Shown: positions 1-64,000, counted from the stretch's first letter. The stretch: 64,000 bases of DNA from an uncultured Coprococcus sp. (GCA_947632705.1 CANRQE010000006.1:2974-66973); one strand, 5' to 3'. Program-made: numbers and translations. Notes: generated by a model from the sequence alone, not told the origin.

Positions 1-38
1 CATTCCCGGCAAAAAAAGATCTGTTTTTCTTTTGCCAT
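1..38 (-). CDS. radA: 5' end of DNA repair protein RadA/Sms (runs off the window edge)
   Basis: Not in the ORF track. The minus strand reads AGGAG-cagat-ATG then MAKEKQIFFCREC, the typical RadA start with the first CxxC of the Zn finger. clpC...radA linkage is established in Firmicutes. Confidence 0.8.
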   Translation of the reverse strand, partial: MAKEKQIFFCRE

Positions 39-46
39 ATCTGCTC

Positions 47-463
47 CTAATCATTGGCCTTTAAAACATCTACCTTTACGGCTCTTTCCGGTATCAGATC
101 GACACTGATATTCATCTTGCCGCCAAGATTTGTTTTGTTCTTTCCGACATATATATCATCAATATGAACCTTGTATTCCGTTTCAGCTTCAAGCTCAAGT
201 GTAATGGAAGAGGTCTCCGTTCCTTCTACCATAAAGGATACTTCCTCGTCTGAAGCCTTGAAATCATGCACGGCAGTACCCGGAACAGATTCATACACAA
301 ACAATCCGTTTCTTTCAAGCTTTGTAATTTCATTAAATGTCTTGATCTTGTAAATATCTCCCTTATACTCAAAACCATCCTTCTTGGTTTTTGTCTGCAA
401 CGCATAATTCCCGAAGCTTAATGCACCGGATGTTTCGCAGATCAAATCATTTACTACTGACAT
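47..463 (-). CDS. Conserved hypothetical protein, 138 aa (resembles a small Lachnospiraceae family often labelled 'endosialidase', a doubtful label)
   Basis: Intact ORF with a GGAGG RBS. Sequence looks beta-rich, with no catalytic motif recognised. Lies between clpC and radA. Confidence 0.7.
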   Translation of the reverse strand: MSVVNDLICETSGALSFGNYALQTKTKKDGFEYKGDIYKIKTFNEITKLERNGLFVYESVPGTAVHDFKASDEEVSFMVEGTETSSITLELEAETEYKVHIDDIYVGKNKTNLGGKMNISVDLIPERAVKVDVLKAND

Positions 464-596
464 TTTCTTATCCTCCCGTTACTTTTTATTTTTATCAAAT
501 ATATAGGCAGATCGTATAAAAAATACGTCAATGAATCATAAATCTGAACAAATTGATTATAACATGATTGACAGTCCTTTGGCTAGACCCATTATT

Positions 597-3035
597 TTAC
601 TTTACAGAAAATTTTAGCTTTCCGTTTCTGGCAGTTACCTGTACTGTATCTCCGGACTTCACATGTCCCTTCAAAATCTCTTCTGCAAGAGCATCCTCAA
701 CATTTGTCTGTATCGCACGTTTTAACGGTCTTGCGCCGTATTTTTTGTCATAACCCTTTTCAAAAATCAGATTTTTTAAGGAATCCCCATACCGGAGATC
801 CAGATTCATCTGTATCTTTACCCTGTTTTTCAGTTCCTTCAGCATCAGGGAGGTAATTTCTTTTACATTTTCCGTGCTGAGCGCACGGAAAACAATAATA
901 TCATCAATACGGTTCAAAAATTCCGGCTTAAAGCTCCGTTTCACCTCTTCCATAACATTGCTCTTCATAGTCTCGTGATCTTTATCCGCATTTTCCTCCG
1001 TCACAAATCCAAGTCTTTTCGGATCAATGATTCTCTGTGCACCTGTATTGGATGTCATAATAATAATGGTATTTTTAAAATCTACCTGACGCCCCTGTGA
1101 ATCGGTTATATGTCCGTCGTCCAATACCTGCAACAGAATATTGAATACATCGACATGCGCTTTTTCAATTTCATCAAACAATATCACCGAATACGGATTT
1201 GTCCGTACCTTCTCACTTAATTGTCCGCCCTCTTCAAAGCCCACATAGCCGGGCGGAGAGCCGATCATTTTGGAAACGCTGTGTTTTTCCATATATTCAG
1301 ACATATCTACCCGAATCAATGCATCCTCGCTTCCAAACACTGCTTCCGCCAGGGCTTTGGATAACTCCGTTTTACCGACGCCGGTCGGACCTAAAAAGAG
1401 GAAGGAGCCAACCGGACGTTTGGGATCCTTCAGACCTACCCTGCTCCGCTTGATTGCCTTGGCAACGGCATTTACCGCCTCATCCTGCCCCACTACGCGA
1501 AGATGCAGCTCTTTTTCCAGATTCTCCAGTCGTCTGGATTCCTTTTCCGTCAGTTTACTGACCGGAATTTTTGTCCATACAGATACTACATCTGCAATAT
1601 CCTCTTCTGTAACAACAGTCTTTTTAGAATCCGGATTACCGTTTTTCCGGCGATCCAGTTTCTTTTCTATCGTTTTCTGTCTGGCCACAATCTCAGCTGC
1701 CGCATCCATATTGCCCTCAACAAGAACATTTTCAAGATCTGTATTCAAAATCTGCAGTTCCTGCTCCAGTTCCTGCGTCTTCTGTCCCTGATTGCAAAAA
1801 CCCAGCCGTTTTCTTGAACATGCCTCATCCATCAGGTCGATTGCCTTATCCGGCAGAAATCTGTCACTGATATATCGCTCGGCAAGTGATACGGCCGCCT
1901 GTACTGCTTCATCACTGATCTCCACATTATGATGCGCTTCATAGCAATGACGCAATCCCATCAAAATCTCAACCGCCTCTTCCTTCGTCGGTTCCTCTAC
2001 ATAAACCGGCTGAAATCTTCTCTCTAAAGCAGCGTCCTTTTCAATATATTTCCGGTACTCTGCCCTTGTGGTGGCTCCGATCATCTGAATCTCACCACGG
2101 GAAAGGGACGGCTTCAGAATATTGGATGCATCAATGGCGCCCTCTGCACCGCCGGCGCCGATAATTGTATGAAGCTCATCCACAAACAGGATAATATTGC
2201 CGTCTGCCCGGACCTCCTGAATGACCTTTTTGATTCTTTCTTCAAACTCTCCACGATATTTGGAGCCTGCAACCATACTGGACAGGTCCAGGGACACCAG
2301 ACGTTTATCCCTGATTGTATCCGGTACATCCCCGCGCGCAATCATGCCTGCGATTCCTTCCACAACAGCGGTTTTTCCTACACCCGGTTCTCCTACCATA
2401 CATGGATTATTTTTCATACGTCTGCTTAAGATCTGCATCACCCGTTCAATTTCTTTCTTCCTTCCGATCACAGGGTCCAGATTCCCCTGTCTCGCTTCAT
2501 AGGTCAGGTCTCTGGAATACTGTTCCAGTGTCGGAGTCGCAGATTTGGTCTTATTCTGACTTTTTTTCATACTCATGAACTCTTTTTTTGCGGTATTTCC
2601 ATCCACACCGCAGGCCACCAGAGCATCGACATAAAGCTTTTGTATATTGATATTATCGGAAAAAAGCAGTCTGACTGCAACACAATCGGGAATCTGCAGC
2701 ATTGCAATCAGGATATGTTCGCTTCCTGTCTCCAGACTGCCCAGTCTTCTTGCTTCCTTTTCGGCATTTTCCAATATCTGCTTTGCACTGTTTGTATATC
2801 TGTCTTTTTCTGTTGTAAGGACCCCTCCCGGTTCCAGAGTCTGACTCAGCATTTCGATGATCTTCAGGATATCCACGCCGTTTTCTTCCAGAATCCGATG
2901 AGCGGCAGTTCCGTCAACCGTAGCAAGTCCGATCAGGAAATGTTCACTCCCCACAAAATTCTGTCCCAGCTTCTTTGCAATTTTTTTTGCCTCTTTCAAA
3001 ACCATATCTGCCTGTTGGCTAAATGGAAGCTTCAT
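597..3035 (-). CDS. clpC: ATP-dependent Clp protease ATP-binding subunit ClpC
   Basis: Two Clp-N repeats (GSEH motifs), two AAA+ modules (GEPGVGKT, GPTGVGKT), central coiled coil, C-terminal GARPLKR. Start moved to the ATG at 3035, after GAGGTG. Confidence 0.95.
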   Translation of the reverse strand: MKLPFSQQADMVLKEAKKIAKKLGQNFVGSEHFLIGLATVDGTAAHRILEENGVDILKIIEMLSQTLEPGGVLTTEKDRYTNSAKQILENAEKEARRLGSLETGSEHILIAMLQIPDCVAVRLLFSDNINIQKLYVDALVACGVDGNTAKKEFMSMKKSQNKTKSATPTLEQYSRDLTYEARQGNLDPVIGRKKEIERVMQILSRRMKNNPCMVGEPGVGKTAVVEGIAGMIARGDVPDTIRDKRLVSLDLSSMVAGSKYRGEFEERIKKVIQEVRADGNIILFVDELHTIIGAGGAEGAIDASNILKPSLSRGEIQMIGATTRAEYRKYIEKDAALERRFQPVYVEEPTKEEAVEILMGLRHCYEAHHNVEISDEAVQAAVSLAERYISDRFLPDKAIDLMDEACSRKRLGFCNQGQKTQELEQELQILNTDLENVLVEGNMDAAAEIVARQKTIEKKLDRRKNGNPDSKKTVVTEEDIADVVSVWTKIPVSKLTEKESRRLENLEKELHLRVVGQDEAVNAVAKAIKRSRVGLKDPKRPVGSFLFLGPTGVGKTELSKALAEAVFGSEDALIRVDMSEYMEKHSVSKMIGSPPGYVGFEEGGQLSEKVRTNPYSVILFDEIEKAHVDVFNILLQVLDDGHITDSQGRQVDFKNTIIIMTSNTGAQRIIDPKRLGFVTEENADKDHETMKSNVMEEVKRSFKPEFLNRIDDIIVFRALSTENVKEITSLMLKELKNRVKIQMNLDLRYGDSLKNLIFEKGYDKKYGARPLKRAIQTNVEDALAEEILKGHVKSGDTVQVTARNGKLKFSVK

Positions 3036-3062
3036 TTTATATTCACCTCGCATAATAAGATA

Positions 3063-3088
3063 TATCTGGTCATGCACCTGACCAGATA
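3063..3088. promoter_or_regulatory. Perfect 10-bp inverted repeat upstream of clpC (candidate operator)
   Basis: TATCTGGTCA-N6-TGACCAGATA, about 30 nt upstream of the clpC start. Confidence 0.4.
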
Positions 3089-3090
3089 AG

Positions 3091-3136
3091 GAAAAAGGCT
3101 CCGGAATAAATACAGATTTATCCCCAGAGTCTTTTC
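3091..3136 (-). terminator. Probable intrinsic terminator after purD
   Basis: Long imperfect hairpin (AAAAGACTC...GAGCCTTTT on the minus strand) ending in a T tract. Confidence 0.55.
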
Positions 3137-3152
3137 TTTTGTTCAGCTTATG

Positions 3153-4424
3153 TTATTGTTCATCAATCGCTTTACCGATATCGTGACGCATATATTTGTT
3201 ATCAAAGGTAATCCAATCCGTTGCTTCATAAGCCTTTGCCCTGGCTTCAAACAGATCCTTTCCCTTGGCTGTTACCCCCAGAACTCTGCCACCGTTGGTA
3301 ACCACCTGTCCTGCCTCAAGCTTCGTACCGGCATGGAAAGCATAATAATCTTCCTTTCCTTCAAAAGCCGACAGTCCCCGGATCGGAAATCCTTTTTCAT
3401 AAGAGACGGGATATCCCTCCGATGCCAGAACCACACAGACAGCCGCATTATCTTCAAACTCCAGCTGTATCTGATCAAGAGTTCCGTCAATACAGGCCTC
3501 CATCACATCTATGATATCGTTTTTCATTCTCGGCAAAACCACCTGCGCTTCCGGATCCCCGAATCTGGCATTATATTCAAGCACTTTGACTCCCTGCTTT
3601 GTAATCATCAGACCACAAAACAGAACGCCCTTGAATTCTCTGCCCTCCGCCTTCATTGCCGCCATGGTCGGCCGGTATATATGCTCCATACAATATGCAT
3701 GGATCTCATCTGTATAGAACGGACTTGGGGAAAAAGTTCCCATTCCGCCGGTATTCAGGCCCCGGTCTCCATCCATGGCCCTTTTATGATCCTGAGCGGA
3801 AGTCATCGGCAATATAGTGGTTCCGTCGCAAAATGCCAGTACGGAAACCTCTCTGCCGGTCATAAACTCCTCAATCACCATAGTATTCCCGGCATCACCA
3901 AAATGCTTATCCTGCATAATCTCTTTTACACCGGCTCTGGCTTCTTCCAATGTATTGCAGATCAGAACACCCTTTCCAAGTGCCAGACCGTCCGCCTTTA
4001 ATACGATCGGAAAGCTTGCATCTTCCAGATAAGCATAAGCCGCCTCCGCATCCGTAAAATTCTCATATGCTGCTGTCGGAATATTGTATTTCTTCATCAG
4101 ATCCTTGGAGAATGCTTTGGAGCCTTCGATAATGGCAGCATTTGCTCTCGGACCGAAAGCTCTGATGCCTGCCGCCTCAAATGCATCTACCGCACCGGCA
4201 ACCAGCGGATCATCCGGAGCCACAATCACCAGATCGACTGCCTGCTCCTTTGCAAAGGCAACCAGCCGGTCAAAGTCCATAACACCGATATTGACACATT
4301 CTGCAAGTCCGGCAATTCCGGCGTTTCCCGGTGCACAATAAATCTTTGATACCCTGCGGCTCTTTGCAACACTGGTAACAATAGCATGTTCTCTTCCACC
4401 ACTTCCTACGACTAAAACCTTCAT
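3153..4424 (-). CDS. purD: Phosphoribosylamine--glycine ligase
   Basis: MKVLVVGSGGREHA start, ATP-grasp motifs (KADGLALGKGV, GLNTGGMG, EYNARFGDPE). Start corrected to 4424, after AGGAG. Confidence 0.97.
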   Translation of the reverse strand: MKVLVVGSGGREHAIVTSVAKSRRVSKIYCAPGNAGIAGLAECVNIGVMDFDRLVAFAKEQAVDLVIVAPDDPLVAGAVDAFEAAGIRAFGPRANAAIIEGSKAFSKDLMKKYNIPTAAYENFTDAEAAYAYLEDASFPIVLKADGLALGKGVLICNTLEEARAGVKEIMQDKHFGDAGNTMVIEEFMTGREVSVLAFCDGTTILPMTSAQDHKRAMDGDRGLNTGGMGTFSPSPFYTDEIHAYCMEHIYRPTMAAMKAEGREFKGVLFCGLMITKQGVKVLEYNARFGDPEAQVVLPRMKNDIIDVMEACIDGTLDQIQLEFEDNAAVCVVLASEGYPVSYEKGFPIRGLSAFEGKEDYYAFHAGTKLEAGQVVTNGGRVLGVTAKGKDLFEARAKAYEATDWITFDNKYMRHDIGKAIDEQ

Positions 4425-4452
4425 GTCTGTTCTCCTTTTTCTCTGTTTGTTT

Positions 4453-5115
4453 TCAGTGGATATCCTTTCCGGTCTCTGTTTGTGAAAACGAGACATCCAC
4501 CCTGACGATACCATCTGTTACGCTTACCTTTCCATTGGCAATCTTATCGATAACGGCAGGAAGGAGGATCCACTCTGCCTGTTCCATCACCCTCTGCTGC
4601 AGCTGTTTCGGAGTATCTCCGTTTTCTACCGGAACTGCCTTTTGCATGATGATTGGTCCCGTATCTGTACCTTTATCCACAAAATGTACTGTTGCGCCTG
4701 TCACCTTAACGCCTCTTGCAAGAACAGCCTCATGTACCTTCAGTCCATAAAAGCCTGTACCGCAAAAAGCCGGAATCAGTGACGGATGAATATTAATAAT
4801 CCGATTCGGATATGCATCTATCATCTTTTCAGGTATCACTACAAGGTACCCTGCGAGAACGATCAGATCAACCGCAAAAGATGAAACCGTATCGAGCAGC
4901 GCCTGATGAAAGGTCTCCCTGTCCGCATAGTCCTTTGGTGAAACAACGCAGGCAGGAATTCCCGCTCTTTTTGCCCTTTCCAAAGCATATGCATTACGGT
5001 TGTTACTGATCACACCTGCAATTTCCGTATTGGTGATTGTTCCGTCTGCAATTGCATCTATGATTGCCTGAAGATTCGTACCCCCTCCGGATACAAGTAC
5101 AGCGATCCTTAGCAT
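4453..5115 (-). CDS. purN: Phosphoribosylglycinamide formyltransferase
   Basis: [39 protein letters not shown] motifs. Confidence 0.97.
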
Positions 5116-6134
5116 ATTTCTACTCCTTTTTCTCCTGTCCGGACAGTGCCTATTACATAGGCAGTCTCCCCTGCAGCTTCAATGGCACGGATTGTCTGTT
5201 CCACATCCGACGGGTCTATGGCAATACACATGCCGATTCCCATATTATAGGTATTATACATCATTCTTTCTTCTATATCACCGGTCTCCTGAAGCAGTCG
5301 GAATATAGCCGGAACCTCATAGGAATTCCTGTCTATAACCGCACAGACTCCATCCGGCAGCATTCTTGGAATATTCTCATAGAAACCGCCCCCGGTAATA
5401 TGACTGCAGCCCTTAACTGTAACGCCAGCATTCTGAATGGCCTTTAAAGCCTTCACATATATCTTGGTAGGTGTAAGGAGCGCCTCCCCTAAAGTTGTAC
5501 CAAGCACTTCATAATATGTATCCAGCGACTGTTTTGTCATCTCGAATACTTTTCTGACCAACGAAAATCCGTTGCTGTGCAGACCGCTTGAGGCAATGCC
5601 GATCAAGGAATCCCCCGGTTTGATATTTCTGCCCGTGATCAGATTTTTTTCATCTACAATTCCTACAGCAAAGCCGGCAAGGTCATATTCATCTTCAGGC
5701 ATCAGACCCGGATGCTCCGCCGTCTCCCCACCGATCAGCGCCGCTCCCGCCTGTGCGCATCCCTCTGCCACACCGCTGACGATCGTCGCAATCTTTTCAG
5801 GATAATTCTTTCCACATGCAATATAATCCAGGAAAAACAGTGGTTCGCCGCCTGCACATGCTACATCGTTCACGCACATCGCAACACAGTCAATACCTAT
5901 TGTATCATGCCTGTCCATCAAAAACGCAAGCTTGATTTTCGTACCTACTCCATCCGTACCGGAAAGCAGTGTGGGATGCTCCATGTTTTTAACCGTATCC
6001 ATGGAAAATGCTCCCGAAAAACCTCCGATACCTGTCAGTACCTCCGGTCTCATTGTTTTCTTTATATGCTCCTTCATCAGCTCTACGGACTGATAACCTG
6101 CTTCAATATCCACGCCGGCATTCTTGTAATCCAT
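5109..6134 (-). CDS. purM: Phosphoribosylformylglycinamidine cyclo-ligase (AIR synthetase)
   Basis: [10 protein letters not shown] start, [21 protein letters not shown] motifs. Start corrected to 6134. Confidence 0.97.
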
Positions 6135-6207
6135 TTCAACATATCCTCCTGTCATCTGCATAATCCTGTATCGTTTCATTGGGAAAGTCTCTCCCTGGCT
6201 GACATAA

Positions 6208-6236
6208 ATTATAAGTGATGAACGAGACTTTGTAAA
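6208..6236 (-). promoter_or_regulatory. SigA-type promoter for purM-purN-purD
   Basis: TTTACA-N17-TATAAT on the minus strand. Confidence 0.7.
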
Positions 6237-6283
6237 GGAGATTTCCGCCTGCCTGAATTTTCTTTTTTCTTCGTAATTATAAT

Positions 6284-6312
6284 TTGATAATCCTTACTGT
6301 TTATGGTACAAT
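6284..6312 (+). promoter_or_regulatory. SigA-type promoter for the first GGDEF gene
   Basis: TTGATA-N17-TACAAT with an extended -10 TG. Confidence 0.7.
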
Positions 6313-6418
6313 ATACCAAATATTTTTATTTTTTATCAGTGCAAGCAGATACAAAAGAGCTGATACCGGCAGACTTTTTATATACCGTAGTATCGAAAAT
6401 GATACAGAGGAGTTTCAT

Positions 6419-8731
6419 ATGACCAACAATCGATTAAATATAGGGCTGTTTACATGCCATCTGGACAATGATTATGCTTTGGAGATATGCAAAGGCGCAG
6501 AATATGCCGCAAGAGAATTAGATGTGAACCTGATTGTCTTTCCCGGTATGTTTTTAAATGCGTCCTTTAACGATCCGGAAAATGAATTGTACGATTATCA
6601 GTATAACTCCATTTATTATTATGCCAATTCTGACAATCTGGATGCCCTGATTGTTTCTGTCGGTTCGATTGCCCCGTTTCTGTCAGAGCGGGATATTCAT
6701 AAATTTTTATCCCATTTTGAAGGAATTCCGATACTGACCTTGGAAATTGAGGTTCCGGGATATCCTTATCTTCAGACAGACAGCACCATCGGATTAAAGG
6801 ACGCCATTGAGCACCTGATCCATGTGCATAACAGAAAGCATATCTGCTTTGTCAGCGGACGTATGAATAATGCAAACGCCGTACAGCGTCTGAATATCTA
6901 TAAACAGGTTCTGAAAGAACACAATATGGAAGTCACGGAGGATATGATCGTATATGGAGACTTTTCCGAATACTGCCGTCCAATCGTAAGCACCCTTCTG
7001 GATCAGAATCCTGAGGTGGACGCCATCGTATTTGCAAACGATCAGATGGCAATCGGCGGGTATGCAGAATTAAAAAGCCGCGGTATCCGTATCGGTGCTG
7101 ACGTCAGTGTGATCGGATTTGACGATTCACCGGTTGCGGTCACGATGGATCCTCCGTTAACCACCGTCAATGTGAACTCATCTGATCTGGGATATCGTGC
7201 CGTGCATGAAGCCGTACAGCTCTATAAAACAGGTACGATCACGACTTCGGTTTTAGATTCACGCTTTATCAGGCGTCTTTCCTGTAACTGTGACCTGTTT
7301 ACCCCTGCCGGCAGCGAATCTGTACAGTCGGAGTTTTCCCATGCCCACAATATGGATGAAATGATTGAGCTGTTAGACCTGCTGCTCCTGAATAATATAC
7401 GCAACTCGTTCTATGCCCCAATGGTTTATGACAAGTTTAATGACATCTTCCGGGATATCCTGGAGACGGTACTCGCACCGGAAGTGCTTCCTTATCCAAA
7501 AGAAAAGATTATCGACAAATTAAATATTATGCTGCATTCTCCGATGATTGAGTTCTTTTCCGTCGCAAAAATCGCCTATGTATTCCGGAAATTTGCCGCA
7601 TTGTTTACAGGTAATATGACAAATACAGACAAACGGGCGCAATATAATCGTCTGAATGCACGGATTACCAGCACCATATCTTTGTTCCTGTCTACAAAGC
7701 TTTATAATGAAATGCGGGATAATAAAATGAGTGCGTGGTCTTCCATTTATATTACGAGAGATACTCTGACCTATGGTGAGGACACGGAAAAAACCTATTC
7801 CCTGATCATTTCCAAGCTGAAGGATCTCGGGTTCTCCGCCTCATACATTTATGTCTATGATGATGAGATCAAAATTCATGACGACGGTCAGTGGATTGTT
7901 CCAAAATCTCTGTTCCTGCAGGCATATTATAATACGAGCCATACCGGTGTGTTATTTGGCGAATCCAGACGGACGCCGGCGTCAGAAATATTTGACAATG
8001 AATATACCTGTTATGAAGAACGGTTTACTGCCGTCATTGTCCCGATCTTTACAAATGAGGAGCACCATGGACTGTTCATCTGTAATACGGATGTCACAAA
8101 CTTTAAAAATATATATTCCACCAGTCTCCAGCTTGGAGCTTCCCTGAAGTATATGTCTCTTCTGAATGAACAGCTTACCACACAGGAGCAGCTCATGATG
8201 TCGTTAAATGAGATTCATGAAAAAAATGAACTTCTGAATCATCTGTCCACCTCTGACGAACTGACGGGCGTAAATAACCGCCGTGGATTTATGGAAAAGG
8301 CAGACTATCAGATCCACATTCCTGCAAACATGAACCGGAAGGCTATGATGTTGTTTGCAGATATGGATTCTTTAAAGGTCGTAAATGACAAATTCGGACA
8401 CAAGGACGGAGATTTTGCATTAAAAAACATTGCAAATATCCTCTCTGCAAGCTTCCGGCCAACAGATATTATCGGAAGAATCGGCGGAGACGAATTTGTA
8501 TGCTTTGCATTTGTGGACGAGCCTGATTTTGTAAAAGAAGTCCAGAACCGGATCCATCAGCTGTCGGATGAATTAAACGCAAGCTGCGGCAAGCCATACT
8601 TTATAGAAATGAGTGTGGGTATTTCAGAGTTTACGTGCAATATGGAAATGAAGATTGAAGATTTGCTGTCCCGTGCAGACAATGCACTCTATTCCAATAA
8701 AAGATATAAGCGTTTATCCGTAATCAAATAA
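6419..8731 (+). CDS. Diguanylate cyclase with an N-terminal LacI/periplasmic-binding-protein-like sensor domain (paralog 1)
   Basis: N-terminus is LacI ligand-domain-like (IVFANDQMAIG, VIGFDD, PPLTTV) and lacks an HTH. C-terminus has D-L-VNDKFGH-GD, an RPTD I-site and an intact GGDEF. Start moved to 6419, after GAGGAG. Confidence 0.9.
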   Translation: MTNNRLNIGLFTCHLDNDYALEICKGAEYAARELDVNLIVFPGMFLNASFNDPENELYDYQYNSIYYYANSDNLDALIVSVGSIAPFLSERDIHKFLSHFEGIPILTLEIEVPGYPYLQTDSTIGLKDAIEHLIHVHNRKHICFVSGRMNNANAVQRLNIYKQVLKEHNMEVTEDMIVYGDFSEYCRPIVSTLLDQNPEVDAIVFANDQMAIGGYAELKSRGIRIGADVSVIGFDDSPVAVTMDPPLTTVNVNSSDLGYRAVHEAVQLYKTGTITTSVLDSRFIRRLSCNCDLFTPAGSESVQSEFSHAHNMDEMIELLDLLLLNNIRNSFYAPMVYDKFNDIFRDILETVLAPEVLPYPKEKIIDKLNIMLHSPMIEFFSVAKIAYVFRKFAALFTGNMTNTDKRAQYNRLNARITSTISLFLSTKLYNEMRDNKMSAWSSIYITRDTLTYGEDTEKTYSLIISKLKDLGFSASYIYVYDDEIKIHDDGQWIVPKSLFLQAYYNTSHTGVLFGESRRTPASEIFDNEYTCYEERFTAVIVPIFTNEEHHGLFICNTDVTNFKNIYSTSLQLGASLKYMSLLNEQLTTQEQLMMSLNEIHEKNELLNHLSTSDELTGVNNRRGFMEKADYQIHIPANMNRKAMMLFADMDSLKVVNDKFGHKDGDFALKNIANILSASFRPTDIIGRIGGDEFVCFAFVDEPDFVKEVQNRIHQLSDELNASCGKPYFIEMSVGISEFTCNMEMKIEDLLSRADNALYSNKRYKRLSVIK

Positions 8732-8739
8732 ACGCTTAT
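8706..8739. terminator. 12-bp inverted repeat between convergent genes
   Basis: ATAAGCGTTTAT-N10-ATAAACGCTTAT spans the GGDEF stop codon. No clear U tract. Confidence 0.4.
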
Positions 8740-8750
8740 CCTATATCCTT

Positions 8751-10841
8751 CTATGATTCCGCAAACGGTTCATTCAGTTTTTCCGTGCCCGGCAGTACAA
8801 ACCGTCCGTTTTCAATGATCGGTATACGCATGCCGTCCGGATGAACGGAATAGATTCCACCTATTTCATCATAAGGAATGGTGATATCCGTATGGCAGTT
8901 AAAATAGGCTTTTGAAGGATCCGTATCCCTGAGCAGGGAACATTCATTGTCCTTTGCCACAATTTCTTTTCCATCCGGATTATGCAGAATTGTATCTTCA
9001 CTCCAGCTATAGCAGGTATCCCCCACGGCAAAATGCGGTCCCATTTTTTCAACAATCAGAATCGGCAGCTGATACACAATATCATACCGATTTGCCATTA
9101 CATAGGCAGTCGTGTTCGTTCCAATGGCAAACTCGCCAATTGGAAGCGTCTCCCTTCCCATCAGCAGATTTTCCCTGATATAATTCCTGCCTGCTTCTGC
9201 CTCCGTAAAATTATCACAGCTATAGTCCGTGATCATACCATCATGAAAAGTCAGCTTTAAATTGATATATTTCAAATCATGAAGATATACCTCACTGACG
9301 TTTAAAACGCCTTCTGTTCCTGTCAGCTTCGGGGAAGTAAAGACTTCTCCCACCGGAATATTCACATCTGCAACACAGTTCTCAAAATTCGTTTCCTTTT
9401 CAGGATGCGCCAGCACATGCATATTGACAAGGATATCTGTCTGGTTGCTTCCTTTTCCAAGCACATGGATGCTCTCCGCCTGATCCAGTTCATCGATCAG
9501 GCTCTGCTGGATGCGTCTGTACAGGTCATTATCCAGTGTATTGATCTTAACAATCTCCCTGAATATCTCCTGATAGTTTTCTCCGATTTCCGGTACCGGA
9601 TAGGCAATGATCGTAAAACTGTACTGATCCTTGCGAATATATTTGTTTACAATCTTTGCACTTTCCGCAGCATATGCTACGGCAAGCTCCTGCTGTTTCT
9701 TACTTAACACCGGACTGTATTTCTTATTTACCGGATCAAAGGGCTTCTCCCCGAAAATCTCTATACATGCAGGGCCTGCATACACGGACGCCTCATACGC
9801 ATACGCCTTATACGCCTGTTCTAAGATCTCAAGCTTACGTTCCATCAGCTTTTTATCAAAAAACAACGCCTCATCCATTCTGTGATCGTATTCCATCTGT
9901 TGATTCAATGCTGTTGCCTGATATCCTGTTTTCTGCATCAGCCGGCGGTTGATCCTGTTTCCGGCATACCGATGACAAACCGGCTCCAGTCCCATTCTTT
10001 GAAACTGTCTGATTGCCGCCCTGACCATACGTTCCTGTCCGATCACATACCTGATATTGACCGTTTTCTTTTTGGAAAGATCAATTCCTGCCGCAGCAAA
10101 GCCCAGCCGGAATCCCTCGGTATAAGTAGACGCCATATTCTCTATCTCTGCTTCCGTCATCGTATTTAGAAAAGCTGCTGTTTCTTTTTCATTTTTACCG
10201 ATATATTCTCCGTATCGATAAAGATAGGACAGATCCTGCAGATCACTGTTCATGATAATATCTGTCGCAAAAGATAATACCGGATCTAACTGCTCCCTGA
10301 TCCGACAGGTCATAAAATATTCTGCATAGTCATGCTCAAACGAATAGATGATGTTTCGTAATTCTATTTCACTGACTCCAAATGTAAACATGGAATATAT
10401 CTCCATAAACAGTTCGGCAAACAACGTGATATCCACAATCCGTCCTTCAAAGGCACAGGCAATCAGGCCACGGATTTCATAATATAAGAAGGATAAAATC
10501 TGCGCAATCCCCTGCTCTGACGGATTTTCTCCTGCAAGCTTTTCAACCGCATAATCAGGATTGCAATATGAGTTTACATAATTTTCATGAGTTATGTCTA
10601 CATACAGTTCTTCATTCAGAGCTTCCAGTTCTTCTTCTGAAAGCTTCTCAATCTGACCATCAGCAGTCAGCTTCAATACCTTGTCAAGCAGCATGATAAA
10701 CTGCGCAACAAAAGAAAAATATCCCTGATAAACGTCAGGGACAGCATGTTCCTCGGGAATCATGGAAATCCGTTCTGTCATCAGCTCATAGCGCTCTTTT
10801 ATATCCGTATATTCCTCAAGATTGTCTTTATAATAATTCAT
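8751..10841 (-). CDS. M29-family (thermophilic metalloprotease/AmpS-like) aminopeptidase with a long N-terminal extension
   Basis: C-terminal metal-ligand motifs PVGEVFTSP, GEFAIG, EKMGPHFA, HTD. Confidence 0.8.
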   Translation of the reverse strand: MNYYKDNLEEYTDIKERYELMTERISMIPEEHAVPDVYQGYFSFVAQFIMLLDKVLKLTADGQIEKLSEEELEALNEELYVDITHENYVNSYCNPDYAVEKLAGENPSEQGIAQILSFLYYEIRGLIACAFEGRIVDITLFAELFMEIYSMFTFGVSEIELRNIIYSFEHDYAEYFMTCRIREQLDPVLSFATDIIMNSDLQDLSYLYRYGEYIGKNEKETAAFLNTMTEAEIENMASTYTEGFRLGFAAAGIDLSKKKTVNIRYVIGQERMVRAAIRQFQRMGLEPVCHRYAGNRINRRLMQKTGYQATALNQQMEYDHRMDEALFFDKKLMERKLEILEQAYKAYAYEASVYAGPACIEIFGEKPFDPVNKKYSPVLSKKQQELAVAYAAESAKIVNKYIRKDQYSFTIIAYPVPEIGENYQEIFREIVKINTLDNDLYRRIQQSLIDELDQAESIHVLGKGSNQTDILVNMHVLAHPEKETNFENCVADVNIPVGEVFTSPKLTGTEGVLNVSEVYLHDLKYINLKLTFHDGMITDYSCDNFTEAEAGRNYIRENLLMGRETLPIGEFAIGTNTTAYVMANRYDIVYQLPILIVEKMGPHFAVGDTCYSWSEDTILHNPDGKEIVAKDNECSLLRDTDPSKAYFNCHTDITIPYDEIGGIYSVHPDGMRIPIIENGRFVLPGTEKLNEPFAES

Positions 10842-11430
10842 GGTCGCTCCTTATATTTCCTGCTTCTATATTTTTTTGAATCATCGTATCCAGATACGCA
10901 TAAAGCTTTTCTGAACCTTCTCCGGTCCTGCGGTTTCTTTCATAAACCTGACTGCTTCTGACTGCATGCTCCCTCCAGGCTTTTCCATCGGCTGCATCAT
11001 TTAATAACACAGGCTGAAAATTGTCCAGCGTATGCGCAAATTTTGCTTCCGGAGTCTTCCATTCCTCAAATTCTTCCCAAAGCTGTCTGAGCTTTAATTC
11101 CTGATCCTGAGGCAGAATTCCAAAGATTCTGTCAGCCGCAGTATGCTCCCGTTCATATTTTGTTTTCTGCCCTTGATCGTCATAGGCATATGTATCTCCT
11201 GCATCAATTTCCACCAGATCATGAACCAATACCATACTGATCACCTTCAGCAGATTGATGTTTTCATTTGCATATTCTGATAGTAGTATTGCCATCATCC
11301 CCAGATGCCATGCATGCTCTGCATCATTCTCTTTTCGGGACGCATCTGCCAGATAGGTCTGTCTGCCAATCTGCTTGCTTTTATCAATCTCCAGAAGAAA
11401 CTCCATCTGTTTTTTCAGTCTTTCATCCAT
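10828..11430 (-). CDS. HD-domain phosphohydrolase (YfbR/HDDC2-like)
   Basis: ENDAEHAWH...HDLVEIDAGD...LD motif pattern. Confidence 0.8.
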   Translation of the reverse strand: MDERLKKQMEFLLEIDKSKQIGRQTYLADASRKENDAEHAWHLGMMAILLSEYANENINLLKVISMVLVHDLVEIDAGDTYAYDDQGQKTKYEREHTAADRIFGILPQDQELKLRQLWEEFEEWKTPEAKFAHTLDNFQPVLLNDAADGKAWREHAVRSSQVYERNRRTGEGSEKLYAYLDTMIQKNIEAGNIRSDHELL

Positions 11431-11473
11431 ATATCAATTCTGACCTCCTGCAAATATTTGCAGACTCTCTGCC

Positions 11474-11788
11474 TCACAGTCCTTTGAATAAAAATATCAC
11501 TGATACAATCAGGGTAACTGCATTGAGAATAATAGACAGCTTCTTGCCTGTCACACTGCCTTCATCATCATTGTAGCCCAAAATTGCAAATAAAACGCCT
11601 GTAAAAGACATCACAAGCGCACTCATCATAAGCACGCCGTAAATCCTTTCCACATTGCCCTTGGAAACTATGGATTTCACTACAGACAACAGAATAAACA
11701 CACCGCTTAAGATTCCAAGACAATATGCAATTACCGTATCGGAAGCACTTCCCTTCGGTGCTACCTGAAACCGCCTATTTCGAAACAT
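11474..11788 (-). CDS. Small three-TM membrane protein (DUF6142-like)
   Basis: 104 aa, three hydrophobic segments, overlaps the vanZ-like stop. Family name is from recollection only. Confidence 0.55.
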   Translation of the reverse strand: MFRNRRFQVAPKGSASDTVIAYCLGILSGVFILLSVVKSIVSKGNVERIYGVLMMSALVMSFTGVLFAILGYNDDEGSVTGKKLSIILNAVTLIVSVIFLFKGL

Positions 11789-12248
11789 GTTTCCTTCTCC
11801 TTCTGTCTATACAGGCCAAAATCCGGTAAATCATATAACCTAAAATGCCGCCAAACGTATTCATGATAATGTCATCGACATCAAATACACCAAGTCTGGT
11901 TATCAGCTGCACGCATTCAATGCCAAATGTAAAAGCAAAGGAATAAAAAAATGCAGCAAAAGCATTGGTCTTTTGCCTTCTTACAAAACGAAGCAGCATG
12001 CCAAACGGCATAAATGCAGCAACATTTCCAACCAGATTCAACACGACACTTTCTGTCGGTAACAACTTTCTATATTTTATAAACCGCCTAATCTCAAAAA
12101 AGGGCTCCAGATTGTAACGCATCTCTTCATACGCCTGTCCGCGTCCAAATCCGTCACTGAAGAGCAAAAAGTAGATTAATACGATTATGTATATGATAAA
12201 AAGCATGGAACAGAGTTTTCTCAGCTTATCTTTACTGTTTGGGTTCAA
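11775..12248 (-). CDS. VanZ-like membrane protein
   Basis: NL-PF, NLVGNVAAFMPFG, IECVQ...GVFDVDDIIMNTFG motifs. Confidence 0.85.
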   Translation of the reverse strand: MNPNSKDKLRKLCSMLFIIYIIVLIYFLLFSDGFGRGQAYEEMRYNLEPFFEIRRFIKYRKLLPTESVVLNLVGNVAAFMPFGMLLRFVRRQKTNAFAAFFYSFAFTFGIECVQLITRLGVFDVDDIIMNTFGGILGYMIYRILACIDRRRRKHVSK

Positions 12249-12309
12249 AATATTTACACCCCATATTTCATATTCATTTCACATAATTATGCATTCCCCG
12301 GATGTATAA

Positions 12310-13515
12310 TCAGACTTTTCTCAATTTCATCAGCTCAGATAACAGTACATCTGCACAATCGTCCTTACTCATCAGAGGCAGCTCTATGGTCTGTTCTTTA
12401 CTGATCAGGGTCAGCACATTGGTATCCACGCCAAAACCGGCACCCTCTGTCTTCAGATTATTCGCAGCAATCAGATCCACATGCTTTGTTTCAAGCTTCT
12501 TTCTGGAATTTTCGAGCATGTTCTGCGTCTCCATGGAAAAACCACAAACAATCTGCGGCACTTCAGATTCCGGCCTGTGACTTCCGAGATATGCCAGAAT
12601 GTCCTCCGTCCGTTTCAGGCTGATTGTCATATCAGAGTCGGATTTCTTTACCTTTTCTCCGGAACACTCCGCAGGCTGATAGTCTGCGACCGCCGCTGCC
12701 ATCACAATCATATCCTGTTTCCCGCTGACTGATGTAACGGCATCATACATTTCTTTGGCAGATGTTATGTTAACTACATGGACAAATTCAGGAGGCATTT
12801 CAGCAACAGGTCCGGTTATAAGAGTTACATCCGCTCCGCGAAGCATGGCCTGTCTGGCAATTGCGTATCCCATTTTACCGGTGGAATGATTGGTTATAAA
12901 CCGGACAGGATCTATACTTTCTCTGGTAGGTCCGGCAGTTATCAGTATCCGGATGCCTTCCATATCCTTTTCTTTTGCAATATGCTTCAATATATGTTCT
13001 ACCAGAAACTCTTCCTTCGGGAGTTTTCCGTTTCCCGTATCTCCGCAGGCAAGATAACCACATGCAGAATCAATCAACGCATATCCGAAAGAAGAAAGCT
13101 TTTTCAGATTATCCTGCACGATCGGATTTTCCAACATTCTGGTATTCATGGCCGGAGCGATCAGCTTCGGACAAACTGCCGCCATTATTGTGGTTGTCAG
13201 CATGTCGTCAGCAATTCCATTTGCAATCTTTCCTATTACATTTGCGGTTGCAGGTGCAACCAGGAACAGATCAGCCTTTTTTGCCAGAGACACATGCTCC
13301 ACATGAAATTCAAAATTTCTGTCAAAGGTATCTACAAGACACTTATTTCCCGTCAGCGTCTCAAAGGTAATCGGATGTATGAAATTGGTTGCATGTTCCG
13401 TCATGATGACATGCACATCTGCATGTAGCTTTACAAGCATACTTGCCACATTTGCCATTTTATATGCCGCAATACTGCCTGTTATTCCTAATACCACCGT
13501 TTTTCCAGTTAACAT
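12310..13515 (-). CDS. coaBC: Bifunctional phosphopantothenoylcysteine decarboxylase/synthetase
   Basis: [43 protein letters not shown] motifs. Confidence 0.97.
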   Translation of the reverse strand: [401 protein letters not shown]

Positions 13516-13561
13516 AACTCTGTTTCTCCCCTGTATCTATTCTCTTCCAGACTGCACTATT

Positions 13562-14407
13562 TTACAATTGGCAGATAAAATTGTCAATCAGTCTTGCTTT
13601 TCCGAATCTGACAGCCATGGCACACAGTACCGTGCCCTGAACCTTATCGATTGGCTGCATGGTATCCATATTTACCATTTCCACATACTCAATATCCGCA
13701 AGAGGCTCTGCAGCAATCAGGGCCTTCATAGCCTCCACGATCTCCTTTGCATCCCTGCAGCCCTCTTCTATCTTATGCTTTCCGAAAGTAACTGCCCGGC
13801 TCAGTACAACTGCTGCCTGCCTTTCTTCCTTCGTCAGATAAATATTTCTGGAGCTTTTTGCAAGTCCGTCTGCCTCTCTGACGATTGGACAGCCGACAAT
13901 TTCAATATCCATATTCAAATCCATAACCATCCTGCGGATAATGGCAAGCTGCTGGGCATCCTTTTCACCGAAATAAGCACGGTCAGGCGTGACAATATGA
14001 AATAATTTATTGACAACGGTACAAACTCCCTTAAAATGCACCGGTCTTGTCAGCCCACATAAGGCATCCGGCAAACCTGTCATGTTTACATAAGAACAGA
14101 ATCCCGGACGATACATCTCCTCCGGCTCCGGATGAAAGATGACGTCTGCGCCGGCTTTTTCACATAATTCTGCATCCGCCTGCAAATCCCGCGGATAGCT
14201 CTCCAGATCCTCTGCAGGGCCAAACTGCATGGGATTTACAAAGATACTGACAACCGTTCTGTCATTTTGCTCTACGGATTTTAAAATCAGGCTTTGATGT
14301 CCCTCATGCAGATACCCCATAGTCGGTACAAGCCCAACTGTCAGATTTTCTTTTCTCCATGCTTTTACCTGCGCGCGTACCTCTTCTATCGTTTTTAAAA
14401 TTTTCAT
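13562..14407 (-). CDS. panC: Pantoate--beta-alanine ligase
   Basis: VPTMGYLHEGH, FVNPMQFG, RPVHF-GV, FGEKDAQQ, RLIDN motifs. Start corrected to 14407. Confidence 0.97.
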   Translation of the reverse strand: MKILKTIEEVRAQVKAWRKENLTVGLVPTMGYLHEGHQSLILKSVEQNDRTVVSIFVNPMQFGPAEDLESYPRDLQADAELCEKAGADVIFHPEPEEMYRPGFCSYVNMTGLPDALCGLTRPVHFKGVCTVVNKLFHIVTPDRAYFGEKDAQQLAIIRRMVMDLNMDIEIVGCPIVREADGLAKSSRNIYLTKEERQAAVVLSRAVTFGKHKIEEGCRDAKEIVEAMKALIAAEPLADIEYVEMVNMDTMQPIDKVQGTVLCAMAVRFGKARLIDNFICQL

Positions 14408-14426
14408 CTTTTTTTCTCCTTGTGTT

Positions 14427-15254
14427 TTAGTACAATTTTCCAATGACTTCATCATCTATTTTATAGGAATGCTCCTCTGCCGGAAAGCTTCCCTCCTGAA
14501 TTTCGTTCATATATGTCCTGACTGCATCCTTGATGATGGCTCCGACATTTGCATATTGCTTTACAAATTTTGGCTTATAATCCGTAAACATTCCCAGCAT
14601 ATCCTGATATACCAGCACCTGCCCGTCACAATCCGGTCCCGCACCGATCCCGATTGTCGGAATATGGACACTTTCAGTCACAAGCTTTGCAAGCTTTGCC
14701 GGCACACATTCAAGCACGACGGCAAAAGCGCCTGCCGCCTCTACCGCTTTTGCATCTTCAATCAGCTTTCTTGCCGCTGCCTCCGTCTTTCCCTGTACCT
14801 TATATCCTCCAAAAGCATTGATTGACTGCGGCGTCAGCCCCAGATGTGCAACGACCGGGATACTTGCCGAAACAATTGCCTGAATCTGCGGACAAACCTC
14901 TTTACCGCCTTCCAGCTTCACTGCCTGTGCACGGCCTTCCTTCATCAATCTCCCGGCATTGACAACCGCATCATATACGCCGGTCTGATAAGACATAAAC
15001 GGCATATCGCAGACCACCATAGCCTGCCCGGCTCCCCTTGCTACGGCGGCACAGTGATGGATCATATCCTCCATCGTAACGGATATGGTATCTTCATATC
15101 CAAGAATCACATTTCCCAGGGAATCTCCCACCAGGATCATATGCACGCCCGCTTCATCCAAAAGCTTAGCCGTACTGTAGTCATAGGCTGTCAGCATGGC
15201 AATCTTATTTCCGTTTTCTTTTGCCTGTAAAATGGTTGATGTTGTGTTTTTCAT
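14427..15254 (-). CDS. panB: 3-methyl-2-oxobutanoate hydroxymethyltransferase
   Basis: [30 protein letters not shown] motifs. Confidence 0.97.
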
Positions 15255-15320
15255 AACTCTAATTCTCCTATTTTCGTATAATTTCCGATTGCTAATGACG
15301 GAACCGGTTTCCCGGCTGTC

Positions 15321-16223
15321 TTATTCGGATGTCTGTCCAAAACCGGTATGAAGCAGGCGTTCCATTTCACTGTAATCTCTATTTGGATGCTTACAGCGGG
15401 CAACTCTAAGTATCTCAAGGGAAGCTGCCTGATAGAGACTCCGCTCATTGTCTGCCAGAATGTGCAGATGTTTTTTTACGGTTGCAACATCATTTCTTTC
15501 CACCGGTCCCGTCAGACTGTCCTCCGGACCATCAGACGCTACTTTGTCTGCGTTTCCGAGAAAAAGCGGTGCCAAAGCCGTTCTTGTCTGATTCTTATCA
15601 AATCCGCAGTCCGACAGAAGCTCTTCGGCACAGGCGAACAGGCCTGTTACAAGATTGCTTGCAAAAACTGCTGAACAATGATAACGGACTTTGTTTTCAG
15701 CGGAAATAACAACACAGGGATTCCCCAGGGACACTATAAAATTCCGTATTGCCTCTGCCCATTGGGGATGTCCCTCTACCGTAAAGAAGGCCTGCTGCAT
15801 TTCTTTGTAGGATTCCGTTTTTGAACTGATTGCATACATAGGATGAATCGAATAACCAAAGGCTCCCGCCTCTGTTACACCTGAAAAAATCTGAGATGTC
15901 ATGGCACCACTGCAATGACAAATGAGCTTCCCCTGAATCGGGAATAACCGTATCTGCTCCCATACTCTTTCAATAGCCGCATCCGGTACAGTGAGCAGAA
16001 CTATATCACTGGCACTTAATAAATCTTCTATCCGGCTGTAATATCTGGTATCGGTAAATTCTGCCGCATGGCGGGCACTGGTTTCATGCATACTGAAATA
16101 ACCGCTGACACTCATGTCCGCAAATTCCGTATGCTGCGCTTTTTTTTGTTCCTCCAATCGGAGAAGCAGATATTTTCCAAGCGTAAAACCAACCTTTCCG
16201 GCACCTATCCATCCAATCCTCAT
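15321..16223 (-). CDS. panG: Rossmann-like + DUF2520 protein, probable non-canonical ketopantoate reductase (PanG-type)
   Basis: GxGxxG (IGAGKVG), LLTVPD, HCSGA, SIHP, YH...ASN, LTGPVERND motifs. First gene of the pan cluster. Confidence 0.75.
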   Translation of the reverse strand: MRIGWIGAGKVGFTLGKYLLLRLEEQKKAQHTEFADMSVSGYFSMHETSARHAAEFTDTRYYSRIEDLLSASDIVLLTVPDAAIERVWEQIRLFPIQGKLICHCSGAMTSQIFSGVTEAGAFGYSIHPMYAISSKTESYKEMQQAFFTVEGHPQWAEAIRNFIVSLGNPCVVISAENKVRYHCSAVFASNLVTGLFACAEELLSDCGFDKNQTRTALAPLFLGNADKVASDGPEDSLTGPVERNDVATVKKHLHILADNERSLYQAASLEILRVARCKHPNRDYSEMERLLHTGFGQTSE

Positions 16224-16314
16224 ATTATCACCTGCCATCAAGTCCAGTTTTTGTGGTGCATTATCAGGTATAGTTTCTTTCGAATACCATCCACCCCTAC
16301 AATACCATTTGACG

Positions 16315-16368
16315 GAAAAAAAGTAAAGAAAAAGAAGCTCTGAACTTATTTTTTCAAAGAGCTTCTTT
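16315..16368 (-). terminator. Intrinsic terminator after purC
   Basis: AAAGAAGCTCT / AGAGCTTCTTT stem followed by a long T-rich tract on the minus strand. Confidence 0.7.
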
Positions 16369-16399
16369 GTTTATTCCATAAATTTTACGTTTGAAGGCA

Positions 16400-17104
16400 C
16401 TATTTGCCCTGCATACGCGCCAGAACTTCCTTATAGGTTTCTATCAGATCTCCGATATCCTGTCTGAATACATCCTTATCGTATTTCTGGTTGGTATCTA
16501 CATCCCAAAGCCGGCAGGAATCCGGTGAAATCTCATCTGCAAGCAGAATTTCTCCATCCTTTGTCTTACCGAATTCAATCTTAAAATCAACCAGTTTCAG
16601 ATTAAACTGCAGAAAGAATTCCTTTAACAGCTCATTAATCTTCAGAGTTGTCTTCTTTATGTATGCAAGCTCCTGTCTGGTCGCAAGCTTTAATGCAACA
16701 GCATGGTCATCATTAATCAGCGGATCTCCGTACTCATCATTTTTATAGCTCATTTCAAAGATCGGTTCTTCCAAAACAATCCCTTCCGGTGCGCCAAGTC
16801 TCTTACAGAAGGAGCCTGTTGTTATATTTCTGATAATAACTTCTAACGGGAAAATTTCAACCTTCCTGACCCTGATATCTCTTTCATTCAGCTTCTCAAT
16901 CATATGGGTCCGGATTCCGGCTTCCTCTAACATGTCAAAAATAATGCATGAAATCGTATTGTTTAACACACCTTTTCCTTCAAACTGGTCATGTTTTACA
17001 CCGTTGCCTGCCGTTGCATCATCCTTATAATGAATGATGTATTCATCCGGATTCTCTGTCTCATATACCTGCTTTGCTTTTCCTTCGTACAATAATTTTG
17101 CCAT
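16400..17104 (-). CDS. purC: SAICAR synthetase
   Basis: LYEGKAK, KDDATA, LVDFKIEFG, DEISPDSCRLWD, DKDVFR motifs. Confidence 0.97.
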   Translation of the reverse strand: MAKLLYEGKAKQVYETENPDEYIIHYKDDATAGNGVKHDQFEGKGVLNNTISCIIFDMLEEAGIRTHMIEKLNERDIRVRKVEIFPLEVIIRNITTGSFCKRLGAPEGIVLEEPIFEMSYKNDEYGDPLINDDHAVALKLATRQELAYIKKTTLKINELLKEFFLQFNLKLVDFKIEFGKTKDGEILLADEISPDSCRLWDVDTNQKYDKDVFRQDIGDLIETYKEVLARMQGK

Positions 17105-17119
17105 ATTCTTATACCCCTT

Positions 17120-17608
17120 TTATTGAAATTTTTCTATTACTTCTGCATTTGCTTTCATGGCGGCAGCTTCCATATCCTGCCGTTCCTTCAGTAACCGTTC
17201 CCGGATCTCACCGTGCTTGACAGCCATAATCTGAAGTGCCAGGTATGCGGCATTCTTGCTTCCGTTGATTGCAACCGTCGCAACAGGGATACCGGAAGGC
17301 ATCTGGACAATCGAAAGCAAGGCGTCCATGCCGTCCAGAGCTGCACCGCAAAGCGGCACTCCGATGACCGGAAGTACTGTCTGGGAAGCTACCACTCCCG
17401 GAAGGGCTGCAGCCATACCGGCTGCCGCAATAATGACCTCCGTCCCATTTTCATTCGTTTCCTTCACAAATTCAGAAAGTCCTGCATGGGCTCTATGCGC
17501 CGAAAGACATCTGACATCTGTCTGCACACCATATTCCTTTAAAATTCTGACTGCCGGTTCCACTTTTTCCAGATCACTGACAGAACCCATAATAATTGCT
17601 GCTCTCAT
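17120..17608 (-). CDS. purE: N5-CAIR mutase
   Basis: IIMGSVSD, SAHR, AGMAAALPGVVA, PVIGVP, SIVQMPSGIPVATV motifs. Confidence 0.97.
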   Translation of the reverse strand: MRAAIIMGSVSDLEKVEPAVRILKEYGVQTDVRCLSAHRAHAGLSEFVKETNENGTEVIIAAAGMAAALPGVVASQTVLPVIGVPLCGAALDGMDALLSIVQMPSGIPVATVAINGSKNAAYLALQIMAVKHGEIRERLLKERQDMEAAAMKANAEVIEKFQ

Positions 17609-17654
17609 GTACTATCCTCTTTTCCTGTATTTGTAAGTTTTTATTCCTAGCATC

Positions 17655-17682
17655 ATTTTATATGATATCCGGACAAATGCAA
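17655..17682 (-). promoter_or_regulatory. SigA-type promoter for purE-purC
   Basis: TTGCAT-N16-TAAAAT on the minus strand. Confidence 0.55.
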
Positions 17683-17714
17683 GCTTTTTTTCACCGAAAA
17701 CCATAAAACCTGTG

Positions 17715-20700
17715 TTATACGCTGTTCAGATATTGATCGATAATCTCACTTGCTCCCTGGTAATCCATATCGTCAATTGTCATTTTCAGGGCATCTAAGA
17801 ATTCCGTATCGATATCACTATAGGAATATCTGTCTATTTCCTCCATCAGCTGTTTCACAGGCTTTGCCTGACCTTCTTTCAGATACGCCCGCATTTCCTT
17901 CATCTTGGCCCGGTTTATGGAATCCCGGTATTCCTTCTTCTGCGGCTTTTCCTGATGGGCAATCTGTCCCAGATACCGGTCAATTGCCTGGAACATTTCT
18001 TTCATCAGAGATACAAATTCTTTTGTATTTTCCCTTGCATACTGCATATTTCCTATATTGATGGAAGCTTCCAGATTTGCCGCTTTCCGCTCAACCCGGT
18101 TTGCGCTGATATTACTGCTGTTACTCTTAATATCATGAATAATATGCTTGTATCTCCTGACATCCGAATCCAGATAATCTGAAAGAGAAAGGATCTGCTC
18201 CTCATAATCCTCTTTATAGGCCTTAATCAGCCGGTTAAAGGTATCGAAATTCCCGCCCATCATCTTCAATGCATTTTCTACGGAAATGTAATTACTCAGG
18301 ATCTGAATATCATCCTTAAATTCTGATTCTGTAATATAAAGCTTGATATCACGGATTTTCTCCATAATTTTATCCTGCGGGATAAATCTTCTGAAGATTT
18401 CTTCAATCTCATCCATCTCAAGCGGTTTTACAAGAATCTCATCAAAGCCTGCAGATAAAATATCCTCCCTTGATGCATCCACATTATTTTCCGACATGGC
18501 AATGGCCGGAATCTGACTGTATTCATCTCCATCCAGATTACGGATTTCACGCACTGTATCTTTTCCGTCCATGACAGGCATGACCGTATCAATAAAAACA
18601 AGATCGTACTGATTGATCATGATCTTATCAAGCGCATCAAAACCGGATGTAGCCGTATCACAGACCAGTTCATACGTATCAAACAAAGCTTTTGCGACCT
18701 GCAGCCCGACCTCGGAATCATCGACTAACAGCACGCGGACATCCGGAAGCCAGATTCTGGAGTTGGAATCTCTTCTTGCAAGTTCCTTTTTTCTGTTTGC
18801 ATTATAGTTTACATAACTATAGTCAAATACCTCCTGCTTTACAGAAAATTTTACAGTTGTTCCGGCACCGTAGATACTGGTTACCTCCGCATCTCCTTCC
18901 ATCATATCAATCAGCTGTCTCGCAATTGCAAGGCCCACACTGATATCGAATTTTCCGATATCATCCCTGTCATAGGTATCATCTATTTCAAAGAAACTGT
19001 CAATCCGCTCTTCCTTTACGCCGATTCCGGAATCTGAAATTACAAAATCCAGATAAATGCCATCATGCTGCTCCGGTTTTGTATCCTCCGCGTCCGGACC
19101 CGGCTTACATTTTCTCCAGTCCATCTCTATACTGATATATCCCTCTTTGGTGGTACTGACGGCTCTGGAATAGATATTTGTAACAATCTCCTTTAATTTT
19201 GCAATATCCCCGATCAGGCCATTCGGCAGGTCATCCTCAATACTGACCTTTAACTCTATCAATTCCCGATTGACCATTGTTTTAAATTTTTCAGATAACT
19301 CTGCAATTACATCAGAAACCGCATATTCCTTCGGAACCATCTCTATGCTGCCGTCTCTCAGATTCGACAAACGCACGATTCCGTCTACAATTCCAAGGAT
19401 TTCATAGCTGGACTCATACATCATGGAAAGCTGCTCTGCCTGTTCTGCGTCCTGATCCTCTTTATTCCGGAGCATCATTTCACTGATTGCAAGAATCGAA
19501 TTGAGCGGTGCGCGGATTTCATGGCTTAAGTAGTTTACATAATCATTTTTAGCCTGATTGGACTTCAGCGCTTCCTCGCTCTTTTTACTCAACTCTTCTA
19601 CCTGCTGATTTTTTCTTTTGAGAATCCGGTCTACCACTCGGAAGACAAAAATAACCAGCAGCAAAAGAACAATAATACCAAGTGCAATCATCATCCTCGA
19701 AAAATCGGTTTCCCAGAATTTCAATTCCTTTTGGATCTCAAATGCAACCGTCCGCTCGCTCGGAACACCGTCGGCATTCTGTGCGGTAAGAACAAACTGA
19801 TAGGTTCCGCCTTCAATATTGGTATACTCTGCCTCCAATAAATCATTTCCGGAAAGAACCCTGTATTCATCCTCAAAGCCGTCCAGATAATACTGAATCT
19901 GTACCTTTGAACGGTTAACATAACTCAGTACAGAAAATTTGATGGTAATCCTGCTTGTATTCCCCGGTACTTTAATCTTCCCGTTCAATTCTGAAAATGA
20001 ATATTCCGTTCCATCTACGGAAACCGATGAGATTCTTACCTGAGGAGGAATGGTATTGACATACATGGTATCCGGATTCACGCTGCACAATCCTTCATCA
20101 CAGCAGACATAGACTGTGCCGTTTCTGGCAATATAGTTTGAGGACAATTCTGTAATATCCGATATGATGCCTTCGTTTTTTGTTAAGCTGAGTGAGGCCG
20201 GCTGCGCACTGGATAGCAGATCATTCTCATAATACCGGAATACGCCTCTGGAGCCAAAGAGCCACAAATATCCGTCTTTGTCAATATGAATATCATAGAT
20301 ACTGTTCGAAGAATCCACCGTACTGATCTGGCGGATGACGCCCTCCTGATAATATAATCCGTTATCCGTTCCGATCCACAGACCGTTTGCCCCGCCTGTA
20401 ATTGCAGATATCACATTTAAGGTCAGTCCTTCCTCCACCGCAACCCTTTTTACATTGGATTCCAGATCAATACTATACATACCGCCGCCGTTAGAACCGG
20501 CATATAAAATACCGTTCTTATCCTGATACAGAGAAATGATATCCGTATTGCCAAGGCCGTCCGCTCTGGTATAATTCTTTATGACCGCACCATCTTTCAG
20601 GCAGGAGATTCCGTTTTCGGTCCCGACTGCCACACTCCCGTCCTGCAGCTCGCAGATACAATTTACCGCATTACTGACAAGGCCTGTATCTCCTCTGTTA

Positions 20701-21947
20701 TAATACTGATAGTTACCTGCATTGGATACTTCAACCACACCATAAATATTGTATGTACCAATCCAAAGTCTTCCATGAGAATCTACCATAAAATCTCTGA
20801 TACTGATTCCGGATAACAGATTCACAATTTCGTTGTCAGTGATCACCTCACCGTCTCTTCCCACAATCGTAAGGCCCTCATCCGTACCGATATATAATTC
20901 TCCGTTCCGCATAATAACGCAGTTTACAATGGACTCATTCATTCCATATGTGACGGAAAGATTTTTAAATCTGCTTTTTTCCAGAAACAGCAGCCCTTTT
21001 CGATAGGATGTAAACCAGCAGTTTCCTTCATAATCAAAAAGCATATCACTCATGGAATCATTGAATTCCAGGGCAGATATATAGACCAGTTCATTGTCTA
21101 TCCTAAAATATGCCACGCCGTTATCTGCCAGAATCCAGATAGCCCCGGCGTGCTTCATAACTTTATTGATACCCCGAAGAGACCCTGTTGACATGACTTC
21201 GAAGGTATCATCAGGATTGATCTTTAACAGATTTCTGCCTGCAGTCCCATAATATCTGATGCCTTCTTCATCAACATACAGACAGTTTACCTCATCAATC
21301 CTGTAATCTATCCTGTTCTTGAATTCCTGAAGCACCCCGTTTTTCAGTTTTACCAACGTATCATTATTGGCAATCGCATAGATCTCATCCTGATAACCGT
21401 CAATGGCAATAATATCAGAACCGGTCAGAACACTATAATCAATCGAACGGAGATTTTCTCCGTTTAATTCATAGATTCCGCTGTTTGTCGCAAGCCAGAT
21501 GGTTCCGGTTTTATCCTCATAGATATCATTGATCGTTGCGATTCCTTCATTATAGGTTGAGGACACACGGGTAAAGCCTCCCGTATCGTACATAAACAAA
21601 CCATAGTTTTCCGTTCCGACATATAAATTTCCGGTACTGCTTAACAATATACAGTTAATGCTGTAAATGCTTCCATCCGTTTCCTGATCCATCGAAAACA
21701 ACCGGAATGTACTTCCGTCATAGCGGTATAAGCCGCTGTCCGTTCCGACCCAGATATAGCCGCTGGTGGACTGGCAGATGCAATTTGCCTGTCTGCTTGC
21801 AAATCCGTCCTCTTCAGAAAAATCTTTCTGCGTATATTCTGAGGTAAAATCCTCCTCTGCACGGACAGGAAGCCCTGACAGAAATACGACTGCCAAGGCT
21901 AACAGCATCATATATATTTTTAAGGTCATCGTTTGTTTTTTCATCAT
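17715..21947 (-). CDS. Membrane-anchored hybrid sensor kinase: signal/TM, beta-propeller repeats, Y_Y_Y, TM, HisKA, degenerate HATPase, REC, Hpt
   Basis: Repeated (W/Y)xGT..G propeller blades, Y_Y_Y segment (YYLDGFED...YTNIEGGTYQF), H-box SHEIRAPL, REC (VDD...FID-VMPVMDG...KP), Hpt (IIHDIKS). Confidence 0.88.
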   Translation of the reverse strand: MMKKQTMTLKIYMMLLALAVVFLSGLPVRAEEDFTSEYTQKDFSEEDGFASRQANCICQSTSGYIWVGTDSGLYRYDGSTFRLFSMDQETDGSIYSINCILLSSTGNLYVGTENYGLFMYDTGGFTRVSSTYNEGIATINDIYEDKTGTIWLATNSGIYELNGENLRSIDYSVLTGSDIIAIDGYQDEIYAIANNDTLVKLKNGVLQEFKNRIDYRIDEVNCLYVDEEGIRYYGTAGRNLLKINPDDTFEVMSTGSLRGINKVMKHAGAIWILADNGVAYFRIDNELVYISALEFNDSMSDMLFDYEGNCWFTSYRKGLLFLEKSRFKNLSVTYGMNESIVNCVIMRNGELYIGTDEGLTIVGRDGEVITDNEIVNLLSGISIRDFMVDSHGRLWIGTYNIYGVVEVSNAGNYQYYNRGDTGLVSNAVNCICELQDGSVAVGTENGISCLKDGAVIKNYTRADGLGNTDIISLYQDKNGILYAGSNGGGMYSIDLESNVKRVAVEEGLTLNVISAITGGANGLWIGTDNGLYYQEGVIRQISTVDSSNSIYDIHIDKDGYLWLFGSRGVFRYYENDLLSSAQPASLSLTKNEGIISDITELSSNYIARNGTVYVCCDEGLCSVNPDTMYVNTIPPQVRISSVSVDGTEYSFSELNGKIKVPGNTSRITIKFSVLSYVNRSKVQIQYYLDGFEDEYRVLSGNDLLEAEYTNIEGGTYQFVLTAQNADGVPSERTVAFEIQKELKFWETDFSRMMIALGIIVLLLLVIFVFRVVDRILKRKNQQVEELSKKSEEALKSNQAKNDYVNYLSHEIRAPLNSILAISEMMLRNKEDQDAEQAEQLSMMYESSYEILGIVDGIVRLSNLRDGSIEMVPKEYAVSDVIAELSEKFKTMVNRELIELKVSIEDDLPNGLIGDIAKLKEIVTNIYSRAVSTTKEGYISIEMDWRKCKPGPDAEDTKPEQHDGIYLDFVISDSGIGVKEERIDSFFEIDDTYDRDDIGKFDISVGLAIARQLIDMMEGDAEVTSIYGAGTTVKFSVKQEVFDYSYVNYNANRKKELARRDSNSRIWLPDVRVLLVDDSEVGLQVAKALFDTYELVCDTATSGFDALDKIMINQYDLVFIDTVMPVMDGKDTVREIRNLDGDEYSQIPAIAMSENNVDASREDILSAGFDEILVKPLEMDEIEEIFRRFIPQDKIMEKIRDIKLYITESEFKDDIQILSNYISVENALKMMGGNFDTFNRLIKAYKEDYEEQILSLSDYLDSDVRRYKHIIHDIKSNSSNISANRVERKAANLEASINIGNMQYARENTKEFVSLMKEMFQAIDRYLGQIAHQEKPQKKEYRDSINRAKMKEMRAYLKEGQAKPVKQLMEEIDRYSYSDIDTEFLDALKMTIDDMDYQGASEIIDQYLNSV

Positions 21948-23326
21948 TATGCACCTGTTAAAAAGGCAAGGTATCCTTTCTTTGTTTCATAGATATCGGC
22001 TTTTGAGGTTATCTCCCACGGGGCATGCATATTTAATACTGCAACTCCGCAATCCACAACCTCCATCCCATACAGAGACAAAATATAGGCTATGGTTCCG
22101 CCGCCGCCGATATCCACCTTTCCAAGCTCAGCCGTCTGATAAGAAACCTCCGCCTCATCAAGCAGCTTCCGGATAGCGCCGAGATATTCGGCATTTGCAT
22201 CATTCGACCCGGACTTTCCTCTGGAACCGGTAAATTTATTAAATACCATGCCTTCTCCGAAAATCGCGGCATTTCTTTTATCAAATGCACTTGCAAACAA
22301 CGGATCATATCCGGCAGACACATCGGAAGAAAGCATCCTGGAAGAAGCAAGGCATCTTCTAAGCTTTAATTCACTGTATCCTCCCATGGCATGCATCAGC
22401 TCTGCAACCGTATTCTCAAAGAAATGTGACTGCATACCGGTCGCTCCGACGCTTCCGATCTCTTCTTTATCCGTCAGCAGGCAGCAGGTGGTTCTCTCCG
22501 CCTGGTCTGCTTCAAACAGAGCAATCATGGATGTATATGCACACACCCTGTCATCCTGCCCATAGGCCATGATCATGCTCTTATCCAGACCACATTCTCT
22601 GGCATGTCCGGCAGGAACAATCTCAAGCTCTGCGGAAATAAAATCTTCTTCACTGATGCCGTATTTTTTCTTCAGCAGTGCAAGCGCCTGCTTCTTAACC
22701 GCATCCTTTTCCTCTCCCTTCACAGGGCGGCTTGCAAATAAAATATCCAGATTTTCACCTTCGATCACTTTATTTGCCTTTTTTTCCATCTGCTCCTGTG
22801 CCAGATGAATCAGAAGATCCGTCACACAAAATACCGGATCGTTTTTATCCTCTCCTATAGTTATGTCAACCACTTCGCCGTTCGTCTTCACTACAACGCC
22901 ATGAATGGCCAGCGGAAGGGCTACCCATTGATACTTTTTAATGCCACCATAATAATGGGTATCCAGATAGGCAAAGCCGTCCCTTTCATATAACGGATTC
23001 TGTTTGACGTCCATTCTCGGAGAATCAATATGGGCTCCCAGAATATTGATGCCTGTCTCCAGGTCTTTTTTCCCAATCCGGAACAAAGCAACCGTTTTAT
23101 TCATCCAGACGGCATATATTTTTGCCCCGGCTTTTATCTTTTCGCCTTTTTCCACAATCTTACATAGGTTTACATAACCCTGCTTTTCTGCCCGTCTGAC
23201 AATTTCCTTCACACATTCCCGCTCCGTTTTTCCGGCATCCAGAAAAGAACGGTAATCCTTACATAGCTCGTCCAGTGTTTTTAATTCCTCTTTTGAATAT
23301 TTTTCCCATGCGTTTTTTGTTTCCAT
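21947..23326 (-). CDS. M18-family (aspartyl) aminopeptidase
   Basis: GAHIDSPR, GQDDRVC, DKEEIGS, SSDV, MHAPWEI motifs. Start moved to 23326, after AAAGGAG. Confidence 0.92.
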   Translation of the reverse strand: METKNAWEKYSKEELKTLDELCKDYRSFLDAGKTERECVKEIVRRAEKQGYVNLCKIVEKGEKIKAGAKIYAVWMNKTVALFRIGKKDLETGINILGAHIDSPRMDVKQNPLYERDGFAYLDTHYYGGIKKYQWVALPLAIHGVVVKTNGEVVDITIGEDKNDPVFCVTDLLIHLAQEQMEKKANKVIEGENLDILFASRPVKGEEKDAVKKQALALLKKKYGISEEDFISAELEIVPAGHARECGLDKSMIMAYGQDDRVCAYTSMIALFEADQAERTTCCLLTDKEEIGSVGATGMQSHFFENTVAELMHAMGGYSELKLRRCLASSRMLSSDVSAGYDPLFASAFDKRNAAIFGEGMVFNKFTGSRGKSGSNDANAEYLGAIRKLLDEAEVSYQTAELGKVDIGGGGTIAYILSLYGMEVVDCGVAVLNMHAPWEITSKADIYETKKGYLAFLTGA

Positions 23327-23336
23327 GCCGTCTCCT

Positions 23337-24995
23337 TTAAAAATCATTTTTGATACAATTGACCGAATGTCTGACTGAAACCTGTATGACCCTGATATCC
23401 GCAGCTATAAGGATTGCCATAAAAACAGCAAAGATGACTGCCGTTCTGAATGTTGTAAAGTCATACAACAGATAGCCGATCAGACAAAAAACCATCGCAA
23501 TGACAATTGCCAGTGCCATATTAAAAAAAGCGTTCAGGTTTCCTCTTAAAGCCCCATATTCATCCTCCCAGTCCAGCTTCGGATGGGTCGCATCCAGCAT
23601 AATGCCGATGTATGTACACATAATAACAGATAACAGGGCAATTACCATGAAATATATAGTACTGGGAACCGAACATTTCATGTGAATGCACAGGATGAAA
23701 ACAGAAACCTCCACTGTAATTCCGCTGAAGATAATGCTGACTAATGCCTTCAGAAAAATCTGCGTCTTATATGGTATCGGCACATGCTTGATAAAGGAAA
23801 AATGCGCGCCTTCCCTGGTAAAGGACGTCGATGCAATACTGTTCATGGCCGTTGCAAAAAAGGATAATACAATCACAAATAATAAAACAATGATATCTGA
23901 CATCACATAGCCCCGGTGAAACACCTTTGCAAAGCTGTCCATAAAATTCTTTGTCGCCGGCATGAAGAACATGGCAGCTACCAGAATCGGCCATATGATA
24001 TTTACAACCACACAGTATTTCCTGTATGCAGGCGTTCTGCATAAAACCTTACACTCCTTCGCAAAATAGGATGCTGAAGGATTCTTTACCCGATACACCT
24101 CCGCAGTATCCTTTTTCACTTTTTTTCCTGTCTTTGAAGATGCGGATACCATAAATACGCCCCGCATATACAGCAGATTTCCAAGCAAAAGCATAACGGC
24201 AATACAGATGATATGAATCCCGATAAATAACAAAAACCATAAAATGCTGTTTTCAGTCAGTGCCTTCAGGAAAATCGGAACCGTAAAAAATATTTTTCCC
24301 ATAATATTTAAAAAAATGTTATCTCCGGACATAATTCCCTGAATATAATCATCAATACTCAGACTGTCCAGCTGGGTAAAAGACAATGCAAACAGACCGA
24401 TCAGCAGAACCGACACCAGCCCCACCATAAAGTCCACATTTTTCAGCAGTTTGACTTTACTGAAAAAAGCCATGACGACCAAACAGAAAATACCGCAATA
24501 AACAAGCGGAAGCACCGGAAGCAGAAAGACTCCTGCTGCTGCCGCAAGCAGAGATACCGGATGAACCCCTGCCGCAATAAAATATCCGATAAACGCACAG
24601 AATAATATCATGAACTCCATGACGCTTTCAGCAAAATATGCATGGGTAAATTTGGCGGCTACAAGCGCAGATGGCTTGATTGGAAGCGGAAGCAGGTGCT
24701 CCAAATCCGAGGAAAAATAAAGAACATTAAAAATAACCATCAGGGAAAACACAACTCCGAATATGGACATCAGCTGAACGATCAGTTCCAGTCCTTCGGT
24801 ATTCCCATTTGCTTCCAGCAATGCCTGTGTCATAATATAAACAATATATCCTACGATAAAACAGCATGGGATCATGATGCAGGAAAGTGCAATGGTACCC
24901 ATGGTCTTATAGGCCTTTCCTTTCTTTCCCTTATCCGGCATATCCATCTCACTGTTTCTCATGATAACCTTTGTTAAAAGCAAAAAATTCTTCAT
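23337..24995 (-). CDS. Putative ABC-2 type exporter permease (multi-pass)
   Basis: Many hydrophobic segments, DLEHLLPLPI and SF-REG motifs, directly downstream of an ABC ATPase. Confidence 0.8.
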   Translation of the reverse strand: MKNFLLLTKVIMRNSEMDMPDKGKKGKAYKTMGTIALSCIMIPCCFIVGYIVYIMTQALLEANGNTEGLELIVQLMSIFGVVFSLMVIFNVLYFSSDLEHLLPLPIKPSALVAAKFTHAYFAESVMEFMILFCAFIGYFIAAGVHPVSLLAAAAGVFLLPVLPLVYCGIFCLVVMAFFSKVKLLKNVDFMVGLVSVLLIGLFALSFTQLDSLSIDDYIQGIMSGDNIFLNIMGKIFFTVPIFLKALTENSILWFLLFIGIHIICIAVMLLLGNLLYMRGVFMVSASSKTGKKVKKDTAEVYRVKNPSASYFAKECKVLCRTPAYRKYCVVVNIIWPILVAAMFFMPATKNFMDSFAKVFHRGYVMSDIIVLLFVIVLSFFATAMNSIASTSFTREGAHFSFIKHVPIPYKTQIFLKALVSIIFSGITVEVSVFILCIHMKCSVPSTIYFMVIALLSVIMCTYIGIMLDATHPKLDWEDEYGALRGNLNAFFNMALAIVIAMVFCLIGYLLYDFTTFRTAVIFAVFMAILIAADIRVIQVSVRHSVNCIKNDF

Positions 24996-25008
24996 TTCCA
25001 TTACCACC

Positions 25009-25734
25009 TCAGGAATTTGTATGCGTCATTTCAATAAAGATTTCTTCCAGAGATTTACTTTTATGCGTCTCAACCAGTTCCTCCAGTGTTCCCTGATAGA
25101 TATCTTTCCCCTTTTTTATAATTATAATACTGTCGCAGAGCCGCTCTGCCACCTCCAGAACATGCGTAGAAAAAAATACACAATTTCCGGCTTCAGCATG
25201 CTCCCGCATCATCTTTTTCAATTCATATGCAGCATTCGGATCCAGCCCGGTCATCGGCTCATCCAGAATCCAGACAGGAGGATTATGCACCAATGCCGCA
25301 ATTACCATCATCTTCTGACGCATACCATGGGAATAACTGACCATCTTCTGGTCCAGACTGTCTTCCATTCCGAATCTTGCTGCCATTTCTTCAATTCTGG
25401 TCTTTCTGTCATTCTCCGGAACGCCATAGATATCCGCAATAAAATTGACATATTCCATACCTGTCAGATGCAGAAAAATATCCGGATTGTCTGCAATATA
25501 CCCAATGGACTGTTTTGCTGCCAGAGGATTGCTCTCAATATCGTAACCGTTTATTTCTATCTTTCCTTTCGTCGGCTTCAGGATTCCTGTCAGCATCTTG
25601 ATCGTTGTCGTCTTCCCTGCGCCGTTTTGTCCTACGAATCCGACGATTTCACCTTTTTTTATGTGGAAGCTCAAATCATCTACGGATACAAAGCTTCCGC
25701 CATATATTTTTTTTAATCCTTCTGCCTTTATCAT
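25009..25734 (-). CDS. ABC transporter ATP-binding protein
   Basis: Walker A GQNGAGKTT, signature YSHGMRQK, Walker B ILDEP, H-loop STH. Start moved to 25734, after GGAGGTG. Confidence 0.93.
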   Translation of the reverse strand: MIKAEGLKKIYGGSFVSVDDLSFHIKKGEIVGFVGQNGAGKTTTIKMLTGILKPTKGKIEINGYDIESNPLAAKQSIGYIADNPDIFLHLTGMEYVNFIADIYGVPENDRKTRIEEMAARFGMEDSLDQKMVSYSHGMRQKMMVIAALVHNPPVWILDEPMTGLDPNAAYELKKMMREHAEAGNCVFFSTHVLEVAERLCDSIIIIKKGKDIYQGTLEELVETHKSKSLEEIFIEMTHTNS

Positions 25735-25843
25735 CCTGTTCACCTCCGGTTTTTTAGTCATAATCTGCATATTCTGTTAATACTTTACCATAAAAACGTC
25801 ATGAATGAAACTATATAATACTATTATTTTGCCGATTTTGGGC

Positions 25844-28800
25844 CTAAAGCCAGATAAAATCGTCCTTGTGAAAGGAGTAGATACACTTTCCGCCAACCGC
25901 ATATCCGGTAATCCGTTCAATCGTTTCTGCGTATTTTTCAAGCTGTACATGATATTTTTCCACAAGCGCTTCCAGACTGTCTGTTCTGTCTGTTTTATAA
26001 TCCAGCAGATAGGCTTTCCCTGCTTCTATAAAATAGGCGTCTATAATCCCCTGTACCACAACGGGTTCATCGGATGTTCCTTCATAATCCGGGAGTACCG
26101 AACCGGGCTCCATGGCAATATAGAATTGCTGTTCCCTGTAGAGCAGACCATTCGCATCTGCCTCTGCCATACGCCTTCCGAGGGAACTGTTCAGCATATG
26201 ATAAATTTTCCTATAATGAATATACGGTCTGAACATCTCATCAATCCGTCCGCTTTCAAACATGATGTCAACTTGTCTTTGAACCTCCCGCTCCGAAGCA
26301 AGATGGAAATCGATCAGTTCCATAATCTTATGCATAACGGTTCCTATTTCATTTCCCATAATACGCCGCTCTTTCTGCAGAATGGCCAGTGTCGGAATAT
26401 CATCCTTTTCCTGTGTTCCGGCTTGCTCAAACAACGCTTCTCCGGGATTTTCTTCTCCTTTTTGCTGCAGTCTTTTGATTTCTGTAACAGACATCTTGCT
26501 TTTTATCTGTCCTTTTTTCTCATACGGATATACCCATTCCAGATTTGCTTTGATCCGGTCATAGATTTCCTGTCTGACCGCCGTATTTTCCACATCCGGC
26601 ATATTATTTTCACGCTTCCGGCTCCAATCGGAAAAAATTTCAGATTCCGCCGCTGTATCGGTATGTACAAAATGCAGAATTTCATCCGCCTGACCGGAAG
26701 CTGACAGGGCTGACAAAATCCATTCTATATAAGAAGACGCCGACATCTTATCGATATAGGACAGCCTGTGAGCTTTTACCCTGGGATATCCGCATTGATT
26801 CAACAGAGTTTCCGGACTGTCTGTACAGGCCGTCATAATCAGCTTTTCCTTTGCACGGGTCATGGCAACATACAAAATCCGCATTTCCTCCGCATAGGCT
26901 TCCTGTTTGGCTAATTGAAGAAAGATCCTTCTCATACAGGTATTTGCCCGTATTCTTAAAACAGGGTCAATCACCTGAGACGCCAGATAATAATCGGAAT
27001 GTATGACTACCGGTTCTTTTGCATCTATATTGGAAAAAGCTTTTCCGAGCATGCTGACAAAAACAATCGGAAATTCCAGACCCTTGCTCTTATGAATGGT
27101 CATAATTCTGACGGCATTCTCCTGTCCTTCCGATATATCGGCCTCCGCAAAATCAAGCTCATGAATCTTCAGCTGTTCTATATACCGTAAAAAATGAAAC
27201 AGTCCCCGAAAACTGCTTTTCTCATAATGCTCCGCCTGATCGATCAGCATATCCAGATTCGCCTGTCTCCTTTTTCCCATCTGCATGGCGCCAACATACC
27301 AGTAATATCCCGTCTCATCCAGAATATAGTGAATCATTTCGCTGATCGTCATATATGATTTATTTTCTTTTAAGTATGACAACCGTTTTAGAAACCGCTC
27401 CAGCTTATCAGCTATGGATACTGTGATTCCTTCCTCAAGCTCCTGTTTGTGGTTTACATAATATAATATCTTTTCATATAGGTATATCCGGCTCAGCTTT
27501 CTGTCCTGTTCTGTCTCCCGAAATTTCATATTGTAGCTGCCCACAACATAGGCCAGTTCGTTTTCATTCAGCTCTGCAATCGGAGACCGAAGGACTGCTG
27601 CAAGATCATAGTCGAGATATGCATTGTCTGTAATTGCAAGAAAGCTCAGAACAGTCTGTATTTCAACGGCATCAAAGTACCCGTTTTCACTTTCGATCCA
27701 GAGCGGGATCCCTGCTTTTTGAAAAACTGTATCAAAGGCGGATACTATTGGTTTGACACCCCTTGTCAGGATTACGATGTCCCCATAGGCGGCTCTCCGG
27801 TATACCGGATGTCCCTCCGCATCTCTCTTCTCTTCTACATAATACGGATCATCACCGTCTACAAGCTGATGAATCCGGTTTGCAATCGCCATTGCTTCAG
27901 CCTCAGCAGCATCCTGCTTCTCCTCAGGTGTTTCAGCGTGATTATCAACCAGAATCAACTCGTTCTCCGGGTCGGGCCTTTCTTGTTTTGCTGGCTCTGC
28001 TTTGTGACCGGTACCTTCCAAAGCCATCTGCCGCGGCGATCTGAGGGCTGCATCCTCATCATATGCAATACCGCCAAGCTCAGCTCCCATCAGGGAAGAA
28101 AAGACTGCGTTTACAACTGTAAGCACGGCATCCGTACTCCTGAAATTACAGGAAAGCACAATCCGCCTGTGATCCGACGACTCCTCTGAATAGGTGAGGT
28201 ATTTATTCAGAAACAGATCCGGTCTCGCCATACGGAAACGGTAAATACTTTGCTTGATATCTCCTACCATAAACATATTACAGATGTCCTGTCCGTGTCC
28301 CGACACACATTGCAGGATATCTTCCTGTAAAAAATTGCTGTCCTGATATTCATCAATCAGGATTTCACGATACCGCCTGCTGATAGTACGCCCTGCTTCA
28401 GACGGTATGGCCCGTCCATTCTCATCATACCCGGCGCATACAATCTGCAGGGCAAATGCTTCAATATCATGAAACTCGTAAACATTTTTTTCCCGCTTCA
28501 CTTCCGCCAGCTGCCGCATATAGCGATTGGTCAGATGAAGCAATGCCGTTATCTGAACCGCTGTCATCCTGATCTCACGCAGGATTTCATCTGACGGCTT
28601 CAGGTCCTTCAAAATCCCCTGAATTCCTTTTTTATACTGATCTCTGATGTTTTTGACTGTTTTTTGCAGATCGGCATCCGTCTGATCTGCCCGGTTCCTT
28701 CCCAGAGTTTCAAAGGTCATCTTCTGACGACACAGTTCATCCCAATTATCCATAAGGAGGCAGGAATCCAACTGCTCCAGATCAGCTTCCAGCGCCCTTT

Positions 28801-29557
28801 GATATCCCTTTGGTCCTCCCGGCTGATTACAAATTCTGATACAGGCTTCTGCCATCTCCTTTGCCGATTTCAATATCCGTCTGACGGATTCCTGATAAGC
28901 CTGATACCAGGGCGCAGCCATCAATTGCTCCTTGGTTGCAATCTGCATGGCCTCCTCCGCTTCCTGCAGCCATTGGTACGGTCTTGGAAAGCTGACAGCT
29001 ACTTTATAAATGCGGTTTACAAGATCCATAACGGCTGCATCCGATTCCTTCCTTGCAAAGCTGTCGATGAGAGTAAAGAACTCGGCATCCTCCTCCTGAT
29101 AACACGCTTCCAATAAAGCATCCATCACATCGCTTTTCATCAGCTCCATCTCTGTTCGGTCTGCAATATCAAAGGATGCGTCTAACCCCAGAAGATGAAA
29201 GTGTTCCTTTACAATCTGAAGGCAGAAGCTGTCAATCGTTGTAATTTCAGCTCGGGGAAGCAGCGCAAGCTGTTTTGCAATATGCTCATCATAGATCTGC
29301 TCCTCCGCTTTTTTTTCAAGCACACGCGCTATCTTTTCCTGCATCTGGGAAGCAGCGGCTCTTGTAAAGGTTACCACCAGTAATTCATCCAGATCGACGC
29401 CTTCCGCAATCGTTTCCCCTTCAGAGTTTTCTCCCAGGATCATTTCTATGATACGTTCCACCAGTACCGCCGTTTTTCCGGAGCCTGCCGCTGCAGAAAC
29501 AAGGAGATTGCCTTCCCGCGTATCAATGACCTGCTGCTGTTGTTTTGTCCAGTTCAT
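25844..29557 (-). CDS. addA: Helicase-nuclease AddAB subunit A
   Basis: AAAGSGKT, TFTRAAA, IDEYQD, VGDIKQSIYRFR, MTIHKSKGLEF, YVAMTRA motifs, plus C-terminal RecB-like nuclease QGIID...DYKTD. Confidence 0.95.
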   Translation of the reverse strand: MNWTKQQQQVIDTREGNLLVSAAAGSGKTAVLVERIIEMILGENSEGETIAEGVDLDELLVVTFTRAAASQMQEKIARVLEKKAEEQIYDEHIAKQLALLPRAEITTIDSFCLQIVKEHFHLLGLDASFDIADRTEMELMKSDVMDALLEACYQEEDAEFFTLIDSFARKESDAAVMDLVNRIYKVAVSFPRPYQWLQEAEEAMQIATKEQLMAAPWYQAYQESVRRILKSAKEMAEACIRICNQPGGPKGYQRALEADLEQLDSCLLMDNWDELCRQKMTFETLGRNRADQTDADLQKTVKNIRDQYKKGIQGILKDLKPSDEILREIRMTAVQITALLHLTNRYMRQLAEVKREKNVYEFHDIEAFALQIVCAGYDENGRAIPSEAGRTISRRYREILIDEYQDSNFLQEDILQCVSGHGQDICNMFMVGDIKQSIYRFRMARPDLFLNKYLTYSEESSDHRRIVLSCNFRSTDAVLTVVNAVFSSLMGAELGGIAYDEDAALRSPRQMALEGTGHKAEPAKQERPDPENELILVDNHAETPEEKQDAAEAEAMAIANRIHQLVDGDDPYYVEEKRDAEGHPVYRRAAYGDIVILTRGVKPIVSAFDTVFQKAGIPLWIESENGYFDAVEIQTVLSFLAITDNAYLDYDLAAVLRSPIAELNENELAYVVGSYNMKFRETEQDRKLSRIYLYEKILYYVNHKQELEEGITVSIADKLERFLKRLSYLKENKSYMTISEMIHYILDETGYYWYVGAMQMGKRRQANLDMLIDQAEHYEKSSFRGLFHFLRYIEQLKIHELDFAEADISEGQENAVRIMTIHKSKGLEFPIVFVSMLGKAFSNIDAKEPVVIHSDYYLASQVIDPVLRIRANTCMRRIFLQLAKQEAYAEEMRILYVAMTRAKEKLIMTACTDSPETLLNQCGYPRVKAHRLSYIDKMSASSYIEWILSALSASGQADEILHFVHTDTAAESEIFSDWSRKRENNMPDVENTAVRQEIYDRIKANLEWVYPYEKKGQIKSKMSVTEIKRLQQKGEENPGEALFEQAGTQEKDDIPTLAILQKERRIMGNEIGTVMHKIMELIDFHLASEREVQRQVDIMFESGRIDEMFRPYIHYRKIYHMLNSSLGRRMAEADANGLLYREQQFYIAMEPGSVLPDYEGTSDEPVVVQGIIDAYFIEAGKAYLLDYKTDRTDSLEALVEKYHVQLEKYAETIERITGYAVGGKCIYSFHKDDFIWL

Positions 29558-29563
29558 AGATCC

Positions 29564-32500
29564 TTACTCTCCCTTCTCCATCCGTTTTTTCATTTGCCGG
29601 AAACTGTTGTCCCCATACTGTGTGTCAAATCTGCAGACAGCATGGAATCCACAATATTCACACGCCATATTTTTTCCATCCCGTACCGGCCAGATATCAA
29701 TCCTGCCGTTTGCAATCTGATTGCCAAGCTCCCTGATATTTTCCTCCGTTATCTCCATCAGTTCCCTAAAATCCTCATCCGATAAAATATGATCCGATGG
29801 CTTTGGATTCCCCGTTTTATCCAGCTTTACCGGCAGCGCAGTCATCATGGTTTTATCTATTTTTCTCATTATCTCCGTGTCCTGATGGACAAAGCCTTTC
29901 ATTTTCAGATGTTCCAGCCTTTTTTCCTCAATTTCTTCGACATACGCATTATCTGCTCCATCTGTTTTATCCGTAAACAGGATATCCGGCACTTCAATGA
30001 TCGGATCATCAAATCCATAATAGAACAATCCTGCCATCCGTATTTCCTTATCCGGATACATCTGCTTTTCCAGTTCATAGGCAACTGCGGAATAGGTCAG
30101 AAGCTGTAATTGCAGTCCGGACAGAATCTGATTTGCCTTCAGATCTTTGGAGGAGGATTTATAATCAAGAACCTTTATATAGACGATACCGTCTTCTTCC
30201 TCCACATCCACCCGGTCTATCTTGCCACGCAGATACATCTTCATGCCTGTATCCAGTTCAAATTGATATCTTTCCACCGAATCCAGCCTGGTATCAAAAT
30301 TCTTCTCTATCAATCCCGGCTGCATCGTTCCAAGCTTTAAATGCCGGTGCAGTGTTTTTACAGAACGTTTCGCCATCCGTTCGACCATCTGATACATATA
30401 CCGGTTCCGTGCAAAATCTTCAAAAAAAGTTCCTGTATTGTCACCGGCCGCCCGTCTGACCGCCTCAGCCACCATATCATCTCTGTCATTTTCAGGCAGT
30501 TCCTTCCAGTCATTATGACGGGTATCCCGGACTCTTATGAACACATCCTCCATAACCTGATGCAGGATCGTTCCGATATCTCTCACATCGACATGATACA
30601 TCTCCCGCTCCAGAAGGCCCAGACCATATCGGAGGAAATAGGCATATCTGCATTTTGCAAAGGTTTCAAGACGGGAAACAGACTGTATCAGTTCCTTCCC
30701 GTATAACAGCCGGACCATCCTCTGATCTAACGGCCGGACCTGGTTTGTATATCCTAAGCCCTTTGTCAGAGCACAGATCTCCCTGTCATATCCCTGTTCC
30801 CTTAATAAGACTGCCAATGTATTCCAACATTCCCGTTCCTTCTCCTGCGCATGGTTTCGCGCAAGATACCGCAAGATTCCCTGTGCCGTTTCAAACTGCT
30901 GTCCTGATATATATTCCTGCACGGTAAGCGCGGGAAAAATGTTCTGAATCCGGTTTAACAGATAAGATGGACGGCTGTTTTCCTGATCACCATTTGCCCT
31001 TCTGTAGGATAAAAACAAAAGATCGGAAGGCTTCGTTATATTGGAATACAGATAAAACTGTTCAATATAGGCGTTGCGTTTATCGGACGGAGCCAGCTCC
31101 ATCCCTGCTTCCGCAAGCGCTTCCCTGTCATAATCAGAAAATATTTTTCCTTTTTTTACCCGTTTCGGGATAATCCCATCATTGACGCCGGTTAAAAACA
31201 AAACTTTGATATGATTTAATCTGGATCTGGTAATATCCCCGATCAGAACCCTGTCTATGGTCGGCGGAACCGTTCCGATTTCAAGATCGGCCAGTCCTGT
31301 ATCCATGACTTCATAGAACTCTTTGGCATCCATATGTTCGTTCCCAAGCAGTTCTATGATCTTATCAAACAGCGAGACGATTCCGGAATAAATCTGCCCA
31401 TATGCATGTCCCTCATCAAAAAGCTGACTGTCGTAAAGCGCCTGCTGTTTTTGTTTCAGTTTCTCATACATCTGTATGTCCAGCATAAATTGATAGAGTG
31501 CCGTCACATAATCCCGGACTGTAGAAGTCCGGTCCCGGAACACATTACTTATGTCAACTATCAGCTGCATAAAGCTTTTTCTTGCAGCCTCTATGGAGTG
31601 TGCCGGACAGTCATCATATATCTCCGCAATTTCTCTGTTCCAGGCCCGATAACCACGCAGATTTTTTTTCAAAACATAATTTTCCAGATATTCTATCTGA
31701 GTCAGGTCAATATCCGTCATTCCTGCCTTCAGGAACCGGAAAACACTGTCATAGGAAAAATCATCACTGAACATCGCAACCAGACTTCTCAGGGTCTCTG
31801 AACACGGATTCCCTTTCAGCATTGTATTTGCATCTATAAAAACAGGAATATGAAACTCTTCCATAATCCTTTTAAAATCATGGGAGGATTCTTCCAGATC
31901 CCCTGCTATAATCGCAATCTCCCTGTATCTGTATCCCTTCTTCCTCACAAGCATCCGTATCTGCTCTGCCACATGGAAAAGCTCTTCCCGTCTGTTATCT
32001 GCTGCCGTTATTTTAATATTATGTAAACTTTTATGATAGCTTTTGTACGGATACCGGAACAGATTCCGTTCCAGCCACGCAAGCTCAGGGTTCTTTTGAA
32101 AGCGATATGGTATCCCGCCATCCAGAAAAACCGGTTCCTCTAACTCCGTATGTTCTTCTGCCGCCATCTCTGCCAGTGCTTTTACAGTCGTTTTGGTCAG
32201 ATAAAAAAGCTCATGTTCTCTGATATTCTGAAAAGACCGCTCCTTTGCTCCAAGCGTAAATGCAAAGGTCATTCCCTTCGTATACTTCATCAATTCTCCA
32301 AGCAGCTTCATCTGTACCGGGGTAAAACCGGTAAATCCATCCAGATACAGGTAACTGTTTTTTAAAACAGCCGATTTTGCCGCACAATCTGTCAACAGCT
32401 CTGTCAGCTGTTCCGCAACCACATAGGATTTCCCCATAAAGGTTTCAAATTCTTCAAAGATCAGCTGCAGATCGGAAAGCTTCCGGTATGTGGTGCTGTC

Positions 32501-32944
32501 CTTATCCAGTTCTTCCATAACGGATATGATATCCGTTTTATGGATGCCATATTGAAACAGCTCTGACATCATGGACTTCATCTCATCCACAAAGCCCATC
32601 TTGTCTATACATCCCTGATATACCTGAAGGCGCTTTCTGTTATCCCACAGAATTTTCTTGATCAGCATGCTTTTCCCGAAATCAAACAGAACCTGTCCTG
32701 TGGATATCCCAAGTTCATCAAAGATACGGTATGCAAGCCTGTTGAATCCGATGGCGTCAATATTCATTGTGCCGCCCTTGGGATGCATAGTCACAAGCTC
32801 TCTCTGTGCCTCCATGGTGTACTGCTCAGGTACAATCAAAAAAAACATACTGTCCGGATGGCTGACGGATTCCCTTATGATATTTTGCAGAATCATGGTT
32901 GATTTTCCGGACCCGGAAGGTCCCAGTACAAACTGTACAGACAT
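29564..32944 (-). CDS. addB: Helicase-nuclease AddAB subunit B
   Basis: GPSGSGKS, IVPEQ, DGFTGFT, GKIDRVD...DYKS nuclease, C-terminal Fe-S cysteines (CEYC...C). Adjacent to addA. Confidence 0.95.
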   Translation of the reverse strand: MSVQFVLGPSGSGKSTMILQNIIRESVSHPDSMFFLIVPEQYTMEAQRELVTMHPKGGTMNIDAIGFNRLAYRIFDELGISTGQVLFDFGKSMLIKKILWDNRKRLQVYQGCIDKMGFVDEMKSMMSELFQYGIHKTDIISVMEELDKDSTTYRKLSDLQLIFEEFETFMGKSYVVAEQLTELLTDCAAKSAVLKNSYLYLDGFTGFTPVQMKLLGELMKYTKGMTFAFTLGAKERSFQNIREHELFYLTKTTVKALAEMAAEEHTELEEPVFLDGGIPYRFQKNPELAWLERNLFRYPYKSYHKSLHNIKITAADNRREELFHVAEQIRMLVRKKGYRYREIAIIAGDLEESSHDFKRIMEEFHIPVFIDANTMLKGNPCSETLRSLVAMFSDDFSYDSVFRFLKAGMTDIDLTQIEYLENYVLKKNLRGYRAWNREIAEIYDDCPAHSIEAARKSFMQLIVDISNVFRDRTSTVRDYVTALYQFMLDIQMYEKLKQKQQALYDSQLFDEGHAYGQIYSGIVSLFDKIIELLGNEHMDAKEFYEVMDTGLADLEIGTVPPTIDRVLIGDITRSRLNHIKVLFLTGVNDGIIPKRVKKGKIFSDYDREALAEAGMELAPSDKRNAYIEQFYLYSNITKPSDLLFLSYRRANGDQENSRPSYLLNRIQNIFPALTVQEYISGQQFETAQGILRYLARNHAQEKERECWNTLAVLLREQGYDREICALTKGLGYTNQVRPLDQRMVRLLYGKELIQSVSRLETFAKCRYAYFLRYGLGLLEREMYHVDVRDIGTILHQVMEDVFIRVRDTRHNDWKELPENDRDDMVAEAVRRAAGDNTGTFFEDFARNRYMYQMVERMAKRSVKTLHRHLKLGTMQPGLIEKNFDTRLDSVERYQFELDTGMKMYLRGKIDRVDVEEEDGIVYIKVLDYKSSSKDLKANQILSGLQLQLLTYSAVAYELEKQMYPDKEIRMAGLFYYGFDDPIIEVPDILFTDKTDGADNAYVEEIEEKRLEHLKMKGFVHQDTEIMRKIDKTMMTALPVKLDKTGNPKPSDHILSDEDFRELMEITEENIRELGNQIANGRIDIWPVRDGKNMACEYCGFHAVCRFDTQYGDNSFRQMKKRMEKGE

Positions 32945-33026
32945 ATATGCCTCCTTAAAATTGATATCATAACACTACCGGTTTATGCATACATTATACT
33001 AATAATACTTAAGGGGAATTTTTAAA

Positions 33027-33485
33027 ATGGCATCCACAAAGCTCATCGTACTGAAATCTAAAGAAATTATTTATACCGCCATCTTTCTTGCTCTGATCAT
33101 CATATTGATCGTAATTCTTACAATTATGTTTAAACCAAAAGCAGAAAATGGCAAGCCCGGTGAAACTGCCGAACCAACCACTGAAGCCACAGAGGTTTCC
33201 TATATCCCCGGTACATATAATTCTACAATCTCACTTGGCGAATCCACAATTTCCGTCATGGTAACCGTGGACGAAGAATCTATCACAGACGTATCCTTTG
33301 AGAATCTGAATGAAAGTGTTACGACTATGTATCCCCTGCTGGAAACTTCGATGGAAGATATCAATACACAGCTGCAGTATGTGTCCTCCATCGATGATAT
33401 TACATACTCAAACGATACACAATATACAACGACAGTCATCTGCAATGCGATAAAAAATGCTCTGGCTGACGCTGAGGTAAAATAG
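33027..33485 (+). CDS. Single-TM protein with an extracellular FMN-bind-like domain
   Basis: N-terminal TM helix, then YIPGTY...VMVTVDEESITDV pattern typical of FMN_bind domains. No SGAT flavinylation motif. Confidence 0.6.
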   Translation: MASTKLIVLKSKEIIYTAIFLALIIILIVILTIMFKPKAENGKPGETAEPTTEATEVSYIPGTYNSTISLGESTISVMVTVDEESITDVSFENLNESVTTMYPLLETSMEDINTQLQYVSSIDDITYSNDTQYTTTVICNAIKNALADAEVK

Positions 33486-33493
33486 CTGTTATG

Positions 33494-33524
33494 AAAACGA
33501 ATCTGCTGCCGGCAGATTCGTTTT
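33494..33524. terminator. Bidirectional intrinsic terminator
   Basis: Perfect 13-bp stem AAAACGAATCTGC-N5-GCAGATTCGTTTT between convergent genes. Confidence 0.8.
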
Positions 33525-33565
33525 CTGATTCCTGTCTTAACAAACCCTCTGCCTGTTAACGGCTT

Positions 33566-34264
33566 CTAATCCCTTTTGACTATATGTTCCCGGTCTTTAT
33601 AGATACTTCCGCCCGGTACATATCCCCTGACACTGGATAACGGGTATACACTGGTTCCGGAACCGATGACCGTTCCCGGATTTAACACGCTGTTGCATCC
33701 GATTTCTACAAAATCTCCCAGCATGGCTCCGAATTTCTTCAGGCCGGTCGGAATATCAAACCCATTTCCTTTCACATGAACCGGCGTTTTGTCAGATTTG
33801 ACATTCGAAGTAATGCTCCCTGCACCCATATGAGACCTGTATCCTAAAATAGAATCTCCCACATAATTATAATGCGGCACCTGTACATGATTAAAGATAA
33901 TCACATTTTTCAGTTCTGTGGAATTTCCGATCACACAGTTCTCTCCAACCAGCGCACTGCCTCTGATAAAGGCACACTGCCTGACCTCCGTATCCTTACC
34001 TATAATACAGGGTCCGCTGATATGCGCAGACGGAGCAATTACCGCAGTCTTATGAATCCAGACATCCTCGCCCTGTCTGATATATTCCTCTTCATCCAAA
34101 GATTTTCCGAGTTCTGCTATAAAATCCTTAATATGCGGCAGTACCTCCCACGGATAGGTAACCTTCTCAAGCAAAGGCTTTGCAGCCGTTTCCTCAAGAT
34201 TATATAACCTGTTTACCGCCGTAACTGCATCCACATATTCCGTTCCGCTTTCTTTCTGATTCAT
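33566..34264 (-). CDS. Stand-alone left-handed beta-helix acyltransferase resembling the GlmU C-terminal (glucosamine-1-P N-acetyltransferase) domain
   Basis: Hexapeptide repeats, PHYNYVGDSILG, HMGAGSITSN, KFGAMLGD motifs. Confidence 0.7.
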   Translation of the reverse strand: MNQKESGTEYVDAVTAVNRLYNLEETAAKPLLEKVTYPWEVLPHIKDFIAELGKSLDEEEYIRQGEDVWIHKTAVIAPSAHISGPCIIGKDTEVRQCAFIRGSALVGENCVIGNSTELKNVIIFNHVQVPHYNYVGDSILGYRSHMGAGSITSNVKSDKTPVHVKGNGFDIPTGLKKFGAMLGDFVEIGCNSVLNPGTVIGSGTSVYPLSSVRGYVPGGSIYKDREHIVKRD

Positions 34265-34339
34265 ATACCTGCCTCCTTGATTGTTTCATTTCACATATTC
34301 TGTTTTTTGCTGTGCCCTATCTGTTTCATGTATAATACT

Positions 34340-36319
34340 TTACTTCATGTCCTTTTTATAGTACACCTTCGTCTGATCGAATACAGATACCATATGATTC
34401 TGATTCTGTATATTTTTGACCATATTCGTATATTTTATCACAAAGCTCTCCATCTTTTGTGTATATTCTTCTTTTGTAATACTGCCGTCTGCAACTCCTG
34501 CCAGTCCCTTTTCCCAGCTTGCAGTCAGATCTGCCCGCAGCAGTCCCTGTACCGAATAAAAAACAACATCATATATCAGTTCTCCTAAAAAGGTTGGCGT
34601 TACAATCTGGGTCTTTTTATTCAGGGCGATATACCGGTTATTCACAAGCTTTGTAATAATACCGTCTCTGGTTGCGCTGGTACCGATCCCGGCGCCCTTA
34701 ATCTGGGCGCGCAGCTCCTCATCCTCGATAAACTGACCCGCATTTTCCATGGTAAGAATCAGTGAACCCGAATTATACCGTTTCGGCGGAGTGGTCTCTC
34801 CTTCTTTGACCTCATACCGGTCCAGAGAAATCTGTGTTCCCTTTTTCATCTCTGCCAGGTGGCCAATCAGCTCCGGACTGTATTTTTCTTCTTCCTTTTT
34901 CTTTCCAAACCCATGGTCCGCTGCTTTTAAATATCCCCCGGAAAGCAGAACTTTAAAATTTGCAAAAAACTGTTCTTCGCCCTTTGCGATCGAAACGGAA
35001 AATTTCTGATATTCTGCCGGCGGATAGAAAATACTCAGAAAGCGGCGGCAGATAATTTCATAAACCTTCTTTCCGAGCTCAGACAGACTGCCTAAAGCGC
35101 CAAATCCCTGTCCGGTCGGAATGATCGCATAATGATCCGTAATCTGTTTATCATCGACATATCTGCTCTTTGCGATTCCCTTATAGCTTCCCATTGACAA
35201 TACTTCTTCTGCATATTCTGCCAGATTCTGATATTTTTTCAATCCCGCAATATTTTTATAAATCTCTTTTGCAACGGCACTTGACAAAACCCTGGCATCG
35301 GTTCTCGGATAGGTCACAAGCTTCTTTTCATACAATTCCTGCACCAGCTTTAATGTGTCTGACGGACTGATCTTAAACAGGGCAGAGCACTCATTCTGGA
35401 GCTCCGCCAGATTGTACAGCATGGGCGCCGATTTTTTTTCTTTCTTTTTTTCAATGGAGGAGATAACTGCAGGTCTGGGATCTGCCTTTATCTCTTCAAT
35501 CAGAGTATCGGCATAGGATTTTTTTATGAATCCGTTTTCCTTATAAAGAAACGGAGATTCAAAATATCTGCTTGTTTTTACAGCCTTCCATTCCGCTTCA
35601 AAGCTTTCCGTTCCCTGTCCGGCCCTTGCAACCACACGGTAAAACGGAGTCTTCACAAATGCCCGGATCTCCCGCTCCCGCTTTACAATGATTCCTAAAA
35701 CACAGGTCATGACCCGCCCGACCGCAATCACACATTTATCCAGCTTCAGATAATTACGGATAACCGGACTGTATTTCAAGGATAACGCACGGGAAAAATT
35801 GATTCCCATCAGATAATCCTCCTTTGCCCGGAGATAAGCGGCGTCACTTAATGAATCATACTCTGATAATGGTTTTGCTTCCCTGATTCCGCGAAGAATT
35901 TCCTCTTCCGTCTGGGAATCAATCCAAACCCGGCGTTTTTCCTTATCCGGCACCTTTACCATCGCATCCACCAGCCTGTAAATATATTCCCCTTCTCTTC
36001 CGGAATCCGTACAGACATAGATGCAGCCCACATCTTTTCGTTTCAACAGCTTTTCTACAATTTCAAACTGTTTTTTTACGCCCGGAATGACCTCATATTT
36101 ATATTCTGACGGAATAAAAGGAATGGTTGCCAGATCCCATTTTTTCATTTTTTCATCATAGGCATCCGGATAGCTCATGGTGACCAGATGTCCGACACAC
36201 CACGTTACAACAGAATCTTCCGATTCCAGATATCCGTTTCCCGCATTTCCCGTTATACCTAAAACATCTGCAAACTGTCTTGCAACGCTTGGTTTTTCTG
36301 CTATGTATAAATTTTTCAA
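34340..36319 (-). CDS. topB: Type IA DNA topoisomerase III
   Basis: TOPRIM (IAEKPSVA, TDSGREGE), catalytic TYPRTD, DHYAIIPT, GIGTSATR motifs. TTG start. Confidence 0.9.
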   Translation of the reverse strand: MKNLYIAEKPSVARQFADVLGITGNAGNGYLESEDSVVTWCVGHLVTMSYPDAYDEKMKKWDLATIPFIPSEYKYEVIPGVKKQFEIVEKLLKRKDVGCIYVCTDSGREGEYIYRLVDAMVKVPDKEKRRVWIDSQTEEEILRGIREAKPLSEYDSLSDAAYLRAKEDYLMGINFSRALSLKYSPVIRNYLKLDKCVIAVGRVMTCVLGIIVKREREIRAFVKTPFYRVVARAGQGTESFEAEWKAVKTSRYFESPFLYKENGFIKKSYADTLIEEIKADPRPAVISSIEKKKEKKSAPMLYNLAELQNECSALFKISPSDTLKLVQELYEKKLVTYPRTDARVLSSAVAKEIYKNIAGLKKYQNLAEYAEEVLSMGSYKGIAKSRYVDDKQITDHYAIIPTGQGFGALGSLSELGKKVYEIICRRFLSIFYPPAEYQKFSVSIAKGEEQFFANFKVLLSGGYLKAADHGFGKKKEEEKYSPELIGHLAEMKKGTQISLDRYEVKEGETTPPKRYNSGSLILTMENAGQFIEDEELRAQIKGAGIGTSATRDGIITKLVNNRYIALNKKTQIVTPTFLGELIYDVVFYSVQGLLRADLTASWEKGLAGVADGSITKEEYTQKMESFVIKYTNMVKNIQNQNHMVSVFDQTKVYYKKDMK

Positions 36320-36388
36320 ATCATTCCCTCACTTTATTCGTCACGCATGGAAGTCCATAAATCCCGGCGGTCTCTCGTTTACTATTCA

Positions 36389-36417
36389 ACTATAATACCA
36401 AAATAAAAAATCTTCAA
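36389..36417 (-). promoter_or_regulatory. SigA-type promoter for topB
   Basis: TTGAAG-N17-TATAGT on the minus strand. Confidence 0.6.
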
Positions 36418-36474
36418 CCTTTAGTTCTTATTTGAGTTTACATAACTTTTTAAGCATATTCCGACTGACATATA

Positions 36475-36519
36475 ACAAAAGAAAAATAGAGAATCTGTCT
36501 GTAAAAACAGATTCCCTAT
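36475..36519 (-). terminator. Intrinsic terminator after carB
   Basis: ATAGGGAATCTGT-N8-ACAGATTCTCTAT followed by a T tract on the minus strand. Confidence 0.7.
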
Positions 36520-36562
36520 CTCAATCATATCCTGCATCCGTATATGTCTGTGTCAAACCGGA

Positions 36563-39500
36563 TTACTGTATCCTGCCATGTAATTCCTGTAAAGAAGTCA
36601 CCTTCAGTCCGGAAGACTTCTTCACCTCCAGAATTCCCTTTGCCGCCGCTTTGGCCGCGGCTATTGTCGTCACATACGGTACCTTTGCTTTAATAGCTGC
36701 CTTTCTGACATAGCTGTCATCATAAACACTCTGCTTGCCGACCGGCGTATTGATTACCAGCTGAATTTCCTTATTGGTAATCTTATCGTAGATATTCGGT
36801 CTGCCTTCATGCATCTTATTTACCAGCTCCGCCTCAAAACCGTTCTTCCTGATTGCCTCATAGGTATGGCCGGTTGCAACCAGCTTGAACCCGGCGTCTG
36901 TCAAATCCTTGACAACCTCCATCACTTCAGGCTTATCTGCATTATTAACACTGATCAGAGCCGTTCCTTCTAACGGCAGAACCGTCTGGGTTGCTTCCTG
37001 CGCTTTATAGAACGCCTCGCCAAACGTATCGGCCAGTCCCAATACCTCACCTGTAGAACGCATCTCAGGCCCCAGCAGCGGATCAACCTCCGGGAACATA
37101 TTAAACGGAAATACCGCTTCCTTTACGCCATAATGCGGTATATGCTTCTCCTTTAATTCCGGCACCGGTGACGGTCTTCCGGTCAGCTCGGATGTGATAA
37201 TATCCGTTGCGATCGGTACCATGGAAATGTTGCAGACCTTGGATACCAGCGGTACGGTTCTGGAAGCCCTCGGATTGGCTTCAATCACATAAACCTTTCC
37301 GTTTTCAATTGCATACTGCATATTCATCAGTCCGCATACATGCATCTCTTCCGCAATCTTTCTGGTATATTCCTTAATCGTCTCCAGATTTTCCTCCGAA
37401 ATATGCAGAGACGGAATGATACACGCCGAATCACCGGAATGAATGCCTGCAAGCTCAATATGCTCCATAACCGCAGGTACAAATGCATGGGTTCCGTCAC
37501 TGATGGCATCTGCTTCACATTCCATTGCATGCCGTAAGAAACGGTCGATCAGGATCGGTCTGTCAGGCGTAACGCCGACTGCCGCCGCCATATAGGATTC
37601 CATGGACTCTTCATCATATACGACCTCCATTCCGCGTCCGCCGAGAACATAAGAAGGACGAACCATAACCGGATAACCGATTTTAGCAGCAACCTCTTTT
37701 GCCTCTGCCACATTCACTGCCATGCCTGCCTCCGGCATCGGAATACCGAGCTTGTCCATCATGGCCCTGAACAGATCTCTGTCCTCTGCCATATCAATCA
37801 CAGCAGGAGAGGTTCCGAGAATCTTCACTCCGTTTTTCTCAAGCTCAGCAGCAAGGTTCAATGGGGTCTGCCCGCCAAACTGTGCAATGATACCCACAGG
37901 CTTCTCTTTCTTATAAATACTCAGTACATCCTCGAGAGTCAGAGGCTCAAAATACAATTTATCTGAGGTATCGTAATCTGTAGATACCGTCTCCGGATTA
38001 CAGTTTACAATGATTGTCTCAAATCCTAACTTCTTAAGCGCAAGTGCTGCATGCACGCTGCAATAATCAAACTCAATACCCTGTCCGATTCTGTTAGGTC
38101 CGCCGCCTAAGATCATAATCTTCTGACGGTCTTCCTTTACCACGGATTTATCTTCTGCATTATAGGTTGAATAATAATAGGCGCTGTCTTTGGTACCGCT
38201 CACATGGACGCCTTCCCAGGCTTCTTCCACCCCAATGGCAATTCTTGCTTCACGGATCTCCTGTTCTGACACCTCCAGGAGCTGTGCCAGATATCTGTCG
38301 GAAAATCCATCCTTCTTGGCCTGTGTCAGAACCTCTGCGGAAGGAACGCTGCCCTTATGTGCCAGAAGCGCCTCTTCCTCTTCAACAAGCTCCTTCATCT
38401 GTTCTATAAAATAAGTCTTAATTTTGGTGAGAGCATACAGTTCCTCTACAGTTGCGCCCTTGCGCAGTGCCTCATACATAATGAACTGCCGTTCACTGTT
38501 CGGAACATGAAGCATTCCAAGCAGTTCCTCTTTACTCTTATTGTTGAAATCCTTTGCAAATCCTAAACCGTACCTTCCGATTTCCAGACTTCGGATTGCC
38601 TTCTGAAAGGCTTCCTTATAAGTCTTTCCGATGCTCATGACTTCGCCTACGGCTCTCATCTGTGTGCCAAGCTTATCTTCTACCCCTTTAAACTTTTCAA
38701 ACGCCCAGCGTGCAAATTTGATAACCACATAATCTCCGTCCGGAACATATCGATCCAACGTTCCGTATTTTCCGCATGGAATCTCATCCAGAGTCAGGCC
38801 GGAAGCCAGCATGGCCGAAACAAGAGCAATCGGAAAACCGGTTGCTTTGGAAGCAAGCGCCGAAGAACGGGAGGTTCTCGGATTGATCTCTATTACCACT
38901 ATTCTGTCTGTTACCGGATCATGCGCAAACTGTACATTGGTACCGCCGATTACCTGCACCTCGCTTACAATCTTATACGCCTGTTCCTGCAATCTGTTCT
39001 GTACCTCTTTACTGATCGTAAGCATCGGAGCCGAACAGAAGGAATCCCCCGTATGAACGCCCATCGGGTCAATATTTTCAATGAAGCATACAGTAATCAT
39101 GTTGTTTTTTGCATCCCTGACTACTTCCAGCTCCAGCTCTTCCCAACCGATAATGGATTCCTCTACCAGAACCTGTCCAACCAGACTGGCCTGCAGGCCT
39201 CTGGCACACACGGTCTTCAATTCCTCCACGTTATATACCAGACCGCCGCCTGCACCGCCCATTGTATAGGCCGGACGAAGCACTACCGGATATCCCAGAC
39301 GGTCTGCAATGGCAAGTGCTTCCTCTACGGAATAAGCAACCTCTGATCTTGCCATTTCTATGCCAAGCTTTGTCATCGTATTCTTAAACTCAATTCTGTC
39401 CTCGCCTCTTTCAATGGCATCAATCTGGACACCAATGACTTTAACCCCGTATTTATCGAGTACGCCCTTTGTTGAAAGCTCGGAACATAGGTTCAGGCCG

Positions 39501-39781
39501 GACTGTCCGCCCAGATTCGGCAGGATGGCATCCGGTCTTTCCTTTTTGATAATCTCCTCAAGTCTATCTACATTCAACGGCTCAATATAAGTGACATCTG
39601 CAATTCCGGGATCTGTCATAATGGTTGCCGGATTGGAATTCACCAGCACGATCTCATATCCCAGCTTGCGAAGCGCCTTACATGCCTGTGTACCTGAATA
39701 GTCGAATTCACATGCCTGTCCGATAATGATAGGTCCTGAACCGATAATTAAAACCTTATGAATATCTTCTCTTTTTCCCAT
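36563..39781 (-). CDS. carB: Carbamoyl-phosphate synthase large subunit
   Basis: IGSGPIIIGQACEFDYSG, two ATP-grasp halves (EINPRTSRSS, EANPRASRTVP), GGGPNRIGQGIEFDY, C-terminal MGS domain. Start moved to 39781. Confidence 0.97.
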   Translation of the reverse strand: MGKREDIHKVLIIGSGPIIIGQACEFDYSGTQACKALRKLGYEIVLVNSNPATIMTDPGIADVTYIEPLNVDRLEEIIKKERPDAILPNLGGQSGLNLCSELSTKGVLDKYGVKVIGVQIDAIERGEDRIEFKNTMTKLGIEMARSEVAYSVEEALAIADRLGYPVVLRPAYTMGGAGGGLVYNVEELKTVCARGLQASLVGQVLVEESIIGWEELELEVVRDAKNNMITVCFIENIDPMGVHTGDSFCSAPMLTISKEVQNRLQEQAYKIVSEVQVIGGTNVQFAHDPVTDRIVVIEINPRTSRSSALASKATGFPIALVSAMLASGLTLDEIPCGKYGTLDRYVPDGDYVVIKFARWAFEKFKGVEDKLGTQMRAVGEVMSIGKTYKEAFQKAIRSLEIGRYGLGFAKDFNNKSKEELLGMLHVPNSERQFIMYEALRKGATVEELYALTKIKTYFIEQMKELVEEEEALLAHKGSVPSAEVLTQAKKDGFSDRYLAQLLEVSEQEIREARIAIGVEEAWEGVHVSGTKDSAYYYSTYNAEDKSVVKEDRQKIMILGGGPNRIGQGIEFDYCSVHAALALKKLGFETIIVNCNPETVSTDYDTSDKLYFEPLTLEDVLSIYKKEKPVGIIAQFGGQTPLNLAAELEKNGVKILGTSPAVIDMAEDRDLFRAMMDKLGIPMPEAGMAVNVAEAKEVAAKIGYPVMVRPSYVLGGRGMEVVYDEESMESYMAAAVGVTPDRPILIDRFLRHAMECEADAISDGTHAFVPAVMEHIELAGIHSGDSACIIPSLHISEENLETIKEYTRKIAEEMHVCGLMNMQYAIENGKVYVIEANPRASRTVPLVSKVCNISMVPIATDIITSELTGRPSPVPELKEKHIPHYGVKEAVFPFNMFPEVDPLLGPEMRSTGEVLGLADTFGEAFYKAQEATQTVLPLEGTALISVNNADKPEVMEVVKDLTDAGFKLVATGHTYEAIRKNGFEAELVNKMHEGRPNIYDKITNKEIQLVINTPVGKQSVYDDSYVRKAAIKAKVPYVTTIAAAKAAAKGILEVKKSSGLKVTSLQELHGRIQ

Positions 39782-39954
39782 GGTATCCTCCAATTTAAAA
39801 TAATCTTTCCATATCATACCATAAAAAAAAAATAAAATAAAGTAACAAGCCTCTCATTTTTTATTCCTTTTATATTTCCCCCAAAAAAATAAAAGAAAAG
39901 CAGAAAATTTATAAAAAATTTTCTTTTTAGACATAAAATATATGGTTGTTCGAA

Positions 39955-39983
39955 TTGAAAAAGGAATTTTTTTATTATAAAAT
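39955..39983 (+). promoter_or_regulatory. SigA-type promoter for the second GGDEF gene
   Basis: TTGAAA-N17-TAAAAT. Confidence 0.6.
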
Positions 39984-40024
39984 GTATATACTTATACCTT
40001 ACAAAAAGGAGGTTTGGACTAAAA

Positions 40025-42361
40025 GTGGAACAGCGGTTAAATATCGGTCTTTTTATTGATGACATTGATGCCGTGTTTACAAGTGAAGCAGTCAAGGGTG
40101 CGGAGCTGGGTGCCATTGCAATCAATGCCAACCTGTACATATTTCCCGGTATGTACTTAGACAGTGTTTCAGATATTTCAGATGACCATATGCGCTATGA
40201 ATATCAATATAATACTCTGTTTCAGTTTGCCGACGAAAATCATCTGGATATTCTTTATGTCATGATGGGAATGATCGGAGCCCGGATCAGTCAGGAAGAA
40301 CGGGTTGCTTTCCTGAAACAATATCTGAACATACCGATCGTTAATCTCTATACACAGATGGAGGAGTATCCCTCTATTATCTTTGACAACCAGACTGCTT
40401 TTATGCAGGCGATCCGCCATCTGATTACAGATCATCATGTGACTAAGGTCGGCTACGTCAGCGGTCCAAAAACAAATATTGACGCCATGGAACGTTTGGA
40501 AGCCTATAAAAAGGTTCTGGCAGAAACCGGCATTCCTTACAATGAGGACTATGTGATCTATGGAAACTTTGAAGAAAGCAGCGAAGAAATAATCGGTACG
40601 TTTGTTGCCGCTCATCCGGAAATCAGAGCCTTGGCCTTTGCAAACGACAGAATGGCGCTTGGCGGCTATCACGCCTTTGAAAAGATGAACCTGAAGGTCG
40701 GTCAGGATATTCTGGTCGTCAGCTTTGACAATTCCTCCTTTGCCCCGAACCTGACTCCTCCGCTGACCACCGTAGAAGCAAATGCCGCCGAACTTTCCTA
40801 TAAAGCAATCGCAAATGCAGAATATGTGATCAAACATAAGCGGCTGGATGATATCAGAGTTGACACGCACTTCATCAAACGGTCCTCCTGCGGCTGTCCA
40901 AACTTCAGTTATCAGACCGTATCCGAACGTCTCGGAATCAGACAGATGCTAAAGGAGGGCAGTCATACAGCGTTACTGAAACGGATTCAGGATTATCTGT
41001 TTGGTGAATATGCAGAAGGGGACACACTCCGCCAGATTAAAGATGATCTTGCCGTATTTATGAAAATACTTTGCGATATGATTACAGAAAATCAGCAGGA
41101 GGCATACGAAAAGGATATTAATATTATCTTTTCCCAGATTATTTCCAGACCGATCTTCCGATATACAACGGCGGAGCTGTTTTTTGACGTGCTGATGGCT
41201 CTGCAATACGACCTCCGGGAATCACTGCCGGATGCCGGCAGACAACTGAAGCTGATGGAACTCTTCTCCGGCTTTTACAGGGAACTGGCCATCATTAACT
41301 GGCAGGTTATTCAAGGACAACAAGAAGGCATGGAACAGATGACCAGACTGATCAACAATATGACGGTTGATATGTTCCGGCCGAATGGCCGGGGACAGAT
41401 TCCCTATGAACGGGCCTTAGACGATCTTTCAGCAATCGGGATGAAAAGCGCATGGCTGTTTACCTATGAAAAGCCAATCTATCATCCGAAAAATTTATCC
41501 TTTAAACGTCCTGATCATATGCTGCTTCGGGCATATTTGAACGAAAACAGAGCATTTGGAGTACCGGACGAACAGCAGATGATTTCTTCCGGTGCAATAC
41601 TGAACCATCCCCTGATGCCGCAAAACCGCCGTAAAACCATGGTGATGTCTCCGTTATTTTCCTGTGAGGAACTGTATGGCGTCCTGGTCAGCGAGATGCA
41701 TTATACCCATTTCCGCAATCTGGAACCTGTCACGGTACAGATTTCCATTGCGCTGCGCTCTCTCCTGCTTTTGGAAGAACAAAATAAAATTCATAAGCAG
41801 CTGCAGAAGAATCTGGCTCAGATGTCAGAAAATAACGTCGTTTTATCCGAGATTTCCAAGACAGATCAGCTTACGGGATTATATAACCGATGGGGATTTA
41901 TGGAAAATGTCCACTCGGTTCTTTCCAATCCAAGGAACAGCGGAAAAGAGCTTCTGGTACTTTATGCGGACATGGATAATCTGAAGATGATCAATGATAA
42001 TTACGGACACGACGACGGTGATTTTGCCCTGACAGAAATTGCTGCAATTTTAAAAGAAGCCTTCCGGAGTACTGACATTATTGCCAGATTCGGAGGGGAT
42101 GAATTCGTTGCGCTTGCTTTGTTTGGTATTCCCGATTTTGAAAATATCATGAAACGGCGCATTGCAGAAATCACGGAACGGCATAACCAAATGGCAAAGA
42201 AGCCCTACCGGATCGATATGAGCTGCGGTATCTGTGAGGTCATCTGTGATCCCTCTCTGAAAATCAACAGTGTTCTGGAAATTGCAGACCGCAAATTATA
42301 TATGGAAAAAAAGAAAAAGAAGGAACAAATGAAGGTTCCTATCAATACGGAAACTGAATAA
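40025..42361 (+). CDS. Diguanylate cyclase with an N-terminal LacI-like sensor domain (paralog 2)
   Basis: RLNIGLF start, AFANDRMALG, VVSFDN, PPLTTV motifs, RSTD I-site and intact GGDEF. GTG start after AGGAGG. Confidence 0.9.
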   Translation: MEQRLNIGLFIDDIDAVFTSEAVKGAELGAIAINANLYIFPGMYLDSVSDISDDHMRYEYQYNTLFQFADENHLDILYVMMGMIGARISQEERVAFLKQYLNIPIVNLYTQMEEYPSIIFDNQTAFMQAIRHLITDHHVTKVGYVSGPKTNIDAMERLEAYKKVLAETGIPYNEDYVIYGNFEESSEEIIGTFVAAHPEIRALAFANDRMALGGYHAFEKMNLKVGQDILVVSFDNSSFAPNLTPPLTTVEANAAELSYKAIANAEYVIKHKRLDDIRVDTHFIKRSSCGCPNFSYQTVSERLGIRQMLKEGSHTALLKRIQDYLFGEYAEGDTLRQIKDDLAVFMKILCDMITENQQEAYEKDINIIFSQIISRPIFRYTTAELFFDVLMALQYDLRESLPDAGRQLKLMELFSGFYRELAIINWQVIQGQQEGMEQMTRLINNMTVDMFRPNGRGQIPYERALDDLSAIGMKSAWLFTYEKPIYHPKNLSFKRPDHMLLRAYLNENRAFGVPDEQQMISSGAILNHPLMPQNRRKTMVMSPLFSCEELYGVLVSEMHYTHFRNLEPVTVQISIALRSLLLLEEQNKIHKQLQKNLAQMSENNVVLSEISKTDQLTGLYNRWGFMENVHSVLSNPRNSGKELLVLYADMDNLKMINDNYGHDDGDFALTEIAAILKEAFRSTDIIARFGGDEFVALALFGIPDFENIMKRRIAEITERHNQMAKKPYRIDMSCGICEVICDPSLKINSVLEIADRKLYMEKKKKKEQMKVPINTETE

Positions 42362-42366
42362 AATCA

Positions 42367-42405
42367 GGGCATGCCTCACTTTTGTGTGACATGCCCCTTT
42401 TTGTT
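42367..42405. terminator. Terminator between convergent GGDEF2 and glnA
   Basis: GGGCATG...CATGCCC stem followed by a T run. Confidence 0.7.
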
Positions 42406-42461
42406 TCTTATGTAAGTTCTATCCAGTCTGTCATAGGAGAAATACGATAACCGGCTCCGGC

Positions 42462-44570
42462 TTACTGTTCAAACAACAGCTGCTCATAAGTCGGGAATGG
42501 CCAAACATCCTTTGGAAGCTCTTTCTCCAGCTCGTCTGCTGGCTTTCTGACGTCATCGAAAGCTGCAAATACAACATCATGGTAATATTTTGCCCATGCC
42601 TGCACATCGTCTGTCAGAGTATCCGCTTTTGCTGTAAGCTCCTCCAATTTCTCTGTCGCCTTCTTTAACTCCTGAATCTTATTGGATATGATCTCAAGAA
42701 GGGAAATCTGTACGGTCGGCTCAATGCCCAGCGCTTTGATCTCCGCCGCACCTTTCGCAAGCTCTGCCTGATATGACATAACCGCAGGAATGATTTCCTC
42801 ATTTGACATTTCGATCATCGTCAGAGCTTCGATATGAATCTTCTTTGCATAATTTTCAAGCATGACATCTGCTCTGGCCTGAAGTTCCGCTCTGTTCAAA
42901 ACGCCCTGTCTTTCAAAAATCTCCACATTCTTTTCAGATGCAAGATACGGCACCGCATCCACCATACATCTGATATTCGGCAGACCGCGCCTTTCTGCCT
43001 CTTTTACCCATTCCTCTGAATAACCGTTCCCATTGAAGATAATGTCCCGATGCTCTGTCAGAAGCTCACGCACCATTTTCTTTACGGCTGCTTCAAAATC
43101 CTCCGCTTTTTCCAGCTCATCTACCATTTTGCCCAGCTGGTCAGCAACTATTGTATTCAATACCATCATAGGAAACGCAATACTCTGAGTCGAACCAACC
43201 ATTCTGAATTCAAATTTATTGCCGGTAAAGGCGAACGGAGACGTCCTGTTCCGGTCTGTTGCATCCATAGTAAAGCTTGGCAGTGTACTTGTACCTGACA
43301 CATATTTCTTACCCTTTAACGAAGAGGTTGCCTCGCCTTTTTCAATGATCTGATTGACAATATCCTCCAGCTGTTCTCCAAGATATGCGGAAATGATTGC
43401 CGGCGGCGCTTCGTTTGCACCAAGTCTGTGGTCATTTCCCGGTGAGGATGCGGACAGACGGAGCAGCTCCGCATTGTTATGAACGGCTGCCAGAATAGCG
43501 GCAAGGAAGAACTGGAACTGCAGATTCTTCTCCGGCTCTTTTCCCGGATCAATTAGATTTTCGCCCTCATCGGTCGTCAGAGACCAGTTATTATGTTTTC
43601 CGGAGCCGTTTACGCCTGCAAAAGGCTTCTCATACAGCACACACGCAAGATTATGCTTAGCGGCAACCTTCTTCATGGTAGCCATGACCAGATGGTTCTG
43701 ATCCGTTGCAATATTGGTGGTTGAAAAAATCGGTGCCAGCTCATGCTGTGCCGGTGCAACCTCGTTATGCTGAGTTTTTGCGAGAATACCGAATTTCCAC
43801 AATTCCTCATTCAGCTCCGTCATATATTCTGCTATCTTATCCTTGATTGCACCGAAATACTGGTCATCCAGTTCCTGTCCCTTTGGCGGCATGGCGCCGA
43901 ATAAAGTACGGCCGGTCAGCTTCAGGTCCGTTCTCTTATCAAACTTATCTTTATCAATCAGGAAATACTCCTGCTCCGGTCCAACTGAAGCGGTAACCTT
44001 AATTGCCGTTGTATTACCAAACATCCGGAGTGCACGAAGTGCCTGATGATTGACTGCATCCATGGAGCGAAGCAGCGGGGTCTTATAATCCAAGGACTCA
44101 CCCATATAGGAGGTAAATGCTGCCGGGATGCAAAGAATACAGGTTCCTTCTGTTGTCGTCTTCACAAATGCAGGTGATGTACAATCCCATGCTGTATAAC
44201 CTCTTGCAGAGCAGGTTTCACGCAAACCGCCTGACGGAAACGAGGATGCATCCGGTTCAGCCTTGATCAGTTCCTTGCCTGTAAACTGAAGAATCACGCC
44301 TCCGTCTCCGACTGTACTGATAAAAGAATCATGTTTTTCTGCTGTAGTTTCGGTAAGCGGCTGGAACCAATGCGTATAGTGTGTAGCGCCTAATTCCATC
44401 GCCCACTCCTTCATAGCGGCAGCGACGGAATCAGCAATGGATGTATCGAGCGGTTCACCCTTATCGATGGTTGCGCGCAGGGATTTGTAAACTGCTTTCG
44501 GAAGGCGCTGTCTCATAACCTGATCGGAAAATACATGGGAGCCAAACACGGCTGAAATTTTGTTCATCAT
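42462..44570 (-). CDS. glnA: Glutamine synthetase type III
   Basis: 702 aa; THYTHWFQPLT, EPDASSFPSGGLR, GPEQEYFL, HNEVAPAQHE, GSGKHNNWS, NRTSPFAFTGNKFEFR motifs. Confidence 0.95.
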   Translation of the reverse strand: MMNKISAVFGSHVFSDQVMRQRLPKAVYKSLRATIDKGEPLDTSIADSVAAAMKEWAMELGATHYTHWFQPLTETTAEKHDSFISTVGDGGVILQFTGKELIKAEPDASSFPSGGLRETCSARGYTAWDCTSPAFVKTTTEGTCILCIPAAFTSYMGESLDYKTPLLRSMDAVNHQALRALRMFGNTTAIKVTASVGPEQEYFLIDKDKFDKRTDLKLTGRTLFGAMPPKGQELDDQYFGAIKDKIAEYMTELNEELWKFGILAKTQHNEVAPAQHELAPIFSTTNIATDQNHLVMATMKKVAAKHNLACVLYEKPFAGVNGSGKHNNWSLTTDEGENLIDPGKEPEKNLQFQFFLAAILAAVHNNAELLRLSASSPGNDHRLGANEAPPAIISAYLGEQLEDIVNQIIEKGEATSSLKGKKYVSGTSTLPSFTMDATDRNRTSPFAFTGNKFEFRMVGSTQSIAFPMMVLNTIVADQLGKMVDELEKAEDFEAAVKKMVRELLTEHRDIIFNGNGYSEEWVKEAERRGLPNIRCMVDAVPYLASEKNVEIFERQGVLNRAELQARADVMLENYAKKIHIEALTMIEMSNEEIIPAVMSYQAELAKGAAEIKALGIEPTVQISLLEIISNKIQELKKATEKLEELTAKADTLTDDVQAWAKYYHDVVFAAFDDVRKPADELEKELPKDVWPFPTYEQLLFEQ

Positions 44571-44610
44571 AATAATATACTTCCTTTCCTGTATAATTTC
44601 CTACATGATA

Positions 44611-44706
44611 AAACAAAAAAGGTGTCCTCAAAATGAGAACACCTTTGTTCGTTTCGCCATATTTATTTGATATGAATAAAATACTCTAGCTGTGCAAAAA
44701 AATCAA
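44611..44706 (-). promoter_or_regulatory. glnA leader: putative promoter plus intrinsic terminator overlapped by an ANTAR-like hairpin
   Basis: TTGATT-N17-TATTTT, then a GAAC-AAAGGT-GTTC hairpin overlapping a 13-bp terminator stem (AAAGGTGTTCTCA/TGAGGACACCTTT) with a T tract. Confidence 0.55.
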
Positions 44707-44770
44707 GCCCTAATTTGAAAAAAATCGAAAAATATTTTTTATTCCCTTTTCAGAAACCATAAAAAACCGG

Positions 44771-45991
44771 TTATTTACTTACTTTTCTGAAATTTTTCTT
44801 TCCTCTTCTGACAACAATTCCTTCCCCTTCAAAGGATGCTTCCGGAATCACGGCAGCAATATCAGCAATCTTTGCTCCGTCTACGGCAACGCCGCCCTGC
44901 TCTACCGCTCTGCGCCCTTCATTTCTGGACGCCACAAGTCCTGATTTCACAAGGACGGACACGATATCGATCCCGCCATCCTTAAAATCCGAATCTGTCA
45001 GGACGACAGAAGGCATATCCGCTGCCACTCCCTTAGAAAACAAGGCTCTGGCACTCTCCTGTGCTTTTACGGCTTCCTCCTCGCCATGTACCAGCTTCGT
45101 AAGCTCATATGCCAGAATTTCCTTGGCCTGATTCAGCTGGCTGCCCTCCCAGGTATCCATGCGGTCAATCTCCTCAAGCGGCAGGAAGGTCAGCATACGG
45201 ATACATTTTAAAACATCCGCATCCGCAACATTCCTCCAGTACTGATAGAACTCAAACGGAGATGTCTTCTCAGGGTCCAGCCATACAGCTCCCTTCTGGG
45301 TCTTTCCCATCTTCTTTCCCTCGGAATTCAAAAGGAGGGTAATTGTCATGGCATAAGCATCCTTTCCGAGCTTTCTGCGGATCAATTCTGTACCGCCAAG
45401 CATATTGCTCCACTGGTCATCCCCGCCAAACTGCATATTACATCCATATTTCTGATAGAGCTCATAAAAGTCATAGCTCTGCATAATCATATAGTTAAAT
45501 TCCAAAAAGCTTAAGCCCTTCTCCATCCTCTGCTTATAGCATTCCGCACGCAGCATATTATTCACAGAAAAATGCGGTCCCACTTCCCTTAGCAGATCAA
45601 TATAATTCAGATCCATCAGCCAGTCAGCATTATTGACCATCAGGGCTTTTCCGTCAGAAAAATCTATAAATCTGCTCATCTGCTTTTTAAAGCATTCGAT
45701 ATTATGCTGGATGGTCTCCTTTGTCATCATCTGCCGCATATCGGTACGCCCGGACGGGTCTCCGATCATACCGGTACCGCCGCCTAATAATGCGATCGGC
45801 TTATTTCCTGCCATCTGCAGACGCTTCATCAGACACAGCGCCATAAAATGCCCTACATGCAGGCTGTCCGCCGTCGGATCAAAACCAATATAAAACGTGG
45901 CTTTCCCGTTATTGACCAATTCTCTGATTTCTTTCTCGTCTGTCGTCTGGGCAATCAGACCTCTTGCTACCAGCTCCTCATAAATTTCCAT
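44771..45991 (-). CDS. tyrS: Tyrosine--tRNA ligase
   Basis: [15 protein letters not shown] (HIGH), [19 protein letters not shown] (KMSKS), C-terminal S4 domain. Confidence 0.97.
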
Positions 45992-46100
45992 TTTTATCTT
46001 TCCTCCAAAATTATGTAAACTTATTTATGTAAACTTTCTATGCGTCAGAACCCATGAAGCTTCCATGTCTGTAACAGCATGAATGCATTCATTATACAAC

Positions 46101-46130
46101 CTTCCCAGCCGGTTTGACAACCCTAAGATT
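46101..46130 (-). promoter_or_regulatory. SigA-type promoter for tyrS
   Basis: TTGTCA-N18-TATAAT on the minus strand. Confidence 0.55.
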
Positions 46131-46140
46131 TTACGCCTGC

Positions 46141-47757
46141 CTATGACTGCATCTCCTGTCTTTTCTCATATCTGCACATCCCTATGATGAGAGCTGCCAG
46201 TAAAAACACATACGGTGTCGTAATGGACTGATTCAGGTTGAAAAAAGCCTGAATCAGATAGGAACATAAAGCCAGGCCCAGTGCGGACAGCTCCGGTTTT
46301 TTTCTGCTATACCGGACACAGGCTGCTAAGACAGACGCCATCAGCCCAAGATAAGAAAACAAACCAAAGAGTCCCATGGTCACAAGATATTGTAAATACT
46401 CATTATGCGCATTGTCATATACGGTGCCGGTTATCTGCAGCATTTCATCATAGTAACCGGCATACATCAGGGCCCGGACAGATTCATTTCCATTGCCGAA
46501 TATCTTTTTTGCAAGCGGAAAATTCATATACAGTTCTCCTAACCGCTTCCAGATATATCCCCGATAGGTGCCCCATTGGTCATTAAACGTAAAAATGTCC
46601 CAATGATTTCTCACTCCATAGACAAATACAGTTAACATAACTACAAAAACAGCACATGCCGTAAAAACGATTTTCTTTCTGACGTCTGTTTTTTTCTGTT
46701 TTTCTTTCTTGGAAATAAGGTTCCATGCTACGAAACAAATCAGAAACACTCCCACCAAAGGCAGCAAAATCTCTGTATGCAGGGCAAGTCTGTTAAACCC
46801 TGTCAGCTTTCTGGTCTCTATGTGGCTGTACCGGTTCAGACACGCCATAGCCGTATAACCTGCGCTTCCAAGGACTGCAATCTGAAAGAAAGCGGTCAGC
46901 CTGTCCTGATAGAGCGCTATAAACAAAAGTCCAAGGACTGCCGCCCCACAGCCTGCATATGCAATATCGCTGTTGGCAGCTATCACCGCAGCAAATCCCA
47001 AAAAAATACTGCATCCATAAAGTATTTTCTTCCAGAGAACCTGCTCCAATAAATAGCATCCGCAAAACAAAGCCAGCGTAATGCAGATAAAGCTTGCAAA
47101 TGTATTGATATTCCCAAAGGTTGATATAAAACTGTTTTTCTGCCTTACCGCAACGTCCTCTAATAACCGGAATACATCCAGTTTCATATGCTGCAAAATA
47201 CCAAGTATGTAGGTTAGGACAGAAACGGCTGAAAACACAGGAAACAAATAGGAATGCAGCCGGCAGCCGTACGACAGGCAAAGATACAGAAGAAACACCA
47301 GAAGAATAAACTGGAGTCCGCATCTTCTTCCCATCTCTCCCGTAAAAGCCTCGCGTTTGTGATCCGCCATCAGCCACGCAAAAAATCCGGCGGCTAAAAA
47401 CAGGCACATAAACACATCCGCCGGCATCAGCCATTTGCGCAGGTTTTCCTTTCCCAGACAAAACTTTTTTTCAGATCTTCCGGTCTTTTTTTTCTTATAT
47501 CCCACATCTGACAGCTGGAAACAAACGGCCGGCACCATCAGACATGCAAAGCAGAGCACGCCGAACATAAACAGTCTGTATTTTGTAATCGTTATATCAA
47601 AATACTTATTATGCATATATAACGGATACACCACAAACATATAACACAAAAACAGGGATGTTACCATTCCTGTCAGTGTCTGTCCTTCCGGAAGCCCTGT
47701 CTCAGCCTTCCGGTTATATTGTCTTGTTTTTCTTTTTACTGCTTTTGTTTTCGCCAT
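46141..47757 (-). CDS. O-antigen ligase/Wzy_C-like polytopic membrane protein
   Basis: About 12 hydrophobic segments, STFGN-N, RGYIW and NAHNEYLQ...GLFG motifs. Confidence 0.7.
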   Translation of the reverse strand: MAKTKAVKRKTRQYNRKAETGLPEGQTLTGMVTSLFLCYMFVVYPLYMHNKYFDITITKYRLFMFGVLCFACLMVPAVCFQLSDVGYKKKKTGRSEKKFCLGKENLRKWLMPADVFMCLFLAAGFFAWLMADHKREAFTGEMGRRCGLQFILLVFLLYLCLSYGCRLHSYLFPVFSAVSVLTYILGILQHMKLDVFRLLEDVAVRQKNSFISTFGNINTFASFICITLALFCGCYLLEQVLWKKILYGCSIFLGFAAVIAANSDIAYAGCGAAVLGLLFIALYQDRLTAFFQIAVLGSAGYTAMACLNRYSHIETRKLTGFNRLALHTEILLPLVGVFLICFVAWNLISKKEKQKKTDVRKKIVFTACAVFVVMLTVFVYGVRNHWDIFTFNDQWGTYRGYIWKRLGELYMNFPLAKKIFGNGNESVRALMYAGYYDEMLQITGTVYDNAHNEYLQYLVTMGLFGLFSYLGLMASVLAACVRYSRKKPELSALGLALCSYLIQAFFNLNQSITTPYVFLLAALIIGMCRYEKRQEMQS

Positions 47758-47791
47758 CTTATATCCTGTGACCGCTTTCTTTTTTGTATCC

Positions 47792-49321
47792 TCATAACAA
47801 AGGTGACAACAGTCTTAATACCGCATCAATCAGATTCAGCCGGGCAAGATGTTCCCCGCACCACTGCAGGGTGATTTCCTCCGACACCTCAAATGTATTC
47901 AGCATATCTCTCTTTATATCCATGACAGCCTTGGAATCATAGATCAGGGCACCACATTCAAAATGATGGTAAAAGCTCCTGTTATCCATATTGACCGACC
48001 CGACTGAAGCCAGACAATCATCTGTCAGCACACATTTGGAATGGATAAATCCCGGTGTATACTGATATATCCGTACGCCGCTTTTTAAAAGCTCTTTATA
48101 GGAAGACTGCGTCATTCGAAAGATCATCTTTTTATCAGGTATTCCCGGCGTCACAAGCCTGATATCCACCCCGCGTTTGGCCGCCAGCTTCATTGCCGTC
48201 ATCAGTTCATTATTTATGATCAGATACGGCGTAAAAATGTATATATATTTTTTCGCACCGAAAATCATCTGCAGATAAATATTCTCGCCCAGTACCTCCT
48301 TGGAAAGCGGACTGGTCCGATAAGGCTGGATATAACCGTCCTGAAGCTCCTGAAACTGTTCTTTGACCGCATATTTCTGATAGCTCGCTTCCGTAAATCT
48401 CGAGGAATTCCACATCTGTAAAAACATAACGGTAAAGCCCCATGCAGCATCCCCTTCAAACCGGACGCCGCTATCCTTCCAGGTCCCGTATAACTGAACC
48501 TGATTGATGTATTCATCCGCAAGGTTGAATCCGCCCGTATATGCAATGCAGCCGTCTACAACTGTAATTTTCCTATGATCCCGGTTATTAAATATCGTAG
48601 CAAAAAACGGTACGACCTGATTAAATGCAATACATTTGATTCCGCAGCTTTCGAGTTCCTTCCAATAGTATTTTTTTACATAAAATACAGAACCGATATC
48701 GTCATACATAACCCGGACATCAATTCCCTGTGCTGCCTTTTCCTTCAGAATCTCCAATATGGAATCCCACATTTTTCCCTGATTGATAATAAAATATTCC
48801 ATGAAGATATAATGCTTTGCCTGTTTTAAATCCTCTAACAGATCAGGAAGCACCTCTTCCCCCATGGCATAATATTTCACGGCAGTATTCCCGTAGACAG
48901 GCGCTTCCCCGCTTTTTTCAACATAGTAGGCCAATCCCGGTGATGGAATATCCTGTAATTGCTCCGTGGAACAAATACGGTTTCCGTATACATCCTCGTA
49001 AACCTCCTGCTCCTTCACGCGAAGAATATTCTTACGCAGTTTTACCGGTACAAAAACATGCCCGTAAAAGATATACATCAATCCGCCCAAAACCGGAAAC
49101 ATCAGAATCGGCACGATCCACGCCAGCTTGATTGCAGGATTTGTATCCTTGGTGATCAGATACGCAACCACCAGAAAGCTCAATATCGCCAAGCCTCCCG
49201 AAATATAAATATAATAAGAATGCAGCTGCCAGATACCTGCAAATAAAACAAAGAGCTGTAACGCAACAAGAAGGCAGGTAATGACCATCCGGCTGAATAC
49301 TTTATTTAGAATCTTTTTCAT
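47792..49321 (-). CDS. cls: Cardiolipin synthase
   Basis: N-terminal TMs and two HKD motifs (HRKITVVD, HSKCVLTD). Confidence 0.9.
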   Translation of the reverse strand: MKKILNKVFSRMVITCLLVALQLFVLFAGIWQLHSYYIYISGGLAILSFLVVAYLITKDTNPAIKLAWIVPILMFPVLGGLMYIFYGHVFVPVKLRKNILRVKEQEVYEDVYGNRICSTEQLQDIPSPGLAYYVEKSGEAPVYGNTAVKYYAMGEEVLPDLLEDLKQAKHYIFMEYFIINQGKMWDSILEILKEKAAQGIDVRVMYDDIGSVFYVKKYYWKELESCGIKCIAFNQVVPFFATIFNNRDHRKITVVDGCIAYTGGFNLADEYINQVQLYGTWKDSGVRFEGDAAWGFTVMFLQMWNSSRFTEASYQKYAVKEQFQELQDGYIQPYRTSPLSKEVLGENIYLQMIFGAKKYIYIFTPYLIINNELMTAMKLAAKRGVDIRLVTPGIPDKKMIFRMTQSSYKELLKSGVRIYQYTPGFIHSKCVLTDDCLASVGSVNMDNRSFYHHFECGALIYDSKAVMDIKRDMLNTFEVSEEITLQWCGEHLARLNLIDAVLRLLSPLL

Positions 49322-49362
49322 GATACTTCCTGCCTCCCTTTTGTCCGTGCTGCCACAACCGG

Positions 49363-52038
49363 CTACTCAATGGATACTACTTCGTAATCCTGCTCCTCCA
49401 CAGCCTGCTTCAATACTGCGTCCGCAACGTCTGCATCTAAGGTTACGATTGCCGTACCCTTTTCATGACTGACGACAGCCTCTGTTACCTGGGGCAGCTT
49501 TTCCAGACTCTTCTTTACTCTTGCCTCACAATGTTCACACATCATTCCCTGAATATGCATTACTTTTTCCATTTTCTTCTCCTTTCCGGTTTCAATACCG
49601 GTTTCATTTTGACTGATATTAATCTCTGCTTTCTCTTTATTGACTCCAAGCATTTTACCTGATTGTTTCTGACGGGAAGTCTGTTTGATTGTTACCCTGT
49701 ATTTCTTTGTTTTATCATAAATATTCACAAGATTCAACCTTAATGCGTTACTTACTACACAAAAACTGGACATACTCATTGCAAATGCACCAAACATCGG
49801 ATTCAATGTCCATCCGAAAACAGGATACCACACGCCTGCCGCCAGAGGAATTCCGATCACATTATAGATAAATGCCCAAAACAGATTTTCTTTGATGTTT
49901 CTGGTGGTCGCCATACTTAACCGCAGAGCAGCAGGTACATTACGCAGTCCCGCCTTCATCAGAACCACATCCGCGGCATCGACAGCAATGTCCGTCCCGG
50001 TTCCGATTGCAATACCGATATCTGCTCTTGTTAATGCAGGCGCATCATTGATTCCGTCTCCTACCATAATAACCTTATGGTTCTTCTTTAGTTCTTTGAT
50101 CACAGCCTCCTTTCCGTCCGGTAAAACTCCTGCAATGACCCGGTCAACTCCCGCCTGTCTGCCGATTGCCTCCGCAGTCTTCTGATTGTCTCCGGTTAAC
50201 ATAACTACTGATATTCCCATATCCTTCATTTCCCGGACGGCTTCTGCGCTGTCCTCTTTGATCACGTCTGCAACCGCAAAGATTCCGACCAGCGTCCCTG
50301 TTTTGACGTTTGCTGCAGCTTCCGGTTTCTTTATCTCCTTTTCATTCAGGCAAACGAAATACAAAGGTGTTTTTCCTTCCTCGGAAAATTGATCCGCCAT
50401 CTCCTTTTGCCCGCTTGTAATATCTATATATTGGTTTACATAATTATAGTTTCCGCCAATCATTTTTCTGCCGTTCACAACGCCCTGCAAACCGTTTCCC
50501 GGATAGATCTGAAAGTCTTCCACTCCATATGGGACAATCCCAATCTCCGCACCCTTTTGCATAACCGCTTTTGCTAACGGATGCTCACTGTATTGTTCCA
50601 GAGAGCAGATCAGTCTGACTGCCTCCTCCTCTGTAAATTCCGGTCCGCAGATTACGTCTGTTACCTGCGGTTTCCCATGCGTAATGGTTCCTGTCTTGTC
50701 AAGCACCACCATATCCGCCTTGCCGGTCTGCTCCAATGCGGCTGCCGTTTTAAACAGAATCCCCTGTTTTGCACCGACTCCGTTTCCTACCATAATGGCG
50801 ACAGGTGTGGCAAGCCCCAATGCACAGGGGCAGCTGATGACCAGAACGGATATGCCTCTTGCCAAAACGAACCCTGCGCTCTCTCCTACAGCAATCCATA
50901 CCAGAATCGTAAGCAGGGCAAGCAGAATGACTACAGGCACAAAGATTCCCGATACCTGATCTGCAATTTTTGCAATCGGCGCTTTTGTTGCCGCAGCATC
51001 ACTGACCATATGGATAATCTGTGCCAGAGTCGTATCTTCCCCTACATGTGTCGCCTCACACTTCATATAGCCGGACAGATTGATGGTTGCAGCAGACACG
51101 CTATGTCCCGGTTCCTTATCTACCGGAATACTCTCGCCGGACAAAGCCGATTCGTTCACGGCACTGTTTCCGTCTATGACAATTCCATCTACCGGAATAC
51201 TCTCGCCGGGACGCACAACAAAGATATCTCCGACTATGACGTCCGCGGCGGCAACCGTTTCCTCCTTCCCGTCTCTGATTACAACCGCCGTCTTCGGAGC
51301 CAGCTTCATCAGTCCCTTTAAAGCATCTGTCGTTTTTCCCTTCGAATATGTCTCCAGTGTCTTTCCGACTGTGATAAGCGTTAAGATCATGGCAGCAGAT
51401 TCAAAATATAAATCATGCAGACAATGCATAGCCATTTCATCGTTATGGCGTACGACTGCATCCGTCATAACGAACAAAACATATACGCTGTAAATAAAAG
51501 ACGCCCCGGAACCTAACGCCACCAAGGTATCCATATTGGGTGCCCGGTGCAGCATTCCTTTTGCACCGCTTATGAAAAATTTTTGATTCACGACCATGAT
51601 CATTACCGTAAACAAAAGTTCCGCCAAGCCCAGGGCAACAGGATTATCCGCCAGTTTCTGCGGCACAGGCCAGTTCCACATCATATGACCCATGGACAGA
51701 TACATCAGGGGAAGCAGCAGTATTAACGAAACCGTCAGTCTACGTTTCATGCTGCGAAGCTCCCGTTTTTCCACATCCGTACCTTCTCCCTCCGTCCGAA
51801 CAACATTCTGCACGGAAGCAGCTCCGGCCGCTGTATGTGCCCCTGCTTTTTCAGCACCGTACCCGGCCTCCTCCACTGCGGCAATCACAGCTTCCGGTGA
51901 TGCAGATCCCTCCACCATCATCGTGTTCGTCAGCAGACTGACGGAACAGCTGCTTACGCCCACTACCTGACTGACAGCCTTTTCTATACGACTACTGCAG
52001 GCGCTGCAGGACATACCTGTGACTGTATATTGATCCAT
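49363..52038 (-). CDS. copA: Copper-translocating P1B-type ATPase with N- and C-terminal HMA domains
   Basis: GMSCSAC, CPC, DKTGT, SEHP, GDGINDAP, YN...M motifs, C-terminal GMMCEHC. Start moved to 52038, after AAGGAG. Confidence 0.93.
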   Translation of the reverse strand: MDQYTVTGMSCSACSSRIEKAVSQVVGVSSCSVSLLTNTMMVEGSASPEAVIAAVEEAGYGAEKAGAHTAAGAASVQNVVRTEGEGTDVEKRELRSMKRRLTVSLILLLPLMYLSMGHMMWNWPVPQKLADNPVALGLAELLFTVMIMVVNQKFFISGAKGMLHRAPNMDTLVALGSGASFIYSVYVLFVMTDAVVRHNDEMAMHCLHDLYFESAAMILTLITVGKTLETYSKGKTTDALKGLMKLAPKTAVVIRDGKEETVAAADVIVGDIFVVRPGESIPVDGIVIDGNSAVNESALSGESIPVDKEPGHSVSAATINLSGYMKCEATHVGEDTTLAQIIHMVSDAAATKAPIAKIADQVSGIFVPVVILLALLTILVWIAVGESAGFVLARGISVLVISCPCALGLATPVAIMVGNGVGAKQGILFKTAAALEQTGKADMVVLDKTGTITHGKPQVTDVICGPEFTEEEAVRLICSLEQYSEHPLAKAVMQKGAEIGIVPYGVEDFQIYPGNGLQGVVNGRKMIGGNYNYVNQYIDITSGQKEMADQFSEEGKTPLYFVCLNEKEIKKPEAAANVKTGTLVGIFAVADVIKEDSAEAVREMKDMGISVVMLTGDNQKTAEAIGRQAGVDRVIAGVLPDGKEAVIKELKKNHKVIMVGDGINDAPALTRADIGIAIGTGTDIAVDAADVVLMKAGLRNVPAALRLSMATTRNIKENLFWAFIYNVIGIPLAAGVWYPVFGWTLNPMFGAFAMSMSSFCVVSNALRLNLVNIYDKTKKYRVTIKQTSRQKQSGKMLGVNKEKAEINISQNETGIETGKEKKMEKVMHIQGMMCEHCEARVKKSLEKLPQVTEAVVSHEKGTAIVTLDADVADAVLKQAVEEQDYEVVSIE

Positions 52039-52079
52039 AGAACCATCTCCTTCCATTTCTTACCTGACTGCCATAAACT

Positions 52080-52379
52080 CTATTTCATCAGCTTCTGCAT
52101 TGTCTGTACCAGATCCTCTATGGTTTCGTCCTTTCCCGCACGGATATCATCCACAACACAGGTTCTGATATGCTCGGCTAACAACTCCCTGTTAAAGCTG
52201 TTCAATGCAGCATGAATTGCAGAAACCTGAATCAGAATATCCGTACAATAAGCATTCTTTTCGAGCATTCCTTTTATACCCCGGATCTGACCCTCAATCC
52301 GGTTCAGACGATGCATCAGCTTCTTATATTCGGTTTCTGCCCGTTTTTTCTTCCTGCAGCCACATGTTAATTCATCCAT
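52080..52379 (-). CDS. csoR: CsoR-family metal-sensing repressor
   Basis: RLNRIEGQIRGI, C-DILIQ, H---C ligands. Directly upstream of copA. Confidence 0.92.
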   Translation of the reverse strand: MDELTCGCRKKKRAETEYKKLMHRLNRIEGQIRGIKGMLEKNAYCTDILIQVSAIHAALNSFNRELLAEHIRTCVVDDIRAGKDETIEDLVQTMQKLMK

Positions 52380-52439
52380 ATTTTAACCCTCTCTTCCTGT
52401 TTTAACCCATCATACGAAATATCCTTCGTATGCGTTTAC

Positions 52440-52468
52440 ATTGTATACCCCACCGGGGTATATGTCAA
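52440..52468 (-). promoter_or_regulatory. csoR-copA promoter with CsoR operator in the spacer
   Basis: TTGACA-N17-TACAAT overlapping the perfect palindrome TATACCCC-ACC-GGGGTATA (52444-52462), which matches the G/C-tract CsoR operator style. Confidence 0.85.
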
Positions 52469-52473
52469 GGCAT

Positions 52474-52513
52474 AAAAAAACCTGTCCCGCTTAAAAAAGC
52501 AAAACAGGTTTTT
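52474..52513 (-). terminator. Terminator after the HD gene, upstream of the csoR promoter
   Basis: AAAAACCTGT...ACAGGTTTTT hairpin with a T tract. Confidence 0.65.
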
Positions 52514-52525
52514 GTCTGGTTCCAA

Positions 52526-53053
52526 CTATGATACCGATTGCATCTTCGACGATATCCGTGCCGCATATCCCGGCGCTTTCCGCTCCCGATGTAGTGCCAG
52601 CTCTTTAAATGCACAAACTTTATCCGCAAAGCATACCAACACGGCCTCTCTCGATTTCGGCAATTTGGTAATTGTAAGCGGCCACATATGGCTTGCTATA
52701 ATATTTCCAACCTTATCCGTAATCTCAAAACAGGTTTTTGCGTTTTCCAACGCACTGGCCGGATGATGGGTCAAATGTTCATATCCTCCGATTGCATCCT
52801 GTTCCCGATAGTTATACAGATAAAAATCGTGCAGTAAAGCGCCCATTGCAAGACTTTTCTCATCAATTCTGATATGCAGTCTCCTTGCCAGAAAATAACT
52901 GCATTCTGCAACATTCAGACAATGGGTATAGGTAGTCGTTACCTTATGATGGCTGAGCTTTTTCATCTGTTTTACCTTTGCATTCTCCGATATCTGAAGA
53001 ACGGTCTGATGAAAAACAGAGGTGCTGTCAATCATATGCTCATTTTTTTTCAT
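52526..53053 (-). CDS. Small HD(IG)-domain phosphohydrolase
   Basis: HH...HC...LLHDFY...HP...SHMWP...AD motif pattern. Confidence 0.8.
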   Translation of the reverse strand: MKKNEHMIDSTSVFHQTVLQISENAKVKQMKKLSHHKVTTTYTHCLNVAECSYFLARRLHIRIDEKSLAMGALLHDFYLYNYREQDAIGGYEHLTHHPASALENAKTCFEITDKVGNIIASHMWPLTITKLPKSREAVLVCFADKVCAFKELALHRERKAPGYAARISSKMQSVS

Positions 53054-53185
53054 GAATCTCTTTCCTCATTTTCCGGTTTTGATGCTGTATTCTTACATTC
53101 TTACTATAACGGAACTGCATCGGAATTTTCAAGGTTTTTTTATTGGCAATTTTCTGCCAATTTTTTCCTTTTTTCTCTGACAGCC

Positions 53186-54601
53186 TTAACCGACTGTTCC
53201 ATACTCATATTCCTGATAACCACCCATGCTCTTTGCCTGTTCCAGCAGGTCTATCACTGTTCCATCCATTGCATTGAGGATAACCAGCTGTCTTGGATAA
53301 GCAGATTCATCCGAATCAACATATTCTTCATACTGGGAGAATACCCATACCGGTATATATTTATAGGAATTTTCTTTTCCTTCATCAACTACCGGATAAT
53401 AACTCAGACGCACATCATTAAAATCAATCTTTTTATAGTTCGTCGGATATTTTTCATAATATGCCGGTATATTTTCATTGGCGGCCTCAAGCATCTCATC
53501 CCAGGTCATCAGATCCACATTTGTTTCTTCCTCTCCCGTAGCAGTATACAGGATTGTCCAATAGGCTTCCAACACTCCATTATCATCCACATATACGGAA
53601 AAGGTTTCAGAAGGCATGTTAATCCATGCATCATCCATATTAAGATTATCGACATTGTAAACCTGTCCCTGATATGCGGGCGTACCATTGATGCCTCTGT
53701 TATAATGTATCACATAACCGTCATATTCCGTCGCAATGTCCTCTCCTGAATTACCATCATAATAATCCCACTCCAGAACATGAGTCTCTGCCTGCACCAT
53801 ATCGGTCACTCCGCACCTGCTCAGGAACTCATCTGCCACGCCGCAGGCTTCCTCCTCCGTCATCTGACAATAATTATTTTCAGTAAAATCTTTTGTGAGA
53901 GGTCCATCATAACAGTATCCGTTGGTTGCACCTTCATATGGCCTGTACTGAAATTCATCCATCGGCATCAGATTTGCCGTCATTCCCGGAGCATCTATTT
54001 CCTCATTCACATATATGCTTACACTGTATTCCCGGCCATCCATCATACCGATAAAATCGCTGCCGGAATAGTCTCCGGCTGCCGGATATTCATCCGGAGC
54101 ATCCTGCAGTTCTTCCTCTAACTGTGCAATATAGGAATCATACCACGGATCTGTATAACCCTGTTCTGCCATGTTGGCCTGATCCTGTTTGATGCTTTCT
54201 ATTTCTGCTTCAATTTCACTTTTAATACGATGCTCATAATCCCGCTCGTAAATCCCCTGTCCTTTATCTAAGAAGGATTCCACCAGCTGCTGCTTATATG
54301 CATTATCAATCTGAATCTGCTCATAATATCCGACAGACATACCGTCAGAACTCGGAATCCCTACCTCATCGTCTGTCAGATTAATACTCTGCAGTCCCGA
54401 CGATCCGGTATTGATACTGACATCACAGGATTCCGGTATTCCAAGTCTTCCTGCAAGACCGCCCTCCGTACTGCTGCCGTTTCCAGATGGGTTGTCTCCC
54501 ATATTGTAATCCACTTCTTTTTTTCCACAGCCCGAGGTCAGCATCAGAACTGACATTGTTCCTGCAAGCATCCATGCCGTTATTTTTTTTCTTGATATCA
54601 T
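53186..54601 (-). CDS. Acidic lipoprotein of unknown function, tandem paralog A
   Basis: Signal peptide ending LTSGC, then GKKEVDY. D/E/Y-rich. C-terminal YIPVWVF...ILNAMDGTVI. Confidence 0.75.
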   Translation of the reverse strand: MISRKKITAWMLAGTMSVLMLTSGCGKKEVDYNMGDNPSGNGSSTEGGLAGRLGIPESCDVSINTGSSGLQSINLTDDEVGIPSSDGMSVGYYEQIQIDNAYKQQLVESFLDKGQGIYERDYEHRIKSEIEAEIESIKQDQANMAEQGYTDPWYDSYIAQLEEELQDAPDEYPAAGDYSGSDFIGMMDGREYSVSIYVNEEIDAPGMTANLMPMDEFQYRPYEGATNGYCYDGPLTKDFTENNYCQMTEEEACGVADEFLSRCGVTDMVQAETHVLEWDYYDGNSGEDIATEYDGYVIHYNRGINGTPAYQGQVYNVDNLNMDDAWINMPSETFSVYVDDNGVLEAYWTILYTATGEEETNVDLMTWDEMLEAANENIPAYYEKYPTNYKKIDFNDVRLSYYPVVDEGKENSYKYIPVWVFSQYEEYVDSDESAYPRQLVILNAMDGTVIDLLEQAKSMGGYQEYEYGTVG

Positions 54602-54665
54602 TTTTCTCTCCCTTTCATTTTACTTTTTCACATTATGTTATTTCACAGGCGTTTGAGCCATAAAA

Positions 54666-56096
54666 TCAACCGGAAACTGTTGATTCAAAATAAACATCAC
54701 TATCATCATATTCTTCATACAATCCCATTTTCTTTGCTTCATCAATCAAATCTATAATGGTTCCGTCCATTGCATTGACAATCAAAAGCTGTGACGGACA
54801 TTTTGACTCATCTGAATCGATCAGCTCCACATATTCTGAAAACACCCACACCGGTATAAATTTATAGGAGTGCCCTTTGTCCTCATCGACAACCGGATAA
54901 TAACTCAGGCGCACATCATTAAATTTAATCTTTTTGAAATTCGACGGATACTTTTCATAATACGCCGCTATGTTTGCATTTACAGCCTCAATCATCTCAT
55001 CCCAGGACATGAGTTCTGCATTCGTTTCCTCTTCTCCGGCGGCTTCAAACAAAGCTGTCCAATATGCCAAAAATACACCGTTGTCATTTACATATATGGA
55101 AAACGTTTCTAACGGCATATTAATCCATGCATCCTCCATGATAAGAAAATCCAAATCGTAGATTTCGGCCTGATATACCGGTGTGTTATTTACTGCTCTG
55201 CTGAATTCTATAAAATAGCCGTCGTATTCCGTTGCCAGCATTTCACTGTAATCCTGATTAAAATACTCCCATTCTACAACGCTGACTGCTGACAGAACCA
55301 TATCCGTAATGCCAAACCGGTTCAAAAAATCTCCCGCTACATCACAGGCCTCTTCCTGCGTAATCTGACAAAGATTATTTTCCGTAAAATCCTCTGCAGA
55401 CGGCCCGTTCACAAAAACAACGTGATCCGCACCTTCATATGGCCTGTATCCGGATACATCCTCCAGTCTCAAGGCGGCAGAAATACCAAAGCCTGCCTCT
55501 CCTTCGTCTATCTCAAACTCGTATTCCCGTCCATCCATCATACCGATAAAGCTGCTTCCCGAATAGTCTCCTGCAGCCGGATATTCATCCGGAGCGGTCT
55601 GTAATTCTGTTTCGAGTTCAGCAATATATTCATCATACCACGAATCTGTATACCCCTGTTCTGCCATGTTGGCCTGATTCTGTTTGACACTTTCTATTTC
55701 TGCCTCAATTTCGCTTTTGATACGATGCTCAGCATCCCGTTCGTATATTCCCTGCTCCTTATCTAAAAAGGTTTCCACCAGCTGCTGCTTATAGGCGTTA
55801 TCAATCTGAAGCTGCTCATAATAACATACGGACATCCCGTCGGTATTCGGGATCTCAATCGCATCATCTGCTGCAGTAATACTCTGAAGCCCTGACGATC
55901 CGGTATCAAAGCTGACATCACAGGATTCCGGTATCCCAAGTCTTCCTGCAAGACCGCCTTCCGTACTGCCTTGTTTGTCTCCCTGATTGTCATTCAGATT
56001 ATAATCTATCTCTTTCTTCCCACAGCCGGAAACAAAGGTGCCCAACAGCATAGCTCCTGTCAGCATCAAGGCAGCTGATCTTTTATCTATCTGCAT
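54666..56096 (-). CDS. Acidic lipoprotein of unknown function, tandem paralog B
   Basis: Lipobox FVSGC-GKKEIDY, highly similar to paralog A. Start moved to 56096, after GAGGT. Confidence 0.75.
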   Translation of the reverse strand: MQIDKRSAALMLTGAMLLGTFVSGCGKKEIDYNLNDNQGDKQGSTEGGLAGRLGIPESCDVSFDTGSSGLQSITAADDAIEIPNTDGMSVCYYEQLQIDNAYKQQLVETFLDKEQGIYERDAEHRIKSEIEAEIESVKQNQANMAEQGYTDSWYDEYIAELETELQTAPDEYPAAGDYSGSSFIGMMDGREYEFEIDEGEAGFGISAALRLEDVSGYRPYEGADHVVFVNGPSAEDFTENNLCQITQEEACDVAGDFLNRFGITDMVLSAVSVVEWEYFNQDYSEMLATEYDGYFIEFSRAVNNTPVYQAEIYDLDFLIMEDAWINMPLETFSIYVNDNGVFLAYWTALFEAAGEEETNAELMSWDEMIEAVNANIAAYYEKYPSNFKKIKFNDVRLSYYPVVDEDKGHSYKFIPVWVFSEYVELIDSDESKCPSQLLIVNAMDGTIIDLIDEAKKMGLYEEYDDSDVYFESTVSG

Positions 56097-56239
56097 CACA
56101 TTTACCTCTTCATCATTGTCTTTCTCTGATATCATCGTCTTATGACAGTCTGCCATTTCGGTAATATCATAGCATATCCCGGCATCTAAAGTGCATATTT
56201 TTTCTTAATATTTCTTAACAAAGCCGTTACAGATGCTTT

Positions 56240-57682
56240 CTACTCAACAAACATATCATCATCCAGTCCTTCATCATAAAAATTGTCTCCTGCTCCGGTT
56301 CCGTTCTGATTCATCATCTCCGGCAGATCGATCACATCACCGGTAACTGCATTGATCATAACGACCTGGGTCGGACTGTCATCATTATATTCCCCTTCAT
56401 ATTCTTCAATCTGTGCAAATACCCATACAGGTATATACTGATAGGTATCCTCTTCTTCATCCTTCACCAGATAATAGGTCAATCTGATATCGTTGAAACT
56501 CAAAGCGTTAAAAGAAGTCGGATATTTTATATAATAATTCGGAATGGCAGTATCGGCAATCTCCAGAATCTCATCCCAGCTTAGTAAATCCACGTTGTTT
56601 TCCGTTTCCTCCGGAGGCAGCAGAAGATCAAAACAATCAGCGGCAAAGATTCCGTTATCATCCAGATATACGGAATAGGTTTCATAGGAAGGGCCTCCGA
56701 CAAAGAAGGTGTCTCCGGACTGCAGATTGTCCACCATGAAAAAGTACGCCTGATATGGTGCACATCCGTTGACAGCACGGGTAAAGGTAACCAGATAACC
56801 ATCCAGTTCACTGGCAATTGTATTTAACGAGGCATCCGTATAATCCCATAATAAATCCGTGACCGAATCCAGAACCACATCCTGAATACCACAGTCATTC
56901 AAAAAATCTTCGGCAATCTCAGCTGCTTCTTCTGCAGACCAGCTGCACCGGTTCTCCTGCCCGTCCTCGTTGAGGCTGGTATAGTAAAACGCCTGGGTCG
57001 CACCTGCATAAGGGCGGTACAGAATCTGACTTTCATACGGATGTATGGAAAAAGAAAAATAACTGGACAATCCGTTCTCACTCGGTGAAAAGCTCAGTCT
57101 GAACTGTGTGCTTCCGATCTTGCCAACATAATCCAGGGCAGACCAGTCTCCCGGTCCTTCCCGCTCTTCTACCGCATCATCATACTGTGTCTGAAGCTCT
57201 TCCAGGTACTGCTCATACCAGGATGCGTTTGCCGTATCCCCGATGTCATTTGCATTATCCAGAAGCATCTGGTAAATCTGCATTTGTACTTCCACATCCT
57301 GCTTATAGCTGACATCCCAGTCATATCTGTAGATTCCGCCGGAACGGTCAAATATCGTTTCTGCTACTGTCTGTCTGTATCCGGCATCCATCAGATTCTT
57401 TTTTGCATGCACAATACTCATCCCGTCCGTAGACGGAACCTGTATATCTTCATCCTGGATCGTAATCTTACTCAGGCCGGATTCTCCTACAGGGATCTCT
57501 CCCTCATAAGATTTCGGAATCCCAAGTCTTGCCGAAAGATCCCCCTCGGTATTTCCACCTGATTCATCGCTTTCCCCAAATTCATAATCTACCGTTTTTT
57601 TTCCGCATCCTGACAATGCCATAGACGCAGAAAGCGTAAAAATAAGCAGGAATACTGCCATCGCTCTTCTTTGTTTTTTCAT
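56240..57682 (-). CDS. Acidic lipoprotein of unknown function, tandem paralog C (more diverged)
   Basis: Lipobox ALSGC-GKKTVDY. Shares RLGIP, YRPY-GA and YIPVWVF...INA-G-VI motifs with A and B. Confidence 0.75.
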   Translation of the reverse strand: MKKQRRAMAVFLLIFTLSASMALSGCGKKTVDYEFGESDESGGNTEGDLSARLGIPKSYEGEIPVGESGLSKITIQDEDIQVPSTDGMSIVHAKKNLMDAGYRQTVAETIFDRSGGIYRYDWDVSYKQDVEVQMQIYQMLLDNANDIGDTANASWYEQYLEELQTQYDDAVEEREGPGDWSALDYVGKIGSTQFRLSFSPSENGLSSYFSFSIHPYESQILYRPYAGATQAFYYTSLNEDGQENRCSWSAEEAAEIAEDFLNDCGIQDVVLDSVTDLLWDYTDASLNTIASELDGYLVTFTRAVNGCAPYQAYFFMVDNLQSGDTFFVGGPSYETYSVYLDDNGIFAADCFDLLLPPEETENNVDLLSWDEILEIADTAIPNYYIKYPTSFNALSFNDIRLTYYLVKDEEEDTYQYIPVWVFAQIEEYEGEYNDDSPTQVVMINAVTGDVIDLPEMMNQNGTGAGDNFYDEGLDDDMFVE

Positions 57683-57802
57683 ACCTGACTCCCAAATCCC
57701 TGATGTTAGACTGTACCGTCCGTACGACGTTTTTTATTATAAGACATATTTTATACCATTCTGCCGTAAAATACCAGCACAACGGAAAAAAACTGCCCGC
57801 AT

Positions 57803-64000: not shown

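Follow-up and report, generated by a model that had tools for sequence, protein, structure and literature searches.

The window, a stretch of 64,000 nucleotides from an uncultured Coprococcus sp., carries three co-directional genes on the minus strand that together span positions 53186-57682. We refer to the genes and their products as A, B and C. Gene A (53186..54601) codes for 471 residues and gene C (56240..57682) for 480. The ORF of B extends over 54666-56156 (496 residues) and contains an internal ATG at position 56096 preceded by GAAGAGG. This ATG is the likely true start, giving a 476-residue protein (54666..56096), because of this putative ribosome-binding site and because the length then matches that of the database entry P0003. 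A signal peptide and a lipobox can be read in all three sequences (LTSGC with Cys25 in A, then FVSGC and LSGC with Cys26), as expected at the sequence level for lipoproteins, and the motifs around the lipobox Cys are SGCGKKEVDY, SGCGKKEIDY and SGCGKKTVDY. The Cys residue is invariant among 60 homologues, and the mature proteins, which start at the predicted lipidated Cys, have no transmembrane helix. These features are best explained by lipid anchoring in the cytoplasmic membrane, with the proteins exposed on its outer side, and they bear out the preliminary description, made from the DNA alone, of three lipoproteins of ~470-480 residues with a common S-G-C-G-K-K-x-x-D-Y motif. The high acidity that it reported is also real: the mature proteins have a pI of ~4.05, a net charge of -67 to -70 and ~20% Asp and Glu residues, and only 0.65% of the ORFs in the source genome reach the same acidity per residue. 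It is not specific to A, B and C, however, since further lipoproteins of this organism are very acidic as well.

The genes 5' of the array, all on the minus strand, form a MacB/FtsX-type ABC operon. They code for an HlyD-like adaptor lipoprotein (62486..64000; HlyD_D23, Biotin_lipoyl_2 and RND_mfp matches) that runs past the end of the window and has a full length of 765 residues in the genome contig, a duplicated FtsX/MacB-type permease of 937 residues (59658..62471; PF02687 in two stretches and a weak MacB_PCD match), a 224-residue ABC ATPase (58980..59654; PF00005, E = 5e-33) that is kept in genus-mates, and a 380-residue ABC ATPase with acidic N-terminal and C-terminal extensions (57872..59014; PF00005, E = 5e-35). 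The best NCBIfam matches of the latter are LolD/MacB-type models, below their cut-offs, and its sequence is 81-88% identical in genus-mates. The permease was found in 23/23 genus-mates and in 0/17 genomes outside the genus. As the preliminary description had it, a strong terminator separates the array from this operon. It is a bidirectional intrinsic terminator of the A-tract/hairpin/T-tract type (57804..57832, minus strand; AAAAAAATCTGCC-TTG-GGCAGATTTTTTT), with a 14-bp stem, A and T tracts at its sides, a dG of -18 to -23.5 kcal/mol and a z-score of -3.8. Upstream of C, TGGTATAAA and TATAAT boxes can be read on the minus strand (57731..57760), and similar TATAAT-like boxes are present in the corresponding gap of genus-mates; a promoter for C could thus be located there. 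On the other side of the array, 3' of A, lies an HD-domain gene (52526..53053, minus strand; PF01966, E = 2e-9) whose presence at this position is specific to the source genome, genus-mates having CsoR-CopA directly after the DUF6034 gene.

The family is not new to databases, contrary to what had been assumed: HMM searches identified A, B and C as members of Pfam DUF6034 (PF19499; 481 model positions, gathering threshold of 27 bits). The scores are 105.2 bits for A (model positions 70-477, E = 5e-30), 96.2 bits for B (positions 42-477, E = 3e-27) and 71.6 bits for C (positions 41-477, E = 8e-20). A fourth, divergent member, also above the gathering threshold (57.4 bits), heads the MacB-type ABC operon just outside the window. 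No paper mentioning DUF6034 was found in the searchable literature. With 57-105 bits, in comparison with 200-410 bits for canonical members, the proteins of the window represent a divergent subclade, and yet the genus clade can be aligned with the canonical clade over the entire length (hhalign probability 100%, E = 1e-45). Unlike the canonical genes, those of the window subclade form tandem arrays and are found outside the ABC-2/two-component system cassette described below.

A and B are 66% identical, whereas A and C share only 39% identity, in agreement with the preliminary description of A and B as very close even at the DNA level and of C as diverged. The stretches that it singled out (54121-54300 and 55621-55800) belong to the most similar part of the two genes and show 86-90% nucleotide identity. 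Identity between A and B reaches 83% over the N-terminal half and only 48% in the middle, and on this pattern the N-terminal halves appear to have been homogenised by gene conversion. In the tree, A and B are sisters in one subclade and C belongs to another; judged by this separation, the array is not a simple triplication. Alignment of homologues showed that the end modules are conserved, including the 'PVWVF...NAxDGxVID' ending, while the middle modules are variable and rich in indels.

That the lipoprotein family is expanding was confirmed by the copy numbers, with eight DUF6034 genes and one remnant in the source genome and 3-13 matches per genus-mate genome. In 16/16 genus-mates, a single DUF6034 gene, orthologous to C, comes after the same MacB-type operon, and A and B are missing beside the transporter. 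By this comparison, C is the ancestral, transporter-linked copy, and A and B are additions from another subclade that are specific to the source genome. The synteny of C with the operon may nevertheless be mere collinearity, because conservation in the same genus extends to CsoR-CopA. Elsewhere in the source genome, a second MacB-type ABC system followed by the DUF6034 remnant is found on contig C7, and in-paralogues of C on contigs C1 and C38 are away from any ABC transporter, like the arrays of two relatives (L013 and L015).

Such numbers and dispersal are also what one would expect of variable surface proteins, namely adhesins, phage-receptor decoys or antigenically varying envelope proteins, whose adjacency to the ABC genes would be inherited gene order. 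Members of the genus carry many copies, in differing numbers, copies are dispersed or, as in L013, arrayed away from transporters, the middle modules vary and are rich in indels, A and B combine apparent gene conversion in the N-terminal half with divergence in the middle, and the array has its own promoter-like boxes with a terminator ahead of it. However, this explanation does not account for the repeated MacB adjacency in the source genome (contigs C6, which carries the array, and C7), nor for the near-fixed, tightly coupled place of the gene before ABC permease genes in the canonical clade, and Pfam scans of A, B and C detected neither cell-wall anchoring nor adhesin-type repeats. We give it a small chance of being correct. 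The same kind of array had suggested immunity proteins, here against a polymorphic toxin or a contact-dependent effector, on the general pattern of tandem, diversified genes of a small family. Nothing points in that direction: neither the surroundings of the array in the window nor the related loci contain genes for a toxin, Rhs, LXG, WXG100 or type VII secretion, and A, B and C are large (~450 residues) exported lipoproteins, in contrast with small cytoplasmic immunity proteins. This idea is hardly credible.

The canonical members are more informative regarding a link with transport. We collected 47 non-redundant loci from Blautia and other Lachnospiraceae. Genes for permeases and an ATPase directly follow the DUF6034 gene in 42/47 loci, a CARDB-type protein is encoded in 41/47, and RR and HK genes precede the DUF6034 gene in 33/47. 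The ABC-2 cassette was also found in 14 of ~20 loci from other genera. The gap between the DUF6034 and permease genes has a median of 2 bp (at most 10 bp in 64% of loci), and that between the HK and DUF6034 genes a median of 98 bp, which indicates that the DUF6034 gene belongs to the transporter unit. The canonical ATPases of three loci have TIGR03740 (lantibiotic protection ABC) as their best NCBIfam match, with 172-181 bits, below the cut-off of 310, and one permease has a weak ABC2_membrane_2 match. Based on these matches, the transporter canonically tied to DUF6034 is of the ABC-2 (LanFEG-like) type, not of the MacB type found in the window. Thus, of the proposal that the lipoproteins might serve the adjacent ABC system, the part that concerns ABC transporters in general is plausible, with the family providing the first gene of an ABC unit and C following the operon in 16/16 genus-mates, but A and B are not conserved neighbours and the adjacent transporter is of another type than the canonical one.

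The frequent RR-HK pairs directly upstream might alternatively signify that the DUF6034 proteins are accessory regulators similar to YycH/YycI or LpqB, which would bind the extracytoplasmic loop of the HK and tune its activity, with the exporter as regulated output only. The canonical kinase does possess an extracytoplasmic loop of ~150 residues and a WalK/PhoR-like catalytic core, and a five-gene array in a Coprococcus MAG is divergent from an RR-HK pair. In the source genome, contig C16 breaks off right at the orthologous kinase gene, and contig C6 ends ~200 bp (204 bp) upstream of the head DUF6034 gene; these contig ends would fit a junction between two-component system and DUF6034 genes, with the response regulator lost in the assembly gap. 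Nevertheless, the coupling is tight with the permease and not with the kinase, 14/47 canonical loci have no complete RR-HK pair within five genes, most of them keeping the transporter, and genus-mates have infC and rplT upstream of the C orthologue and no two-component system in its vicinity.

The predicted structures bear on this alternative as well. The AlphaFold2 model of A has a pLDDT of 87, and that of the C-terminal part a pLDDT of 89. The models are best explained as an N-terminal beta domain, a helical hairpin and three alpha+beta modules that would be PepSY/FTP-like (YycI-like). The top structural match of both the full and the C-terminal models is PDB 5coz (E = 1e-9 and 3e-6, respectively, probability 1.0). 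The full model also matched YycI in Foldseek searches (E = 1.5e-4, probability 0.92), but with low TM-scores (0.17-0.30), and YycH more weakly (E = 0.2); neither is among the 50 matches listed for the C-terminal model. Pfam and NCBIfam scans of A, B and C gave no match to the YycH/YycI models (PF07435/PF09648), and 2o3o and 2fgt (YycH/YycI) are not among the matches of a PDB sequence search. YycI and BqsP/Q are of the PepSY type and regulate two-component systems (PMC4282423), which favours a regulatory role, and PepSY/YycI-type folds are thought to work through the binding of partner domains (PMC4282423). Altogether, we consider it unlikely that the DUF6034 proteins are accessory kinase regulators. 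The preliminary description had named a match to YycH/YycI-like regulators with no link to the transporter as the finding that would count against it; the weak YycI/YycH fold match is one half of this, but DUF6034 is linked to transporters.

The C-terminal model resembles the vibriolysin propeptide (3nqz_A/3nqy_A; E = 1e-3 to 1e-2, probability 0.99-1.0, TMt 0.46-0.50) and is predicted to contain the helix on a four-stranded antiparallel sheet seen in solved PepSY/FTP structures. A PepSY-like ending had been proposed for A, B and C. It stands at the level of the predicted fold, but none of the three has a PepSY-type Pfam match (PF03413 and its clan; E <= 0.1), the one match of this kind being that of a canonical paralogue to YPEB_PepSY1-2, weak (E = 0.005) and short of the cut-off. 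Both resemblances, the better one to the propeptide having an E-value of 1e-3 and a probability of 1.0, would also suit proteins of the PepSY type that inhibit or chaperone a cell-wall hydrolase or a secreted protease, in the manner of M4 propeptides or YpeB-SleB. Proteins made of PepSY copies and a signal peptide alone are a recognised group (PMC4282423), and a GH25 lysozyme gene is found two genes downstream of the L013 array. However, no protease or hydrolase gene is consistently present nearby in the 47 canonical loci, the 20 from other genera and the 16 of the genus, where the genes conserved beside DUF6034 code for transporters and kinases. The chance that this proposal is right is slim.

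We tentatively favour the possibility, to which we assign somewhat less than an even chance, that A, B and C act outside the cytoplasm beside exporters of the peptide-resistance type, as their partners or as capture proteins, and are not an isolated oddity, because the DUF6034 genes of related gut bacteria almost always come first in an ABC exporter unit under the control of a sensor. We infer the physical partnership with the exporter, the binding of peptides and a role in resistance or sensing. Ancestrally, DUF6034 would have supplied the lipoprotein of an ABC exporter module under sensor control, arranged as RR-HK, a promoter gap, and then DUF6034, two permeases, an ATPase nearest to the LanF/Cpr-type 'lantibiotic protection' subunits and a CARDB surface protein. 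The conserved end modules might dock, outside the cytoplasm, on the transporter or its partners, and the acidic, variable middle modules might bind a cargo or trigger, most plausibly cationic antimicrobial peptides, which the protein would sequester or pass to the exporter by analogy with LanI and LanFEG. In the genus, a C-type copy would have settled permanently beside a MacB/FtsX-type exporter that has HlyD-like adaptors, and in the source genome the addition of A and B behind C may have widened the repertoire.

On the positive side for such a partnership, we counted the repeated MacB adjacency (C6 and C7 loci), the head DUF6034 copy, the 16/16 synteny of C, the conserved ends and variable middle, the strong acidity of all copies and the PepSY/FTP-like fold. 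On the negative side, we counted the terminator and promoter-like boxes that set the array apart from the ABC operon, the absence of A and B beside the transporter in 16/16 genus-mates, the copies away from ABC genes, the MacB rather than ABC-2 type of the adjacent transporter, the LanF-type match below the curated cut-off, the lack of likeness to NisI or SpaI in sequence or fold, and the non-specific acidity. As a whole, the preliminary interpretation is partly supported.

Several known systems resemble DUF6034 in part. The closest structure, PDB 5coz, is the uncharacterised EUBREC_2869 of Eubacterium rectale, from the same bacterial family as the source organism, for which our literature search found no paper; it is shorter (347 residues), with TM-scores of only 0.35-0.45, and was not detected by sequence profile. 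The WalK regulators YycH and YycI of Bacillus subtilis may share with DUF6034 an extracytoplasmic, multi-module alpha+beta fold, as far as the models with their low TM-scores indicate, and in 33/47 loci canonical DUF6034 genes are likewise downstream of RR-HK genes, though after the ~98-bp gap. Nevertheless, YycH and YycI work by way of a transmembrane helix at their N-terminus, which touches the membrane helices of WalK, whereas DUF6034 proteins have a predicted lipid anchor and permease-coupled genes. Vibriolysin MCP-02 is the source of the FTP-PepSY propeptide that the C-terminal modules match at the fold level, the 'NAxDGxxID' ending is like the end of a PepSY domain, and Streptomyces SspA is also a lipoprotein composed of PepSY modules (PMC4282423); DUF6034 differs from PepSY/FTP proteins by its additional N-terminal beta domain and helical hairpin and by having no protease partner nearby.

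In terms of gene context, an ABC transporter and a two-component system are encoded together in resistance operons of the Cpr/LanFEG type, some of which include a lipoprotein gene as well (PMC5786555). Like the canonical DUF6034 proteins, the LanI lipoproteins NisI and SpaI, which work with LanFEG and LanRK, are encoded with an ABC-2-type exporter and a two-component system (PMC5786555), and by analogy the common logic could be capture or shielding beside the exporter. This context is seen in the canonical clade (42/47 loci, with TIGR03740 matches below the cut-off), and A, B and C adjoin a MacB/FtsX-type exporter instead. DUF6034 proteins are about twice the size of LanI, NisI and SpaI are absent both from the PDB sequence matches (E <= 10) and from the 50 Foldseek matches listed for each model, and no lantibiotic biosynthesis genes were seen near DUF6034 genes. 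The Cpr system of Clostridioides difficile (cprABC, cprK-R and CD1348) has a matching parts list: it couples a LanFEG-like ABC transporter with a two-component system, and next to them is a lipoprotein, CD1348, whose role is undefined (PMC5786555). The likeness is thus one of parts, to which the canonical DUF6034 cassette adds a CARDB-type surface protein.

The three co-directional lipoprotein ORFs announced for 53186-57682 in the preliminary description were all found, on the minus strand: A (53186-54601, 471 residues), B (ORF 54666-56156) and C (56240-57682, 480 residues). The most likely start of B, judging from the sequence, is an internal ATG at 56096 with a GAAGAGG ribosome-binding site, yielding 476 residues as in the database entry P0003. 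All of them carry a signal peptide, a lipobox and, after it, the conserved CGKKxxDY motif that had been noticed, and A and B are indeed close relatives (66% identity), C being more divergent (39% identity to A). The mature proteins are as acidic as claimed, with a pI of ~4.05, net charges of -67 to -70 and ~20% Asp and Glu residues. Only 0.65% of the ORFs of this genome are equally acidic per residue, but since these include several other lipoproteins, acidity is not specific to A, B and C.

All three score above the gathering threshold of the Pfam family DUF6034 (PF19499) and cover nearly the whole model; an NCBIfam scan returned no model for them. They are thus members of a catalogued yet unstudied family. 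Their description as proteins of unknown function holds as regards the literature, as DUF6034 is mentioned in no searchable paper and our search found none on EUBREC_2869, the Eubacterium rectale protein of PDB entry 5coz, but the family itself was already in Pfam. An exhaustive profile search of representative sequences collected 3,326 clusters at E <= 1e-3, all of them DUF6034 members, with no bridge to any named family. The family is confined to Clostridia: of 250 genomes taken from across the class, 7 carry it, as do 25 of the 151 genera of the family Lachnospiraceae. The subclade of A, B and C is homologous from end to end to a canonical clade found in Blautia and other Lachnospiraceae next to ABC-2, LanFEG-like transporters (hhalign probability 100%, E = 1e-45).

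For A, AlphaFold2 with 60 homologues gave a confident model (pLDDT 87.3, pTM 0.83), in which a disordered linker behind the lipid anchor is followed by a beta domain at the N-terminus, a helical hairpin and three alpha+beta modules. Its top Foldseek match in the PDB is 5coz, an uncharacterised protein of Eubacterium rectale (E = 1e-9), followed by Bacillus subtilis YycI (E = 1.5e-4, probability 0.92, with a TM of just 0.17-0.30) and, more weakly, YycH. When residues 176-471 were modelled on their own (pLDDT 89.4), 5coz was matched again (E = 3e-6), with the FTP/PepSY propeptide of vibriolysin MCP-02 next (E = 1e-3, probability 1.0, TMt 0.46-0.50); unlike with the full-length model, YycI was not among the 50 matches listed. 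Because YycI is treated in the literature as a PepSY-type regulator (PMC4282423), the YycI and propeptide matches are mutually consistent. PepSY/BLIP-like folds are regarded as partner-binding modules (PMC4282423). The PepSY-like ending proposed earlier is supported at the fold level, and the HMM and structure searches suggested along with it gave Pfam DUF6034 and the 5coz, YycI and propeptide folds. A PDB sequence search with two profiles of the family returned only noise and detected no solved structure. It appears quite improbable to us that A, B and C act as PepSY-type proteins inhibiting a protease or hydrolase of the envelope.

Upstream of C lies an operon for a MacB/FtsX-type ABC exporter (57872-64000 and beyond). 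All 23 of the genus-mates sampled have its 937-residue duplicated permease, which none of 17 genomes from other genera contains. In all 16 genus-mates examined, the gene order is adaptor-like lipoprotein, HlyD-like lipoprotein, FtsX permease, two ATPases, one DUF6034 gene, CsoR and CopA, with the housekeeping genes infC and rplT upstream of the locus. The suspected link to the adjacent ABC system is thus supported for C, whose orthologue occupies that position in 16 of 16 genus-mates, but not for A and B, which are absent there in the relatives. In the gap between the operon and C, the strong terminator reported before is present as a bidirectional hairpin (57804-57832, 14-bp stem, dG -18 to -23.5 kcal/mol, z = -3.8), followed by TATAAT-like boxes; the C/B and B/A gaps contain no comparable hairpin. 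The hairpin located 3' of A (53130-53165) has a T-run on the plus strand only. As adenines follow it on the strand of A, the gene is without a canonical terminator, and transcription from A may, by prediction, run on towards the HD-domain gene.

Every part of the exporter is doubled (contig C6:60845-68799). There are two adaptor-like lipoproteins, of 348 and 765 residues, the latter HlyD-like and apparently duplicated internally, a fused double FtsX permease, and ATPases of 224 and 380 residues, the larger with an acidic N-terminal extension of ~85 residues and a C-terminal extension. All 16 of the genus-mates that were examined keep this doubled set, which is missing from genomes of other genera. 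Downstream of the array, the genes for a CsoR-like repressor and a CopA-type copper ATPase (49363-52379) keep across the genus their position after DUF6034; B, A and the HD-domain gene are inserted between them and C in the genome under study.

A fourth, divergent DUF6034 lipoprotein of 451 residues (57 bits) heads the operon beyond the window (C6:68914-70269). Its partner in the tree is the opening gene of a five-gene array that lies divergent from a response regulator-histidine kinase pair in a Coprococcus MAG, but both are long branches and the pairing is thus uncertain. Contig C6 ends 204 bp upstream of this head copy, and an orthologue of the MAG kinase (52% identity) is found on contig C16 (42776-44177), its start codon 4 bp from the contig end. 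Junction of the two contigs through a response-regulator gene lost in the assembly gap would fit this arrangement. Contig C7 (23940-35996) harbours a second MacB_PCD/FtsX-type ABC system according to Pfam. By inspection, an Agr-like quorum-sensing set (AgrB-like protein, kinase and LytTR-type regulator) and a small secreted protein are encoded 5' of it; on its 3' side are a DUF6034 fragment truncated at both ends, DUF4062-type-like and transposase-like genes and a full-length DUF6034 copy.

In a maximum-likelihood tree, C groups with the transporter-linked orthologues of the genus-mates (95/96) and has two dispersed in-paralogues, on contigs C1 and C38. A and B form a sister pair (97/98) within a different well-supported subclade that also contains copies from contigs C7 and C9. 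Based on this tree and on synteny in the genus, C is the ancestral neighbour of the exporter, and A, B and the HD-domain gene are additions of this lineage. Simple triplication was rejected on the tree and on region-wise identities. Over residues 46-195, A and B share 83% identity (third-position identity 0.67-0.83), compared with 65% to the nearest outside homologue, P0002, whereas over residues 196-317 they share only 48%, less than A and P0002 (55%). This incongruence points to gene conversion between the N-terminal halves of A and B, their middle modules having been kept distinct. In the genus clade as a whole, conservation is highest in the N-terminal domain and the last PepSY-like module, and variation and indels are greatest in the middle modules. 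The idea of an expanding family agrees with the 3-13 DUF6034 matches per genus-mate, each of which has several paralogues, often in tandem arrays elsewhere in the genome. In one genome, a five-gene DUF6034 array occurs twice on a contig in mirror image with identical scores (G021 C50:9582-22730 and 56127-66241), which reflects a large inverted duplication or else an error of assembly. It is improbable in our estimation that A, B and C are variable surface proteins unconnected with the exporter.

An FtsX-proximity test on 24 DUF6034-bearing genomes was dropped because each has 1-44 FtsX matches (most 10-25), too high a chance background, and was replaced by explicit reconstruction of neighbourhoods. 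These were rebuilt for the DUF6034 genes of 20 other genera and for 80 loci in named organisms, including Blautia schinkii, B. luti, B. faecis, Fusicatenibacter and Petralouisia, retrieved with an alignment of four canonical sequences; the counts refer to 47 loci, non-redundant at 80% identity. The co-directional order is fixed: response regulator, histidine kinase, one to three copies of DUF6034, two membrane proteins, one with a weak ABC2_membrane_2 match, a small ABC ATPase and, last, a surface protein of CARDB/DUF11 type. Permeases and ATPase directly follow DUF6034 in 42 loci, a complete two-component system precedes it in 33, and the CARDB protein is present in 41. The latter, at the cassette end, is a secreted protein of 430-750 residues with CARDB/DUF11/NPCBM_assoc Ig-like repeats (loci L016-L034 and L052-L131; e.g. 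L016:642-1937, L021:7879-9366). The N-terminus of an ORF just 5' of one cassette (L021:2263-2739) resembles by inspection a C39-type bacteriocin-processing peptidase, which hints at a bacteriocin context.

The median gaps are -4 bp between regulator and kinase, 98 bp between kinase and DUF6034, and 2 bp between DUF6034 and permease (<=10 bp in 64%). DUF6034 is thus the first gene of the transporter unit rather than an appendage of the kinase gene, and the 98-bp gap is large enough for a putative regulated promoter. This coupling to the permease makes the functional tie to an ABC system in the earlier proposal plausible; a toxin-immunity array we rejected as highly improbable, no toxin gene having been found near A, B and C or in related loci. 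The main rival, a YycH/YycI- or LpqB-like modulator of the kinase, could draw on the YycI fold match and the upstream two-component system, the catalytic core of the kinase scoring best against WalK, PnpS and PhoR. We nevertheless regard it as rather unlikely given the coupling to the permease, a lipid anchor in place of a transmembrane helix, and loci devoid of a kinase.

The most economical reading, held tentatively and at somewhat less than an even chance, is that DUF6034 proteins are putative extracytoplasmic partners of envelope ABC exporters of the peptide-resistance type. Their conserved end modules would serve in docking and their acidic, variable centre in binding. C would work for the MacB-type exporter, and the repertoire would be broadened by A and B. 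This partnership has to contend with the terminator and putative separate promoter between operon and C, the absence of A and B in relatives, DUF6034 copies and arrays remote from any transporter, a MacB-type transporter here instead of the canonical ABC-2 type, and a LanF match below threshold. The last is TIGR03740 ('lantibiotic protection ABC transporter'), the best NCBIfam match of the canonical ATPase in three loci, at 172-181 bits for a cut-off of 310. Possible, if doubtful, is a broader proposal: DUF6034 would be an undescribed class of PepSY-like lipoproteins, the obligatory third component of a widespread Lachnospiraceae module of two-component system, ABC exporter and CARDB surface protein, perhaps as an extracellular capture or coupling subunit. 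Genomes of the Coprococcus type would have put it to new use with type VII (MacB) exporters and expanded it into arrays, whose acidic, variable middles would supply a range of specificities against bacteriocins or cationic peptides of the host.

Among the abundant commensals of the gut are Lachnospiraceae such as Blautia, Coprococcus and Roseburia, whose defence against bacteriocins and host antimicrobial peptides is, to our knowledge, poorly known. What is new here is the conserved module of DUF6034, its fold class and the history of the A/B/C array, which place an uncharacterised family in the concrete context of a seven-gene module with a lipoprotein tightly coupled to an ABC permease. Should the partnership with exporters be true, these lipoproteins represent a new kind of accessory subunit for peptide-resistance ABC systems, which would explain up to a dozen diversified copies in some genomes; if it is false, DUF6034 keeps its use as a marker for an envelope module that is conserved and unstudied. 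Cpr/LanFEG-type operons of lantibiotic resistance or immunity combine an ABC-2 exporter with a two-component system and sometimes a lipoprotein (PMC5786555), a parts list that the canonical DUF6034 module shares.
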